Below are positions 1 to 64,000 of a stretch of 64,000 nucleotides of DNA, piece after piece. This stretch comes from Acidobacteria bacterium Ga0077522. Its GTDB lineage: Bacteria; Acidobacteriota; Vicinamibacteria; Vicinamibacterales; Vicinamibacteraceae. A program made the translations under genes and the position numbers. The stretch is taken from contig LNDN01000011.1 of the NCBI GenBank assembly GCA_001464065.1, positions 2,231 through 66,230 on the forward strand. The letters are read 5' to 3'. How positions within the stretch are numbered: position 1 is the stretch's first letter; each line of letters starts with the position of its first letter. The notes under the pieces were generated by a model, which was not told where the DNA came from, searched no databases, and saw only the letters and a list, made by a program, of their open reading frames with translations.

Positions 1-698
1 GCAACAACCACGGCGAGTTGACCTCGTGGTGGCGCGGCGGTGGGCACAAGCGGACCTACCGCATCATCGATTTCCGCCGGGACAAGCGTGACATCCCGGC
101 CAAGGTGTCGACGATCGAGTACGACCCGAACCGTTCGGCGCGCATCGCGCTGATCACGTATGCCGATGGCGAGAAGCGCTACATCCTCCACCCGGTGGGG
201 TTGAAGGTGGGCGACACGATCATCGCGGGCGTGACGGCCGACATCCTGCCGGGCAATGCGCTGCCGCTGAAGAACATCCCGCTGGGCACGGTCGTGCACA
301 ACGTGGAGTTGCGGCCGGGCAAGGGCGGGCAGATGGCGCGCAGTGCCGGCGCGGCGGTGCAGGTGGTGGCGAAGGAAGGCGAGTACGCCACGCTGCGCAT
401 GCCGTCCAGTGAAGTGCGCCTGGTGAACATGGAGTGCTACGCCACGGTGGGCCAGGTGGGCAACGTGGACCACGAGAACGTGTCGATCGGCAAGGCGGGA
501 CGCAGCCGGTGGCTGGGCAAGCGCCCGCACGTCCGCGGTGTGGCCATGAACCCGGTGGATCACCCGCTCGGCGGCGGCGAGGGCAAGACCTCGGGCGGCC
601 GTCACCCGGTGACGCCGTGGGGCGTGCCGACCAAGGGCTACAAGACGCGCAACCGCAAGGCGACCGACGCGTTCATCGTCACGCGCAGGCAGAAGTAG
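1..698 (+). CDS. rplB: 50S ribosomal protein L2 (5' end cut by window edge)
   Basis: Open frame from position 3; [15 protein letters not shown] and [14 protein letters not shown]2 signatures; followed by rpsS as in the S10 operon. Confidence 0.97.
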
Positions 699-707
699 GC
701 CGGAATC

Positions 708-986
708 ATGAGCAGATCGCTGAAGAAGGGCCCGTTCATCGACACGCCGCTCCTCGAGAAGATCGAGGCGATGAATGCTGCCAACGAGAAGAAGGTCGTC
801 AAGACCTGGTCGCGGCGCTCGACGGTGATTCCCGAGATGATCGGGCACACGCTGGCGGTGCACAACGGCAAGAAGTTCGTGCCGGTGTACGTGACCGAGA
901 ACATGGTCGGCCACAAGCTGGGCGAGTTCGCGGCCACGCGTTCCTTCAAGGGGCACCCCCTGAAGGCCGAGAAGGCCTCGAGGTAG
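708..986 (+). CDS. rpsS: 30S ribosomal protein S19
   Basis: 92 aa; SLKKGPFID...[12 protein letters not shown]19 motifs; conserved operon position. Confidence 0.97.
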
Positions 987-996
987 GGAGACGACG

Positions 997-1410
997 ATGG
1001 TGCAAGCGACAGCGACCTCCCGCAGCGTCCGCACCTCGGCCCAGAAGGCCGGGCTGGTGCTGGAGCTGATCCGCAACAAGGACGTGACCAGCGCGCTGGC
1101 GACGCTCAAGTTCTCCACCAAGGGTGTGGCGAAGAGCATCCACACGCTGCTCAAGTCGGCGATTGCCAATGCCCAGCAGGCCGAGGGTTTTGGCGGCGAC
1201 GTCGAGCGTCTCTACGTGTCGGCCGCGTATGCCGACCAGGGCACGTCGTTCAAGCGCGTCCGCCCGGCCCCGATGGGTCGTGCGTTCCGCGTCGTGAAGC
1301 GGACGGCGCACCTGACGGTGCAGGTGGCCGAGCGACCTGTGCGTCGCCGGGCCCCTCAGGCCCCCACCAAGCCGCGGGCGCGCAAGGCCGCTGGCTCCGA
1401 CAGCAACTAG
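997..1410 (+). CDS. rplV: 50S ribosomal protein L22
   Basis: 137 aa; FKRVRPAPMGRAFRVVKRTAHLTV core; lies between rpsS and rpsC. Confidence 0.95.
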   Translation: MVQATATSRSVRTSAQKAGLVLELIRNKDVTSALATLKFSTKGVAKSIHTLLKSAIANAQQAEGFGGDVERLYVSAAYADQGTSFKRVRPAPMGRAFRVVKRTAHLTVQVAERPVRRRAPQAPTKPRARKAAGSDSN

Positions 1411-1428
1411 GAACGAGGACGAAGTTTC

Positions 1429-2118
1429 ATGGGCCAGAAGGTTCATCCCTACGGGTTCCGGCTCGGGTTCAACAAGACCTGGCGCTCGCGGTGGTTCGCG
1501 GACAAGGACTACGCGAAGCTGCTCCACGAGGACCTCAAGCTGCGCGACGACCTGAAGAAGCGGTTCGCGCATGCGGGTGTGTCGAAGGTGGAGATCGAGC
1601 GGGCCGCCAACAAGTTGAAGATCGACATCCACACCAGTCGGCCGGGCATCATCATCGGCCGCAAGGGTGCGGAGGTGGACAAGCTCAAGGCGCAGGTGCA
1701 GAAGCGCACCAACCGCGAGGTGTTCATCAACATCCAGGAGATCCAGAAGCCGGAACTGGATGCGCAGCTCATCGCGGAGTCGGTGGCCATGCAGCTCGAG
1801 AAGCGCATTGCCTTCCGCCGGGCGATGCGCAAGGCGGTGGAGTCGGCCCTGCGGTTCGGCGCGCGCGGCATCAAGGTGCGCGTGTCGGGTCGCCTGAACG
1901 GCGCCGAGATCGCACGGTCGGAGTGGTATCTGCACGGCCAGTTGCCGCTGCAGACGCTGCGTGCCGACATCGACTACGGCTTCTCCGAGGCGCGCACCAC
2001 CTATGGCGCCATCGGTGTGAAGGTGTGGCTCTTCCAGGGAGAGCGCCTCGTGCCCAAGTTCGGTCGCGAGGAGGAGCAGTACCGGTCGCCGCGGCGTGCC
2101 GCGGGTGGTCGGGGATAG
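1429..2118 (+). CDS. rpsC: 30S ribosomal protein S3
   Basis: 229 aa; [14 protein letters not shown]-terminus and KH-domain region. Confidence 0.97.
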
Positions 2119-2130
2119 GAACGATTCGCC

Positions 2131-2559
2131 ATGTTGATGCCCAAGAAGGTCAAGTACCGCAAGCAGCAGCGGGGACGCATGACAGGCAAGGCCTGGCGCG
2201 GGTCCGATGTCTCCTTCGGTGACTACGGGCTGAAGGCGCTCGAGCCCTGCTGGCTGACGGCGCGCCAGATCGAAGCGGCACGTATCGCGATGACCCGCTT
2301 CATCAAGCGCGGCGGCAAGATCTGGATCCGGGTGTTCCCGGACAAGCCGATCACGAAGAAGCCGCAGGAAACCCGTATGGGTAAGGGCAAGGGCGCCCCG
2401 GAAGCCTGGGTGTGCGTGATCAAGCCGGGTCGCATCCTCTTCGAGATGGAGGGGGTGGACGAGGTGACGGCACGCCGTGCGATGGAGCTGGCGGCGGCCA
2501 AGCTGCCCATCCTCACCAAGTTTGCGACGCGGTTCGCAGCACAGCAGGAGCAGGCGTGA
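2131..2559 (+). CDS. rplP: 50S ribosomal protein L16
   Basis: 142 aa; [16 protein letters not shown] start and TRMGKGKG motif. Confidence 0.97.
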
Positions 2560-2756
2560 TGGCCAAGGTAGCGGAGTTCAAGGACCTCGGCGTCGAGCAG
2601 CTTGAGCAGCGCGCGGCGGAGATCGACAAGGAACTGTTCACGCTGCGGATTCGCAAGGCGATGGGACAGCTGGACAGGCCGCTGCAGATCCGGGACCTGC
2701 GTCGGGATCTGGCGCGGCTCAAGACCGTGCTGCGGCAGAAGGCCGACGCCCGCTAG
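2559..2756 (+). CDS. rpmC: 50S ribosomal protein L29
   Basis: 65 aa from the ATG at 2559, which sits inside the longer track ORF 2412..2756 and abuts the rplP stop; ELFTLRIRKAMGQL motif. Confidence 0.93.
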   Translation: MAKVAEFKDLGVEQLEQRAAEIDKELFTLRIRKAMGQLDRPLQIRDLRRDLARLKTVLRQKADAR

Positions 2757-2787
2757 GGCGCGCCGCGGAGAGAGCAGGAAGCGAGCT

Positions 2788-3042
2788 ATGGCAGCCAAGG
2801 CAGAAATCGTCGGTCGCGTCGTCAGCGACAAGATGGACAAGGGAGTCGTCGTCGCCGTGACGCGTCAGGTGCGTCACGAGGTGTACGGCAAGGGCCAGCG
2901 CAAGACGTCACGGTTCATGGCGCACGATGAGGCCAATACCGCGAAGGTCGGCGACACGGTCGCGATCGTCGAGAGCCGCCCGCTCAGCCGCCGCAAGCGG
3001 TTCGTGGTGACGCGCATCGTCGAGCAGGCGAAGGTCATCTAG
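2788..3042 (+). CDS. rpsQ: 30S ribosomal protein S17
   Basis: 84 aa from the ATG at 2788, inside ORF 2602..3042; [16 protein letters not shown] motif. Confidence 0.94.
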
Positions 3043-3052
3043 GAGGAACGCG

Positions 3053-3421
3053 ATGATTCAGATGCGATCGATCCTGGACGTGGCCGACAACTCCGGCGCG
3101 CGCAAGATCTCGGTGATCAACCCGGTGGGTGGGTCGACGGGACGGTATGCGCGGCTCGGTGACATCGTCACCGCGTCGGTGAAGGAAGCGGCGCCGGACG
3201 GCAACGTGAAGAAGGGGCAGGTGGTCAAGGCGGTCATCGTGCGGACGCGCAAGGAACAGCGCCGCAAGGATGGCAGCTACATCCGCTTCGACCGCAACGC
3301 CGCGGTGCTGGTGAAGGACGATGGCGAGCCGATCGGCACCCGTGTGTTCGGGCCGGTGGCGCGCGAACTGCGCGAGCGGAAGTTCATGAAGATCATCTCG
3401 CTCGCCCCAGAGGTGCTGTAG
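3053..3421 (+). CDS. rplN: 50S ribosomal protein L14
   Basis: 122 aa; [17 protein letters not shown]-terminus. Confidence 0.97.
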
Positions 3422-3424
3422 GCG

Positions 3425-3757
3425 ATGGCTGGCTTGAAGCGGATTCGCAAGAACGACGAGGTCATCGTCATCGCCGGCAAGGATCGCGGCAAGCGTGGAC
3501 GTGTGACCCTGGTGGATGCCGATCGCAACCGGGTGGTGGTCGAGGGCTTGAACCTCGCCAAGCGGCACACGAAGCCGAACCCCCAGAAGCAGGTGCAGGG
3601 CGGCATCGTGGAACAGGAGGCGTCCATTCACGCCTCCAACGTGATGCTGGTGGACCCGGCCTCGGGCAAGCGCACCCGCGTGGGGATGCGCATCGAGAGC
3701 GACGGTCGCAAGGTCCGTGTCAGCCGACGCAAGGACGGCGGAGTGATCGACAAATGA
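3425..3757 (+). CDS. rplX: 50S ribosomal protein L24
   Basis: 110 aa; KOW motif [15 protein letters not shown]. Confidence 0.96.
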
Positions 3758-4296
3758 GCCGGCTGAAGGAGCGCTACACCGGTGAGGTGGCGCCCGCCCT
3801 GCAGAAGGAATTCGGGTACGCCAACGTGATGGCGATCCCGAAGATCACGAAGGTCGTGATCAACCTCGGGCTCGGCGAGGCCACCCAGAACGCGAAGATC
3901 GTGGACGTCGCGGCCGACGAACTCATGCGCATCGCGGGCCAGAAGCCCGTCGTGACGCGCGCGAAGAAGTCGATTGCCCAGTTCCGCGTCCGCCAGGGCA
4001 TGCCCATCGGGACGATGGTCACGCTGCGTGGCGAGCGGATGTTCGACTTCCTCGATCGCCTGATCTCGATGTCGCTGCCGCGGGTGCGCGACTTCCGGGG
4101 TATCCCGACGAAGGGCTTCGACGGGCGTGGCAACTACACGCTCGGGCTGAAGGACCAGCTGCTCTTCCCGGAAATCGACTACATGCGCGTGGACAAGCCG
4201 CGCGGCATGAACATCACCGTGGTCACCACGGCGAAGACCGACGAGGAATCGCGGCGCCTGCTGCAGCTCCTCGGATTCCCGTTCAGGCAGAGCTGA
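3754..4296 (+). CDS. rplE: 50S ribosomal protein L5
   Basis: 180 aa; ATGA overlap with the rplX stop; L5 core ...[16 protein letters not shown]... Confidence 0.97.
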
Positions 4297-4297
4297 C

Positions 4298-4483
4298 ATG
4301 GCGACAACCGCAAAGATTGCCAAGGAACACAAGGTCCAGAAGTTTCAGGTCCGCGCCCGCAACCGGTGCGGCCGCTGCGGCCGACCGCGGGCGTACATGC
4401 GCAAGTTCGCCCTGTGCCGTCTGTGTTTCCGTGAGCTCGCCCTGCGTGGCGAGGTCGCGGGTGTGACCAAGAGCAGCTGGTAA
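4298..4483 (+). CDS. rpsN: 30S ribosomal protein S14, short zinc-binding type
   Basis: 61 aa; [23 protein letters not shown] (CxxC...CxxC). Confidence 0.95.
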
Positions 4484-4607
4484 GCCACAGCAGGGCCGGG
4501 AGTGCAGGCCCGCGACGGTCGCATGACCGCCGGGAACCGCGCTGCCGTGGTGCGCAGGCCGAGGACCAGGGAGTCCCGTGCCGCGCCCGGCCCACCGAGG
4601 ACAAGGT

Positions 4608-5015
4608 ATGACTGACCCGATTGCCGACATGCTGACGCGGATTCGCAATGCCGTCCAGTCGCGCCACACGCGCGTGGACGTGCCCGTGTCGAAGCTGAAG
4701 CTCGAGATCGCCCGCATCCTGGAGGCCGAAGGCTACATCGGCGGCTTCAAGGTGATCGACCACCCGACCACCCCGGACTCGCCGCAGAAGGTGGTGCGGA
4801 TCGCCCTCAAGTACGGACCGCGCGGTGAACGCGTCATCTCCGGGCTCGAGCGCGTCAGCCGCCCCGGCCGCCGCGTCTACTTCGGCCGCGAGGCCGTCCC
4901 CACGGTGCTCGGCGGGCTCGGCACTGCGATCCTGACCACGTCGCAGGGCGTGATGACGGGACGCGAGGCGACCAAGGCCGGCGTCGGCGGCGAAGTGCTC
5001 TGCAACGTCTGGTAA
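4608..5015 (+). CDS. rpsH: 30S ribosomal protein S8
   Basis: ATG at 4608 inside ORF 4578..5015; [16 protein letters not shown]-terminus. Confidence 0.95.
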
Positions 5016-5027
5016 GGACTGAGGAAC

Positions 5028-5564
5028 ATGTCTCGAATTGGCAAGAAGCCGATCCCCGTCCCCAAGGGTGTGCAGGTCACGCTGAAGGACGGCCTGGTCG
5101 AGGTGAAGGGGCCCAAGGGCCAGTTGTCGCAGGTGCTGCCTCCGGGCGTCACGATGGTGCTCGAGGACGGCCAGATCGTCACGAGCATCAGCGAGGCGCG
5201 CGAGATGCGGAAGTTCCACGGCCTCGGCCGCACCCTGGTGGCCAATGCGGTCCAGGGCGTGTCGGAGGGGTTCAAGCGGGAACTCGACATCGTCGGCGTG
5301 GGCTACCGTGCCGAGGTGAAGGGCCGCGACGTGCACTTCGCGCTCGGGTATTCGCACCCGGTGGTCTTCCCGTTGCCGCAGGGCATCGACGTGGCCATCG
5401 AGAAGCTGACGCATCTCACGGTGACGGGCATCGACAAGCAGATGGTCGGCCAGGTGGCCGCCAACATGCGGTCGCTGCGCAAGCCGGACCCCTACAAGCA
5501 GAAGGGTGTCCGGTACACCGGCGAAGTGCTCAAGAAGAAGGCCGGCAAGGCCGGCGCGAAGTAA
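5028..5564 (+). CDS. rplF: 50S ribosomal protein L6
   Basis: 178 aa; MSRIGKKPIPVPKGV N-terminus. Confidence 0.97.
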   Translation: MSRIGKKPIPVPKGVQVTLKDGLVEVKGPKGQLSQVLPPGVTMVLEDGQIVTSISEAREMRKFHGLGRTLVANAVQGVSEGFKRELDIVGVGYRAEVKGRDVHFALGYSHPVVFPLPQGIDVAIEKLTHLTVTGIDKQMVGQVAANMRSLRKPDPYKQKGVRYTGEVLKKKAGKAGAK

Positions 5565-5589
5565 CGCGCGCTGAAGCGGAGAAGCTGCC

Positions 5590-5964
5590 GTGAAGATCGA
5601 AACCAAGAAGGACCGACGCGAGCGCATCCGCCTGCGCCTGCGCAAGAAGCTGAGCGGTGAAGCGGTACGGCCGCGGGTCGCCGTGTTCCGCAGCGTGGCG
5701 CACATCTACGTCCAGGCCATCGACGATGCCAGCGGTACGACCGTGGCGTCGGCGAGCACGACCGAGGCGGCCGTGAAGGGCCAGCTCGCCGAGGGCGAGC
5801 GGGGCGGCAACGTCAAGGGGGCGGCCGCCATCGGCCGCATCCTGGCCGAGCGGCTCAAGGAGAAGGGCATCACCCGTGTCGTGTTCGACCGCGGCGGGTT
5901 CCTGTACCACGGGCGCGTGCGCGCCGTCGCCGAAGCCGCGCGCGAAGCCGGCCTCGAGTTCTGA
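5590..5964 (+). CDS. rplR: 50S ribosomal protein L18
   Basis: 124 aa, GTG start; [20 protein letters not shown] and [13 protein letters not shown] motifs. Confidence 0.96.
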
Positions 5965-5972
5965 GGACTGAC

Positions 5973-6488
5973 ATGTACGAATTCCGCGATCGCATCGACG
6001 CGAGCCAGCTCGAGCTGAAGGACACCGTCGTGTCCATCAACCGCGTCACCAAGGTGGTCAAGGGCGGCAAGAACCTGTCCTTCAGCGCCCTGGTCATCGT
6101 CGGCGACAATGCCGGCCACGTCGGCTTCGGCGTCGGCAAGGCCAAGGAAGTGCCCTCGGCCATCAAGAAGGGGATCGAGGCTGCCAAGAAGTCGCTGGTC
6201 CGGGTGCCGCTCAAGGGCACGTCGGTGCCGCACGAGATCACCGGCCGCTTCGGCGCCGGGCGCGTGCTGCTGAAGCCGGCGCCGGACGGCACGGGCATCA
6301 TCGCCGGTGGCGCCGTGCGCGCCGTGGTCGAGGCAGCCGGGATCCAGAACATCCTGACCAAGTCGCTCGGCTCGGCCAACCCGCACAACGTGGTGCGGGC
6401 GACGATCGCGGGGCTCAAGGGCCTCAAGGACCCGTCGGCCATTGCCCGCCTCCGCGGCAAGTCGGTCGAAGAACTGCTGAACGCCTGA
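5973..6488 (+). CDS. rpsE: 30S ribosomal protein S5
   Basis: 171 aa; [27 protein letters not shown] motif. Confidence 0.97.
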
Positions 6489-6492
6489 GGAC

Positions 6493-6723
6493 GTGATGTC
6501 GGAAACCACTCCCCGTCGACAGAAGCCGGCCACGCTCGCCGCCCCCAAGGGCAAGACCCTCAAGGTCACCCTGGTGCGCAGTGTGATCGGGTACGACAAG
6601 AAGCAGGGCGAGATCGTCAAGGGTCTCGGCCTGCGCAAGATTGGGCACACCGTGGAGGTCCTCGATCATCCCGCCATGCGCGGCATGATCCAGAAGGTCC
6701 GCCACATGGTCACCGTCGAGTAG
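6493..6723 (+). CDS. rpmD: 50S ribosomal protein L30 with N-terminal extension
   Basis: 76 aa, GTG at 6493 or ATG at 6496; [29 protein letters not shown] core. Confidence 0.93.
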
Positions 6724-6735
6724 CCGGAATCAGAT

Positions 6736-6765
6736 GGCCTTCGGCCTTCGGCCCTGGGCCTTGGG
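6736..6765. repeat. Tandem heptamer array (GGCCTTN) x4
   Basis: ggccttc ggccttc ggccctg ggccttg, 13 nt after the rpmD stop; an inverted GAAGGCC copy lies at 6772-6778. Confidence 0.9.
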
Positions 6766-6816
6766 ACATGCGAAGGCCGACGGCCGCGTGACGACGGTCG
6801 ACAGGAAAGAGTCATC

Positions 6817-7257
6817 ATGGATTTGAGCGATCTCAAGCCAGCCAAGGGTGCGACCCACGCCAGCAAGCGCGTGGGCCGTGGCCAGGGGTCGGGCAATGGC
6901 AAGACGGCCGGGCGAGGCCACAAGGGCGCCAAGTCGCGCTCGGGCTTCAAGCGCAAGCGCGGGTTCGAGGGCGGCCAGATGCCGCTGCACCGACGCCTGC
7001 CCAAGCGCGGCTTCACGAACATCTTCCGCAGCGAGTACGCGGTGATCAACCTCGACCAGCTCGAAGCGCTGTTCGAGGCCAACACCGACGTGACGCCGGA
7101 GGTCCTGCATGGTCAGGGGCTGGCGCAGGGCACCCAGAAGATCAAGGTGCTCGGCCGCGGCGAACTGACCAAGACGCTCAACGTCAAGGCCCACAAGTTC
7201 AGCGGGGCGGCCGCGCAGAAGATTCAGGCGGCCGGCGGCACCGTCGAGAGCCTGTAG
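6817..7257 (+). CDS. rplO: 50S ribosomal protein L15
   Basis: 146 aa; [20 protein letters not shown] motif. Confidence 0.97.
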
Positions 7258-7261
7258 GGCT

Positions 7262-7289
7262 CGCCGACGCCGCACGTCGCACGTCGAAG
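7262..7289. repeat. Tandem heptamer array (GYCGMAS) x4
   Basis: cgccgac gccgcac gtcgcac gtcgaag, 5 nt after the rplO stop; followed by GC hairpins at 7295-7315 and 7321-7341. Confidence 0.8.
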
Positions 7290-7371
7290 GTAGCGGGCGC
7301 CCCGCCGGGGCGCCCACGTCGGCCGGCTCGCAAGGCCGGCCCTACCCTCCGAAACATCGAGACCACGACCG

Positions 7372-8757
7372 ATGGATAGCTTGAGGAACATCTTCGCCGT
7401 CCCGGAGCTTCGTACCCGGGTGCTGTTCACGCTGGCAGTGCTCGGCGTGTTCCGCATTGGCCACCACATCCCGACGCCCGGTGTGAACACCGAGGCGCTG
7501 GCGTTGCTGGCCGAGCAGGCGCGCAATACGATGTTCGGCCTGTACGACCTGTTCTCGGGCGGGAACCTGTCGCGCGTGACGATCTTCGCGCTCGGCGTCA
7601 TGCCGTACATCAGTGCGTCGATCATCCTGCAGCTGCTGACCGTGGTGTGGCCGACCCTCGAGCGGATCTCGAAGGAAGGCGAACTCGGTCGCCGCAAGAT
7701 CACGCAGTACACCCGCTACGGGACCATCCTGCTGTCGGTGGTGCAGGCGCTGAGCATCGCCATCTTCCTGGAGCGCCAGACCAACATCGCCGGTGGCCTG
7801 CCGCTGGTGTACGACCCGGGCTGGGGCTTCCGCCTGCTGACGGTGCTGACGCTGACGACCGGGTCGATCTTCGTGATGTGGCTGGGTGAGCAGATCACGG
7901 AGCGCGGGGTCGGCAACGGCATGTCGCTGATCATCTACTCGGGCATCGTCGTCGGCCTGCCGCGGGCCGTCATGACGACCCTCGATCAGCTGAAGACCGG
8001 CGAGATCGGCCTGCTGCGGCTGGCGCTGCTGGTCCTGGTGATGGTGGTGGTGGTGGCGGCGATCGTGTACGTCGAGCGCGCCCATCGGCGTGTCACCGTG
8101 CACTACGCCAAGCGCGTCGTCGGTCGCCGGATGTACGGCGGATCGAGCACGCACATCCCGCTCAAGGTCAACACGGGCGGCGTGATGCCGGTCATCTTCG
8201 CCTCGTCGCTGCTGGCGTTCCCGGCGACCATCGCCGGGATGTTCCCGCCGGAGAGCTGGGTGCAGCGCGCGGCGCAGCAGTTGATGTGGGGCATGCCGCT
8301 CTACAACCTGCTGACGGTCGCCCTGATCATCTTCTTTGCGTACTTCTACACCGCCATCGTCTTCAACCCGGACGATGTGGCGGAGAACATGCGCAAGTAC
8401 GGCGGGTTCGTGCCGGGCATCCGCCCGGGCAAGCGGACGGCCGAGTACATCGACCTGATCCTGACGCGGATCACGCTGGTGGGGGCCCTGTACCTCGCCG
8501 CCGTGGCGCTGCTGCCGGAATTCCTGATCAGCGGCTTCAAGGTGGCGCCGATTCCCTTCATCGGGGAGTCGCTGGACGCCGCGCTGCCTGGCTGGTTCAC
8601 CAACGGTCTCGGCGTGACGTTCTTCTTCGGGGGCACGTCGCTCCTGATCGTCGTCGGCGTGGCCATGGACACCGTGCAGCAGCTGGAGTCGCAGCTCATC
8701 ATGCGGCACTACGACGGGTTCATGAAGAAGACCCGCATCCGCGGACGGAGAGGGTAG
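7372..8757 (+). CDS. secY: Preprotein translocase subunit SecY
   Basis: 461 aa polytopic membrane protein; FALGVMPYISASIILQLL and GGTSLLIVVGVAMDT SecY motifs; canonical position after rplO. Confidence 0.97.
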   Translation: MDSLRNIFAVPELRTRVLFTLAVLGVFRIGHHIPTPGVNTEALALLAEQARNTMFGLYDLFSGGNLSRVTIFALGVMPYISASIILQLLTVVWPTLERISKEGELGRRKITQYTRYGTILLSVVQALSIAIFLERQTNIAGGLPLVYDPGWGFRLLTVLTLTTGSIFVMWLGEQITERGVGNGMSLIIYSGIVVGLPRAVMTTLDQLKTGEIGLLRLALLVLVMVVVVAAIVYVERAHRRVTVHYAKRVVGRRMYGGSSTHIPLKVNTGGVMPVIFASSLLAFPATIAGMFPPESWVQRAAQQLMWGMPLYNLLTVALIIFFAYFYTAIVFNPDDVAENMRKYGGFVPGIRPGKRTAEYIDLILTRITLVGALYLAAVALLPEFLISGFKVAPIPFIGESLDAALPGWFTNGLGVTFFFGGTSLLIVVGVAMDTVQQLESQLIMRHYDGFMKKTRIRGRRG

Positions 8758-8765
8758 GCCGCCCG

Positions 8766-9408
8766 TTGGCTCGTCCAGGCCTCAATGTGGTGATGCTCGG
8801 TCCGCCGGGCGCGGGGAAGGGCACGCAAGCCAGCCGGCTGGCGCGCCACTACCACGTGCCCAAGATTTCGACCGGCGACATTCTCCGGGAGTCGGCCGCG
8901 GCCGGCACCCAGCTCGGGCTCGAGGCTCGGGCGCGCATCGATCAGGGCCATCTCGTCAGCGACGAGGTCGCCATCGCCATCGTCCGGGAACGACTCTCTC
9001 GACAGGACGTCGCTTTAGGGTTTATCCTTGATGGTTTCCCGCGGACGGTCGGACAGGCCGCGGCGCTGGATGATGCACATCGTGGTTCCGGTCGAGGTGC
9101 TGGTGGGCCGACTGCACGCCCGGCGCGTGTGCGGGGTTTGCGGCACCAACGCCGATCCGACCAAGCCGGATGTCGGGGTGTGCGCCAGTTGCGGCGGCGC
9201 GCTCGTCACCCGGGCAGACGATGACGAGCAGGTGGTGCGCAACCGCCTGCAGATTTACGAGGATCGGACGGCGCCGCTGGTGAACTACTACCAGGACCGC
9301 CCGACGTTCTTCACGATTGACGGCAACGTCTCGCCGGACACCGTGGCGGGCGCCATGAAGGACGCCCTGGCGTCGGCGATGGCGGTGGCTGAGGGGGGCA
9401 CGCGGTGA
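8766..9408 (+). CDS. adk: Adenylate kinase, reading frame interrupted (frame switch near 9072-9082); pseudogene or sequence error
   Basis: The N-terminal half (LGPPGAGKGTQ...GFILDGFPRTVGQAAALDD) is in the frame of ORF 8286..9224. The LID and C-terminal half (IVVPVEVLVGRLHARRVCGVCG...CASCGG...RADDDEQVVRNRL...) is in the frame of ORF 9028..9408. Start is uncertain: TTG 8766, GTG 8787 or ATG 8793. Confidence 0.85.
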
Positions 9409-10175
9409 TCACCTGCCGGTCGGCGGAAGAGCTCGTGAAGCTGCGGGCCGCCAACCAGTTGGTGGCGCGGATCCTCGAGGACCTGCGGCGGCTGGTGGTG
9501 CCGGGGGCGACCACGGCGGGCATCGACGCCGAGGCCGAGCGCCTGGTGCGCGAGGCCGGGGCGCAGCCGGCGTTCAAGGGGTATCGCGGGTTTCCCGCGA
9601 CCATCTGCGCGTCGCGCAATCACGAGGTGGTGCATGGCATCCCCTCGTCACAGGCGCTGGTGGAGGGCGACATCCTCTCGATCGACATGGGGGTGAAGCT
9701 CGACGGGTGGTATGGCGACTCGGCGGTGACGGTGGGTGTTGGGGCGATTGCCCCCGAGGCCCAGCGCTTGCTGGATGTGACCGAGGCGTCGCTGTACAAG
9801 GGCATCGACGCAGTGCGGCCGGGGGCGCGGGTGTCCGACATCGGCCAGGCCGTCCAGGCGTACGTGGAGGCCCAGGGGTTCACGGTGGTGCGGGAGTTCG
9901 TGGGGCACGGCATCGGCACGAAGTTGCACGAAGAGCCGCAGATCCCGAACTACGGCCCCGGGGGACGCGGGCCGCGTCTGGCGGAGGGCATGGTCCTGGC
10001 GATCGAGCCCATGGTGAACGCGGGACGCGCGGCGGTGCGGGTGTTGTCGGACGGCTGGACGGCCATCACGGTGGACGGGACGCTGTCGGCGCACTTCGAG
10101 CACACGGTGGCGGTGACCGCGGACGGCGTCGAGATTCTGACGCTGCGGCCGGCGGCGATGGCCAGCGGCCGCTGA
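9405..10175 (+). CDS. map: Type I methionine aminopeptidase
   Basis: 256 aa; GTGA overlap with the adk stop; metal-ligand context ...VHGIP...DMGV..DGWYGDSA...GHGIG...EPMV...FEHTV. Confidence 0.96.
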   Translation: MITCRSAEELVKLRAANQLVARILEDLRRLVVPGATTAGIDAEAERLVREAGAQPAFKGYRGFPATICASRNHEVVHGIPSSQALVEGDILSIDMGVKLDGWYGDSAVTVGVGAIAPEAQRLLDVTEASLYKGIDAVRPGARVSDIGQAVQAYVEAQGFTVVREFVGHGIGTKLHEEPQIPNYGPGGRGPRLAEGMVLAIEPMVNAGRAAVRVLSDGWTAITVDGTLSAHFEHTVAVTADGVEILTLRPAAMASGR

Positions 10176-10181
10176 GGCGGC

Positions 10182-10430
10182 ATGAGTGAGGGACTGCGCG
10201 GCACGGTCATCGAGCAGTTGCCGCAAGCCCTGTATCGGGTGCGCCTGGAATCAGGGCACGTGATCATGGCGCACGGCACCGGGGACATCCGTCGCAACTT
10301 CGTGCGGATCCTGGTGGGAGATCGGGTGGTTGTGCGGGTGTCGCCGTTCGACGTCACGCGCGGCCGGATTATCGGGCGGCTCGCACCGGGTGGCCGCCGT
10401 CAGAACGGAAGCGACGGTAGCGAGACATGA
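10182..10430 (+). CDS. infA: Translation initiation factor IF-1, divergent, with C-terminal extension
   Basis: 82 aa; S1/OB core [25 protein letters not shown]...[23 protein letters not shown]; conserved position between map and rpmJ. Confidence 0.88.
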
Positions 10431-10540
10431 AGGTCAGAGCATCGGTCAAGCGCATTTGCGTGAAGTGCAAGATCGTCCGGCGACGCGGTGTCGTGCGGGT
10501 GATTTGCGACAACCAGAAGCACAAGCAGCGGCAGGGATAG
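10427..10540 (+). CDS. rpmJ: 50S ribosomal protein L36
   Basis: Not in the ORF track because it is under 60 aa. I translated [37 protein letters not shown]. The ATG at 10427 overlaps the infA stop (ATGA). Confidence 0.93.
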
Positions 10541-10543
10541 GGC

Positions 10544-10918
10544 ATGGCACGTATCGCAGGCGTGGATCTTCCGCGGACCAAGCGCGTCGAGATCGGACTC
10601 ACCTACATCTACGGCATCGGACGCAAGCGTTCCGGTGACATTCTCAAGGCCTCGGGCGTCAGCCCGGACATCCGGATCAAGGACCTCACCGAAGAGGACG
10701 TCCGGGCCATCTCGAAGGTCATCGAGGACGTGGGTGGCGTCGAGGGCGATCTCCGCAAGGAGATCTCGCTCAACATCAAGCGCTTGATGGAAATCGGCTG
10801 CTACCGCGGCCTGCGGCATCGCCGCAGCCTCCCGGTCCGCGGTCAGCGCACGAAGACGAACGCGCGCACGCGGAAGGGCCCGCGCAAGGGCGCCATCGCC
10901 AAGAAGAAGACGGTGTAG
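10544..10918 (+). CDS. rpsM: 30S ribosomal protein S13
   Basis: 124 aa; [27 protein letters not shown]-terminus. Confidence 0.97.
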
Positions 10919-10921
10919 GAC

Positions 10922-11335
10922 ATGGCAGACGAGAAGAAGGGCGCGGCAGGCCGGAAGAAGGTCTTCAAGAAGCGCGGCGAGAAGAAGGTGGTCCACAGCG
11001 GTGTGGCCCACATTCAGGCGTCGTTCAACAACACGCTGGTCACGATCACGGATGTCGACGGCAACGTCGTGTCCTGGTCGAGTGCCGGGGCGATTGGCTT
11101 CAAGGGGTCCCGCAAGGGCACGCCGTTTGCCGCCACTCAGGCGGCCATGAATGCCGGCACGGCTGCGAAGGGCGTCGGGATGCGCTCGATCGAGGTTCGT
11201 GTGAAGGGACCGGGTGCGGGTCGCGAATCGGCCGTCCGCGCTCTTTCCAACGTCGGGTTGGATGTCAAGACCATCCGCGACGTCACGCCGATTCCGCACA
11301 ACGGCTGCCGGCCGCCCAAGAAGCGTCGCGTCTAG
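10922..11335 (+). CDS. rpsK: 30S ribosomal protein S11
   Basis: 137 aa; [18 protein letters not shown] and [17 protein letters not shown] motifs. Confidence 0.97.
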
Positions 11336-11434
11336 CGCGCCGGGCGTCCACGGTCGTCAAGAGGGAGGGCACGCCCATTTTGCGTGCCGATCCGCGCGCT
11401 CCGGCGCGCGTCGTGAGAAGGACACGAAGGCTAC

Positions 11435-12028
11435 ATGGCTCGATACATCGGACCCGTCTGCCGTCTCTGCCGGCGAGAGGGCATGAAGCTCTTCCTCAAG
11501 GGAGAGCGCTGCTACACGTCGAAGTGCGCCATCGAGAAGCGCAACCTGCCCCCGGGCCAGCACGGCAAGGCGCGCAAGGCGAAGATGCTCGGCTACGGCC
11601 TGCAGCTGCGCGAGAAGCAGAAGGTCAAGCGCACCTACGGCGTGCTCGAGAACCAGTTCCGCCGCTACTTCGAGGCGGCCGACCGCCAGCGCGGGATCAC
11701 GGGCGAGACGCTGCTGCAGTTGCTGGAGCGCCGCCTCGACAACGCCGTCTACCGGCTCGGGTTCGCCTCGTCCTTCCTCGTCAACGGCAAGAAGGTGGAC
11801 ATCCCGTCCTACCAGCTGCGCCAGGGCGACGTCGTGAGCATCCGCGCCTCGAGCGAGAAGAATCCGGCGATTCTGCATGCGTTCGAAGAAGTGAAGGGCC
11901 GCGGCGTTCCCGAATGGCTGTCCGTCGACACGGCGGCCGGGACCGGGCGCGTGGTGTCGCTGCCGACGCGTGAGCAGATCAACCTGCCCGTGCAGGAGCA
12001 GCTGATCGTCGAGCTCTATTCGAAGTAG
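11435..12028 (+). CDS. rpsD: 30S ribosomal protein S4, apparently lacking about 12 aa of the S4 domain
   Basis: 197 aa; [27 protein letters not shown]-terminus; LGFASS is followed directly by [13 protein letters not shown] (see finding). Confidence 0.93.
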
Positions 12029-12158
12029 CTGCCGGACGCGTTCGGCACTCTGCCGAACGGTTCGTCAGCCTGCCGGGGCGACCGGCGGCGGCCAGGAGGG
12101 GCTCAGGCGCGCAGGCGCGGGGTCCCCGGCCCATTTTTGACTGGAAAGGACTACATCG

Positions 12159-13139
12159 ATGCTGTGGAAGGGGTTCCAGCGCCCGAAGCGACTCGACGTT
12201 GAACGCGAGAGCCAGACCGGCCGGTTCGGGCGGTTCACCGCGCAGCCGTTCGAGCGCGGGTGGGGTACCACCATCGGCAACGCGATGCGCCGGGTGCTGC
12301 TGTCGTCCATCGAGGGCGCGGCGATCACTGCGGTGAAGATCGAGGGTGTCCAGCACGAGTTCTCGCCCGTCGAGGGCGTCGTGGAAGATGCCACCGACAT
12401 CATCCTCAACCTCAAGCAGGTCCCGTTCAAGCTGCATGGGGACGAGACCAAGATGCTGTACCTGCGCATCGACAAGCCGGGGCCGGTGCACGCCCGCGAC
12501 ATCGAGGTCGACCACACGGTCGAGGTTCTCGATCCGGATGCGCACATCGCCACCGTCTCCGAGGGCGGCAAGCTGTACATGGAGATGCGCCTCAAGAACG
12601 GGCGCGGCTACGTGTCGGCCGACCGCAACTTCGACGAGGATCTCGGCATCGGCTGGATCCCCGTGGACTCGGTCCACTCGCCGGTCCGCAAGGTGAACTA
12701 CCTGGTCGAATCGGCGCGCGTGGGCCAGAACACGGACTACGACAAGCTGACCCTCGAGGTGAACACCAGCGGGGCGCTGTCGCCGACCGAGGCCATCGAG
12801 CTCGCGGCCCAGTTGCTGCGCGATCACCTCTTCATCTTCGGCGGCGACGATGACGACGATGTCGTGGTCGGCGAGGGTGGCGACGCCACGCCTGCGACGC
12901 TCACCGAGGAGAGCAACGAGCACCTCGACAAGAGCATCGAAGAGCTCGAGCTGTCGGTTCGTTCCTACAACTGTCTGAAGAACGCCAACATCCGGACCAT
13001 CCGGGAACTGGTGGCCAAGACGGAGAACGACCTGCTCAAGACCAAGAACTTTGGCCGCAAGTCGCTCAACGAGATCAAGGAGATCCTCCAGACGATGGGT
13101 CTCAGCCTCGGCATGAGCGTGGAGCAGCCAGCACAGTAG
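12159..13139 (+). CDS. rpoA: DNA-directed RNA polymerase subunit alpha
   Basis: 326 aa; NTD motif [29 protein letters not shown] and CTD motif [24 protein letters not shown]. Confidence 0.97.
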
Positions 13140-13152
13140 GGAACAGGCTCCA

Positions 13153-13223
13153 GCTCACGGCTCTCACGGCTCACGGCACGCTGCCGCAGCCTCTGGTGAG
13201 CCCTGAGCCATGAGCCGAGAGCC
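13153..13223. repeat. Two mutually inverted heptamer arrays: (GCTCACG)n at 13153-13180 and (NNGAGCC) x4 at 13196-13223
   Basis: gctcacg gctctcacg gctcacg gcacg ... gtgagcc ctgagcc atgagcc gagagcc, in the rpoA-rplQ spacer. Confidence 0.9.
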
Positions 13224-13238
13224 TGCAGAGAACGGACC

Positions 13239-13799
13239 ATGAGACACGGTGTTGCCCATCGCAAGCTCGGACGCGTAACCGAGCACCGCATCGCCCTCCT
13301 GCGCAATCAGGCCCAGGCGCTGCTCCGCCACGAGCGGATCCAGACCACGCTGCCCAAGGCCAAGGAACTGCGCCCGTACGTCGAGCGCATCATCTCCATC
13401 GCCAAGCGCAGCCTCGTGACCGATGGCACCGACGAAGAGCGTCGGATCCGTCGCATGAACGCCGAGCGTCTCGTCGCCCGCGACGTGGCCGACAAGAAGG
13501 TCGTCACGAAGCTGTTCGACACGCTGGCACCGCGCTTCGTCGAGCGTCCGGGTGGCTACACCCGCGTCCTCAAGCTCGGGCACCGTCGCGGCGACGCGGC
13601 GGAGGTGGCGCAGATCGAACTCGTCGGCAGTGAGTTCGATCCCAACGCCGGCACGGTCGAGGCCGGCGAGACCGCCGAGCAGCCGACGGGCCTTCGCGGC
13701 CGCGCCCGCGCGGCGGTGAAGAAGCTGCAGGACGAAGGCGCCACGACGGGCGAAGACAAGCCCAAGCGCGCCCGGAAGTCGGCCAAGAAGGCCGAGTAA
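13239..13799 (+). CDS. rplQ: 50S ribosomal protein L17 with Lys/Ala/Glu-rich C-terminal tail
   Basis: 186 aa; [18 protein letters not shown]-terminus and [15 protein letters not shown] motif. Confidence 0.96.
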
Positions 13800-13858
13800 C
13801 CGGCACGGTCGACGGGACCCCGTCCCGGCCGCCGTCTCGTTCGCTGGAAGACACGAAA

Positions 13859-13896
13859 GGGAGCCCCGCCGTCAGGCGAGGGCTCCCTTTTCGTTT
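13859..13896 (+). terminator. Rho-independent terminator of the ribosomal/alpha operon
   Basis: GGGAGCCC (13859-13866), 13-nt loop, GGGCTCCC (13880-13887), then TTTTCGTTT. Confidence 0.75.
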
Positions 13897-14080
13897 GCTG
13901 GACGCCTCGGCGGGCCCTCCGCGGGCTCGGTCGAGCCCCGCCCCTCCCCCAGAGACTCCGATCCAGCCGGACGGCTCAGCCGTTCGACGCGCGCGCGGCC
14001 GTCGTTGATGAGGGCATGCCCCGACACCTCCGTGACAACGCCTGGCCGCAGCGGGTCCAGCGCGCGGAGCGGCTGACCTG

Positions 14081-14836
14081 ATGGCCGGGGCCCTGGTGTC
14101 GTTGCTGGGCCGCGTGGGCGCTGGGCGTGGGGCCTGGGCGGTCGTCTCGTTCCTGTTTCCGGCGTTCGCCATCGTCGAGGACGGGCGCGTCGCCGTCGCG
14201 ATGCTGCTCTTCGTGATGGAGACGCTGCTGGCCTCGACCCTGCTCGGCGTCCGGCTGGGGGTCGCGACCCGGCACGCCCAGGACGAGCCCGACGTGCAGA
14301 CGCGCCTCCGTGAGGTCCGCAGGCTGCTGCTGATCCTGGTCGTGCCCTTCAGTCTCGTCTGTGGCGTGATGCTCGGCGTCGTGACGCTGATCGAACACGC
14401 CAACACCGGCCGCTTCGAGGGCGCGCTGGAGATCTTCACGTCGCGTGCGACGTGGATGGCGGGGGCGTTGCTGGCATCGGCGGTGCTGGACGCCGTGGTC
14501 GCACCGGTGCGGACCGTGCACTGGCTGGAGACGACCGCCGCCTGGCAGTGGAGCCGGACGGCCGTCCTCTTCCTGACGATGCTGATTGGATGGCCGGTGA
14601 TGCTCTTCACCGGCACCTCGCAGGCCTTTGCGTGGATCTTCTTCGCGTTCCGGCTGCTCACGGACATCGGGTCGATGAGGCCCGGGGAACGCGAGCGCAT
14701 CCGCGGGGTCGTGTTCGACGGGCCGACCACCCCCGACGGAGCCGTCAGAGACACGGCCAAGGCACCGCCACGCCACTCGGCGGCGCACGCACGCCATCGG
14801 CGTGGCCACGACGACCCGCGGCGCCTTCCCGACTGA
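14081..14836 (+). CDS. Hypothetical polytopic membrane protein
   Basis: 251 aa with several hydrophobic segments; strong G/C preference at third codon positions; overlapping antisense ORFs look spurious. Confidence 0.6.
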   Translation: MAGALVSLLGRVGAGRGAWAVVSFLFPAFAIVEDGRVAVAMLLFVMETLLASTLLGVRLGVATRHAQDEPDVQTRLREVRRLLLILVVPFSLVCGVMLGVVTLIEHANTGRFEGALEIFTSRATWMAGALLASAVLDAVVAPVRTVHWLETTAAWQWSRTAVLFLTMLIGWPVMLFTGTSQAFAWIFFAFRLLTDIGSMRPGERERIRGVVFDGPTTPDGAVRDTAKAPPRHSAAHARHRRGHDDPRRLPD

Positions 14837-14842
14837 AGCGCC

Positions 14843-14898
14843 CTGAGCCGTGAGCCCTGAGCCATCGGTGCCGAGCCGAGAGCCCTGAGCCCAGAGCC
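14843..14898. repeat. Tandem heptamer array (NTGAGCC), about 8 units
   Basis: ctgagcc gtgagcc ctgagcc atcggtgcc gagcc gagagcc ctgagcc cagagcc; fills the spacer between convergent genes. Confidence 0.9.
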
Positions 14899-14902
14899 CT
14901 GG

Positions 14903-15949
14903 CTAGCGCCCGAGCATCACCGGCTGCGTCCAGGCGGCCTTGCCGTCCGACTGGGTGATCTTCGCGCGCACGTAGCCTTCGCTGCCCTTGACCGTGTACG
15001 TGGCGTCGGTCCCCTCGACGTCCTGCAACACGGCGCCACCCGTGCCGATGAACTGGATGCGGTAGCCCGCCTTCATGCTGTCCTCGGTGCCGTTGCCCCA
15101 GAACTTCTGCTTCACCTTCACGGTGATCGCCGCCGGCGACGCCTGGTAGTCCGCGAGTTCCACACCCGTCGACGCGTAGAAGTCCCCGCGGTCGAGCGCC
15201 TCGACGATGGCCTTCGCGTCGAGCGTCTCGGCGCGCACCATCACCCACCCCATCCCGGGGCGCGACGACGACAGGTCGTCGAGCTTCTTGAACTCGTGCG
15301 CGTCGTCGGTGGCCAGGCCGAAGAGGAGGATGCCGCGCGAGAGCAGCGCGTCCCAGGTCTGCTCGAGGCTCGGGTGCCCGGAGCCGCCGACGTTGTTGAC
15401 CATCGGGTGCGCGTTGTAGATCTCGAACAGCTTGTTGTTGCGGACCTGTGCGAGGTCGTCCGCGGTGATCGCCCAGCCGAAGTTCGGATGGTTGATGTGC
15501 GGCACGCCGTTGGCCATGCGGATGGCATCGACGTTCTTCTGCACCACCTCGGCGACGCTTGCGCCCTCGCGGATCGGCACCACGAGCCGGTCCGGATTGA
15601 GGCCGTTGATGTGGAGCGGCTTCGCCTGGAAACCCGAGGACACCTCCTCGCCCTTGACGACGAGGAACTTGTCGTCGGCGCCATGCAGCGCGTTGAGTCC
15701 GTCGACCGAGGTCAGGTAGTTGTGGTCCGTCAGGACGACGAAGTGGTACCGGTGGTCGCGATACCAGCGCACGACCTCGTCTGGCGTGCTGTCCCCGTCG
15801 CTGTTCAGGGTGTGGGTGTGTGTGTTGCCCTTGAACCAGCGCAGGGTGGACGACTGGGTTGGCGCCGGCGCCTGCGCGCCGGTGGCGACAGCGAAGGCGG
15901 CGGCGCCCAGAAGGATCGACGAGAGCAGGAGGCGGCGAGTCATCGGCAC
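14903..15949 (-). CDS. Secreted PHP-domain metal-dependent phosphoesterase
   Basis: 348 aa; signal peptide MPMTRRLLLSSILLGAAAFAVATGAQA; PHP motif GNTHTHTLNSDGD; later DDAHE motif. Confidence 0.8.
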   Translation of the reverse strand: MPMTRRLLLSSILLGAAAFAVATGAQAPAPTQSSTLRWFKGNTHTHTLNSDGDSTPDEVVRWYRDHRYHFVVLTDHNYLTSVDGLNALHGADDKFLVVKGEEVSSGFQAKPLHINGLNPDRLVVPIREGASVAEVVQKNVDAIRMANGVPHINHPNFGWAITADDLAQVRNNKLFEIYNAHPMVNNVGGSGHPSLEQTWDALLSRGILLFGLATDDAHEFKKLDDLSSSRPGMGWVMVRAETLDAKAIVEALDRGDFYASTGVELADYQASPAAITVKVKQKFWGNGTEDSMKAGYRIQFIGTGGAVLQDVEGTDATYTVKGSEGYVRAKITQSDGKAAWTQPVMLGR

Positions 15950-15952
15950 CGG

Positions 15953-18052
15953 CTATGCGTCCGAGTGCTCGACGCCGTGGTCGGTCTTGTGGGCGGCCAC
16001 GATCTTGGCTTGCTGATGCGCCGGCACTTCCTCGTAGTGGGAGTGGGTCATGCGGTATGAGCCGCGTCCGCCGGTCGCCGAGGTCAGGTGTTGTTCGTAG
16101 GTGAGCATCTCGGACATCGGCACCTGCGCCTTGATCGTCGTCGCGTGGCCGCGGGCTTCCATGCCGCTGATGCGTCCGCGTCGGCCGTTGAGATCGCCCA
16201 TGAGGTCGCCGGCACACTCGTTCGGCGCGTAGACCTCGACCTGCATGATGGGCTCGAGCAGCACCGGCCTGGCCCTGGTCATCGCGTCACGCAGGGCGAG
16301 CGAGCCGGCCATCTTGAACGACATCTCGTTGCTGTCCACCGGGTGGAACGATCCGTCGAACACGGTCGCCTTGAAGTCGACGAGAGGGAAGCCGGCCAGG
16401 AAGCCGCGCAGCCGCGCTTCCTGGATGCCCTTCTCGACGGCGGGGACGAACTGACGGGGGATCGAGCCACCGAAGATGTCGTCCTCGAACTGGAAGTCCG
16501 AGCCGCGCGGCAGGGGTTCGACGCGGATCTTGCAGTCGCCGAACTGGCCGTGGCCGCCGGTCTGCTTCTTGTGCCGTCCGTGCGCCTCGGTGCTGGCGGT
16601 GATCGTCTCGAGATAGGGGATGCGCGGCAGCTTGAGCGTGACGTCGACGCCGAAGCGCCGCTTCAACTTCGCGACGGTCACTTCGAGATGCAGCTGACCC
16701 TGGCCCGAGATCAGCTGTTCGTGCGTCCGCGGGTCGCGGTCGGTGCGAATCGTCGGGTCTTCTTCCTGGAGGCGATGCAGCGCCGTGCTGATCTTGTCCT
16801 CGTCGCCGCGCGTCTTGGGCTCGAGGGCGTAGGACAGGAGCGGCGCCGCGAACGCGATCGGGGGAAAGGTCAGATCGGTGGCCTTGTCCGACAGCGTGTC
16901 GCCGGTCTGGGCCTCCTTCAGCTTGGCGATGGCGCCGAGGTCGCCGGCGTGCAGTTCGTTCACCTGCGCCTGCGTCTTGCCCTGGAGGGCCATCAGGTGG
17001 GCGATGCGCTCCTGGGATCCTCGCGTCAGGTTGGACAGCGTGGTGTCGTTGCGGATGACGCCGGTGACGACCCGGAACAGCGAGATCCGGCCGGCGAACG
17101 GGTCGGCCACGGTCTTCCACACGAACACGCGGGTCGGCGCCGTGTCGTCGGCGCTGACGGTGACCGCTTGCGCGTCCGCCGCCTGGATCGCCGGCAGGGG
17201 CCGCTCCACCGGGGAGGGGGCGTATTGCGTCAACGCCTCGAGGAGGCGATCGGCACCGATGTTCTCGGCACCCGCCGCGCAGAACACGGGGACCACGGCG
17301 CCCTTGCCGACCGCGGTGCGCAGGCCGGTCACGAGTTCGTCGTCGGTCAGCGTGCCTTCATCGAAGAAACGCGACATCAGCGCATCGTCGGCCTCGGCGA
17401 CCAGTTCGACGAGGGCCTCGCGGGCGTTCCTCGCCTCGGCGGCGATGCTTTCGGGGATGGCGACGGCCTTGCCGCGGCCGGTGCCGCCGTCATAGGTGTA
17501 GGCGCGCTGGCCGACGAGGTCGATGACGCCCCGAAAGCCCTTCTCCTCGCCATAGGGCAACTGCACCGGCACGAGCGTGCGGCCGAAGGTGGCGTGCAGG
17601 TCCTCGAGGGCGGTGGCGAAGCTGGCGCGCTCGCGGTCGAGGCGATTGATGACCACGAAGCGGGCGAGCTGCTGGTCGGACGCCAGGCCCCACACGCGCT
17701 CGGTCTGCACTTCGACGCCGGCGACCGCATCGACCACCACGAGGGCCGCGTCGGTCACCCGCAGGGCCGCGCCCGTCTCGCTGAGGAAGTTGCCGAACCC
17801 CGGCGTGTCCACGAGGTTGACCTTGGTGCCCTGCCACTCCAGCCAGGCCGGCGTGGCGGCGAGGGTGTGCTTGCGGGCGATGGCTTCGTCGTCGAAATCG
17901 GTCGGCGCGGTGCCGTCGTCGACGCGTCCGAGGCGGGTCGTGGCCCCGGCGGTGAACAGCAGGGCGGAGATGAGCTGGGTCTTGCCGGAGCCGTTGTGGC
18001 CGACGACTGCCACGTTGCGAATGGTCGCCGCTGCATAGGTGGGCATGAGCAC
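15953..18052 (-). CDS. Elongation factor G-like GTPase paralog with divergent G domain
   Basis: 699 aa with EF-G five-domain length; G1 GHNGSGKT, G3 DTPGFGNF (canonical DTPGHVDF), G4 NRLD; its stop lies 3 nt from the PHP gene start. Confidence 0.88.
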   Translation of the reverse strand: MLMPTYAAATIRNVAVVGHNGSGKTQLISALLFTAGATTRLGRVDDGTAPTDFDDEAIARKHTLAATPAWLEWQGTKVNLVDTPGFGNFLSETGAALRVTDAALVVVDAVAGVEVQTERVWGLASDQQLARFVVINRLDRERASFATALEDLHATFGRTLVPVQLPYGEEKGFRGVIDLVGQRAYTYDGGTGRGKAVAIPESIAAEARNAREALVELVAEADDALMSRFFDEGTLTDDELVTGLRTAVGKGAVVPVFCAAGAENIGADRLLEALTQYAPSPVERPLPAIQAADAQAVTVSADDTAPTRVFVWKTVADPFAGRISLFRVVTGVIRNDTTLSNLTRGSQERIAHLMALQGKTQAQVNELHAGDLGAIAKLKEAQTGDTLSDKATDLTFPPIAFAAPLLSYALEPKTRGDEDKISTALHRLQEEDPTIRTDRDPRTHEQLISGQGQLHLEVTVAKLKRRFGVDVTLKLPRIPYLETITASTEAHGRHKKQTGGHGQFGDCKIRVEPLPRGSDFQFEDDIFGGSIPRQFVPAVEKGIQEARLRGFLAGFPLVDFKATVFDGSFHPVDSNEMSFKMAGSLALRDAMTRARPVLLEPIMQVEVYAPNECAGDLMGDLNGRRGRISGMEARGHATTIKAQVPMSEMLTYEQHLTSATGGRGSYRMTHSHYEEVPAHQQAKIVAAHKTDHGVEHSDA

Positions 18053-18156
18053 CCTCGAGGGGGAAAAGAGCTACACGCCCGCGATGCTATGCCAGAGCCG
18101 TGACGCGAACAAGGGGCGGACGGCTCGGCATTCGCCAGGCCGCCCGCCCCCTGGTC

Positions 18157-18189
18157 GCGAATGCCGCGATGCCGCGAATGCCGAATGCC
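18157..18189. repeat. Tandem array (GCGAATGCC-like, 7-9 nt units)
   Basis: gcgaatgcc gcgatgcc gcgaatgcc gaatgcc; an inverted copy GGCATTCGCC lies at 18127-18136. Confidence 0.85.
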
Positions 18190-18190
18190 G

Positions 18191-18254
18191 GAAGGACGAA
18201 GGCCCAAGGCCCAAGGCCCAAGGCCCAGAACCCAAGGCCCAGGCGCCGAAGGCC
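18191..18254. repeat. Tandem heptamer array (CAAGGCC) x9
   Basis: gaaggac gaaggcc caaggcc caaggcc caaggcc cagaacc caaggcc caggcgc cgaaggcc; ends 5 nt from the permease stop codon. Confidence 0.92.
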
Positions 18255-18258
18255 GTCC

Positions 18259-19533
18259 CTACTCGTACCGGAGCGCTTCGATGGGGTCGAGCTTGGAGGC
18301 CTTGATCGCGGGCAGCATGCCGAACAGGATGCCGACCGCCGCCGAGAAGCCGACCCCCAGGGCGAACGACCAGAGCGGGAGCGCCACCGGGAAGCCCGCA
18401 AACACGTTGACGGCATAGCCGATACCGGCCCCGAGCAGGATGCCGAGCAGGCCGCCGAGCATCGTCAGGAACACGGCTTCGATGAGGAACTGCACGAGAA
18501 TCTCGCGGCGGCGGGCGCCAAGGGCCTTGCGCACGCCGATCTCGCGCGTGCGCTCGGTGACCGAGATGGTCATGATGGCCATGACGCCGATGCCCCCCAC
18601 CATCAGCGCGATCGAGGAAATCACCACGAGGGCGAGGACGATCGCGCGCGTGAAGTTCTCGAGGAACTTGAGGACGCTGTCGGCCGTCATCAGGTCGAAA
18701 TCGCTCGGCTCGTCCAGGCGAAGCCGGTGGCGCGCCCGCATGATGCGCTCGATCTCGGCCTTCACGTCCGCCTGCGACACGCCCTCGGCCGCCGACACGA
18801 CGATCGTGAACGGTCGCCAGAGGTAGCCGCGGAAGCGCCACGGGTCGTACCGCTTCTCGTACGTGGTCCAGGGGACCGTCACGAAGGCGTTGGCGTCGCC
18901 GAGTGGACTAGGGCGCTTGCCGAAGACGCCCACGACCGTGTACGCCTTGCCGTCCATCCGGATGACCTTGCCGATCGGGTCGGCGGCCGGAAACAGGGTC
19001 TCGGCGACCGTGAAGCCGAGCACCGCCACCTGGTGCTTGTTCTGCACTTCGAAGGCGGCGAAGTACCGACCCTGCGCGATGGCGATCGAGTTGGTCTCGG
19101 GGAACTGCTCCGAGGTGCCGACCAGGGGCAGCCGCTTGGTCGCTCGATTCCCGGAGGTGACGCGGATCTGCTGACTCCAGGGCCCACCGAAGTCACCGGC
19201 CTGCACGTCCACGCGCGCCACCAGCGGCGATGCCGCCACCGCCTCCGCGTCGCCATTGGTGAGATTGGGCCGGCGCAGCAACTCCATGAAGTCGCGGCCG
19301 CTCGAGAAGGACTCGAACCCGGCCTTCTCGAGATACACGCTGTTGGCGCCGAGCTGATTGATCTGGGTCCGGATGGACCCGGAGAACCCACCGATGAGGG
19401 CCGTCATCGCCACGATCGACGTCACGCCGATCACGACACCGAGGATGGTCAGCGCCGAGCGCAGCTTGTTGGCCCGGAGGGTGTCGACCGAGAGGCCGAG
19501 GATGTCGGTGAGCAGACCCGTACGCGTGGCGAT
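18259..19533 (-). CDS. ABC transporter permease, MacB/FtsX family (copy 3); proposed non-canonical ATC start
   Basis: The track ORF 18259..19434 starts inside TM1. The in-frame upstream sequence IATRTGLLTDILGLSVDTLRANKLRSALTILGVV aligns with the paralog N-terminus. GGAGG lies 4 nt before the ATC at 19533. Confidence 0.8.
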   Translation of the reverse strand: MATRTGLLTDILGLSVDTLRANKLRSALTILGVVIGVTSIVAMTALIGGFSGSIRTQINQLGANSVYLEKAGFESFSSGRDFMELLRRPNLTNGDAEAVAASPLVARVDVQAGDFGGPWSQQIRVTSGNRATKRLPLVGTSEQFPETNSIAIAQGRYFAAFEVQNKHQVAVLGFTVAETLFPAADPIGKVIRMDGKAYTVVGVFGKRPSPLGDANAFVTVPWTTYEKRYDPWRFRGYLWRPFTIVVSAAEGVSQADVKAEIERIMRARHRLRLDEPSDFDLMTADSVLKFLENFTRAIVLALVVISSIALMVGGIGVMAIMTISVTERTREIGVRKALGARRREILVQFLIEAVFLTMLGGLLGILLGAGIGYAVNVFAGFPVALPLWSFALGVGFSAAVGILFGMLPAIKASKLDPIEALRYE

Positions 19534-19548
19534 ACGGCCTCCGTCCGG

Positions 19549-20826
19549 CTACTCGTACCGGAGCGCTTCGATGGGATCGAGCTTGGCGGCCTTGATGGCG
19601 GGCAGCATCCCGAAGAGGATGCCGACAGTCGCCGAGAAGCCGACGCCGATGGCGAACGACCACAGGGGCAGCGCGACGGGGAAGCCGGCAAAGACGTTGA
19701 TGGCGTACCCGATGGCGGCGCCCAGGGCAATCCCCAGCAGTCCGCCCAGCATGGTCAGGAAGACCGCCTCGATGAGGAACTGGATCAGGATCTCGCGCCG
19801 CCGCGCCCCGAGGGCCTTGCGGACGCCGATCTCCCGTGTCCGCTCGGTCACCGAGATGGTCATGATGGCCATGACCCCGATACCGCCCACCATGAGTGCA
19901 ATCGACGAGATGACGAAGAGCGCGAGCACCACGGCCTGCGTGAACTGCCGCAGGAAGCCGACGATGAAGTCGGCCGTCACCGTGTCGAAGTCGTTCTCCT
20001 CCCCGAGCTTGAGGCGATGTCTGGCCCGCATGATCGTCTCGATCTCGGTGAGCAGAGCCTCCACCTTCACGCCGGGCGCCGCGGCGACGACCAGCGTGAG
20101 GGGACGGAACACGATGCCGCGCAGCCGCGGGGTCGGGTAGCGCTTTTCGTACGTCGTCCACGGGATGACGGCAAAGCCATTGGCGTCGCCAAGGGCGGCC
20201 GGCCGCTTGTCCATCACGCCGACCACCGTGTAGTTGTCCCGCCCGACTCGCACGACCTTGCCGATCGGATCGATGCCGCGCGTCAGGAACAGCGCCTCGG
20301 CAGGGGAGTAGCCGAGCACGATGACGTTGCGCTTGGCCTGGACCTCGAAGTCGCCGAAGAAGCGGCCGGCCAGGAACGGGATGAAGTTGAGCTCGCCGAA
20401 GTTGGACGTCGCGCCGATCACCGCAAACGGCTTGGTGGCCTCGCCGGCGAAACTCATGCGCTCGATGGCGGCAAACGGCCCCCCGCCGCCCAACTGCAGC
20501 CCGACGTCCGCCACGAGCGGCGACTCGGCGATTGCCTTGGCATCGTCGTTGGTCAGGTTGGGGCGCTTGATGACTTCGAGGAAGCTGCGGCCGCTCGAGA
20601 AGCTCTGGAAGCCCAGCTTCTGCACGAACACGGTGTTGCTGCCGAAGGCGCGGATCTGGTTCTCGAGCGAATCGCCGAAGCCCTTGATCAGGGCCGTCAT
20701 GGCCACGATCGACATCACGCCGATGACGACGCCGAGGATCGTCAGCGCCGAGCGCAGCTTGTTGGCGCGCAGCGTATCGACCGCGATACGGAGGATTTCC
20801 CAGAGCATGCCGACGCGAAGAGCCAT
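19549..20826 (-). CDS. ABC transporter permease, MacB/FtsX family (copy 2)
   Basis: 425 aa; N-terminal TM (LRANKLRSALTILGVVIGV), large periplasmic domain, C-terminal FtsX 3-TM module ending LDPIEALRYE. Confidence 0.9.
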   Translation of the reverse strand: MALRVGMLWEILRIAVDTLRANKLRSALTILGVVIGVMSIVAMTALIKGFGDSLENQIRAFGSNTVFVQKLGFQSFSSGRSFLEVIKRPNLTNDDAKAIAESPLVADVGLQLGGGGPFAAIERMSFAGEATKPFAVIGATSNFGELNFIPFLAGRFFGDFEVQAKRNVIVLGYSPAEALFLTRGIDPIGKVVRVGRDNYTVVGVMDKRPAALGDANGFAVIPWTTYEKRYPTPRLRGIVFRPLTLVVAAAPGVKVEALLTEIETIMRARHRLKLGEENDFDTVTADFIVGFLRQFTQAVVLALFVISSIALMVGGIGVMAIMTISVTERTREIGVRKALGARRREILIQFLIEAVFLTMLGGLLGIALGAAIGYAINVFAGFPVALPLWSFAIGVGFSATVGILFGMLPAIKAAKLDPIEALRYE

Positions 20827-20830
20827 GTGT

Positions 20831-22057
<1,227 letters not shown>

Positions 22058-22069
22058 GGTGCCTGCGAC

Positions 22070-23422
22070 TTACGACTTCTTCTTGGCGGCGTCGGTCTCC
22101 GACAGTCGCACTTCGTCGCCGTCCTGCAGGTCGCGCACCGAGTTGAAGGGCCCCGTGATGACCTTGTCGCCGACCTTGATGCCCGACAGCACCTCGAAGT
22201 AGCGCTCGCCGGCGATGCCGGTGCGGACGGGAATGAACTCGGCGTTCTTCTCGCGCATCACGAAGACGCCCTCGGTCTCCTTGCGGGTCTGGCCCTCGGG
22301 CAACTCGGCCATCGGCGTCGGCGTCGGGGCCTTCGTCTTGCCGTCCTGCTTGGGCGGCCGGACGATGGCGCCCGCCTTGTCGTAGACGAGGTCGCGCACG
22401 GCCATGGCCTGGATGGGCACGGCGACGGCCTTGCTGCGCGTCGCGGTCTCGATCTCGGCCGAGCACGTGAAGCCGGGGCGAACTTCGTCGATCGTCTGAT
22501 CGAGCTGGATCGTGACCTTGAAGTTGGTCGCGGCCTGGCCGGCGCTCGCGGCCGCGCCCGTCGCGTTCTGGATCGGGCTGTTGCCGATCTCGGTGACCTT
22601 GCCGGTGTACTCCTTGCCCGGCAGCGCGTCGATGGTGACCTTGGCCACCTGGCCGAGCCGGACGGTGGGGATGTCGGTTTCGTCCACCTCGACTTCCGCC
22701 TCGATGATCGACATGTCGGCGATCGTCAGCAGCACCGTGCCGGCGTTGTTCATCGTGCCGATGACCACGGTCTCGCCCTCCTCGATGTTGCGGCGCGAGA
22801 CGATGCCGTCGATGGGCGACTCGATGCGGGCGCGGCTCAGGTTGTACTGCGCCTGATTCAGGGTGGCGCCTTCCTGACGGATGCGCTGCTCCTGCGTCTT
22901 GATGTCGACTTCGCGCTGGCGGAGCTCGGCCTCACGGACGGTGACGGTGTTCTCGGCGCGATCGAGCTCCTGACGCGTGGTCAGCTGCTGCGCCCAGAGC
23001 TCCTGCTGGCGCTTGAGTTCGGCGCGGGCCAGGGCCAGGTTCTCGCGAGCCGTGACGATCGACAGGCGCTGCTGCTCCAGCTGTGACCGCGCGGCCGACT
23101 GCCCGGCTTCACCGGACTGCACGGCAGAGGCCAGGTTGCGGGGGTCGATCTGCATGAGGAACTGGCCGCGCGTGACGCGATCCCCTTCCTCGACCGACAG
23201 CTGCGTGACGCGGCCCATGTTGTCGGCGCTGATGTTCACGGTGCGCTTGGCCTGGATCTTCCCCGAGGCCGCGACGATCGCCGTGAGGTCGCGCGCCTGG
23301 ATGGCCTCGACCGTGACTTCCTTGCCGGTCTTCTTGCGAAACGCGAAGTTCGCGTAGGCAAGGCCGGCGACGATCGCCAGCACCACGGCGGCGCCCAGCC
23401 ACCGCTTGGTCGAACGTTTCAT
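22070..23422 (-). CDS. HlyD/MacA-type periplasmic adaptor (membrane fusion protein)
   Basis: 450 aa from the ATG at 23422, inside the 811-aa track ORF; N-terminal anchor MKRSTKRWLGAAVVLAIVAGL, coiled-coil hairpin, beta-barrel region; ATGA coupling to the upstream gene. Confidence 0.88.
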   Translation of the reverse strand: MKRSTKRWLGAAVVLAIVAGLAYANFAFRKKTGKEVTVEAIQARDLTAIVAASGKIQAKRTVNISADNMGRVTQLSVEEGDRVTRGQFLMQIDPRNLASAVQSGEAGQSAARSQLEQQRLSIVTARENLALARAELKRQQELWAQQLTTRQELDRAENTVTVREAELRQREVDIKTQEQRIRQEGATLNQAQYNLSRARIESPIDGIVSRRNIEEGETVVIGTMNNAGTVLLTIADMSIIEAEVEVDETDIPTVRLGQVAKVTIDALPGKEYTGKVTEIGNSPIQNATGAAASAGQAATNFKVTIQLDQTIDEVRPGFTCSAEIETATRSKAVAVPIQAMAVRDLVYDKAGAIVRPPKQDGKTKAPTPTPMAELPEGQTRKETEGVFVMREKNAEFIPVRTGIAGERYFEVLSGIKVGDKVITGPFNSVRDLQDGDEVRLSETDAAKKKS

Positions 23423-24144
23423 CTTCCCCCCAGGACCGCTTTGATGGCCGCAATGGCCAGACCGATGACGATGTAGACGACGAACAACCCACCCGCGATC
23501 GGCGTCCACTTGCGGCGATAGACCGCCGCCAGCCCGATGGCGAGCACGACCAGATACCAGACGATGAACAGATCGATGAAGCCCAGCAGCGACGCGAGGA
23601 ACGAACCCTCGGCGAGATCCGGGAAGAACACGGCCAGGTTCGTCGCGCTGCTCATCGACTGCCGCATGTAGTTCATGGGCAGCGCGAAGACCTGCTGCAG
23701 CACGGTGATGACGCCCGCGTGGGCCACCACGGCGACGACCTGTTTGAACGTCGCCTCGCCGCCGAGCACCGTGAACACCCCGAAGAAGATGCCCGCGAAG
23801 ATCGCGGTGAACACCGGCCCGATGAACAGCATCGACAGGCCCTGCACCACGGGCGCGTAGGCGGCCTGCTGCTGCATGCCGGCGTACATCTCGGGCGTCA
23901 CCGTCCGCCCGAACGACTCGATGGTCGCCACGCCCTGGTCGACGTAAGCGGTCTGCCCGATCTCGGTCGAGAAGAACAGGGCGAAGCCGCCGGCGACCAG
24001 CATCGTCGTGAAGATGAGCACGTCGACCCAGCGGGGGGTCGCGGCAACCCGCGCCATGGTCTCGCCTGGAGAGACCACCACGCCGACGATGCGCTGGACG
24101 AACGAGAGCGGCGGGGCCGCGGGAGACGACGAATCCTGAGACAT
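23419..24144 (-). CDS. Polytopic membrane protein, Yip1-domain-like
   Basis: 241 aa from the ATG at 24144; five hydrophobic helices. The family call comes from overall architecture only. Confidence 0.65.
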   Translation of the reverse strand: MSQDSSSPAAPPLSFVQRIVGVVVSPGETMARVAATPRWVDVLIFTTMLVAGGFALFFSTEIGQTAYVDQGVATIESFGRTVTPEMYAGMQQQAAYAPVVQGLSMLFIGPVFTAIFAGIFFGVFTVLGGEATFKQVVAVVAHAGVITVLQQVFALPMNYMRQSMSSATNLAVFFPDLAEGSFLASLLGFIDLFIVWYLVVLAIGLAAVYRRKWTPIAGGLFVVYIVIGLAIAAIKAVLGGR

Positions 24145-24277
24145 GAAGAGAGACCGATGTGACCAACGGGATGCACCCGGCGAGGCGGCGCCTCGTCCAA
24201 GTGCTCCGGTCGTCACGCGTATAGTACGCAACCCATGTGGCGGATGTTCGGAAGCGGACACCCGCACAGGGGGCGGG

Positions 24278-24327
24278 CCGGCTCTCCGAGCGGGCTGGGA
24301 AGGGGAGGTCCCGCTCTCCGAGCGGGC
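24278..24327. promoter_or_regulatory. Two copies of an 18-bp palindrome (CCSGCTC-TCC-GAGCGGGC) in a divergent promoter region; candidate operator
   Basis: ccggctctccgagcgggc at 24278-24295 and cccgctctccgagcgggc at 24310-24327, starting 32 bp apart. Confidence 0.35.
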
Positions 24328-24356
24328 CGTCACCGGCCAGAAGGTACACTGACCCG

Positions 24357-25376
24357 ATGACTGTGGCCCGAGTGTTCCTGTCGGGGTGTGCTCTGCTCCT
24401 GTTGCTGCCACGGCCGGCTCTGGCGCAGGGCATGGAGGTGGTGGGCATCCGGGCCCTCGGCATGGGCGGCGCCTTCGTGGCGGTGGCCGACGACGCCACG
24501 GCCACCTACTGGAATCCGGCCGGGTTGGTAACGGGGTCGCTGTTCTCGGCGGTCGCCGAACTGGGCCGGGGCGATCGCGAGATCACGCGCGCCGAGGCGG
24601 GCGGTCCCGGCACCTTGCTGGCGTCGGGAGCCGGCACGGGCACGCTCGTGGCCGTCGGCACCTGGCCCGTGGGGGCGACGTTCTATCGGCTCTCCTCCGC
24701 GTCTGCCCTTGTGGACACGCCAACGGCGGACGGGCGACCCGTGCGCCCGGGAGCGTTCCTCGACCGCCTCACCACCACCCATGTCGGCGTCAACCTGCTG
24801 CAGACCATCGTCTCGGGCCTGCATGTCGGGACGACGGTCAAGTACGTGTACGGCAGTGCGGCCTTCGACGCCGTGCAGCCGGTGCCGGGTGACCCACTGG
24901 GCGCGGCCGGCGACCTCCCGACGCGCGGCAGCCACCGGTTCGACATGGACGCCGGCGTCATCGCGGACTTCGAGACCGTCAAGCTCGGGTTGACCGTCCG
25001 CAACCTGTTCGAGCCCGAGTTCGACACCCCCGTCGAGGGCGCGCGCATGCAATTGACCCGCCTGGCGCGCGCAGGCGTGGCGATTCGCCCCGCCAATGGG
25101 CTCATCGTCTCCCTGGATGCGGATCTGACCCGGACCCCGGACGTCACGGGCGAGTGGCGGTCGCTGGCCGCGGGGGCGGAGCAGCGGTTCTGGCAGGATC
25201 GGGCGGCGGTCCGCGGCGGCTTCCGGATGAGCACGACGGGGGAGACCCGTCCGACGGTGACGACGGGCGGCAGCCTCAGCCTGCGCAGTGGAATCTTCGC
25301 CGATGGCTACGTGGCGCTCGGGCTCGGTGCCGCGTCCTCGGACAGCCTCGGTGTCGGGCTCCGGATCGTCTTCTAA
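24357..25376 (+). CDS. Outer-membrane beta-barrel protein (TraF_2/UPF0164-like)
   Basis: 339 aa from the ATG at 24357; signal peptide ...LLLLPRPALAQG; GIRALGMGGAFVAVADDATATYWNPAGL motif; alternating beta pattern; C-terminal Phe. Confidence 0.75.
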   Translation: MTVARVFLSGCALLLLLPRPALAQGMEVVGIRALGMGGAFVAVADDATATYWNPAGLVTGSLFSAVAELGRGDREITRAEAGGPGTLLASGAGTGTLVAVGTWPVGATFYRLSSASALVDTPTADGRPVRPGAFLDRLTTTHVGVNLLQTIVSGLHVGTTVKYVYGSAAFDAVQPVPGDPLGAAGDLPTRGSHRFDMDAGVIADFETVKLGLTVRNLFEPEFDTPVEGARMQLTRLARAGVAIRPANGLIVSLDADLTRTPDVTGEWRSLAAGAEQRFWQDRAAVRGGFRMSTTGETRPTVTTGGSLSLRSGIFADGYVALGLGAASSDSLGVGLRIVF

Positions 25377-25502
25377 GTTTCTGCGCGTCGCCTGCCGATT
25401 GACATAGCGGAGAATGCACTCCTCCGACCGGGACAGCCAGGTTCCGGCGTGCCTGCGGCATCCCACCGCTCGGCATTCGGCGTGCATGCTCGTCAGGGGA
25501 AC

Positions 25503-27251
25503 ATGGCGGTCAGAATCGGTGAACTCCTCCTGAAGGAGAAGAAAATCACGCCGACGCAGCTGCAGGAGGCTCTGGGCTACCAGAAGGCCAACGGCGGCAA
25601 GCTGGCGATGAATCTCGTCAAGCTGGGCTTCGTGCGCGATGAGGAAATCACCGCGCTGCTGAGCCGGCAGTACGGGGTCCCGTCCATCGATCTCGGCAAG
25701 TTCGAGATCGATCCGGCGGTCGTGAAGCTGATTCCGGCCGAGACCGCCCAGAAGTACCAGGTGGTGCCGCTCAGCCGCGCCGGCGCGACGCTGACGCTGG
25801 CGATGACCGATCCCACCAACGTGTTCGCCATGGACGACATCAAGTTCATGACGGGCTACAACGTGGAGCCGGTGGTGGCCTCCGAGCAGGCGGTCGGCGA
25901 CGCCCTGCTGAAGTACTACACGACGCCGACGCGCGTGACCGCGCTGCCCAATACCCTCGAACTGGCCAATCGGGCCCTCGAGGATGCCCAGCAGGCGTCG
26001 GACCTGGCGGGCGAGGCGGTCGAGGTCCTCGACGACCTCGAAGAGATCGACGTCAACGCCCTCGAGAAGCAGACGGGCGAGGCGCCGGTGATTCGCATGG
26101 TGAACATGGTGCTCACGTCGAGCATCCAGAAGGGCGCCAGCGACATCCACATCGAGCCGTACGAGCGCGAGTTCCGCATCCGGTTCCGCGTCGACGGCAT
26201 CCTCTATCCCGTCATGCAGCCGCCCATGAAGTTCAGGGACGCGATCATCTCGCGCCTGAAGATCATGGCCAAGCTGGACATCGCCGAGAAGCGGCTGCCG
26301 CAGGACGGCCGCATCAAGATCCGCATCAACGACCAGGGGCACAGCAAGGAGATCGACTTCCGCGTGTCCTGCCTGCCGACGCTGTTCGGCGAGAAGGTGG
26401 TGCTCCGCCTCCTCGACAAGGACAAGTTGATGCTCGACATGACCAAGCTGGGCTTCGAAGCGAGCTCGCTGGCCAAGTTCAAGACCCAGATCGAGAAGCC
26501 GTGGGGCATGGTGCTGGTCACCGGCCCGACCGGCAGCGGCAAGACCAACACGCTCTATTCGGCCATCTCGCAGCTGAATACGCCGGAAACCAACATCATG
26601 ACCGCGGAGGACCCGGTCGAGTTCAACCTCGCCGGCGTCAACCAGGTCAACGTGCGCGACAACATCGGCCTGACCTTCGCGGCGGCCCTGCGGTCCTTCC
26701 TGCGGCAGGACCCCAACATCATCCTGGTGGGCGAGATTCGTGACTTCGAGACGGCCGAGATCGCCGTCAAGGCCGCGCTGACCGGGCACATGGTCCTCTC
26801 GACGCTGCACACCAACGACGCGCCGAGCACGGTCAGCCGGTTGATGAACATGGGCATCGAGCCCTTCCTGGTCGCGAGCTCGGTCAACCTGATCTGCGCC
26901 CAGCGTCTGGTCCGCCGCATCTGCACCAAGTGCAAGGTGCCGCATCCGCTCCCGCCGCAGGCGCTCATCGACATCGGCTTCACGCCCGAGGACGCCGCCA
27001 CCGTCGTGCCGATGCGCGGCACCGGGTGTGACGGCTGCAACCACACCGGCTACAAGGGCCGTGTCGGTCTCTATGAAGTGCTCGAAGTGACCGACGACCT
27101 CCGCGAGCTGGTGCTGACCGGGGCCTCCGCGCTCGACCTGCGCCGCAAGGCCATCGAGGAGGGCATGATCACCCTCCGCCAGAGCGGCCTCCTCAAGGTG
27201 AAGGAAGGCGTCACCACCACCGAGGAAGTCACCCGCGAGACGGTCAAGTAG
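25503..27251 (+). CDS. pilB: Type IV pilus assembly ATPase PilB
   Basis: 582 aa from the ATG at 25503; MshEN/GSPII N-domain (RIGELLLKEKKITPTQLQEAL), Walker A GPTGSGKT, tetracysteine CTKC...CDGC. Confidence 0.93.
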   Translation: MAVRIGELLLKEKKITPTQLQEALGYQKANGGKLAMNLVKLGFVRDEEITALLSRQYGVPSIDLGKFEIDPAVVKLIPAETAQKYQVVPLSRAGATLTLAMTDPTNVFAMDDIKFMTGYNVEPVVASEQAVGDALLKYYTTPTRVTALPNTLELANRALEDAQQASDLAGEAVEVLDDLEEIDVNALEKQTGEAPVIRMVNMVLTSSIQKGASDIHIEPYEREFRIRFRVDGILYPVMQPPMKFRDAIISRLKIMAKLDIAEKRLPQDGRIKIRINDQGHSKEIDFRVSCLPTLFGEKVVLRLLDKDKLMLDMTKLGFEASSLAKFKTQIEKPWGMVLVTGPTGSGKTNTLYSAISQLNTPETNIMTAEDPVEFNLAGVNQVNVRDNIGLTFAAALRSFLRQDPNIILVGEIRDFETAEIAVKAALTGHMVLSTLHTNDAPSTVSRLMNMGIEPFLVASSVNLICAQRLVRRICTKCKVPHPLPPQALIDIGFTPEDAATVVPMRGTGCDGCNHTGYKGRVGLYEVLEVTDDLRELVLTGASALDLRRKAIEEGMITLRQSGLLKVKEGVTTTEEVTRETVK

Positions 27252-27253
27252 CC

Positions 27254-27282
27254 GTCGGACGTCGGGGCGTCGGGAGTCGGAC
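27254..27282. repeat. Tandem heptamer array (GTCGGRN) x4
   Basis: gtcggac gtcggggc gtcggga gtcggac, 3 nt after the pilB stop. Confidence 0.8.
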
Positions 27283-27613
27283 ACGGTTGCAGAACTGTCG
27301 ATCCTCCGTCAGCCCCGGCACGCAATTCCCGCACTCCTCGCGCCACGGCGCGCCCGTCCGGTTGTGTCGCCGGTCTCGTAAGTCCAATCTGGACAACATT
27401 TTGTGAGGATCGTTCGGTGTCGGGCCCGGGGCCGCCGATGCTGGCGTCGAGGTTGCACTTCCCGGCGGCAGACGTTCACGCCCTCCTCCCGGCCTGCCGA
27501 TTAGCAGGCCGGCGCGTGAGCGCTGTGAGCGGTCCACGGCCGGATGTGCCGGGACCGCACATTCCTGTCTGCGGCGCGTCCGCAGGCGCGTCCGCTGACG
27601 GCACTGGAACACC

Positions 27614-28738
27614 ATGGCCTCACTGCCCGAACTGCTGAAGACGACGGTGGAGCTGGATGGCTCCGATCTGCACCTGACGACGAGCGCCCCGCCGACCGTG
27701 CGGGTGCACGGCAAGCTGGTGCCGCTCAAGCTGCCGCCGCTGACGGCCCCCGAGACCAAGCAGCTGGCCTACAGCGTCTGCACCGACGCGCAGAAGAAGC
27801 GGTTCGAGGAGAGCCAGGAACTCGACTTCTCGTTCGGCATCCGCGGGGTCGGCCGCTTCCGCTGCAACATCTTCAACCAGCGTGGCGCAGTGGCGTCGGT
27901 CTACCGTCTGATTCCCGAGAAGGTGCGCAGCTTCCAGGAACTGAGCCTGCCGCCGATCCTCGCCAAGCTCTCGGAGCGCCCGCGCGGCCTGGTGCTGGTC
28001 ACCGGCCCCACCGGCAGTGGCAAGTCGACGACGCTGGCGGCGATGATCGACAAGATCAACACCGAGCGGAACGAGCACATCCTCACGATCGAGGATCCGA
28101 TCGAGTACATCCACCAGCACAAGGGCTGTCTGGTGAACCAGCGCGAAGTGCACAGCGACACGCAGGGCTTCGGTCTGGCGTTGCGCGCCGCCCTGCGCGA
28201 GGATCCGGACGTCGTCCTGATCGGCGAGATGCGCGACCTCGAGACCATCGAGTCGGCCCTGCGCATCGCCGAGACGGGGCACCTCACGTTCGCGACCCTG
28301 CACACCAACTCCGCCGCGCAGACCATCAACCGCATCATCGATGTCTTCCCGGCGCACCAGCAGTCGCAGATCCGCACGCAGTTGAGCCTCGTGCTCGAGG
28401 GCATCGTCTGTCAGACGCTGCTGCGCAAGGCCAACGGGCCGGGCCGCATCGTCTCGCTGGAAGTCCTCGTGCCGACCCCGGCGATCAGGAACCTGATTCG
28501 CGACGACAAGGTGCATCAGATCTACTCGATGATGCAGGCCGGCCAGGAGAAGTTCGGCATGCAGACGATGAACCAGAGTCTGGCGTCGCTGTACATGTCG
28601 CGGCAGATCTCGCTCGAGACCGCGATGCTGGCGTCCTCGATGAAGGAAGAACTGCAGGAGATGATCGCGCGCGGCAGCGGCATCGTGCCCGGTGCCGGGC
28701 TGAATCGCGCCTCGGCCGGTGTGCCGGTGCGGCGATAG
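27614..28738 (+). CDS. pilT: Twitching motility (pilus retraction) ATPase PilT
   Basis: 374 aa; DGSDLHLT, Walker A GPTGSGKSTT, AHLxTGH-like IAETGHLTFATLHTNSA. Confidence 0.93.
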   Translation: MASLPELLKTTVELDGSDLHLTTSAPPTVRVHGKLVPLKLPPLTAPETKQLAYSVCTDAQKKRFEESQELDFSFGIRGVGRFRCNIFNQRGAVASVYRLIPEKVRSFQELSLPPILAKLSERPRGLVLVTGPTGSGKSTTLAAMIDKINTERNEHILTIEDPIEYIHQHKGCLVNQREVHSDTQGFGLALRAALREDPDVVLIGEMRDLETIESALRIAETGHLTFATLHTNSAAQTINRIIDVFPAHQQSQIRTQLSLVLEGIVCQTLLRKANGPGRIVSLEVLVPTPAIRNLIRDDKVHQIYSMMQAGQEKFGMQTMNQSLASLYMSRQISLETAMLASSMKEELQEMIARGSGIVPGAGLNRASAGVPVRR

Positions 28739-28773
28739 GTCTCAGGGCTCAAGTCTCAAGTCTCGGGGTTCAG
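28739..28773. repeat. Tandem heptamer array (GTCTCAR) x5
   Basis: gtctcag ggctcaa gtctcaa gtctcgg ggttcag, starting 1 nt after the pilT stop. Confidence 0.85.
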
Positions 28774-28791
28774 GACGATCGGTGTGTTGAC

Positions 28792-28822
28792 GAAGGCCCA
28801 CGGCCCAAGGCCCACGGCCCAC
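28792..28822. repeat. Tandem heptamer array (CAMGGCC) x4
   Basis: gaaggcc cacggcc caaggcc cacggcc cac, immediately upstream of pilC. Confidence 0.85.
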
Positions 28823-28838
28823 TGTGAAGGATGACGTG

Positions 28839-30047
28839 ATGCAGGCTTTTGCATTTTCCGGACGGACCCGCGCGGGTGAGACCGTCAGCGGCGAGCGGCA
28901 GGCCGATTCGCTCGAGGCGGCAGTCGCCTCGCTGCGCCGCGAGCAGATCCTGATCACGCGCATCGACCCGGTCAAGGCCAAGGCCGCCAAGGCCGCGGCC
29001 AAGCCCGGGGGCAAGGTGCCGGCCAAGAGCCTGGCCATCTTCACGCGTCAGTTCAGCGTGATGATCGATGCCGGCCTGCCGCTGGTGCAGTGCCTCGACA
29101 TCCTCGGGCGGCAGGAGCCGAACCCGAAGTTCGCCGCCACCATCCTCAAGACCCGCGAGGACGTCGAGAGCGGCATGTCGCTGGCCGACGCGATGCGCAA
29201 GCATCCGCGCACGTTCGACGCCCTGTTCACCAACATGATCCAGGCGGGCGAGGCCGGCGGCATCCTCGACACGATTCTGAAGCGGCTGGCGACCTACATC
29301 GAGAAGAACGTCAAGCTGATCTCGCAGGTCAAGTCGGCGATGATCTACCCGGTCGCGGTCATCGTCATCGCCGCACTCGTGGTGTCGGTGATCCTGTGGA
29401 AGGTCATCCCGACCTTCGCGCAGATGTTCGCCGGTCTCGGCGCCAAGCTGCCGCTGCCGACCCGCATCGTCATCGCGATGAGCAACGGGCTGGTCACCTA
29501 CGGTCCGATCATCATCATGGCCATCGCCGCGGTCATCTTCGCGGTGCGCACGTACTACAAGACCAACCAGGGACGGCATGTCATCGACGGGCTGCTGCTG
29601 CGGGCGCCCATCCTCGGCCTGATCCTCCGCAAGGTGGCCGTGGCGCGCTTCTGTCGCACGCTGTCGACGCTGATCAGCTCCGGCGTGCCGCTGCTCGATG
29701 GCCTCGAGATCACGGCCAAGACCGCCGGCAACGCCATCATCGAGGACGCCATCATGGAGACCCGCTCGAGCATCGAGCGCGGCGAGACGGTGTCCAAGCC
29801 CCTGCAGGACACCAAGGTGTTCCCGCCGATGGTCACGCAGATGATCGGCGTCGGTGAGGCGACCGGTGCACTCGACATGATGCTGGCCAAGATCGCCGAC
29901 TTCTACGAAGACGAGGTCGACACCGCCGTGGCCGGCCTGCTGACGCTGCTCGAGCCGATCATGATCTCGTTCCTCGGCGTCATCGTCGGTGGCATCGTCA
30001 TCTCGATGTACCTGCCGATCTTCGACCTCATCTCGCAGCTGACCTAG
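28839..30047 (+). CDS. pilC: Type IV pilus platform protein PilC
   Basis: GspF-family duplicated domain. ATG at 28839 is preferred (AAGGA 7 nt upstream); GTG at 28824 is possible. Polytopic protein ending ISMYLPIFDLISQLT. Confidence 0.92.
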   Translation: MQAFAFSGRTRAGETVSGERQADSLEAAVASLRREQILITRIDPVKAKAAKAAAKPGGKVPAKSLAIFTRQFSVMIDAGLPLVQCLDILGRQEPNPKFAATILKTREDVESGMSLADAMRKHPRTFDALFTNMIQAGEAGGILDTILKRLATYIEKNVKLISQVKSAMIYPVAVIVIAALVVSVILWKVIPTFAQMFAGLGAKLPLPTRIVIAMSNGLVTYGPIIIMAIAAVIFAVRTYYKTNQGRHVIDGLLLRAPILGLILRKVAVARFCRTLSTLISSGVPLLDGLEITAKTAGNAIIEDAIMETRSSIERGETVSKPLQDTKVFPPMVTQMIGVGEATGALDMMLAKIADFYEDEVDTAVAGLLTLLEPIMISFLGVIVGGIVISMYLPIFDLISQLT

Positions 30048-30049
30048 CG

Positions 30050-31756
30050 ATGGCGATGCCGCAGATGGTGCCCGTCCCACCTGGTACCCCGGCGCCCTGG
30101 CCACCGCGGCCAGGGGGGCCGGCCCTCGTCTGGCTGGCCGGGCTTCGCGCCCTCGTGGCGGTGGCGCTGCTGGCGCCCCTGGCGGCCTTCACCGCCGGGC
30201 AGGGCCAACTCTCGCAGGCTGCCTGGCTGGCGCTGTTGCCGCTGGCGCCCCTCGCCAACAGTGCGCTCGGGCTGTTGCTCGGGCCCCGGCTGTCGCCGCG
30301 GGGCCTCACCCTGCAGTTCCTCGCCGATGCCCTCGTGGTGCTGGCGGTGGTCTGGAGCACGGGGGGCCTGCTGAGCGCCTACACGCCCCTGATGCTCCTG
30401 CCCGTGCTGGCCGCCAGCGTGCTCGGTGGCCGGCGTGCCGGCATGCGTGCGGCCGGCGTGCTCGGCACCGGGGTCGTGGTGCTGTCGGCCGTGCAGTACG
30501 GCTGGCTGCCCGCACCGACGGCGCTCCGTGATCCGCTGCAGGTCGCGCTGTTGCCGCCGCTCCCACTGACGGCCTATACGCTGGCCGCCAACGTCGGCGG
30601 CTTCGTGGCCACGGCCCTGCTGGTGGGGCATCTGTCCGAGTCGCTCAGTCGCACCGGCGCCGACCTGGCGCGAGCGACCACGAGCCTTGCCGATCTCACC
30701 ACGCTGAGCCAGCGCGTCATCGACAGCATGACCGGCGGGCTGATCGTCACCGACGCGCACGGTGGCGTCGTCCTCTTCAACAGGACCGCCGAGACCATCA
30801 CCGGCCGACGCGCCGAGGATGTCCTCGGCGAGCCTGTCGACCGCGTCCTGCCGCTGCCGGCGGGCGAGTCCGACGGTGGGATCCCGGTTCGTCTCGAGTG
30901 CTCGTTCACGCGCGTCGATGGCAGCGTGATCGAACTCGGCGCCACGGTGGCCCCGCTGCTCGGCGGCGGGGGGCAGCGTGCGGGGCAGCTGGTCACCTTC
31001 CAGGACCTCACGCTGATCAAGCAGCGCGAGGCGGAGCGGCAGCGGCAGGAGCGTCTTGCCGCCGTCGGCGAGATGGCGGCCGGCATCGCGCACGAGATCC
31101 GCAATCCGCTGGCGTCGATGAGCGGGTCCATCCAGTTGCTGCGTCACGAGCTGACGCTGCGCGACGACCAGGCGACGCTGCTGGACATCGTCATGCGCGA
31201 GTCGCAGCGCCTCAACGACATCATCAAGAACTTCCTGTCGTATGCCGGACCGCAGCGCGTCAGCCGCTCGCGGGTGGACGTGGCCTGCCTCGTCACCGAG
31301 GTCGGGGCGTTGCTGCAGCAGCAGGCGCAGGGGCCCGGGGTCGTCACCATTCGCGTCGATGCGCCCGCACCGGTCTTCCACGACGTGGACGAGGCGCAGC
31401 TGCGCCAGGTGCTGTGGAACCTCGCCACCAACGGCATCAAGGCGATGCCGGAGGGGGGCGTGCTCCATCTCGGCGTGGTGGCCGTGCCGGACTCGGGCGG
31501 TGCGTCGCTGCAGGTGTCGGTGCGTGACGAAGGGGTCGGCATGGCGCCGGCCGACATCGAGCGCATGTTCCAGCCGTTCCAGAGCGGCTTCCGGCAGGGC
31601 AGCGGTCTCGGCCTGGCGATCGTCCGCCGCATCGTCACCGATCACGGCGGTCGCGTCAGTGTGCGGTCGACACCCGGGGCAGGCACCGAAGTGACGGTGT
31701 CGCTGCCGGCGCCGGTCGCGCGTCCCCAGATCGTGCCCATCCTCAGGAGTGCCTGA
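30050..31756 (+). CDS. pilS: Membrane sensor histidine kinase, PilS-type
   Basis: 568 aa; multi-TM N-terminus, PAS region, H-box AHEIRNPLAS, HATPase N/G boxes; immediately upstream of pilR. Confidence 0.85.
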   Translation: MAMPQMVPVPPGTPAPWPPRPGGPALVWLAGLRALVAVALLAPLAAFTAGQGQLSQAAWLALLPLAPLANSALGLLLGPRLSPRGLTLQFLADALVVLAVVWSTGGLLSAYTPLMLLPVLAASVLGGRRAGMRAAGVLGTGVVVLSAVQYGWLPAPTALRDPLQVALLPPLPLTAYTLAANVGGFVATALLVGHLSESLSRTGADLARATTSLADLTTLSQRVIDSMTGGLIVTDAHGGVVLFNRTAETITGRRAEDVLGEPVDRVLPLPAGESDGGIPVRLECSFTRVDGSVIELGATVAPLLGGGGQRAGQLVTFQDLTLIKQREAERQRQERLAAVGEMAAGIAHEIRNPLASMSGSIQLLRHELTLRDDQATLLDIVMRESQRLNDIIKNFLSYAGPQRVSRSRVDVACLVTEVGALLQQQAQGPGVVTIRVDAPAPVFHDVDEAQLRQVLWNLATNGIKAMPEGGVLHLGVVAVPDSGGASLQVSVRDEGVGMAPADIERMFQPFQSGFRQGSGLGLAIVRRIVTDHGGRVSVRSTPGAGTEVTVSLPAPVARPQIVPILRSA

Positions 31757-31759
31757 GAC

Positions 31760-33220
<1,461 letters not shown>

Positions 33221-33223
33221 GGG

Positions 33224-33277
33224 CGGGAACCGGGAACCGGGAACCGGGAGTCGGCAACCGAGTCGGGAGTCGGGAGT
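33224..33277. repeat. Tandem heptamer array (CGGGARY), about 8 units
   Basis: cgggaac x3, cgggagt, cggcaac, cgagt, cgggagt x2, starting 4 nt after the pilR stop. Confidence 0.9.
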
Positions 33278-33321
33278 CGCCGTTTCTCGTCCGCCGTCCT
33301 CGCCCGCCCCCCCTCCTCGCT

Positions 33322-33455
33322 CCTACCTCCGCCCCCCCTTCTCGGTCCTCCGTCCTCTCTCCTACCTCCGTCCTCCCTCCTCGATCCTCGGTCCTCCGCC
33401 CTCTCTCCTACCTCCGTCCTCTTTCCTCGGTCCTCCGTCCTCCTCCGTCGCTCTC
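33322..33455. repeat. Three direct repeats (39, 46 and about 48 bp) forming a polypyrimidine (+ strand) tract
   Basis: CCTACCTCCG at 33322, 33361 and 33407, interleaved with CTCGGTCCTCCG at 33341, 33387 and 33426. Confidence 0.9.
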
Positions 33456-33624
33456 CTGGCTGACAACTTCCGGCACTCCAGGGACCGTGAGTTGTCGCTC
33501 CTGACAGGATTCGTCACCGGTTCACCGATACTGGTGAGGGCCGTTGACGGCCAGCCGACCCTGACTATCGTCAGATTGAGTGGTTTTCGGCCGGTCTGGG
33601 CCGATCCGCGCGTTTGGGCACGAG

Positions 33625-33640
33625 TGGCACCGCGCTTGCT
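33625..33640 (+). promoter_or_regulatory. Sigma-54 (-24/-12) promoter of pilA
   Basis: TGGCAC-cgcgc-TTGCT with exact GG-N10-GC spacing, about 90 nt upstream of the pilA ATG and downstream of pilR. Confidence 0.8.
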
Positions 33641-33729
33641 ATAGGGAATGGCACGCAGGTTACGGGGGAAGCGGGTTGCGACCTCCACACACGGGCCACA
33701 CGCAGGACGCTCAGAGGAGACAGGACATC

Positions 33730-34308
33730 ATGAAGATTCGGAACACCAAGGGCTTCACGCTCATCGAACTGCTCATCGTCGTTGCCATCATCGGCATCAT
33801 CGCCGCCATCGCCATCCCGGGCCTGCTGCGCGCCCGCATGTCGGGCAACGAGGCCTCGGCCATCGGCTCGCTGCGCTCGATCAACAGCGGCCAGGCCACC
33901 TACGCCGCCAGCTGCGCGGCCGGCGGCTTCGCGCAGGACCTGAACGACCTGGTGCTGGCCCCGGTGGGCAGCACGGCGGCCTTCATCAGCCCCGACCTCG
34001 ACCCGGCCAACAACGCCGCGGGCGGTGCCATCGGTGCCCTGCCCAACAGCTCGGGCAAGAGCGGCTATGACGTCGGTCTGCAGGGCTCGGCAGCCGGTGT
34101 CCAGGTGACGCTCGCGGCCAACACCTGCAACAACTCGGGTACCGCGGCGTGGTCCGGCTACTACGCCCTCGCGATTCCGCAGCAGGTCGGCTCGACCGGT
34201 CAGCGCTCCTTCGGGACCGACGAGCGCGGCACGGTGTTCCAGGACACGTCGGGCGCGGCCATCGCGGAAGGCTTCGCGGTTGGCGGCACGGTGACCCCGG
34301 TCGAGTAA
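33730..34308 (+). CDS. pilA: Type IV major pilin
   Basis: 192 aa from the ATG at 33730; prepilin leader MKIRNTKG/FTLIELLIVVAIIGIIAAIAIP with Glu at +5; two Cys. Confidence 0.9.
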   Translation: MKIRNTKGFTLIELLIVVAIIGIIAAIAIPGLLRARMSGNEASAIGSLRSINSGQATYAASCAAGGFAQDLNDLVLAPVGSTAAFISPDLDPANNAAGGAIGALPNSSGKSGYDVGLQGSAAGVQVTLAANTCNNSGTAAWSGYYALAIPQQVGSTGQRSFGTDERGTVFQDTSGAAIAEGFAVGGTVTPVE

Positions 34309-34331
34309 CACGGGACGCCCCCTCGGATGGA

Positions 34332-34367
34332 CCAGAAGGCCGGCCTTGCGCCGGCCTTCTGGCGTTT
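34332..34367 (+). terminator. Stem-loop terminator after pilA
   Basis: CCAGAAGGCCGGC (34332-34344), loop CTTGC, GCCGGCCTTCTGG (34350-34362), then CGTTT. Confidence 0.6.
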
Positions 34368-34436
34368 GAGGGCGCCGCATCTGCGGCAGGGACGGCGGCG
34401 AATGCGCGCCTGCATCAGCGCGAGGCGGCTCGTCCT

Positions 34437-34452
34437 TGGCGTACTTCTTGCT
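34437..34452 (+). promoter_or_regulatory. Second sigma-54 (-24/-12) promoter
   Basis: TGGCGT-acttc-TTGCT with GG-N10-GC spacing, 37 nt upstream of the second pilin ATG; GGAGG SD at 34474-34478. Confidence 0.65.
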
Positions 34453-34488
34453 TTGAAAACGAGCATGACGCCAGGAGGGCTCTGTCCC

Positions 34489-34995
34489 ATGCATGCCGCT
34501 CGTCGCACCCGAGGATTCACGCTCATCGAACTGCTGATTGTCGTTGCCCTCATCGGCATCCTGTCGGCCATGGCCGCGCCCTTCCTCATCGCGGCCCGCT
34601 CGTCGGCCAACGAGGCTTCGGCGATTCAGTCGCTGCGCACCCTCGTCAGTGCCCAGACCACGTTCTCCAACGTGTGCGGCAACGGTGGCTACACGACGTC
34701 GCTGAACACCCTGGTCACCGAGCAGTTCGCCTCGCCCAATCTCGACATCACCCCCAAGAGCGGCTACAACTTCCAGCTCGTCGCCGCCCTCGGCTCCAAC
34801 GCGGCCCCCGCGGACTGCACCGGACAGCCGACACAGACGGGGTATTACTTCCGGGGGGAGCCGCTGGCCGCCAACTCGGGCCGCCGCGGGTTCGCCACCA
34901 ACCACGTCGGCACCATCTGGCAGGACACCACGGGCGTCGCGCCGCCGGAGCCCTTCGCACCAGCGGCGACGATCTCGCCGCTCGACGCGCACTGA
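34489..34995 (+). CDS. Type IV pilin paralog
   Basis: 168 aa from the ATG at 34489; leader MHAARRTRG/FTLIELLIVVALIGILSAMAAP; shares the ...NEASAI.SLR... and C.(A/N)GG(F/Y) motifs with pilA; two Cys. Confidence 0.88.
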   Translation: MHAARRTRGFTLIELLIVVALIGILSAMAAPFLIAARSSANEASAIQSLRTLVSAQTTFSNVCGNGGYTTSLNTLVTEQFASPNLDITPKSGYNFQLVAALGSNAAPADCTGQPTQTGYYFRGEPLAANSGRRGFATNHVGTIWQDTTGVAPPEPFAPAATISPLDAH

Positions 34996-35075
34996 GGCCC
35001 TCGGCGGCCGTCGCCGAGGGACGCGCGCGACCGCCCGAATCGCTCGGGCGAGCGTGCTAGGATCCAGCCGATCCC

Positions 35076-36296
35076 ATGTCTTCGCGCGCCCACACTGCCG
35101 CTCTCGTCTGCGTTCTCGTCGGTCTGGTCGCCTCCCTCGCGGCGGCCGTCGTGCACTTCCAGCTGGCCACGACGCCGGGGTACGAGAGCTTCTGCGACGT
35201 CAACGCGACGTGGAGCTGCACGCAGGCCTACCAGAGCGCGTACGGCCGCCTGTTGGGCGCTCCCGTCTCGATCCTCGGTGCCGGCTACTTCGCCGCGCTG
35301 CTCGCGCTGCTGACCCTCGGCCGCCGCCTCGAGACACTGGCCAGCTATCTGCTCGCGGCCTCGGTCATCGGGCTGGCCTTCGTCCTCTATCTCGCGTGGG
35401 CGACGATCTTCGTCCTGGGCACGTTGTGCCTCCTGTGCCTGACGACCTATGCGGCGGTCGTCGGCCTGTTCTTCATTGCCGGTGCCGCGGCGACCGTTCC
35501 GATGATTGACGTGCCCGACCGCCTGTCGAGAGACCTGCGCCGCCTCGGCGCCAACCCGATGGCCCTGGCCGTCATCGCCTTCGTGCTCGGGGGCACCGTC
35601 GCGTCCGCCGCTTTCTTCCCCCACGATCCCGAGACCGCGGCGTCCCCGACCGCCACCGGCACGGCGCGGGCCCAGGCCCCGGTCGAGCCGCCCCTGACCG
35701 ACGAGCAGAAGGCCCAGCTCCGGGCGTCGTTCGATCAGCAGCCGCGCATGATCGTCCCCGCCGACGCCGAGGGCGCCGCCGTCGTGGTCGTCAAGTTCAA
35801 CGACTACCAGTGCCCGCCGTGTCGGCAGACCTTCGAGCTGTACGAGCCCATCTGGGAGAAGTGGGCCCAGAAGGCGCCGGGCAAGGTGAAGTACATCTCC
35901 CGTGATTTCCCGCTCGAAGGCGAGTGCAACGCCAGTGCCCCCACGGGCCAGCATCAGGCGGCCTGCGAGGCCGCGGCCGGCGTCCGCATGGCCCGCACGG
36001 TGGGCAAGTCGAAGGAGTTCGAGCGCTGGCTGTTCGCCAACCAGTCCACGCTGTCGCCCTCCTCGGTGAAGGCCGGCCTGCAGGAGGTCGCCGGGATCGG
36101 CGATTTCGACGCCCGCTACGCCGCGACGCTCCCGGGCGTCAAGAGCGACACCGCCCTCGGCGCGAGCCTCGGCGTGCAGTCCACCCCGACGTTCTTCATC
36201 AACGGGGTGCGCATCCCCGGCGGGATCGCGCCGCAGGTGCTCGACTACATCCTCGAGTACGAGCTCGAGAAGGTCGCGGCCCCCGCCGTCAAGTGA
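35076..36296 (+). CDS. VKOR (vitamin K epoxide reductase)-DsbA/thioredoxin fusion oxidoreductase
   Basis: 406 aa; N-terminal 4-5 TM domain with CDVNATWSC and CLLC cysteine pairs; C-terminal thioredoxin fold with FNDYQCPPC active site. Confidence 0.82.
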   Translation: MSSRAHTAALVCVLVGLVASLAAAVVHFQLATTPGYESFCDVNATWSCTQAYQSAYGRLLGAPVSILGAGYFAALLALLTLGRRLETLASYLLAASVIGLAFVLYLAWATIFVLGTLCLLCLTTYAAVVGLFFIAGAAATVPMIDVPDRLSRDLRRLGANPMALAVIAFVLGGTVASAAFFPHDPETAASPTATGTARAQAPVEPPLTDEQKAQLRASFDQQPRMIVPADAEGAAVVVVKFNDYQCPPCRQTFELYEPIWEKWAQKAPGKVKYISRDFPLEGECNASAPTGQHQAACEAAAGVRMARTVGKSKEFERWLFANQSTLSPSSVKAGLQEVAGIGDFDARYAATLPGVKSDTALGASLGVQSTPTFFINGVRIPGGIAPQVLDYILEYELEKVAAPAVK

Positions 36297-36358
36297 TCCG
36301 CGTCGGCGGCCGATAACGCAGGCGCCTGGCTCCGTGCCGCCGGGCCCTGCTGGCACAC

Positions 36359-37327
36359 ATGACGGAACCGGTCATCGTCGTCGATCGCCTCACGAAGGAC
36401 TACCCGGTCGGATTCTGGCGACCGCGTCCCTACCGCGCCCTGGACGCCCTCAGCCTCGAGGTCGCCCCGGGCGAAGTCTTCGGATGCCTCGGACCCAACG
36501 GCGCCGGCAAGAGCACCACGCTCAAGTTGCTGCTCGGACTCGTCACCCCGACGTCCGGCACGGCGCACATCTTCGGCCGCCCCGTGTCGAGCGTCGCCTC
36601 GCGCGAGCGGGTGGGGTTCCTGCCGGAGAATCCGGTCTTCTACGACTACCTGACCGGTGAGGAGTTGCTGACCTACTTCGGGCAGCTGTGCGGCCTGCGC
36701 GCCTCGGAGGCCCGCCGTCGCGGCACCGCGCTCCTGGATCGCGTCGGCCTCGGTGCGGAACGCCGCCTGGCCATCCGCCGCTACTCCAAGGGCATGGTGC
36801 AGCGGCTCGGCGTCGCCCAGGCGCTCGTGCAGGACCCCGACCTCGTCATTCTCGACGAGCCCATGTCGGGCCTCGATCCGATCGGCCGACGCGACGTGCG
36901 GGCCCTGATCCTCTCGCTGCGCGATGAGGGCAAGACCGTGCTCTTCAGCAGCCACATCCTGTCGGACGCCGAGACGCTGTGCAGTCGTGTGGCCATCCTC
37001 GCCGCCGGTCGGCTCCAGGCGCTCGGCAGCATGACGGACCTGGTCCAGTTCTCGGTCCGAGCCTGGGAACTCCTGCTCGACGGCGTCGATGCCACGCTCG
37101 AGCATCGCCTCCGCGAGACGGGCGCGACGATGACGACGCTGTCGCCGGGACGGGTGCAGGTGCACCTGCCGGGCACGCAGCCCCCGGAGCCGCTGCTGCA
37201 GTGGGCCAACGGCGCCGGCGCCCGCGTGCTGGCCCTGCAGCCGGTGCGCGAGACCCTCGAGGACGTCTTCCTGAAGCACGTCGAAGGCAAGCGCCGCGAC
37301 GTCCCGGGGACGACGGGAGGCGCATGA
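36359..37327 (+). CDS. ABC transporter ATP-binding protein (ABC-2 type, pilH-like position)
   Basis: 322 aa; Walker A GPNGAGKST, signature YSKGMVQRL, Walker B LVILDEP. Confidence 0.9.
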   Translation: MTEPVIVVDRLTKDYPVGFWRPRPYRALDALSLEVAPGEVFGCLGPNGAGKSTTLKLLLGLVTPTSGTAHIFGRPVSSVASRERVGFLPENPVFYDYLTGEELLTYFGQLCGLRASEARRRGTALLDRVGLGAERRLAIRRYSKGMVQRLGVAQALVQDPDLVILDEPMSGLDPIGRRDVRALILSLRDEGKTVLFSSHILSDAETLCSRVAILAAGRLQALGSMTDLVQFSVRAWELLLDGVDATLEHRLRETGATMTTLSPGRVQVHLPGTQPPEPLLQWANGAGARVLALQPVRETLEDVFLKHVEGKRRDVPGTTGGA

Positions 37328-38136
37328 CCATGGGACTGCTGCGTGCCGTGGCCCTCAACACGTTTCGCGAGGCCGTGCGCGATCGCGTCTTCTACAACCT
37401 GCTGCTCTTCGCCGTGCTGCTGGTGGGGACGTCGCTGATCATCGGGCAGCTCGCCGCCGGGCAGGACGTCAAGATCATCAAGGATCTCGGCCTGGCCGCG
37501 TCGCTGCTCTTCGGTGTGGGGATTGCGGTGTTCCTCGGCATCCAGCTGGTGGCCCGCGAGGTCGAGCGGCGCAGCGTGCACGCGACGCTCGCCAAGCCGG
37601 TGAGTCGCCCGGTCTTCCTGCTCGGCAAGTACGTCGGGTTGCTGCTCACGCTCGGCGTCAACATCACGGTGATGGCGGTGGCCCTGTTCGCCGTGCTGGC
37701 CGTCTACCAGTCGGTGACGCCCGCCGGCGTGCAGGCCACGTGGACCGCACCCGCCCTGGATCCACGACTGCTCATCGCGCTGGGGTTGATCTACGTCGAA
37801 CTGGCCGTGGTCACCGGCGTGGCGCTGCTGTTCTCGACCTATTCGTCGGCGCTCCTGTCGGCGACGTTCACGACGGCGATCTGGGTGGCCGGACACTTCG
37901 TCGGCGACTTGCGCACCGTGGAGCAGATTGGCGCCTCGGGCACGACGGTTTGGGTGGCGCGCCTGGTGTCGTGGGTGCTGCCCAACCTCGCCCTCTTCGA
38001 CGTCAAGGCCGAGGTGGTCCACGGCCTGCCGGTCCCGGCCGGGCAGGTCGTGGCCGCCGTCGGCTACGGCGCGGCGTACGGCGCGGCGATGTGGCTCATC
38101 GCCGTGGCCATCTTCCAGCGACGGGACTTCAAGTGA
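37324..38136 (+). CDS. ABC-2 family permease (pilI-like position)
   Basis: 270 aa from the ATG at 37324 (ATGA overlap with the ATPase stop); six hydrophobic segments. Confidence 0.85.
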   Translation: MTMGLLRAVALNTFREAVRDRVFYNLLLFAVLLVGTSLIIGQLAAGQDVKIIKDLGLAASLLFGVGIAVFLGIQLVAREVERRSVHATLAKPVSRPVFLLGKYVGLLLTLGVNITVMAVALFAVLAVYQSVTPAGVQATWTAPALDPRLLIALGLIYVELAVVTGVALLFSTYSSALLSATFTTAIWVAGHFVGDLRTVEQIGASGTTVWVARLVSWVLPNLALFDVKAEVVHGLPVPAGQVVAAVGYGAAYGAAMWLIAVAIFQRRDFK

Positions 38137-39068
38137 GCGGTCTCCGGGCGCGCGCGCGTGGCGGACGGCTGCCGTGGCTGCTGGCCGCCGCGGCCCTGCT
38201 GGTCGCGGCCACCGGCTTCCAGATGGCGTCGCTGTCGCAGCGGCCCGTCCGCGACCTGCCGGCCGTGCTCTACCTGCAGTCGCCGACCGTGGCCCGCCGG
38301 GCCGTGCTGTCGTTCGACATGCTGGCGGCCGACCTGTACTGGCTGCGCGCGCTGCAGCACTTCGGGGCCACACGCCTGCAGACGTCGGGGCCGCGCACCT
38401 TCGAGAACCTGTATCCGTTCCTCGACCTGGCGACGTCGCTGGACCCCAGGTTCGTCGTGGCGTACCGGTTCGGCGCGATCTTCCTCTCCGAGTCGCCCCC
38501 AGGCGGGCCGGGCCGACCCGATCTGGCCGTGCGGTTGCTGGAGAAGGGCGTCGCCGCGACGCCAGACCGCTGGCAGTACTTCCAGGACATCGGCTTCGTG
38601 CACTACTGGTGGACGGGCGAGTACGACAGGGCCGCCGACGCCTTCTCGAAGGGCGCGGCGATCGAGGGCGCGCCGTGGTGGATGCGATCGCTCGCGGCCG
38701 TGACGCTCAGCGAAGGCGGCGATCGCCAGACCTCACGGCTGCTGTGGCGGTCACTGTCGCAGACCGCCGAGAACGACTGGCTGCGGCGCGACGCGCAGCG
38801 GCGCCTCACGCAGCTCGATGCCCTCGATCACCTCGACCAGTTGCAGGCCGTCGTGGCGCGCGGTCGCCTGTCCGGGCTGTCGGCGCCGTGGTCGTGGGCG
38901 CAGCTGCTGCAGGCCGGACTGCTGTCCGGCGTGCCGATCGATCCGACAGGAGTACCTTACGTGATTGACATCAACACGGGCCGGGTCGACCTCGACCGTC
39001 GCTCGACGCTCTGGCCCCTGCCCACCGAACCGCGGGGCCTGCCCGGCCTGGCCCGGGAGCCGCGATGA
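38133..39068 (+). CDS. Membrane-anchored helical-repeat (TPR-like) protein
   Basis: 311 aa from the GTG at 38133 (GTGA overlap with the permease stop); N-terminal anchor LPWLLAAAALLVAATGF; Trp/Tyr-rich helical repeats. Confidence 0.65.
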   Translation: MSGLRARARGGRLPWLLAAAALLVAATGFQMASLSQRPVRDLPAVLYLQSPTVARRAVLSFDMLAADLYWLRALQHFGATRLQTSGPRTFENLYPFLDLATSLDPRFVVAYRFGAIFLSESPPGGPGRPDLAVRLLEKGVAATPDRWQYFQDIGFVHYWWTGEYDRAADAFSKGAAIEGAPWWMRSLAAVTLSEGGDRQTSRLLWRSLSQTAENDWLRRDAQRRLTQLDALDHLDQLQAVVARGRLSGLSAPWSWAQLLQAGLLSGVPIDPTGVPYVIDINTGRVDLDRRSTLWPLPTEPRGLPGLAREPR

Positions 39069-39838
39069 GCCCGGACCTCGGCCTGCTCGTCGTTCTCGGG
39101 GTGCTGGGCCTGCTGGTGGGCAGCTTCCTCAACGTCTGCATCTACCGGTTGCCGCGTGATCGCTCCGTCGTCTTCCCGGCGTCGCACTGCCCGAGCTGCG
39201 AGCATCCCCTCCGCTGGTATCACAACGTGCCGGTGATCAGCTGGCTGCTGCTCGGCGGGCGGTGCGCGTTCTGCCGGGCGCCGATCGCCTGGCGCTACCC
39301 CGCGGTCGAACTGCTCAATGCCGGGCTCTGGGTTCTCCACGGGCTGCTCTTCCCGCTCGAACCCCTGCTGTTCGTGCGGATCGCCTTCGCCTCGGCGCTG
39401 CTCGTCCTGTTCTTCACCGATCTCGACTGCCGGATCCTGCCCAACGAACTGACGGTCGGCGGCACGGTCGCGGGTCTGGTGGCCGCCGCGTTCGTGCCGC
39501 CGGGCCTGCGCTCGGCCGTCATCGGCGTCCTGCTGGGCGGCGGTGTGCTCTGGGCCACGGGCGCGGCCTACGAGCGGCTGCGCGGCGTCGAAGGGATGGG
39601 GATGGGTGACGTGAAGATGCTGGCGATGATCGGCGCCGTGCTGGGCTGGCCCCTCATGCTCCTGACGCTGGTGTGGTCGTCGATCGCCGGCGGACTGCTC
39701 GGCGCGGTGCTGCTGGCCTTCAAGGCGGACGCCCGCACCACGGCGCTGCCGTTCGGCTCGTTCCTGGCGCCGGCCGCCCTGGCGGCCTCGCTGGTGGGAC
39801 AACCCGTCGTGGACTGGTATCTTGGGTTCTATCGCTGA
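39065..39838 (+). CDS. pilD: Prepilin peptidase (A24 family)
   Basis: 257 aa; CPSCEHPL...CAFCRAPI zinc knuckle, GMGMGDVKMLAMIGAVLGW active-site region; ATGA overlap with the upstream stop. Confidence 0.93.
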   Translation: MSPDLGLLVVLGVLGLLVGSFLNVCIYRLPRDRSVVFPASHCPSCEHPLRWYHNVPVISWLLLGGRCAFCRAPIAWRYPAVELLNAGLWVLHGLLFPLEPLLFVRIAFASALLVLFFTDLDCRILPNELTVGGTVAGLVAAAFVPPGLRSAVIGVLLGGGVLWATGAAYERLRGVEGMGMGDVKMLAMIGAVLGWPLMLLTLVWSSIAGGLLGAVLLAFKADARTTALPFGSFLAPAALAASLVGQPVVDWYLGFYR

Positions 39839-40389
39839 TGCCGATCGTGACCTTCATGTGGCTGGTAGGCCCCCTCGTGCTGTTCTGCTTCGTCCTGGCG
39901 TACTCGATGCGCCGGGCATCGAGGCGGCAGGAGCAGCTCGAGACGGCGCGCTTCCGGGGACGCACCGGTGAGACGGGCCTCGCGTCGGCCATGACCGATG
40001 CCCTCACGCGCATGCGCGGGCAGGAACTCGCCAATCAGGCGCGGTACGAGGCCCTCGACGAGTTCCTCCGACAGGTGGTCGAGAGCCTGCCACACGGGCT
40101 GTTCGTCCTCGGCCGTGACGGCAACCTCCGCGTCGCCAACGGCGAAGCCCTCCGCTGGCTCGGCCTTCACGACTCGGTCGAAGGGCAGGTCCTCTGGACG
40201 CTCGACGGCACGGAGCCCCTGCGCGCCGTCGCCCAGGCCTGCCTCGAGGCCGATGCGCGTCGCGACGTGTCCCTGGTCGGGCCAGGCGCCCCGGGGGCCG
40301 CCGTCCCCGTCACGGCGCTGCCGCTGCGGGCTGCCGACGGCGATGTCGACGGGGTGCTCTACCTGGTCCACGTCGAGCGCGTCGCGTAA
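39838..40389 (+). CDS. Small membrane-anchored PAS-like protein
   Basis: 183 aa from the ATG at 39838, which overlaps the pilD TGA; N-terminal TM MPIVTFMWLVGPLVLFCFVLAY; PAS-like LPHGLFVLGRDGNLRVANGEALRWLG. Confidence 0.6.
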   Translation: MPIVTFMWLVGPLVLFCFVLAYSMRRASRRQEQLETARFRGRTGETGLASAMTDALTRMRGQELANQARYEALDEFLRQVVESLPHGLFVLGRDGNLRVANGEALRWLGLHDSVEGQVLWTLDGTEPLRAVAQACLEADARRDVSLVGPGAPGAAVPVTALPLRAADGDVDGVLYLVHVERVA

Positions 40390-40548
40390 GCATCGTCCTC
40401 CACATGCCCCAGGGGGGCGGTGGCAGAAGTTGCCGTGTGCCTGAAGCGCCTCGATCGCGCTTTTCGCCATCCGCGCGGGACTCCCGCCTGAAATCGCGTG
40501 TCCTGGCGCCTGTGTGGCGCTGGCGTGGCGCTTGCCTGCATGGCAGGC

Positions 40549-41088
40549 ATGTCTGCACGAGTGCTCCACGCCACCCGCGGATCGTCGCTGCTGGAAGCCG
40601 TCGTGGCCGCCGGTCTGCTGGCCACGGTCCTCACCGCCATCCTGCCGCTGGTCACCGCCTCGGTCTCTGGCACCGCGGCCTCGCGGGGGGACCTGATGGC
40701 CGCACACCTCGCGCGACAGCGCCTCGCGCACCTGCAGGCGCTCACGCACGTCCGCACGCCCGCCGGCGTGCTGGTCGACCAGATGTCGAGGCTCGACGAC
40801 GCGAGTCCGTTCGGCGTGGGCGGGCCAGGGCTGACGGCGTCTGGCCTGGGGCCTCTTCAGGCCTCGGCCCCGCTGTGGGTGGACTGGCTGGACGCACACG
40901 GCGCCTGGCAGGGCGGAGGCGCCATGCCCCCGGCGCGGGCACGCTATCGCCGGCGGTGGGCCATCCTGGCGACCGGGCAGGACACGTGCGTGCGCCTGTG
41001 GGTCGAGGTCGTGCCGCTCGGTCCGTCCGTCGGTCATCGCACGTCGCTGGCGGGTGGCATCCAGTGCCCTTGGGGCGTCACGCCATGA
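40549..41088 (+). CDS. Minor pilin / pseudopilin (PilV-like)
   Basis: Leader MSARVLHATRG/SSLLEAVVAAGLLATVL with Glu at +5. The ATG at 40540 is an alternative start. Confidence 0.65.
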   Translation: MSARVLHATRGSSLLEAVVAAGLLATVLTAILPLVTASVSGTAASRGDLMAAHLARQRLAHLQALTHVRTPAGVLVDQMSRLDDASPFGVGGPGLTASGLGPLQASAPLWVDWLDAHGAWQGGGAMPPARARYRRRWAILATGQDTCVRLWVEVVPLGPSVGHRTSLAGGIQCPWGVTP

Positions 41089-42173
41089 GTGTCGTCTTCA
41101 TGCCGGAGTCCGATCCGCCACGCTGGACAGACCGCGCCGGCCTGACGCTGCTCGATCTCCTCGTGGCCACCTGTGTGGCGCTGGCGACGATCGCGGCCGT
41201 GGGGATGGCGCTGCCGCCGGTCCTCGACGTGGCGCGCGCCGTGCCCGAGGCCACGGACCTGCAGCAGCGGGCGCGTGCCACCGAAGTCGTGCTTGCCGGC
41301 CTCATCGGCAGCGCCGGCGCTGGCGCCGACCTGGTGGGCCACGGGCCCCTGCCGCAGGCCGTCCCCGCCGTGTGGCCCCGCCGTGTCCTCGTTGGCGCCG
41401 ACGCGCCCGACACGGCATGGGCGGATCGCCTGTCGCTCTGGCAGGTCGAGGCCCGTGCGGCGCAGGCACCGGTCGCCAGCGCCATCGCCGCAGGGACCCA
41501 GACGGTCTCGATCGTCTGGCATCCGGCGTGCGGCACGCATCCCTCCTGCGGCTTCCGGCCGCGGGACCTCGTTCTCGTCCATGGCCGGAACGGCGCGATG
41601 GTGGTCACCAGCCTCGCCGACGTGCAGGGCCTGCTGCTCACGCTGGCAACGCCGCCTGACCAGACCATCGACCTGCCCGCCACCGCCGCGGCGCTCACGG
41701 CCCGGACCCTCAGCCTCGACGCCGCTCGTCGTCAACTGCGGCGTGCAGACGATGACGGGACCTGGCAACCGGTCACAGACGATGTGGTGGGGATGCGGGT
41801 GAGGTACTACGGCAATGCGGCGGCACCGAGGTGGCCGGCCGTGCCGGGCGTGGACACCTGCGCCGTCGCCGCCGATGGCCTGCCGAAGCTCGGGCTGCTG
41901 GGCCCAGTGCCTGGCCCGCCGGTGGAACTGACCGCGGCGGACTTCATCGACGGGCCGTGGTGTGGATCGGGCCGGTGGCGCTTCGACGCCGACCTGTTGC
42001 GGGTGACGGCAGTCCGCGTCGCCCTGCGTCTGCAGGCCTCGTCCGCGGCCGTGCGCGGGGCGTCGGTCGAGTGGTTTGCGCAGCCCGGCGAGGCACGCCG
42101 GGCCGGACAGGAGGTGCGTGATGTGGAACTCGACGTGTTCGTGGCCGCGCCGAATCTCTCACGCGCGCAGTGA
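41085..42173 (+). CDS. Minor pilin-like protein (PilW-like, atypical leader)
   Basis: 362 aa from the ATG at 41085 (ATGA overlap); DRAG/LTLLDLLVATCVALATIAAV with Asp rather than Glu at +5. Confidence 0.6.
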   Translation: MSVVFMPESDPPRWTDRAGLTLLDLLVATCVALATIAAVGMALPPVLDVARAVPEATDLQQRARATEVVLAGLIGSAGAGADLVGHGPLPQAVPAVWPRRVLVGADAPDTAWADRLSLWQVEARAAQAPVASAIAAGTQTVSIVWHPACGTHPSCGFRPRDLVLVHGRNGAMVVTSLADVQGLLLTLATPPDQTIDLPATAAALTARTLSLDAARRQLRRADDDGTWQPVTDDVVGMRVRYYGNAAAPRWPAVPGVDTCAVAADGLPKLGLLGPVPGPPVELTAADFIDGPWCGSGRWRFDADLLRVTAVRVALRLQASSAAVRGASVEWFAQPGEARRAGQEVRDVELDVFVAAPNLSRAQ

Positions 42174-42768
42174 TCGAGGGATCGCCTTGCCGGGCGTGTT
42201 GCTGTTGGCCGCCTTCCTGGTGGGCGTGACCGGGTGGCTCGTCGGCCACGTGCGCACGGACCTGGCGTTGGCGTCGGCGCAGGAGGACGCGACCACCGGC
42301 GTGCTGGTCGCGGATGCCGCTCTCCAGGCCGCAGCCGCAGCGCTCGGAGACCAGGTCGACTGGACGCAGGTCGCCGCCCTCGCGCCACCCGTGGCCTGTC
42401 CGGGCGTGCCGGCGGCGCTGGCCTCGCTGGACGAGCCGACCGAGCGGGCCTGGCTGCAGGCCGAGGTGGATGCGGGCAGTCGGTGGGCGGCGGATACGCC
42501 ACAGTGGCAACTGCTGTGGGTGTGTCATGGTCCGGGCGTCCTCGGGCACTGGGCGGGGCGCGGCGCGGTGCCCGCGGTGGCTGTCTGGGTGGCCGACGAA
42601 CCGGAGGGCGACGGCCAGCCCCTCGTCAGCACGAATCAACGCCTCCTGCTCGCCTCGGTGGCCCGGGTGGCCGGCGACGCGCGGGGCGCCGTGAGTGCCA
42701 CCGTGGTGCGTCAGGCGCCGGGCGCCCCCGTCGAGCTGGCCGCGTGGAGGGCCTCGCCGGGGTGGTGA
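42121..42768 (+). CDS. PilX-N-like membrane-anchored protein
   Basis: RGIALPGVLLLAAFLVGVTGWLV anchor resembles a PilX N-terminus. Start is uncertain: ATG 42121, TTG 42076 or TTG 42187. Confidence 0.5.
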   Translation: MWNSTCSWPRRISHARSDRGIALPGVLLLAAFLVGVTGWLVGHVRTDLALASAQEDATTGVLVADAALQAAAAALGDQVDWTQVAALAPPVACPGVPAALASLDEPTERAWLQAEVDAGSRWAADTPQWQLLWVCHGPGVLGHWAGRGAVPAVAVWVADEPEGDGQPLVSTNQRLLLASVARVAGDARGAVSATVVRQAPGAPVELAAWRASPGW

Positions 42769-42851
42769 CTCAACCCGTGGCGATTTTGGCCGATCATCCG
42801 TGGAAGGACTGCCCGGGGCACGGCTCGCCCCGGTGACACAGGAGGCGTGCG

Positions 42852-43487
42852 ATGACTGGACGGATCGCCGGCGTACTGGCCGGCATTCTCGTGGGCGTGA
42901 TGGCAGGACCGGCGACGGCGCAGTCGCTCGGCGATGTCGCGCGTCAGGAGGCGGCGCGCCGGGAGCAGGTCAAGGCGGGCAGCAAGGTCTTCACCAATGC
43001 GGATCTGCCGCCCTCGGCAGTCCTGGCCCCCGCCCGCGACACGACATCAGCGGGCGACGAGGCGCCGGCCCCCGCCGCCGACGCCCCTGCAGCGACGCTC
43101 GCCGGTGCTGCCGGGGCTGGTGCTGCCGGAGCCGGAGCGCCCGGCGACGCCGCGAGCGCGGCGGCAGGCACGCCTGACGGGGCCGCCAAGGCCGAGCGCG
43201 CGCCGACAGACGATGAGGCTGGGTGGCGCGCCAGGGCCGAGCGGGTGAACACGGCGTTGGCGGCCGCGAAGAACGAGGTGCGGCAGCTCAAGGCGCTGTC
43301 CGACCGGCTCTCGCTCGAGGCGCAGGCCAGCGACCCGTCAGCGGCCGCCCGCGCCGAGGCCGAGCGCGTCGAGATGCGCGCGCAGATTGCGAAGGCCGAA
43401 GAGAAGGCCGCCGCGGCGACGGCCGATCGCGAGGCGCTCGCGCAGGAGGCCCGCGCCTCCGGTGTCCCGCCCGGGTGGATCCAGTAG
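42852..43487 (+). CDS. Secreted Ala/Glu-rich coiled-coil protein
   Basis: 211 aa; AGGAGG 6 nt upstream of the start; signal peptide ...VMAGPATAQS; low-complexity Ala/Pro/Gly linker followed by heptad-like helices. Confidence 0.6.
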   Translation: MTGRIAGVLAGILVGVMAGPATAQSLGDVARQEAARREQVKAGSKVFTNADLPPSAVLAPARDTTSAGDEAPAPAADAPAATLAGAAGAGAAGAGAPGDAASAAAGTPDGAAKAERAPTDDEAGWRARAERVNTALAAAKNEVRQLKALSDRLSLEAQASDPSAAARAEAERVEMRAQIAKAEEKAAAATADREALAQEARASGVPPGWIQ

Positions 43488-43567
43488 ACTGGCCGAGTCG
43501 GACCACGACCAGGCTGGCGGGTCACCGCAGGCCCGTGAGCCCGGCGACGACCGAGACACCCCGACCG

Positions 43568-44992
<1,425 letters not shown>

Positions 44993-45003
44993 GCCCGGTC
45001 AGG

Positions 45004-46107
45004 TCAGGCCAGGCCGATCTCGGCCAGGCCCACGCGCACCTGCGGTTCGTCGACATCGGTGGCGATGGTGGTGTCGCCGATGCGGGTCGGCAGCACGAAA
45101 TGCAGGGTGCCTGCGACGACCTTCTTGTCGCGCCGCGTGGCCGCCAGGATGGCGTCCACATCGAGGCCGCCGATGGCCGGCAGCGGCCCCATGTGGTCCA
45201 GCAGACGCACCAGCTCGGCATGCTCGGTCGCCGACCACGTACCGCGGGCCACCGCGATCGCCGACGCCGCCTTCATGCCGTAGGCGACGGCTTCCCCATG
45301 ACGCAGGAGCCGGTAGTTGGTCACCGCCTCGAGGGCGTGACCGATGGTGTGGCCGAAGTTGAGGATGCGTCGAAGCCCATCCTCGCGCTCGTCCTTGGTC
45401 ACCACGTCCGCCTTGATGGCGCAGCAGTCGGTGATGACCGGCAGCAGCGCCGACGGTGAGCCATCGAGCAGGGCATCCATCGTCTCGGCGCAGCGGGTGA
45501 ACAGCGACGGGGAGGCGATGACGCCGTACTTGACCACCTCGTAGAGGCCGGCGCGCAACTCGCGCCGACTGAGCGTGGTGAGGACGGTCGGGTCGACGGC
45601 GACGAGCGCCGGCTGGTGGAAGGCGCCCAGCAGGTTCTTGCCGAGGCGATGGTTCACCCCGACCTTGCCCCCGATGGCACTGTCGGTCTGCGCCACCACC
45701 GTGGTCGGCACGTGCACGAGCCGGATGCCCCGCAGGTAACTGGCGGCGGCAAAGCCGGCCATGTCGCCAATCACGCCGCCGCCCACCACCACCAGCACGG
45801 CCTTGCGATCGATGCCGCGGACGACCAGCGCGTCGTGGATCCGACCCAGCGTCGCCATCGTCTTGGCCTTCTCGCCGTCGGGCACGAGGACCGGGGCGAA
45901 CTCCTCCCGGTCGGCGACGCCGAGCCCGTGGCGCACGGCGGCGCCATGCAATCCCCACACCTGCGGGCTCGACACCACCACGAGACGGGAGGCGCCGGGA
46001 CAGGCCTCGGCCACGATGGCGTCGAGTGACGACAGCAGGCCGGGGGCGATCAGGATGCGCGACACCTGGGCGGACCGGGTGTGGACCTCGAGGACGTGAG
46101 GGGACAT
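45004..46107 (-). CDS. aroB: 3-dehydroquinate synthase
   Basis: 367 aa from the ATG at 46107, inside the 977-aa track ORF; GGGVIGDMAGFAAASYLRGI, GKNLLGAFHQP, NFGHTIGHALE motifs. Confidence 0.92.
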   Translation of the reverse strand: MSPHVLEVHTRSAQVSRILIAPGLLSSLDAIVAEACPGASRLVVVSSPQVWGLHGAAVRHGLGVADREEFAPVLVPDGEKAKTMATLGRIHDALVVRGIDRKAVLVVVGGGVIGDMAGFAAASYLRGIRLVHVPTTVVAQTDSAIGGKVGVNHRLGKNLLGAFHQPALVAVDPTVLTTLSRRELRAGLYEVVKYGVIASPSLFTRCAETMDALLDGSPSALLPVITDCCAIKADVVTKDEREDGLRRILNFGHTIGHALEAVTNYRLLRHGEAVAYGMKAASAIAVARGTWSATEHAELVRLLDHMGPLPAIGGLDVDAILAATRRDKKVVAGTLHFVLPTRIGDTTIATDVDEPQVRVGLAEIGLA

Positions 46108-46263
46108 GATCGGCAAAAGAGCCGGGAAATCCGGCTCCGAGCGGGTGGTAGGATAGCAGGGTCCCGGCGGCGCCGAGGCCGAGCGCCGTGCAACGGGCAC
46201 GGCCGCCGGTGTCCCCCGAACAGGCCCGCGTCGACGCGACGGGCAGGAGCAGACGCCCTTCTG

Positions 46264-47829
46264 GTGACCACGCAGCCTGATTTCCTGGTGCTCGGCAGCG
46301 GCATTGCTGCGCTCCGCGCGGCGCTGGCGCTCGCGAGCCGGGGATCCGTGTGCGTCCTGACCAAGGGCGAGCCCGATCAGGGCAGCACCGGCTGGGCCCA
46401 GGGCGGCATCGCGGTCGCGATGGGCGACGACGACTCGCCTCGCCTGCATCTCGAGGACACGCTGGCGGCGGGCGATGGGTTGTGCGAGCCGGACGCCGTG
46501 CGGGCACTGGTCGGCGAGGGGCCGCGCTACGTGTCGGAACTGCTCGCGTGGGGCGCCCGGTTCGACCGCGACGCCCAGGGGCGGCCGGCGCCGACCCGTG
46601 AGGCCGCCCACAGCGTGCGCCGTGTGCTGCATGCCGACGACGCGACGGGCCGCGAAATCAGTCGCGTGCTGCACGAGCAGGTGGCGGCACTGCCGGCCAT
46701 CACCATCATCGACCACGCCATCGTCACCGAGTTGCTGTGCGAGGGCGGCGTGTGCGTCGGCGCGGCGTATCGCGATGCGCAGGACCGTCGGCACGAAGTG
46801 CGGGCCCGGGCCACGTTGCTGGCGACCGGTGGCGCGGGGCAGGTGTTCGCGCAGACCACCAATCCGACCGTGACGACCGGCGACGGCATGGCGATGGCGT
46901 TCGAGGTCGGCGCCGAGGTGGCCGATCTCGAGTTCGTCCAGTTCCACCCGACGGTACTCGATGTCCCGGGGCGGCCGCGGTTCCTGCTGTCCGAGGCGCT
47001 CCGTGGCGAAGGCGCGCGGCTGCTGAACGTGGCGGGTGAGGCCTTCATGGGACGCTACGAGTCGGCCGCGGAGCTGGCGCCTCGCGATCGCGTCGCTCGA
47101 GCCATCGTCCGCGAACGGCAGCGGACCGGTGGGCCGATCAGCCTGTCGATGGCGCATCTGCGGGACCTGGATGTCCACGCGAGGTTCCCGCAGATCTCCG
47201 AGGCGTGCCGCGAGGCTGGTCTCGACCTGGCGCGTGACCCGGTGCCCGTCAGTCCGGCGGTGCATTACGTGATGGGCGGCGTGGTCACCGACCTCGATGG
47301 GCGGACGTCGCTGCCCGGGCTCTACGCGGCAGGCGAGGTGGCGTGTACGGGCGTGCACGGGGCCAACCGTCTGGCGAGCAACTCGCTGCTCGAGGGCCTC
47401 GTCTTCGGGGCGCGCGCCGGCGCGGTGATGGGCGAGCCCCCGCGCGTGCGCGATGGCTGGGGCCCGGGCCGTCTCGTGGCGTGTGCGCCGGCGGTCCCCG
47501 GTCCGGCGGTGGAGGCCCCGGCGGATCTCGACGTCGCCACCGTCCGCCTGCGCGCCTGGCGCGACCTCGGGCTCGTCCGCACGCCCGAAGGGCTGCAGGC
47601 GGCCGATGCCTGGTTCACGCAGGCCCGGGCCGCCTGCGTCGCATCGACGGCCGGCGATCTGGCCTCGGCCCAGCTGCGCAGTCTGGTCACCGTGGCGTAT
47701 CTCATGAGCCGCGCGGCGTTGCGGCGCGAAGAGAGCCGCGGCGGGCATTACCGGACGGATTTTCCCGAGCGCCACGACGACACGTGGGGCCATCACTGCA
47801 GCGACGTGCTGCAGCGCACAGCAGAGTGA
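46264..47829 (+). CDS. nadB: L-aspartate oxidase
   Basis: 521 aa from the GTG at 46264; FAD fold DFLVLGSGIAALRAA, RESRGGHYRTDFP C-terminal motif. Confidence 0.9.
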   Translation: MTTQPDFLVLGSGIAALRAALALASRGSVCVLTKGEPDQGSTGWAQGGIAVAMGDDDSPRLHLEDTLAAGDGLCEPDAVRALVGEGPRYVSELLAWGARFDRDAQGRPAPTREAAHSVRRVLHADDATGREISRVLHEQVAALPAITIIDHAIVTELLCEGGVCVGAAYRDAQDRRHEVRARATLLATGGAGQVFAQTTNPTVTTGDGMAMAFEVGAEVADLEFVQFHPTVLDVPGRPRFLLSEALRGEGARLLNVAGEAFMGRYESAAELAPRDRVARAIVRERQRTGGPISLSMAHLRDLDVHARFPQISEACREAGLDLARDPVPVSPAVHYVMGGVVTDLDGRTSLPGLYAAGEVACTGVHGANRLASNSLLEGLVFGARAGAVMGEPPRVRDGWGPGRLVACAPAVPGPAVEAPADLDVATVRLRAWRDLGLVRTPEGLQAADAWFTQARAACVASTAGDLASAQLRSLVTVAYLMSRAALRREESRGGHYRTDFPERHDDTWGHHCSDVLQRTAE

Positions 47830-47839
47830 CAAGACGACG

Positions 47840-49360
47840 ATGAGCGAGCAGCAGCAGGGCAAAGGGCAGCAGCAGGGCAAGGGCCAGCAACAGGGCAAGT
47901 CCGGCGGCAAGGGCGACGCGTTCGTCACGGCGATCACGTCACAGGCGGAGGACTACTCCCGGTGGTACCTCGACGTGGTGCTCCGCGCGGAACTGGCCGA
48001 CTACACGCCGGGGCTCAAGGGCTGCATGACGATCCGGCCGTACGGCTATGCGATCTGGGAGCGCATCCAGTTGCTGCTGGATGCCCGCCTGAAGGCCACC
48101 GGACACGTCAACGCGTACTTCCCGCTGTTCATCCCCGAGAGTCTCCTGATGAAGGAGGCCGAGCACGTGGAGGGCTTCGCGCCGGAGGTGGCGTGGGTCA
48201 CGCACGGCGGCAAGGAGAAGCTCGAGGAGCGGCTCGCCATCCGGCCGACGTCGGAGGTGATCATCGGGACGATGTACGCCAAGTGGCTGCAGTCGTGGCG
48301 CGACCTGCCCATCCTGATCAACCAGTGGGCCAATGTCGTCCGCTGGGAGAAGGTGACGCGTCCCTTCCTCCGCACGACCGAGTTCCTCTGGCAGGAAGGT
48401 CACACCGTGCACGAGACGGAGGCCGAGGCCGAGGAAGAGACGCGCAAGATCCTCGGTGTCTACAAGGAGTTCGTCGAGACCGAGCTCGCGATGCCGGTGA
48501 TCGACGGGCAGAAGAGCGACGCCGAGAAGTTCGCCGGCGCGGCCAAGACCTACTCCATCGAGGCGCTGATGGGCGACGGGCGGGCGCTGCAGGCCGGCAC
48601 GTCGCACAACCTCGGGCAGAACTTCGCCAAGGCCTTCGACATCAAGTTCCAGGGCCGCGACAAGGTCGAGCAGCATGCCTGGACGACGTCGTGGGGCGTC
48701 TCGACGCGGCTCATCGGCGGCTTGATCATGGTGCACGGTGACGACAGCGGGCTCGTGCTGCCGCCCAACATCGCGCCCTACCAGGTGGTGATCGTGCCCA
48801 TCCCGCGTGGCGACTGGCGCGAGACGGTGCTTCCGCACGCCCAGGCGATCAAGGCGCAGCTGGTGGCGGCCGGGGTGCGCGTGATGCTCGACGACCGCGA
48901 TGCCTACACGCCGGGCTGGAAGTTCGCCGACTGGGAGATGCGCGGCGTCCCCGTGCGACTCGAAATCGGGCCGAAGGACATCGAGAAGCAGCAGGTCGTG
49001 CTGGCCCGTCGTGACACGCGCGAGAAGGCGTTCGTCGCGATGGACGGGCTGGTCGCCCACGTCCAGGGCTGGCTGGCCGACATCCAGGCGTCGCTGTTCG
49101 CGAAGGCGCAGCAGGTGCGCGAGGAGCGCACCCACTACACGGAGAGTTACGAGGAGTTCAAGGCGCTGATGGCGGGCACCCGTCCCGGACTCGTCTATGC
49201 CCCGTGGTGCGACGACGCGACTGTCGAGGCGCAGGTCAAGACCGAGACGCAGGCGACGATTCGCAACTATCCGTTCGTGGCGCCGCCCGCCGAGGGCAAG
49301 GTCTGCTTCGTCACCGGGCGTCCGGCCACCGTCGTGGCCTGCTTCGCCAAGGCGTACTAG
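47840..49360 (+). CDS. proS: Proline-tRNA ligase (archaeal/eukaryote-like short form) with repetitive N-terminal extension
   Basis: 506 aa; class II motifs (FRTTEFLWQEGHT, GTSHNLGQNF); (QQQGKG) x3 N-terminus; C-terminal ...ACFAKAY. Confidence 0.9.
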   Translation: MSEQQQGKGQQQGKGQQQGKSGGKGDAFVTAITSQAEDYSRWYLDVVLRAELADYTPGLKGCMTIRPYGYAIWERIQLLLDARLKATGHVNAYFPLFIPESLLMKEAEHVEGFAPEVAWVTHGGKEKLEERLAIRPTSEVIIGTMYAKWLQSWRDLPILINQWANVVRWEKVTRPFLRTTEFLWQEGHTVHETEAEAEEETRKILGVYKEFVETELAMPVIDGQKSDAEKFAGAAKTYSIEALMGDGRALQAGTSHNLGQNFAKAFDIKFQGRDKVEQHAWTTSWGVSTRLIGGLIMVHGDDSGLVLPPNIAPYQVVIVPIPRGDWRETVLPHAQAIKAQLVAAGVRVMLDDRDAYTPGWKFADWEMRGVPVRLEIGPKDIEKQQVVLARRDTREKAFVAMDGLVAHVQGWLADIQASLFAKAQQVREERTHYTESYEEFKALMAGTRPGLVYAPWCDDATVEAQVKTETQATIRNYPFVAPPAEGKVCFVTGRPATVVACFAKAY

Positions 49361-49363
49361 GAC

Positions 49364-50401
49364 TCACCCCCACAGCGCCGCGACCGTCTCCGGCATGCGC
49401 GCCGTGATCTTCTTCACGGCGGCATGCCGGCGGGTCAGCTTCTCGCGGTCCACGACCGCGCGGAAGATGCCCGTCAGCTGCCCCTTGAACCACGCATTGT
49501 CCGAGGCCTGCCAGGCCTCGGCGACCGCGTCGAGCACCGACGCCTCTCCCACCTGCTGCAGCGCCGAGAGCATGCCCACCGGCGTCTGCTCCCCGAGCAC
49601 CTCGAGCGACTCCCTCAGATCGTAGATGGCCAGGCGACTGCCCCGCGCCGCCAGCGCGAGGTGCGCTGCGGCCCGGACGACGCGCCAGCCTTCCACGAGG
49701 TCGGGCGCGACCGCACGCTCGTGGGCACGCACGCGCTCGATGACCCGATGGAGGATGGTGAGCGGGGCGTCGGGGCCGTGCGTCGCGAGGGCCTGGCGCA
49801 GCACCTCCGGGGCCGTCGGCAGTGTCCCGGCGGCGACCGCCTCCAGGCACGCGTCGCCATCAAGGGCTGGCGCCGCGTCCTCGCCGCCGGAGGGCGGCGC
49901 AGCCACGGCGTCGCGCAGGGCGGCGGAGGGATCGCGCCGCAGCTGGTCGCGCAGCGGCTCGAGCACGTCCGCGTCGTAGGTCTCGGAGCGCTCGGGCGCG
50001 CTGGCGATGGCTTCGAGGGCCCGCACGCGAACGACATCGGCCCGTGACGTGTCCAGCAGCGTGGCCGTGAGGGCGTCGAGTGCGCCGGACGCGACGGCGG
50101 TCTCGCGTGCGTCCAGCAGGGCGCCCATGGCGTCCACCGCGGCCCCGGCGACCTCCGGGGCTGCGTGACCCAGCAGCGGGCGGATGGCGCCGAGGGTGCC
50201 CGGGTCGCCGATGCGCTCCAGCACGCGCAGCAGGCGCGGCAGATGCGTCGGGTCGGCCGTGGCGAGTTGCTGCACGACGAGGCGCAGCGCCGGCCGCCCG
50301 ATGATGGCCAACCGCGCGATGGCCGCCTCGACGGCCACGGCGTCGTGGGTGGCCAGCAATTCGTCGAGGAGCGTTCTTGACTGACCGGGGCGGGTAGGCA
50401 C
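49364..50401 (-). CDS. HEAT/ARM-like helical repeat protein
   Basis: 345 aa; Ala/Leu-rich repeated helices (...LLRVLERIGDPGTLGAIRPLL...); GTG start. Confidence 0.6.
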   Translation of the reverse strand: MPTRPGQSRTLLDELLATHDAVAVEAAIARLAIIGRPALRLVVQQLATADPTHLPRLLRVLERIGDPGTLGAIRPLLGHAAPEVAGAAVDAMGALLDARETAVASGALDALTATLLDTSRADVVRVRALEAIASAPERSETYDADVLEPLRDQLRRDPSAALRDAVAAPPSGGEDAAPALDGDACLEAVAAGTLPTAPEVLRQALATHGPDAPLTILHRVIERVRAHERAVAPDLVEGWRVVRAAAHLALAARGSRLAIYDLRESLEVLGEQTPVGMLSALQQVGEASVLDAVAEAWQASDNAWFKGQLTGIFRAVVDREKLTRRHAAVKKITARMPETVAALWG

Positions 50402-50481
50402 GAGCGCGCCGATTGTACCGCCTCGCGGGGGAAGCGGGCTGAGGACGCAGGGCGTCAGGCCCAGGCGCCGGGGCGGGGCCT

Positions 50482-50519
50482 CAACGACAAAGGCCCGACC
50501 GGCGGGTGCCGGTCGGGCC
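50482..50519 (-). terminator. Rho-independent terminator of the OmpA-family gene
   Basis: 11-bp stem GGCCCGACCGG / CCGGTCGGGCC (50492-50502 and 50509-50519), followed on the - strand by TTTGTCGTT. Confidence 0.65.
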
Positions 50520-50546
50520 TCTGAGGTGTTCGTGCGGGGCGCGGTG

Positions 50547-52256
50547 TTACTGCGTCACGCGGACCGTGAGGGCGGCGCGGCGGTTGAGGCGGCGCGTTTC
50601 CTCGCGGCTGTTGTCGTGCTTCGGCCGCTCTTCGCCGTAGCTCACCGTGCGGATGCGGTCCGCACCGATGCTGCGCGAGCCGAGGTAGTCACGCACCGAG
50701 TAGGCGCGACGCTCGCCGAGGGCGAGGTTGTACTCCGCCGTCCCGATGTTGCAGGTGTGGCCTTCGACCTCGAGCTTCAGCTCGGGGTTGTCCTGCAGCG
50801 CCTTGATGGCCTCGTCGAGGATGCGGGTGGCTTCGGGACGCAGCGTGTAGCGGTCGAAGTCGAAGTGCACGTCCTCGAACGTGTAGTCCTTGATGGCCGG
50901 CTTGACGACCTGGATGGTGACCGTGTCGCTCACCGAGCCGCCCTTGCCGTCGGTGACGGTGACGGTGCACGGGACGGGACCTTCCTGCATCGGGGCCGTC
51001 CACAGCGTCTCGCGGTTGCCCGGCTGGGCGACCGTGCCGGCGGGGCAGGACCACTTGTAGGTCAGCGGATCGCCGTCCGGGTCGCTCGCATCGGCCGTGA
51101 TCGTCGAGCTCTTGCCGACTTCCACGGTGCACGGGTTGCAGCGCGCCTTGACGGTCGGCGGGCGGTTCTCGGCCACCGCCGGCGGCGGCGGGGGCGGCGG
51201 GGGCGGCGGCGGGGCCACGTACGCGGTCGCGACGCCGGGGTGATAGCCGATGCGGAACTGGAGGCTCGCGCGGTCCCAGCTCTCGTCTTCCTGCAGCGGG
51301 TTGAGGCTGCTGCGCGAGTCGTGCTGCAGCGCATAGGTTGCGCCGGCGCCCACGAAGAAGCCCTTCGGGCTGAAGTACGTCGCGCCGATGGCGGCGTCGA
51401 GCGGGCTCCGGAGCGCCCACGTCCCGTTGCTCGTGGAGCCATCGAAGGCCACGAGACCATTCGACGTGATGCTGTCCTCGAAGTAGCGCTCGCCGAACAA
51501 CTCGGCGGTCAGCTTCAGACCGCTGCGGGTCGGGAAGCCGAGACCGACGCCGTAGCGGAGCCCGTTGCTCTGGTCGGTCCGCTCCGCATCGGCACGGGCG
51601 GCAAAGCCGCCGTACGCCGAGATGTCGACCTTTTCGTTGACTTCCTTGCTGACGATGTAGTCGACGAAGAAGTCCGCCTGGCCGGAACTCGTGCCCTTGT
51701 CGGCCGAGCCGGTGGGGAGCTTGACCATGGCCTTCAGGGCCATCGCCACCGGCGCGCCCTTGGCCTGCGACAGCAGGTTGACCTTGCCGCCGACGAAGAG
51801 GTCACCGAAGGTCGAACCCGACCACGGCTGCCTGACGAGCGGGTAGTTGTTGGTCGGACCACCCGCATCGCTTCCCGGCAGGAAGACCGGGCGGATGTCG
51901 CGGTCGATGCGGGTGACCGCAGAGAGGGCCGCGAACAACTCGGCACGACCGCCGACGCCGTACCCGAACGTCAGCGGGAACATGCCGATGTCCGTGAAGC
52001 CTTCCTGGCGGTCGAAGTTCGTGTAGTAGGCGCTGGCCGACCAGCGACCCGCCGGCAGGACCTCGCCGAGCGGCACGAACCACAGGCCTGTGTCGCCCTG
52101 GAACGTCGGGGCGGCAGACCGGGTTTCGGTCACCACCAGGCTCGCCGCAGGGGCCGGGGCGGGGGTGGTCGCCGCCGGCTGCTGCGCGAACCCTGCAGGC
52201 GCAGCCATCGCCAGACCCATCGTGGCGGCGAGACCTACCCTGAAGAGGCGTGTCAT
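50547..52256 (-). CDS. OmpA-family outer membrane protein (beta-barrel, poly-Pro linker, PKD/Ig-like domain, OmpA_C)
   Basis: 569 aa from the ATG at 52256; signal peptide ...APAGFAQQ; run of 11 Pro; DPDGDPLTYKW; OmpA_C motif TCNIGTAEYNLALGERRA. Confidence 0.88.
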   Translation of the reverse strand: MTRLFRVGLAATMGLAMAAPAGFAQQPAATTPAPAPAASLVVTETRSAAPTFQGDTGLWFVPLGEVLPAGRWSASAYYTNFDRQEGFTDIGMFPLTFGYGVGGRAELFAALSAVTRIDRDIRPVFLPGSDAGGPTNNYPLVRQPWSGSTFGDLFVGGKVNLLSQAKGAPVAMALKAMVKLPTGSADKGTSSGQADFFVDYIVSKEVNEKVDISAYGGFAARADAERTDQSNGLRYGVGLGFPTRSGLKLTAELFGERYFEDSITSNGLVAFDGSTSNGTWALRSPLDAAIGATYFSPKGFFVGAGATYALQHDSRSSLNPLQEDESWDRASLQFRIGYHPGVATAYVAPPPPPPPPPPPAVAENRPPTVKARCNPCTVEVGKSSTITADASDPDGDPLTYKWSCPAGTVAQPGNRETLWTAPMQEGPVPCTVTVTDGKGGSVSDTVTIQVVKPAIKDYTFEDVHFDFDRYTLRPEATRILDEAIKALQDNPELKLEVEGHTCNIGTAEYNLALGERRAYSVRDYLGSRSIGADRIRTVSYGEERPKHDNSREETRRLNRRAALTVRVTQ

Positions 52257-52317
52257 GTGAGTGTCCCTCAAATCTGTGAGCTGAAACGAACTCGAGTACA
52301 AAAATTGCACTCCGCGC

Positions 52318-52346
52318 ATATTACCGGGGAGGTGCACAGGCGTCAA
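52318..52346 (-). promoter_or_regulatory. Sigma-70-type promoter of the OmpA-family gene
   Basis: On the - strand: TTGACG, 17-nt spacer, TAATAT. Lies in the only AT-richer stretch of the spacer, about 60 nt upstream of the ATG. Confidence 0.55.
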
Positions 52347-52463
52347 ACTTTTCGCACGCGTTAGACCAAGGGTGTAGCCACCCTCGATCCACCGCATTCG
52401 CAAGGACCTGATTGCAAGAGCGTCGCCAGCGATCCGATACCGGTTCCTGACACGTTCCGGAGG

Positions 52464-53270
52464 TCAGGCCTCGATTTTCGGTGCACGCTTTTGGAACACC
52501 CAGGCGACCAGGATGCTGAATGCATACAGCACGAACATCGGCAGCGCGAGCAGGAACTGTGAGACCACGTCGGGGCTGGGCGTCACGATGGCCGCCACGA
52601 CGAAAATCAGCAGGATGGCGTACTTGGTGTTGCGCACCAGGAACATCGGCGTGACCAGGCCGACGCGCGCCAGGAACATCACCAGCGTCGGCATCTCCGC
52701 CACCGCGCCCATGCCCAGCGCCATCCGCACGTAGAGCGAGAACACCGGCTCGATGCGCGGCGCGAACTCCACCGTCTCGGTCGAGAAGCTGGCGAAGAAT
52801 CGCCACATGGCGGGAAAAATCACGTAGTGGGAGAACAGGGCCCCACCGACGAAGAACATCGTCGACATCATCACGAACGGAATCGCGAACCGCTTCTCGT
52901 GGGCATACAGCCCCGGTGCGATGAAGGCCCAGATCTGCCAGAGCAGCACCGGCAGTGCGATCATGATGCCCACCAGCGCGGCCATCTTCATCTGGATCAT
53001 GAAGGCCTCGGTGGGGTCCGTATAGATGAGCTTGCCGCCCGCTGGCAGGATGGCCTGCAGCGGCTTCATGATGAAGTCGAAAATCGGTCCGATGAAGACG
53101 ACCCCGACGATGAAGCCGACCAGGACCGCGACGAGGCTCTTGATGAGTCGCTGACGCAACTCGTCGAGATGCTCGAGGAAGGACATCTTGCCGCCGACAC
53201 CTTCGTCGTCGTCGTCCTCATCGAACGGGCGGGGCGGTGGCGGAGCGGCGGGGACAGGCGAGAGCGACAT
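52464..53270 (-). CDS. tatC: Twin-arginine translocase subunit TatC
   Basis: Six-TM TatC core (MSFLEHLDELRQRL...). The longest start at 53270 overlaps tatA by 53 nt; an internal ATG at 53186 would give 240 aa. Confidence 0.9.
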   Translation of the reverse strand: MSLSPVPAAPPPPRPFDEDDDDEGVGGKMSFLEHLDELRQRLIKSLVAVLVGFIVGVVFIGPIFDFIMKPLQAILPAGGKLIYTDPTEAFMIQMKMAALVGIMIALPVLLWQIWAFIAPGLYAHEKRFAIPFVMMSTMFFVGGALFSHYVIFPAMWRFFASFSTETVEFAPRIEPVFSLYVRMALGMGAVAEMPTLVMFLARVGLVTPMFLVRNTKYAILLIFVVAAIVTPSPDVVSQFLLALPMFVLYAFSILVAWVFQKRAPKIEA

Positions 53271-53643
53271 GGAGACCCGGGGCGACGCCTACAGATCGGC
53301 GCCGCGCGGCGTGGTCCTCGTCCTGGGCCCGGTCGTAGGGCTCGTCGACCCAGGGCTCCGCCGAGGGCGCCGAGGTGTCGGTGTCCACACCCGAGACCGG
53401 GGTCGCTTCGGGCGACGGCGTGGCGACGACGGCGGCCGGCGTCGGCTTGGGCGTGCGCTCCCGCTCCTCTTCGACGCGAATCTCCTCCTCGAGGGAGTTG
53501 CGCAGTTCGTTGGACGCCCGCTTGAACTCCGCGAGGGACTTGCCGAGAGACTTGCCGAGTTCGGGCAGCTTGCGCGGGCCGAACACGATGAGGGCGATGA
53601 CGAAGATGATGACCAACTCCGGCATGCCGAGAGAACCGAACAT
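53218..53643 (-). CDS. tatA: Twin-arginine translocase subunit TatA/E family
   Basis: 141 aa; MFGSLGMPELVIIFVIALIVFGPRKLPELGKSLGKSLAEFKRA. Confidence 0.9.
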   Translation of the reverse strand: MFGSLGMPELVIIFVIALIVFGPRKLPELGKSLGKSLAEFKRASNELRNSLEEEIRVEEERERTPKPTPAAVVATPSPEATPVSGVDTDTSAPSAEPWVDEPYDRAQDEDHAARRRSVGVAPGLHVALACPRRSATAPPVR

Positions 53644-53776
53644 CGTGGGCTCCTGAATGGGTCTGGAGTGCGACCCTGACCAGCGGGCGGTGCGTGGACC
53701 GTCGTTGATTATAGGAACGCCGTCGGCGGGGGGTCAATTACAGAACCCCGCCCGATCCCCGTCCGTCACGGGTGAG

Positions 53777-53805
53777 TTGGAGGGCGGCAACGTGCGTGCT
53801 ACGCT
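53777..53805 (+). promoter_or_regulatory. Candidate sigma-70 promoter giving a near-leaderless ctp mRNA
   Basis: TTGGAG, 17-nt spacer, TACGCT, then 6 nt to the ATG at 53812. Confidence 0.3.
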
Positions 53806-53811
53806 GCGAAC

Positions 53812-55434
53812 ATGCCGAAAAACCGCGCGCTGCCCGCGGTCCTGTTCGCGGTCGTCGTCTCCGCCCTCGTCGGAGGCGTGCTCGGTCGTCGCGCCCAGGC
53901 CACTGCGGATCCGCTCACCGATCGCTATCGCGTCTTCACCGCCGCGCTGGCCGCCGTGGAGCAGGAATATGTCGAGGACGTCGAGTCCGATCGCCTCGTC
54001 TACAGCGCCATCTCGGGCATGCTCCAGACGCTCGATCCGCACTCGAGCTTCCTCGACCCGCGCGCCTACGCCCAGATGCGCGAGCGACAGGAAGGCCGCT
54101 ACTACGGTCTGGGCATCAGCATCTCGCCACTCGACGGCGACATCACCGTGATGTCCCTGTTCGAGGGCTCGCCTGCCTACAAGAAGGGCATCCGGCGCGG
54201 CGACGTCATCGCCCGCATCGAAGGCCAGGACACCAAGGGCTGGACCAGCGACCAGGCCGTCAAGCAGCTCCGTGGTCCCAAGGGCACCGAAGTGAAGGTC
54301 GGCCTGCGCCGCGAAGGCTACACCGACCTGATCGAACTCTCCGTCGAGCGCGACGAAGTGAACATTCCCACGCTCAAGGGGGTGTTCATGATCGGCACCG
54401 ACACCGGCTACGTCCGCCTCAACGATTTCTCCGAGACCACCGACCGCGACCTCGGGGCGGCGCTCGACACGCTCACCGCGAAGGGGATGACGCGCCTGCT
54501 CCTCGACCTGCGGGACAACCCCGGCGGCCCGCTCGACCAGGCCATCAAGGTGTCGGATCGCTTCCTGCCCAAGGGCGACATGGTCGTCTATACCCGCGGG
54601 CGGACCCGCAACTCGGATCAGGACTACCGCGCCGCCGACGCCGGCGACTTCGGCGACATGCCCATCGTCGTGCTGGTGAACCGCAACAGCGCCAGCGCCT
54701 CGGAGATCGTGTCGGGGGCGCTCCAGGATCACGACCGGGCGCTGATCGTCGGGGAGAAGACCTTCGGCAAGGCGCTCGTGCAGTCGGTCTATCGCATCAG
54801 CGAAGGCGCCGGCCTCGCCCTGACCACCGCGCGCTACTTCACGCCGAGCGGACGCCTGATCCAGCGCCCCTGGGACGGGTCCTTCGACGAGTACCTGACC
54901 TACTCGCTGCGCGAGCAGAAGGCCGACGAGCCCCATGACCCGGCCAACCTGAAGCTCACCGACGCCGGCCGCAAGGTCTACGGCGGCGGCGGCGTCCAGC
55001 CCGACAAGTACCTGGCCGGTCCCGTCGAAGGCTTCAATCCGAGTCGGTTCGGGCGCGCCCTGTGGGCCCGCCAGATCTTCGCCGATTACGCCTCGCGCTA
55101 CACGGCGACCGGGGACACCCGCATCAAGACCAGCAGCCAGACGCGCACCGTGACCCGCGGTTTCATGGTCGACGAGGCGATGGTCGCCGATTTCCGTGCG
55201 TACCTGGAGTCGCGCAAGGTCCGCGTCGACGAGGCGGCCTTCACCGCCGACAGCCAGTTCATCAGGGCGATGATCCAGTACGACATCGACCTGGCCCTGT
55301 TCGGCGTCGAGGAGGCACGGCGCAACCTCATCGCGCGCGACCCGCAGGCCCAGTTCGCCCTGCAGCAGTTCGACGAGGCCGCCCGGCTCCCGCACCTCAA
55401 GACCAGCGCGACCGCCTCGCGGCAGGCCCCGTAA
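53812..55434 (+). CDS. ctpA: Carboxy-terminal processing protease (S41 family)
   Basis: 540 aa; N-terminal anchor, PDZ (GDVIARIEG), S41 motifs DLRDNPGG and NRNSASASEI, GEKTFGKA. Confidence 0.9.
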   Translation: MPKNRALPAVLFAVVVSALVGGVLGRRAQATADPLTDRYRVFTAALAAVEQEYVEDVESDRLVYSAISGMLQTLDPHSSFLDPRAYAQMRERQEGRYYGLGISISPLDGDITVMSLFEGSPAYKKGIRRGDVIARIEGQDTKGWTSDQAVKQLRGPKGTEVKVGLRREGYTDLIELSVERDEVNIPTLKGVFMIGTDTGYVRLNDFSETTDRDLGAALDTLTAKGMTRLLLDLRDNPGGPLDQAIKVSDRFLPKGDMVVYTRGRTRNSDQDYRAADAGDFGDMPIVVLVNRNSASASEIVSGALQDHDRALIVGEKTFGKALVQSVYRISEGAGLALTTARYFTPSGRLIQRPWDGSFDEYLTYSLREQKADEPHDPANLKLTDAGRKVYGGGGVQPDKYLAGPVEGFNPSRFGRALWARQIFADYASRYTATGDTRIKTSSQTRTVTRGFMVDEAMVADFRAYLESRKVRVDEAAFTADSQFIRAMIQYDIDLALFGVEEARRNLIARDPQAQFALQQFDEAARLPHLKTSATASRQAP

Positions 55435-55440
55435 CCGGCA

Positions 55441-55508
55441 GGGAGGGACGCCTCGCCGAGGCGTCCGACACGCGGTCGGTTCGGACCGCTCGGCGAGCGG
55501 TCCCTCCC
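55441..55508. repeat. Nested palindromic element (two 9-bp-stem hairpins inside an outer GGGAGGGA/TCCCTCCC pairing)
   Basis: GGACGCCTC-gcc-GAGGCGTCC (55446-55466) and GGACCGCTC-ggc-GAGCGGTCC (55483-55503), 7 nt after the ctp stop. Confidence 0.7.
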
Positions 55509-55640
55509 GATCTGCCGATCTACACGATCTAGTGGGTGCTGGGGGCGCTTGCCCCAATTAGTAGTCGCCTGCTAGACTCCGGCCTCTGAATTCCCGCGTC
55601 CCCGACTCCAGGATCGACGCCGGATGTCCCGTGCCCTGAC

Positions 55641-58600
55641 ATGCGCCTCAATCGTCTCGAAATCAACGGCTTCAAGAGCTTCCCCGACCGCGCCGACCTC
55701 GCCTTCGACCTGGGGGTGACGGCGATCGTCGGTCCCAACGGCTGCGGCAAGAGCAATGTCGTGGACGCGATCACGTGGGTGCTCGGCGAGCAGAGCGCCA
55801 AGAGCCTGCGTGGCGAGCGCATGGAAGACGTGATCTTCGCGGGCAGCGACGCCCGCAAGCCGACGCATACCGCCGAGGTGAAGCTGAAGATGAGCGGCGT
55901 CATCTCGCGCGTCGGCCTCGAGGACCACCCGCAGCGCAAGACGGTGGCCCAGGAGCTCGAGGAGTCGGTCGAGACGCTCACCGAGGACGTGGTCCTGGCC
56001 CGTGACGTCGAGGTGTCCCGACGGCTGTACCGGTCCGGCGAGAGCGAGTATCTGATCGACGGACACGTGGTGCGCCTGCGCGACGTGCAGGACCTGCTGA
56101 TGGATGCCGGCCTCGGCGTGAAGGGGTACGCCGTCATCGAGCAGGGCAAGATCGGCCAGATTCTCGCCGCCAAGCCGACCGAGCGCCGCCAGCTGATCGA
56201 GGAAGCCGCGGGCGTCACCAAGTACAAGTCGCGCCGCCGGCAGGCCGAGCTCAAGCTCGAGGCCGCCCAGCAGAACCTGACGCGCGTCGACGACATCGTC
56301 TTCGAACTGGAGAAGCAGCGCGGTTCACTGAAGCGGCAGGCCGCCAAGGCGCGTCGCTACCGCACGCTCCGAGAAGAACTGCGGCAGTGGGAGAAGCTGC
56401 TGTTCGGGCAGAAGTATCAGGCGCTGCAGGCGTCGATGGCCTCGGCCGTCGAGCGCCTCGACCAGGCGCGCGCCAACGAGGCTGGACTGTCGGGGCGCGT
56501 GGCCGAAGTCGAGGCCGCGCTCGAGCGGCTGCGCATCGAGCTCACCGAAGCCGATGCCGCGGCCAACGCCGCGCGGCAGGCCGCGCACGCCAAGGAACTC
56601 GAGAGCGGGCGTCGTCAGCAGCAGCTCGAGTTCGACCTCCAGCAGGTGCAGGCCATCGGTCTCGCGCTGGTGGGCATGCAGGACGAGATTGCGCGCCTGC
56701 AGGAGCGGATCGGGCCGGCGCAGGAGGAACTCGAGAGCCGGCGCGCCAGCAGTCGACAGGCCGATACGGAACGCGACGAGGCCGCGGTGCGCGTCAAGGA
56801 GGAGGACGTCGCCGTGCAGCGGGCGGCCGCCGAGATCGCGGCCCTCGAGCAGGCGGTGGAGAAGGCGCGCGGCGAGCTGTACGCGGGCATGACGCAGGTG
56901 AACACGCTGCGCAACGCCATCGAGCGGGCCATCGAGGCGCGGGATCGCATCGCGCAGGAACTCGGTCGCCTCGAAGTGGAGAGCGACGACCTGCGGGTCG
57001 AGCAGGAAGCGGCCCTCACCGAACGCGAGCGCGCCAGTGGACTGCTGCGCGAGGCGCAGGCGGCGCTCGACCACGTGCGCGCCGGTCGCGCCGCCAGCGA
57101 AGCGGCCCTCGGCACGGCGCGCATCGAGCGCGAGTGGCGCGAGCGCGACCTCCGCACACGCGAGCGTGAGGTGTCGGGCCTGCAGGCCCGCCTGAAGTCG
57201 CTCGAGGAACTCGACGCCGCGCGGGCCGAGTACGGCGAAGGCGCGCGCCTGCTGCTGGCCTCCAGCGAGAGCGGCATCACCCATTTCGGGTCGGTCGCTG
57301 ACGCGCTGGAGATGGACGGCGACTACGAGACGGCCGTCGCGGCCTGTCTCGGCGAACTCGTGCAGCACGTGGTCGTGCCCGACATGGCCGCCGTGCAGGC
57401 CGGACTCGCCTTCGTGCGCGATCGTGATGCCGGCCGGGTCGGTTTCCTCGTCGCCGACGACGTCATGCCCGTTGAGCCGCCGGCCCCCGCCGTGGCCGGC
57501 GTCCGACCCCTGCTCGACGTCGTGCGCGTCAACGGCGCCGCCGCGGTGCACGTGCGCGCCGTCCTTCGCGACACCTGGCTGGCGGAGTCGTCGGCGCAGG
57601 CCCGTGAGGCCTCACGCCATGTGTCCGGACCGGTCGTCACGGCCCAGGGGGATGTCTTCCGTGGCGCCAAGCTGGTGTCCGGTGGCGGCAAGGCGGATGC
57701 CCGCCAGATCCTGCACACCAAGGCCGAAATCAAGGGGCTGCGCGACCAGATCCACGAGGCCCATCAGGAGATCGAACGGCATGCCGGGGATCTGGCCGCC
57801 GCCGAGGCGATCATCGCCCGCATCACCGGCGAGATCGCGGCGCTGACCTCCGAGCAGGTCACGCACGAGAAGGCCATCGTCGGCCTCGAATTGCAGGTCC
57901 ATCGCGCCTCCGACGAACGCGACCGTGTGGCACGCCGGATGGACCTCATCGACAACGAACGGCGCCGGGCCCAGGAAGAACGGGCGACGCTGGAGTCGCG
58001 TGAGGCCGAAGCCCGTCGCTCGATCGAGGACCTCGAGGTCGAGCAGCAGTCGCTGTCGGACGAACTCGCGGATGCCCAGCGCCGCCTGCTCGACGGTCGC
58101 GAGCGGCAGGCGTCGATCGGCCGTCGGGCCGCCGAGGCCCGCGCCACGCACGCGGCGCTCGTCGAGCGGGCGTCCGCCCTTGCGCAGGACGCGCGTCGCC
58201 TCGAGGATGCTTCGGCGGACCTGCGACAGCGTATCGGGGCCCGGCAGGCCGAGGCAGACGCGTCTGTGGCCCGCCGTGCCAACCTGGAAGGCTCGGTGTC
58301 GGCCCTGCGCTCGGCGATCGACGACGACCTGGCCGCCCTGGACGAACTGAAGCGCCGCGTCGTCGAGGCCGACGAGCGCGTCGTCGAGGTGCAGGGCGCG
58401 TTCGCCGAACACGAGTCCGGCGCGCGCGAGGCGCGTCGCGGGTTGGACGATGTGCGGTCGCTGTCCACCGCGCTCGAGGTCGCGCGGGCGACGGCCGAAT
58501 CCGATCTCGGCCATCTGGCCGAGTCGTGCCGCGAGGCCCTCGACCAGACGCTCGAGGAAGTGGCGGAGGCGATGGCGGAGATGCTCGCCAACGAGGCCGG

Positions 58601-59381
58601 CCTGCCCAGTGCGGCGTCGGTGGCGGCGGCCGAGCGGGCCGGTGCCGACGAAGAGGGGGCCGAGGCTGGCGTCGCGGTCGAGAGCAGTGATGCCGCGGCC
58701 GAAGCTGCGGGCGCCATCGAGCCGGCGCCCCCGGTGCTGAGTGCGGAGCAGGCAATCACGCGGCTCAAGGTGCGCATCGCCTCGCTCGGGGCCGTCAACA
58801 TGATGGCCATCGAGCAGTTTGACGAGCTCGAGCAGCGCCACACCTTCCTGACGGGACAGCGCAAGGATCTCATCGACGCGATCGCGTCCACGGGTGAGGC
58901 CATCTCGCGCATCGATCAGACCACGCGCGAGCGGTTCGCCGAGGCGTTCGCGGCCGTCAACACCAACTTCGCCGAGATGTTCACGACGCTCTTCGGCGGC
59001 GGCCGCGCCGGCCTCATCATGCTCGATCAGGAGGATGTGCTGGAGAGCGGCATCGACATCGTCGCCCAGCCGCCGGGCAAGCGACTGCAGAACGTGCAGC
59101 TGCTCTCGGGTGGCGAGAAGGCCCTGACGGCGATGGCGCTGATGTTCGGCATCTTCAAGTACCGCCCGAGCCCCTTCTGCCTGCTCGACGAGATCGATGC
59201 GCCACTCGACGACGCCAACATCGGCCGCTTCGTCGAGATGCTGCGCAGCATGCAGGATCACACCCAGTTCGTGCTGATCACGCACCACCGCAAGACGATG
59301 GAGATCGCCGACCGCCTGTACGGCGTGACCATGGAGGAGCCGGGGGTGTCCAAGGTGCTGCGGCTCGATCTCACGCACTAG
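55641..59381 (+). CDS. smc: Chromosome segregation protein SMC
   Basis: 1246 aa; Walker A GPNGCGKSN, long coiled coils with hinge, signature LSGGEKALTA, Walker B FCLLDEIDAPLD. Confidence 0.95.
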   Translation: MRLNRLEINGFKSFPDRADLAFDLGVTAIVGPNGCGKSNVVDAITWVLGEQSAKSLRGERMEDVIFAGSDARKPTHTAEVKLKMSGVISRVGLEDHPQRKTVAQELEESVETLTEDVVLARDVEVSRRLYRSGESEYLIDGHVVRLRDVQDLLMDAGLGVKGYAVIEQGKIGQILAAKPTERRQLIEEAAGVTKYKSRRRQAELKLEAAQQNLTRVDDIVFELEKQRGSLKRQAAKARRYRTLREELRQWEKLLFGQKYQALQASMASAVERLDQARANEAGLSGRVAEVEAALERLRIELTEADAAANAARQAAHAKELESGRRQQQLEFDLQQVQAIGLALVGMQDEIARLQERIGPAQEELESRRASSRQADTERDEAAVRVKEEDVAVQRAAAEIAALEQAVEKARGELYAGMTQVNTLRNAIERAIEARDRIAQELGRLEVESDDLRVEQEAALTERERASGLLREAQAALDHVRAGRAASEAALGTARIEREWRERDLRTREREVSGLQARLKSLEELDAARAEYGEGARLLLASSESGITHFGSVADALEMDGDYETAVAACLGELVQHVVVPDMAAVQAGLAFVRDRDAGRVGFLVADDVMPVEPPAPAVAGVRPLLDVVRVNGAAAVHVRAVLRDTWLAESSAQAREASRHVSGPVVTAQGDVFRGAKLVSGGGKADARQILHTKAEIKGLRDQIHEAHQEIERHAGDLAAAEAIIARITGEIAALTSEQVTHEKAIVGLELQVHRASDERDRVARRMDLIDNERRRAQEERATLESREAEARRSIEDLEVEQQSLSDELADAQRRLLDGRERQASIGRRAAEARATHAALVERASALAQDARRLEDASADLRQRIGARQAEADASVARRANLEGSVSALRSAIDDDLAALDELKRRVVEADERVVEVQGAFAEHESGAREARRGLDDVRSLSTALEVARATAESDLGHLAESCREALDQTLEEVAEAMAEMLANEAGLPSAASVAAAERAGADEEGAEAGVAVESSDAAAEAAGAIEPAPPVLSAEQAITRLKVRIASLGAVNMMAIEQFDELEQRHTFLTGQRKDLIDAIASTGEAISRIDQTTRERFAEAFAAVNTNFAEMFTTLFGGGRAGLIMLDQEDVLESGIDIVAQPPGKRLQNVQLLSGGEKALTAMALMFGIFKYRPSPFCLLDEIDAPLDDANIGRFVEMLRSMQDHTQFVLITHHRKTMEIADRLYGVTMEEPGVSKVLRLDLTH

Positions 59382-59412
59382 GCGGCCTGGTCGCCGCCGC
59401 GACACGCAGACC

Positions 59413-60564
59413 GTGAACGAAGACAAGGGCACCCGCTACCGCCGCGCCGAACGCACCCTGCGCCTCGTCGAGGTCACGGCAGGCACCGTCGTGCTGGGGC
59501 TGCTGGCGCTCAGTCCCGTGCCGACCGGCCTGCGCACGTGGTCGACCGGTCTGCTCGACACGCCCGCGTCTCCTGGGGGCGCCTTCGTGCGCCACGCGGT
59601 GGTCGCCGCGCTGCTCCTGACGACGAGCCTGGCGCTGCCGGCCCTGGCCGCCGCGCCCTTCGCGCTGCGCCGGTTGTACACACTGGCCCGTCGCTATCAC
59701 GTCCCCTTCACCACTCCGCGGGCCCACGTGCGGGACACCGTGCGACACGGCGCGATCCTGGTGGTGGCCGGGGCGCTGGCCTGGGCGGTCTTCGTCTGGT
59801 TCGCGGCGCCCGTGCCGTGGCTGTCGGGGCTCGGACTCGCGCTCGCCATGCTGACGCTGGCCGCCGTCGTCATGCTGGCCGCGCCCTGGGCGATTCTGCT
59901 GTCGCCGCGGGTGCGTCCGCTGCGCGACGAAGCCGTCGCCGGTCGCCTGCATGCCCTGGCCTCGCGGGCGGGCTTGCGGCTCGGGGGCCTGCACGAGTGG
60001 GGCTTCGGCCCACACGGGGACCACGCCAACGCCGCGCTCGTGGGTGTGGTGGGGCCGCGGCGCCTGCTGATTTCCGACACGCTGCTCGCCGGGTGCCCGG
60101 CCGAGGAGATGGATGCGGTGGTCGCGCACGAGCTCGGCCATCACGCGCACGGGCACACGTGGCAGCGCGTCCGTGTGCAGGCGATCGGTCTGGTCGGCGC
60201 CGTGCTCGGTGCCCAGGCCAGCGCCGCGGGTCCGGCGCGCTGGCTCGGTGGCACGGACGGCCTCACCGATCCCGCGTCGCTGCCGTGGATGCTGCTCGGT
60301 GCCGGCGCGGTGTGGCTGGCGGCTCGCCCCTGGCAGCTGGCGCAGTCGCGTCAGCACGAGGCCGAGGCGGATGCCTTCGCCCTGGCGCTCACCGGACGCC
60401 CCGACGTCCTCGAGCGCGTGCTGGCGCGCGTCGGTGCACGCAACCTCTCCAGTGACGACGACTCGCTCCTGACGCGTGCGTTCTTCCTGACGCATCCACC
60501 CATCCCGGCGCGTATCGCGGCGGCCCGCCGTGCGGCCGAGCCGGCACCCTCCGCCGAGGTCTGA
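59413..60564 (+). CDS. M48-family membrane zinc metalloprotease
   Basis: 383 aa, GTG start; multiple TM segments; HELGHHAHGH (HExxH) plus downstream E...EADAFA. Confidence 0.8.
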   Translation: MNEDKGTRYRRAERTLRLVEVTAGTVVLGLLALSPVPTGLRTWSTGLLDTPASPGGAFVRHAVVAALLLTTSLALPALAAAPFALRRLYTLARRYHVPFTTPRAHVRDTVRHGAILVVAGALAWAVFVWFAAPVPWLSGLGLALAMLTLAAVVMLAAPWAILLSPRVRPLRDEAVAGRLHALASRAGLRLGGLHEWGFGPHGDHANAALVGVVGPRRLLISDTLLAGCPAEEMDAVVAHELGHHAHGHTWQRVRVQAIGLVGAVLGAQASAAGPARWLGGTDGLTDPASLPWMLLGAGAVWLAARPWQLAQSRQHEAEADAFALALTGRPDVLERVLARVGARNLSSDDDSLLTRAFFLTHPPIPARIAAARRAAEPAPSAEV

Positions 60565-60570
60565 CTCGCC

Positions 60571-61842
60571 ATGCTCACGCGCCGTGCCTTTGCCACGTCC
60601 ACCCTCGCCGGCCTGATCGGCGCTGCCGGTCTGCGGGCCCAGCCCGACGACGCCAACTACGACGAAGCGAAGGTGCCGGCCTACACGTTGCCGCCACTGC
60701 TGCACCTGGCCGATGGCCGGGTGGTGACCGATCGTGCAGGGTGGGTGGCGAGGCGCGCCGAGCTGCTCGATCTGTTCGCCCGCCACATGTACGGTCGCAC
60801 GCCGGCCGGGTTGCCCGACGGTGCGGTGGTGCCGGTGGACACGCCGGTGCCGGTGCTCGGTGGGCGGGCGTTGCGACAGCAGTGCCGTCTGGACTGGCAG
60901 GGACGCGCGTCGATGGACGTCCTGGTGTACCGGCCCGCGCACGGCCGGCCCGTCCCTGTCTTCATCGGACTGAACTACTTCGGCAACCACGCCGTCGATC
61001 CGGACCCCGCCATCCGGCTCTCGACCCGCTGGATGCGGACCAACGACGCCAACGGCGTCGTGAACCATCGTGCGACCGAGCGCGCCCGCGGCACCATGGC
61101 GCGGCGCTGGCCGGTGGATCTGATCATCGAGCAGGACTGCGCCGTCATGACCGCCTACTACGGCGATCTGGCCCCCGACGACCCGTCCGTGGTGCGGCAG
61201 GGGATGGCACCGCTGGCCGACGGACTCGAGGGCGACATCCCGACGGCCGAGCGGTGGGGCACCATCGGGATGTGGGCGTGGGGGCTGTCGCAGATGCGTC
61301 GGGCCGTGGCGACCATGCCCGGGCTCGACGCGCGGCGCGCGATCGTGATCGGGCACAGTCGGCTCGGCAAGGCCGCGCTCTGGGCCGGTGCGCAGGATGA
61401 GGCGTTCGCCATGGTGGTCTCGAACGACTCGGGCTGCGCCGGCGCGGCGCTGAGTCGCCGTGCCTATGGCGAGACGATCGGCCGCATCACGCGGTCGTTC
61501 CCGCACTGGTTCTGCCCGACGCTGGCGTCCTGGGCGGGACGCGAAGCGGCGATGCCGATCGACCAGCACCAGTTGCTGGCCCTGGTGGCGCCGCGCGTCC
61601 TGCACGTCGGCAGCGCTGTCGAGGACCGCTGGGCTGACCCGAAGGGCGAGTTCCTGGCCACGCTGGCCGCCGACGAGGCGTGGCGGTTGCTGCGGCAGCG
61701 CGGACTGGGCGGGACGGCCATGCCGGCGGTGGAGCAGTCGGTCGGGGACCGGGTCCGCTACCACCTACGCACGGGGGGGCACGACATCACCCGCGACGAC
61801 TGGGCGCAGTACCTCGCCACGGCGAAGGCGCAGCTCTCCTGA
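60571..61842 (+). CDS. Alpha/beta hydrolase, glucuronoyl esterase (CE15)-like, Tat signal
   Basis: 423 aa; MLTRRAFATSTLAGLIGAAG twin-Arg leader; nucleophile motif GHSRLGKAALWAG resembling CE15 GCSRxGK. Confidence 0.7.
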   Translation: MLTRRAFATSTLAGLIGAAGLRAQPDDANYDEAKVPAYTLPPLLHLADGRVVTDRAGWVARRAELLDLFARHMYGRTPAGLPDGAVVPVDTPVPVLGGRALRQQCRLDWQGRASMDVLVYRPAHGRPVPVFIGLNYFGNHAVDPDPAIRLSTRWMRTNDANGVVNHRATERARGTMARRWPVDLIIEQDCAVMTAYYGDLAPDDPSVVRQGMAPLADGLEGDIPTAERWGTIGMWAWGLSQMRRAVATMPGLDARRAIVIGHSRLGKAALWAGAQDEAFAMVVSNDSGCAGAALSRRAYGETIGRITRSFPHWFCPTLASWAGREAAMPIDQHQLLALVAPRVLHVGSAVEDRWADPKGEFLATLAADEAWRLLRQRGLGGTAMPAVEQSVGDRVRYHLRTGGHDITRDDWAQYLATAKAQLS

Positions 61843-61851
61843 GGGCGCGCC

Positions 61852-62220
61852 TCACCTGACGATCAGCTCGCCGCGCATCTCCTCGCACCCGGCGTCGGCG
61901 CGCATGCTGCAGTAGAACGGAAAGCGGCCGACCTCGTCGGCGCGGAACTCGAACGTCACCGTGCCGCCCGGCGGCACGCGCTTCTGGATGCGATAGGCAT
62001 CCACCGTGAAGCTGTGGGCGATGTCGGTCGACGTGATGGTGACGCGGACGATGTCGTTGCGCCGGACGTCGATGACCTCGGGATCGAAGGCGAAGCGACG
62101 CGCCGTCAGGGCGACGGCCCGTCGGCCGGCCGGTTCCGGTTCGGGCTGAGTGCCCAGCGGCAGGAGGACGGCGGCCGACCAGCGCTGGAGCCATCGGCGG
62201 CGGGTGAGTGGTGGACGCAT
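61852..62220 (-). CDS. Small cupredoxin-fold protein, Tat-type leader
   Basis: 122 aa; TRRRWL leader; H...C...M ligand-like pattern (DIAHSF...FYCSMRADAGCEEM). Confidence 0.65.
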   Translation of the reverse strand: MRPPLTRRRWLQRWSAAVLLPLGTQPEPEPAGRRAVALTARRFAFDPEVIDVRRNDIVRVTITSTDIAHSFTVDAYRIQKRVPPGGTVTFEFRADEVGRFPFYCSMRADAGCEEMRGELIVR

Positions 62221-62227
62221 GGCTGGA

Positions 62228-62275
62228 GTCAGGAATACAACAGAACGGGCGCGACCGTCGCTGGCCGCGCCCTGT
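62228..62275 (-). terminator. Candidate terminator after pnp
   Basis: GGGCGCG / CGCGCCC stem (62247-62253 and 62266-62272), followed on the - strand by GTTCTGTTGTATT. Confidence 0.4.
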
Positions 62276-62325
62276 TCCCGAACGACTGCCGGCCTGTTTC
62301 TGGCGCCGGCCCGGTCTCTCGCGGC

Positions 62326-64000
<1,675 letters not shown>

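Follow-up and report, generated by a model that had tools for sequence, protein, structure and literature searches.

In a Luteitalea-like acidobacterium (Vicinamibacteria), the polypyrimidine tract between pilR and pilA and the heptamer arrays preceding it are best explained as one compound, hypermutable simple-sequence repeat (SSR) in a dispensable spacer that separates the pilR stop codon from the PilR enhancer. According to this reading, to which as a whole a probability of roughly 0.9 can be assigned, the repeat belongs to the known heptameric post-stop class of large, high-GC genomes, and the tract forms part of neither the enhancer nor the promoter of pilA and sets no spacing of theirs. 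The tract itself appears to be a fairly ordinary bacterial SSR, and its most likely effect is helping to end pilR transcription. It may do so as a rut site at which Rho would load at the end of the pilSR transcript; this role, for which we infer both transcription across the tract and dependence on Rho, is given slightly less than even odds.

Architecture of the pilR-pilA Spacer

The genes at the locus are arranged in the order pilC-pilS-pilR-[tract]-pilA. Within the window, i.e., the whole 64-kb stretch of DNA that was analyzed, the following features are relevant here (strand given where one was assigned):

30050-31756: pilS
31760-33220, + strand: pilR, sigma-54 enhancer-binding response regulator (Pfam Response_reg, Sigma54_activat, AAA_lid_14 and HTH_8; gene order)
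33218-33220: pilR stop codon TAG, with the repeat region beginning 3-4 nt later
33224-33279, + strand: G-rich heptamer arrays, (GGGAACC)3 followed by GGGAGTC/GGCAACC units (TRF, period 7)
33285-33457, + strand: polypyrimidine tract, a degenerate heptamer-derived array with a higher-order 39/46-nt unit
33460-33575: dyad-rich conserved module, probable PilR enhancer (UAS), from sequence reading and conservation
33462-33468 and 33490-33496: module dyad GACAACT / AGTTGTC
33493-33496 and 33503-33506: module dyad TGTC, N6, GACA
33502-33506 and 33513-33516: module dyad TGACA / GTCA
33545-33549 and 33569-33573: module dyad TGACG / CGTCA
33561-33574: module dyad CTGAC-TATC-GTCAG
33625-33640, + strand: sigma-54 -24/-12 element TGGCAC-N5-TTGCT, read from the sequence, with TGGCA and TTGCT columns invariant in the alignment of relatives
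33730-34308, + strand: pilA, major type IV pilin of 192 aa (Pfam N_methyl)

A preliminary description of this DNA had placed the tract between pilR and a sigma-54-dependent pilA promoter. The Pfam domains of the two genes confirm this setting, as does the -24/-12 element, whose TGGCAC-N5-TTGC portion (33625-33639) is invariant in relatives. The leader of pilA contains an AGGAGA which is conserved in the same alignment, and an identical PilA protein is encoded on 23 contigs.

The tract comprises 99 C, 49 T, 21 G and 4 A within its 173 nt and is thus 86% pyrimidine. It is the sole stretch in the 64-kb window with more than 70% pyrimidine over 170 nt (peak 0.85 as opposed to a window mean of 0.49 with a standard deviation of 0.048; z ~7.6), and its excess of C over G amounts to 0.55 over 78 nt, compared to values of at most 0.32 elsewhere on either strand of the window. 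Two motifs alternate along the tract. Motif A (CCTACCTCCG), which includes ACCUCC when read as RNA, starts at 33322, 33361 and 33407, while motif B (CTCGGTCCTCCG) starts at 33341, 33387 and 33426; the A-to-B distances are 19, 26 and 19 nt, the B-to-A distances are 20 and 20 nt, and no further copy of either motif is found in the 64 kb. The composition count, the motif scan and TRF corroborate that the tract is real and that both motifs lie where the preliminary description had put them, and its estimate of at least 10 CCUCC motifs agrees with the 11 CCTCC counted in the window allele.

TRF assigns periods of 39 and 46 to the tract, with approximately three copies and scores of 147-171, as well as a degenerate period of 7, (CCTCCGT) x 17.7, with 66% matches. 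Autocorrelation peaks at lags of 7, 14, 21 and 28 and also at 18, 25, 32, 39 and 46, pointing to a heptamer origin of the tract (39 = 4x7+11). The 39-nt unit is composed of CCTCCGT-like heptamers plus one 11-mer, and the 46-nt copy contains one heptamer more. The repeat region begins 4 nt past the pilR stop codon and is therefore untranslated. Two open reading frames crossing the tract, 32404-33504 on the + strand and 33362-33688 on the - strand, were considered as coding sequences and rejected because the alleles described below differ by 7-nt and other non-triplet indels.

Position Relative to the Probable PilR Enhancer

From its sequence features, the module at 33460-33575 is likely to be the PilR site rather than the tract. 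Like the upstream activating sequence (UAS) of NtrC-family regulators and PilR, the tract follows directly on the activator gene and precedes a sigma-54 promoter, and the preliminary description had accordingly situated it where an upstream activating region would be. This place is, however, occupied by the conserved dyad module, and the tract lies further upstream. The accompanying remark that the tract is unlike an NtrC-type site was correct: in contrast to such a UAS, it consists of direct repeats without visible dyads, and no inverted repeats of at least 12 nt were found in 33150-33750. Neither is it conserved at an approximately fixed distance from the -24/-12 element, being absent in two relatives (L007 and L011) and represented by other sequence in a third (L012).

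The dyads are instead found in 33460-33575, which also exhibits the conservation and the distance expected of an NtrC-family or PilR UAS. Relatives whose PilR is 83, 72, and 60% identical retain the module, its GACA and GTCA columns being invariant, and among alleles it shows 0-2 mismatches and no indels. In the window, ~165 nt separate it from the -24/-12 element downstream, and the distance between the module and -24 ranges from 125 to 165 nt in nine of the ten relatives where both were found (224 nt in the tenth, L031). Since the tract sits upstream of the module, changes in its length spare the geometry of enhancer and promoter. For this acidobacterial pilA promoter, the likely site of the PilR enhancer thus shifts to 33460-33575.

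Length Variation Among Alleles and Relatives

Contigs with identical PilR or PilA revealed seven distinct alleles of the complete spacer with lengths of 170, 179, 190, 200, 233, 239, and 260 nt, in addition to partial variants. No indels occur in their flanks, where mismatches number 0-2 over the 271 nt downstream and 0-8 over the 618 nt upstream, and the distance from the module to the pilA ATG is 271 nt in every allele. The alleles form a natural series on an otherwise identical background, in which the CT part varies from 116 to 202 nt and the G-rich arrays, the most copy-number-variable part of the spacer, from 31 to 79 nt (~4-11 heptamers; complete alleles). The number of CCTCC motifs ranges from 3 to 19 across alleles with identical pilA, and the window allele has G7/C7 runs that other alleles lack. 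Several variants recur in independent assemblies, as the window allele is identical to that of L089, and the CT part is shared between L090 and L091 as well as between L093 and L094. The spacer repeat would grow and shrink via slipped-strand mispairing or unequal recombination. Five of twelve contigs end within the spacer, and one scaffold carries two alleles on either side of an N gap. The repeat thus accounts for the frequent breaks between pilR and pilA in metagenome contigs of this lineage.

Among relatives, the spacer ranges from absent to occupied by unrelated repeats. In L007 (83% PilR identity), the enhancer begins 2 nt past the pilR stop codon without any spacer, and the spacer of L011 spans only 41 nt. 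L012 (72% PilR identity) harbors a G-rich array of a different, 8-nt unit and, behind it, a (TCC)n-like tract that is 130 nt long and 92% pyrimidine, with the same site and polarity as here, while L006 and L010 contain other heptamer arrays in the pilR-pilA spacer. Seven relatives have a spacer of 60 nt or more, and in four of them it contains the locus-wide maximum, or nearly so, of C-over-G excess on the pilR sense strand. L013 carries an array which is purine-rich on the sense strand between pilS and pilR and therefore has the opposite polarity.

Heptameric Repeats Past Stop Codons

The window contains five heptamer arrays with five different units, and the four arrays outside the pilR-pilA spacer are located 4-60 nt past stop codons. 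Short heptamer arrays just past stop codons are therefore a generic repeat class in this genome. The preliminary description had raised the possibility that the repeat unit is scattered genome-wide. This applies to the repeat class but not to the 39-nt unit, which is unique within the 64-kb window; a search of metagenome contigs with the pattern CTCTCTCCTACCTCCGYCCYC returned one match, which lies in an unrelated context, is not repeated and is a chance match. The search is weak evidence, as it did not return the tract-bearing JGI contigs L089-L091, which are evidently absent from the collection that was searched.

Intergenic heptameric repeats are known from Xanthomonas (GGGAATC) and Nostoc (GGGGA(C/T)T; Rehm et al., 2015; PMC4692102), and STRR heptamers of cyanobacteria are cited in the same study (PMC4692102). 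The repeats at pilR resemble those of Xanthomonas and Nostoc in that the 7-nt unit contains a G3 run (here GGGAACC and GGGAGTC) and an array comprises at least four units and hence a quadruplex motif. Specifically, 33220-33248 on the coding strand reads GGGGCGGGAACCGGGAACCGGGAACCGGG, which is a canonical G3N4 quadruplex motif; the CT tract conforms to such a unit only loosely, with 66% period-7 matches and, on the - strand, only GG runs. In both cases, the arrays are intergenic and lie 0-50 nt past a stop codon with the coding strand as the G-rich strand, neighboring arrays have opposite strand polarity, and length and sequence differ widely from one close relative to the next, with the flanking genes preserved. 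Both are found in large, high-GC host genomes. On the other hand, the present host belongs to the phylum Acidobacteriota and possesses several unrelated units rather than one family-wide unit. The CT tract, as the second array of the pair, is furthermore degenerate, with a higher-order 39/46-nt unit and only GG runs on its G-rich strand. Nor is it reverse-complementary to the first array, so that no clean inverted repeat is formed. The heptameric post-stop-codon repeats of Xanthomonas and cyanobacteria, a poorly understood class, are hereby extended to Acidobacteriota.

Possible Rho Loading at the End of pilSR

RNA polymerase leaving pilR would transcribe the tract as an untranslated 3' UTR of 116-202 nt, and this C-rich, G-poor, YC-dense, and unstructured RNA would be a substrate for Rho loading. 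Such a rut site could end pilSR transcripts within or just ahead of the enhancer and thereby keep read-through polymerases away from the sigma-54 promoter and from the enhancer with its bound PilR, and termination could be more or less efficient depending on the length of the allele. As such a role depends on composition alone, the sequence of the tract would be free to change.

The descriptors of rut sites, namely a C>G bubble, YC dimers, low structure, and the absence of translation (PMC6144790; PMC12360218), are matched by the tract. Using a 78-nt window, the C>G bubble extends over 306 nt from 33233 to 33538 and peaks at 55%, and YC dimers occupy 89 of 172 positions in the tract, as opposed to a frequency of 0.157 across the whole 64 kb. 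The + strand RNA folds with a z-score of +2.65 and is equaled or surpassed in stability by 199 of 200 shuffles, which indicates little structure. The tract begins 65 nt after the pilR TAG, and the 7-nt indels between alleles exclude that it is coding. With Rho-dependent terminators it thus shares the C>G skew, the density of YC dimers, and the unstructured and untranslated state. Its length exceeds their optimum of 60-90 nt, and it is placed between a stop codon, which it directly follows, and the next promoter. An intrinsic terminator was not found in a scan of 33000-34500. If Rho loads at the tract, it would be a natural counterpart of the artificial polypyrimidine-repeat terminator, which is reportedly Rho-dependent (Guerin et al., 1998).

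Conversely, the tract, as a candidate rut site, differs from known rut sites in being built of a hypervariable tandem repeat, and its skew is far more extreme than that of natural rut sites in E. coli. A comparable tract is found at no other gene end in the 64-kb window. In a test of 81 loci, for which genes were called by GC3, 3' flanks were not generally richer in C than 5' flanks, and C-rich extremes did not clearly outnumber G-rich ones (11 and 7 in 3' flanks, 9 and 5 in 5' flanks). A general rut-like design of the clade's 3' flanks was therefore rejected, and C-rich tracts are not the general terminator design of this lineage. Nor can termination be essential in the sister species, since the spacer is absent there. 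It also runs against the rut reading that the expansion of any CT-rich seed would yield such a composition without selection and that the L013 array has the opposite polarity.

An alternative which is unlikely but has to be taken seriously regards the tract as a neutral product of slippage in an unconstrained spacer, with no effect on the expression of pilR or pilA and with a strand bias that is an accident of the amplified seed. The absence or very short length of the tract in close relatives, its hypervariability among strains, the arrays of the same class in other intergenic regions, and the lack of a general C-rich bias in the clade's 3' flanks are all consistent with neutrality, and the comparable repeats of Xanthomonas and Nostoc have no reported function (PMC4692102). 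However, a C-rich, unstructured, and untranslated RNA of 116-202 nt is expected on biophysical grounds to bind Rho, whether selected for or not (PMC6144790; PMC12360218), and the polarity recurs in L012, L006, L020, and L011, though it is opposite in L013.

An extension of the Rho-loading proposal appears improbable. Here, the tract would be a copy-number-tunable Rho terminator, in which SSR slippage within the rut site heritably alters how much pilSR transcription continues into pilA and its PilR enhancer. Either the occupancy of the enhancer or the basal level of pilin expressed independently of PilR would thereby vary from one subpopulation to another, and the spacer would represent a contingency locus operating via termination efficiency instead of promoter spacing or reading frame.

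Other Readings of the Tract

Three alternatives had been put forward in the preliminary description: a triplex-prone tract tuning promoter geometry, a pilR 3' UTR with anti-Shine-Dalgarno-like motifs, and a CsrA/RsmA sponge RNA from the - strand. The second comes nearest to the best explanation, as the tract would indeed be a pilR 3' UTR, for which we favor Rho loading over anti-Shine-Dalgarno mimicry as the putative role. H-DNA, promoter-geometry tuning, and a CsrA sponge are not supported. Classical H-DNA requires an uninterrupted homopurine-homopyrimidine mirror repeat of ~15 bp or more, while the longest pure pyrimidine run in the tract measures 12 nt and mirror repeats with arms of at least 7 nt are missing from it. 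The tuning of promoter geometry is at odds with the constant 271 nt between module and ATG.

More broadly, a G4, i-motif or triplex formed by the G3N4 array and the strands of the tract might pause polymerases or topologically insulate pilR from the enhancer, which we consider quite improbable. Canonical G3-L1-7 motifs number just six in the 64 kb, including the one at 33220-33248, and three of the six are heptamer arrays. GGGAATC-type heptamers fold into G4 in vitro, their complements give i-motif-like spectra, and the paired arrays of opposite polarity are reminiscent of the convergent pairs in Xanthomonas (PMC4692102). The tract, however, offers only GG runs on the - strand and short C runs, and the G7/C7 runs are absent from other alleles. 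A G4 motif is likewise located upstream of the pilin gene pilE in Neisseria (PMC4692102), whereas the one at pilR is a heptamer array of a generic type that also occurs at other genes. Antigenic variation of pilin as in Neisseria was rejected because PilA is identical on 23 contigs. A hairpin of the G-rich array with the CT tract was also considered; the two are paired in the minimum-energy fold, yet the energy is worse than that of shuffles (z +2.65), and the hairpin was therefore rejected as a structured element.

Very unlikely is an anti-Shine-Dalgarno-like function of the 3' UTR, in which its 3-19 CCUCC motifs would pair with GGAGG-type sites, either in cis, where the pilA site AGAGGAGA of read-through transcripts would be masked, or in trans through an RNA derived from the 3' UTR. 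The 11 CCTCC of the window allele, the ACCUCC within motif A, the conserved AGGAGA in the pilA leader, and the location of the tract on the sense strand of both pilR and pilA would fit such pairing. Yet the motif count swings from 3 to 19 among alleles with identical pilA, sister species with the same pilA leader lack the tract, and no terminator or processing signal defines a stable RNA. Moreover, any CU-rich RNA would be equally complementary, so that complementarity does not discriminate.

In Neisseria and Haemophilus, SSR contingency loci consist of repeats in promoter spacers or at operator distances of surface-structure genes. The pilR-pilA spacer resembles such loci (references 76-77 in PMC4692102) in that tandem repeats adjoin a pilin gene and vary in copy number among near-identical strains. 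A contingency locus or additional protein-binding array, in which repeat number would alter pilA expression through the spacing or number of activator sites or in which PilR or another protein would bind the direct repeats, is nonetheless hardly credible. The repeat lies outside the interval between enhancer and promoter, upstream of a conserved enhancer at a fixed 271 nt from the ATG, so that its length alters neither reading frame, promoter spacer, nor operator-promoter distance. Furthermore, the tract has no dyads, orthologous promoters work without it, and further upstream nothing is conserved but the pilR coding sequence. The units are also longer than those of known contingency loci (7-46 nt vs. 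1-5 nt), and the host is a soil bacterium.

The least likely reading is a CsrA/RsmA sponge transcribed from the - strand, which shares with CsrB, RsmY, and RsmZ many GGA (and GGAGG) motifs on one strand but differs in lacking a promoter, a terminator, GGA in hairpin loops, an Rfam match, and conservation: an almost pure-purine RNA cannot present GGA in loops, the - strand folds no better than shuffles (z 0.51), the tract is hypervariable and missing in the sister species, and transcription would have to be initiated within the conserved enhancer and proceed antisense into pilR. On the - strand of 33000-34500, neither promoter-like nor terminator-like sites were detected, Rfam searches gave chance-level matches or none (32800-34000 at E up to 10; whole window at the gathering score), and neither tRNA nor tmRNA was found.

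As a minor observation, the scan of 33000-34500 for sigma-70-like sites, which returned none on the - strand, identified a single one on the + strand at 33544-33571.

Structure and sequence context of the tract

The polypyrimidine tract is a simple-sequence repeat of compound structure, derived from heptamers and hypermutable. It lies within a dispensable spacer, which extends from the pilR stop codon to a conserved dyad module. It is placed as follows:

28824–30047, pilC (T2SSF)
30050–31756, pilS
31760–33220, pilR (receiver, sigma-54 AAA+ and HTH_8 domains)
33224–33279, heptamer arrays identified by TRF
33285–33457, tract
33322, 33361 and 33407, + strand, motif A, absent from the rest of the 64 kb
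33341, 33387 and 33426, + strand, motif B, absent from the rest of the 64 kb
33460–33575, conserved dyad module
33625–33639, + strand, sigma-54 −24/−12 element TGGCAC-N5-TTGC
33730–34308, pilin gene (pilA), followed by a second pilin gene

Gene and domain assignment and the sequence confirmed this context (pilR, pilA and the −24/−12 element) as given in the preliminary description, and a recount reproduced its composition and the positions and spacings of the alternating direct-repeat motifs A and B. The tract comprises C99, T49, G21 and A4 (86% pyrimidine), the motif spacings are 19/26/19 and 20/20 nt, and 11 CCTCC motifs were counted where at least 10 CCUCC had been reported. It is the sole instance of >70% pyrimidine over 170 nt in the window (z ~7.6), and its C-over-G excess amounts to 0.55 per 78 nt, as against ≤0.32 elsewhere in the window on both strands. 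TRF detects a 39/46-nt period of ~3 copies as well as a degenerate period of 7, (CCTCCGT) × 17.7. Autocorrelation maxima fall at lags 7, 14, 21 and 28, with a further series at 18, 25, 32, 39 and 46, and the 39-nt unit therefore consists of four heptamers and an 11-mer. The 46-nt middle copy contains one extra heptamer, corresponding to the 7-nt insertion noted earlier.

Variation within and between species

Contigs encoding exactly the PilR or PilA of the window were collected from NCBI, ENA, JGI and Logan assemblies, yielding 12 distinct contigs. These show 0–2 mismatches/271 nt and 0–5/579 nt between the module and the end of pilA and 0–8 mismatches in the final 618 nt of pilR, and no indels were found in either of these flanks. 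Seven distinct complete spacers, measured from the pilR stop codon to CTGACAAC, were recovered, with lengths of 170, 179, 190, 200, 233, 239 and 260 nt, in addition to partial variants, and five contigs terminate within the spacer. Its heptamer part (31–79 nt in complete alleles) and its CT part (116–202 nt) vary independently: contigs L090 and L091 have a common CT part and differ by three heptamers, and the window and contig L088, which have another CT part in common bar one substitution, likewise differ by three heptamers. The same spacer alleles were met again in separately produced assemblies, so assembler artefacts are an unlikely source of the variation. In ENA scaffold_3096 (L001), positions 4462–5112 hold two differing spacer alleles and a duplicated module start with 10 N between them, suggesting that the scaffolder joined two co-existing haplotypes of one sample. 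An exact-pattern scan of metagenome_contigs misses tract-bearing JGI contigs (e.g., 3300002461 AADWTP_10002513), so that a negative there does not equal absence.

Among species-representative genomes, the closest PilR matches are Luteitalea sp. MAGs (83% identity), followed by other Vicinamibacteria (55–72%) and Thermoanaerobaculia (~50%), and the gene order pilR, sigma-54 promoter, pilA is maintained throughout Vicinamibacteria. The spacer of these relatives differs widely. Locus L007 (83% identity) has none, its module beginning 2 nt past the pilR stop codon, and that of L011 measures 41 nt. L006 contains (GGGTACC)5 and a weakly C-rich stretch, L010 (CGGGACT)n up to the contig end, and L020 a C-rich, non-repetitive spacer of 300 nt. 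In L012 (72% identity, 5416–5620), a G-rich 8-mer array precedes a 130-nt (TCC)n-like tract (92% pyrimidine) which has the same position after pilR and the same polarity as the window tract. L025 (5430–5530) carries (TAGCCTC)n followed by inverted (GAGGCTA)n copies, which could form a long hairpin. This makes the pilR–pilA site a hot spot of short-period arrays that are unrelated in sequence; orthologous pilA promoters function without them. A survey of 666 kb of relatives' loci for purine/pyrimidine tracts (cut-off at least 78% per 100 nt) returned only three clear cases, all heptamer-like and all in close relatives, with L066 borderline:

L012, the tract after pilR
L011, 6934–7066, (TCCTTCG)n directly after a stop codon of the pilin cluster
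L013, 3700–3830 (~130 nt), (CAGGAGA)n between pilS and pilR, purine-rich and of opposite polarity to the window tract

The L013 locus belongs to a Vicinamibacteria MAG, and its pilS frame continues into the array.

A candidate PilR enhancer downstream of the tract

The module shared with relatives opens with CTGACAAC, followed by GTTGTCG-N5-TGACAGGAATCGTCA and further TGACG...CGTCA half-sites, and is still present down to 60% PilR identity. Both the module and the −24 element could be located in ten relatives, and in nine of them the module precedes the element by 125–165 nt (~165 nt in the window). Across six species (alignment A1), the columns for GACA and GTCA do not vary, nor does the TGGCA/TTGCT element, and the alignment also holds the start region AGGAGA...ATGAA. 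The window copy holds the small dyads GACAACT / AGTTGTC, TGTC-N6-GACA, TGACA..GTCA and CTGAC-TATC-GTCAG; this anatomy is that expected for an NtrC-family upstream activating sequence. The hallmarks of PilR sites in P. aeruginosa, TGT-N11-AGA and GTCT elements (PMC6058289), bear only a loose resemblance to the module. Given its conservation, symmetry and distance, the module is probably the enhancer through which PilR acts at acidobacterial pilA promoters. We thus infer that the enhancer is located at 33460–33575 and is not the tract, which lies upstream of the module and hence outside the enhancer–promoter interval. A sigma-70-like site within that interval (TTGACG-16-TATCGT, 33544–33571, + strand) overlaps conserved TGACG/CGTCA half-sites and may therefore either have arisen by chance or be a second promoter of pilA.

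Possible effects of the tract

Rho loading on the pilR 3′ UTR is the most probable effect of the tract, with a probability of roughly 0.45. An artificial polypyrimidine repeat reportedly functioned as a Rho-dependent terminator in Guerin et al. 1998. In the pilR sense-strand reading, the tract gives a C>G bubble of 306 nt (peak 55%), YC dimers make up half of all positions, and secondary structure in the + strand RNA is weaker than in 199 of 200 shuffles. This C>G skew, YC density and low structure point to Rho loading, whose descriptors are C>G bubbles, regularly spaced YC dimers and low structure, with an optimum of 60–90 nt (PMC6144790, PMC12360218). The tract would be transcribed as untranslated pilR 3′ UTR RNA, 116–202 nt long across alleles, on which Rho would load, and transcription would then end within or ahead of the enhancer. 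Of the seven relatives whose spacer reaches 60 nt or more, four have in it the peak, or close to the peak, of C-over-G excess for the whole locus on this strand.

An origin of the tract purely in neutral slippage is a somewhat less probable reading. Several observations speak against selection as a terminator: the tract has no counterpart at the other gene ends of the window, C-richness in 3′ flanks does not exceed that in 5′ flanks across 81 loci, L007 and L011 lack the tract, and the L013 array has opposite polarity. A Rho terminator tunable by copy number is improbable.

Of the earlier proposal that the tract is a 3′ UTR resembling an anti-Shine-Dalgarno sequence, the 3′ UTR part is plausible, but the anti-Shine-Dalgarno role is weak: alleles whose pilA is identical carry anywhere from 3 to 19 CCUCC motifs, and sister species have no tract. 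The proposed tuning of promoter geometry is not supported, since changes in spacer length leave the enhancer–promoter distance unaffected; nor is H-DNA, the longest uninterrupted pyrimidine run being 12 nt and no mirror repeat being found in the tract. A − strand CsrA sponge is likewise not supported: no promoter, terminator or Rfam match was found, shuffled sequences fold as well as the − strand tract RNA, and the tract lacks conservation.

Repeat class and other arrays in the window

Further arrays were located in the window:

6736–6762, GGCCTTC
14840–14901, GCCCTGA
18156–18183, 9-mer array beside the next
18199–18254, AAGGCCC
28740–28775, GTCTCAA-like
28795–28822, GGCCCAC

Each of the further heptamer arrays lies 4–60 nt past a stop codon, and the 28795 array has the same sequence in three contigs of the window's species. 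One of the arrays takes up all of the space that separates two convergent genes. The window has six canonical G3-loop1–7 quadruplex motifs, of which three are heptamer arrays, 33220–33248 among them, and canonical G3N4 motifs lie within arrays on the − strand at 18203–18240 and 28797–28820. The arrays match the GGGAATC (Xanthomonas) and GGGGA(C/T)T (Nostoc) repeats, which are intergenic, fold into G4 in vitro, have no known function, often come as neighbouring arrays with opposite polarity and, among close relatives, show “extensive length and sequence variation”; large, high-GC genomes of non-pathogens are enriched in heptamers (PMC4692102). The tract is a new acidobacterial member of this known, functionally unexplained class. 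Two other runs, (CGG)11 at 51180–51212 within a long − strand ORF (50547–52403) and the 18-nt repeat CAGCAGCAGGGCAAGGGC × 2.8 at 47849–47899 within another (45004–47937), are in-frame coding repeats that could vary in length.
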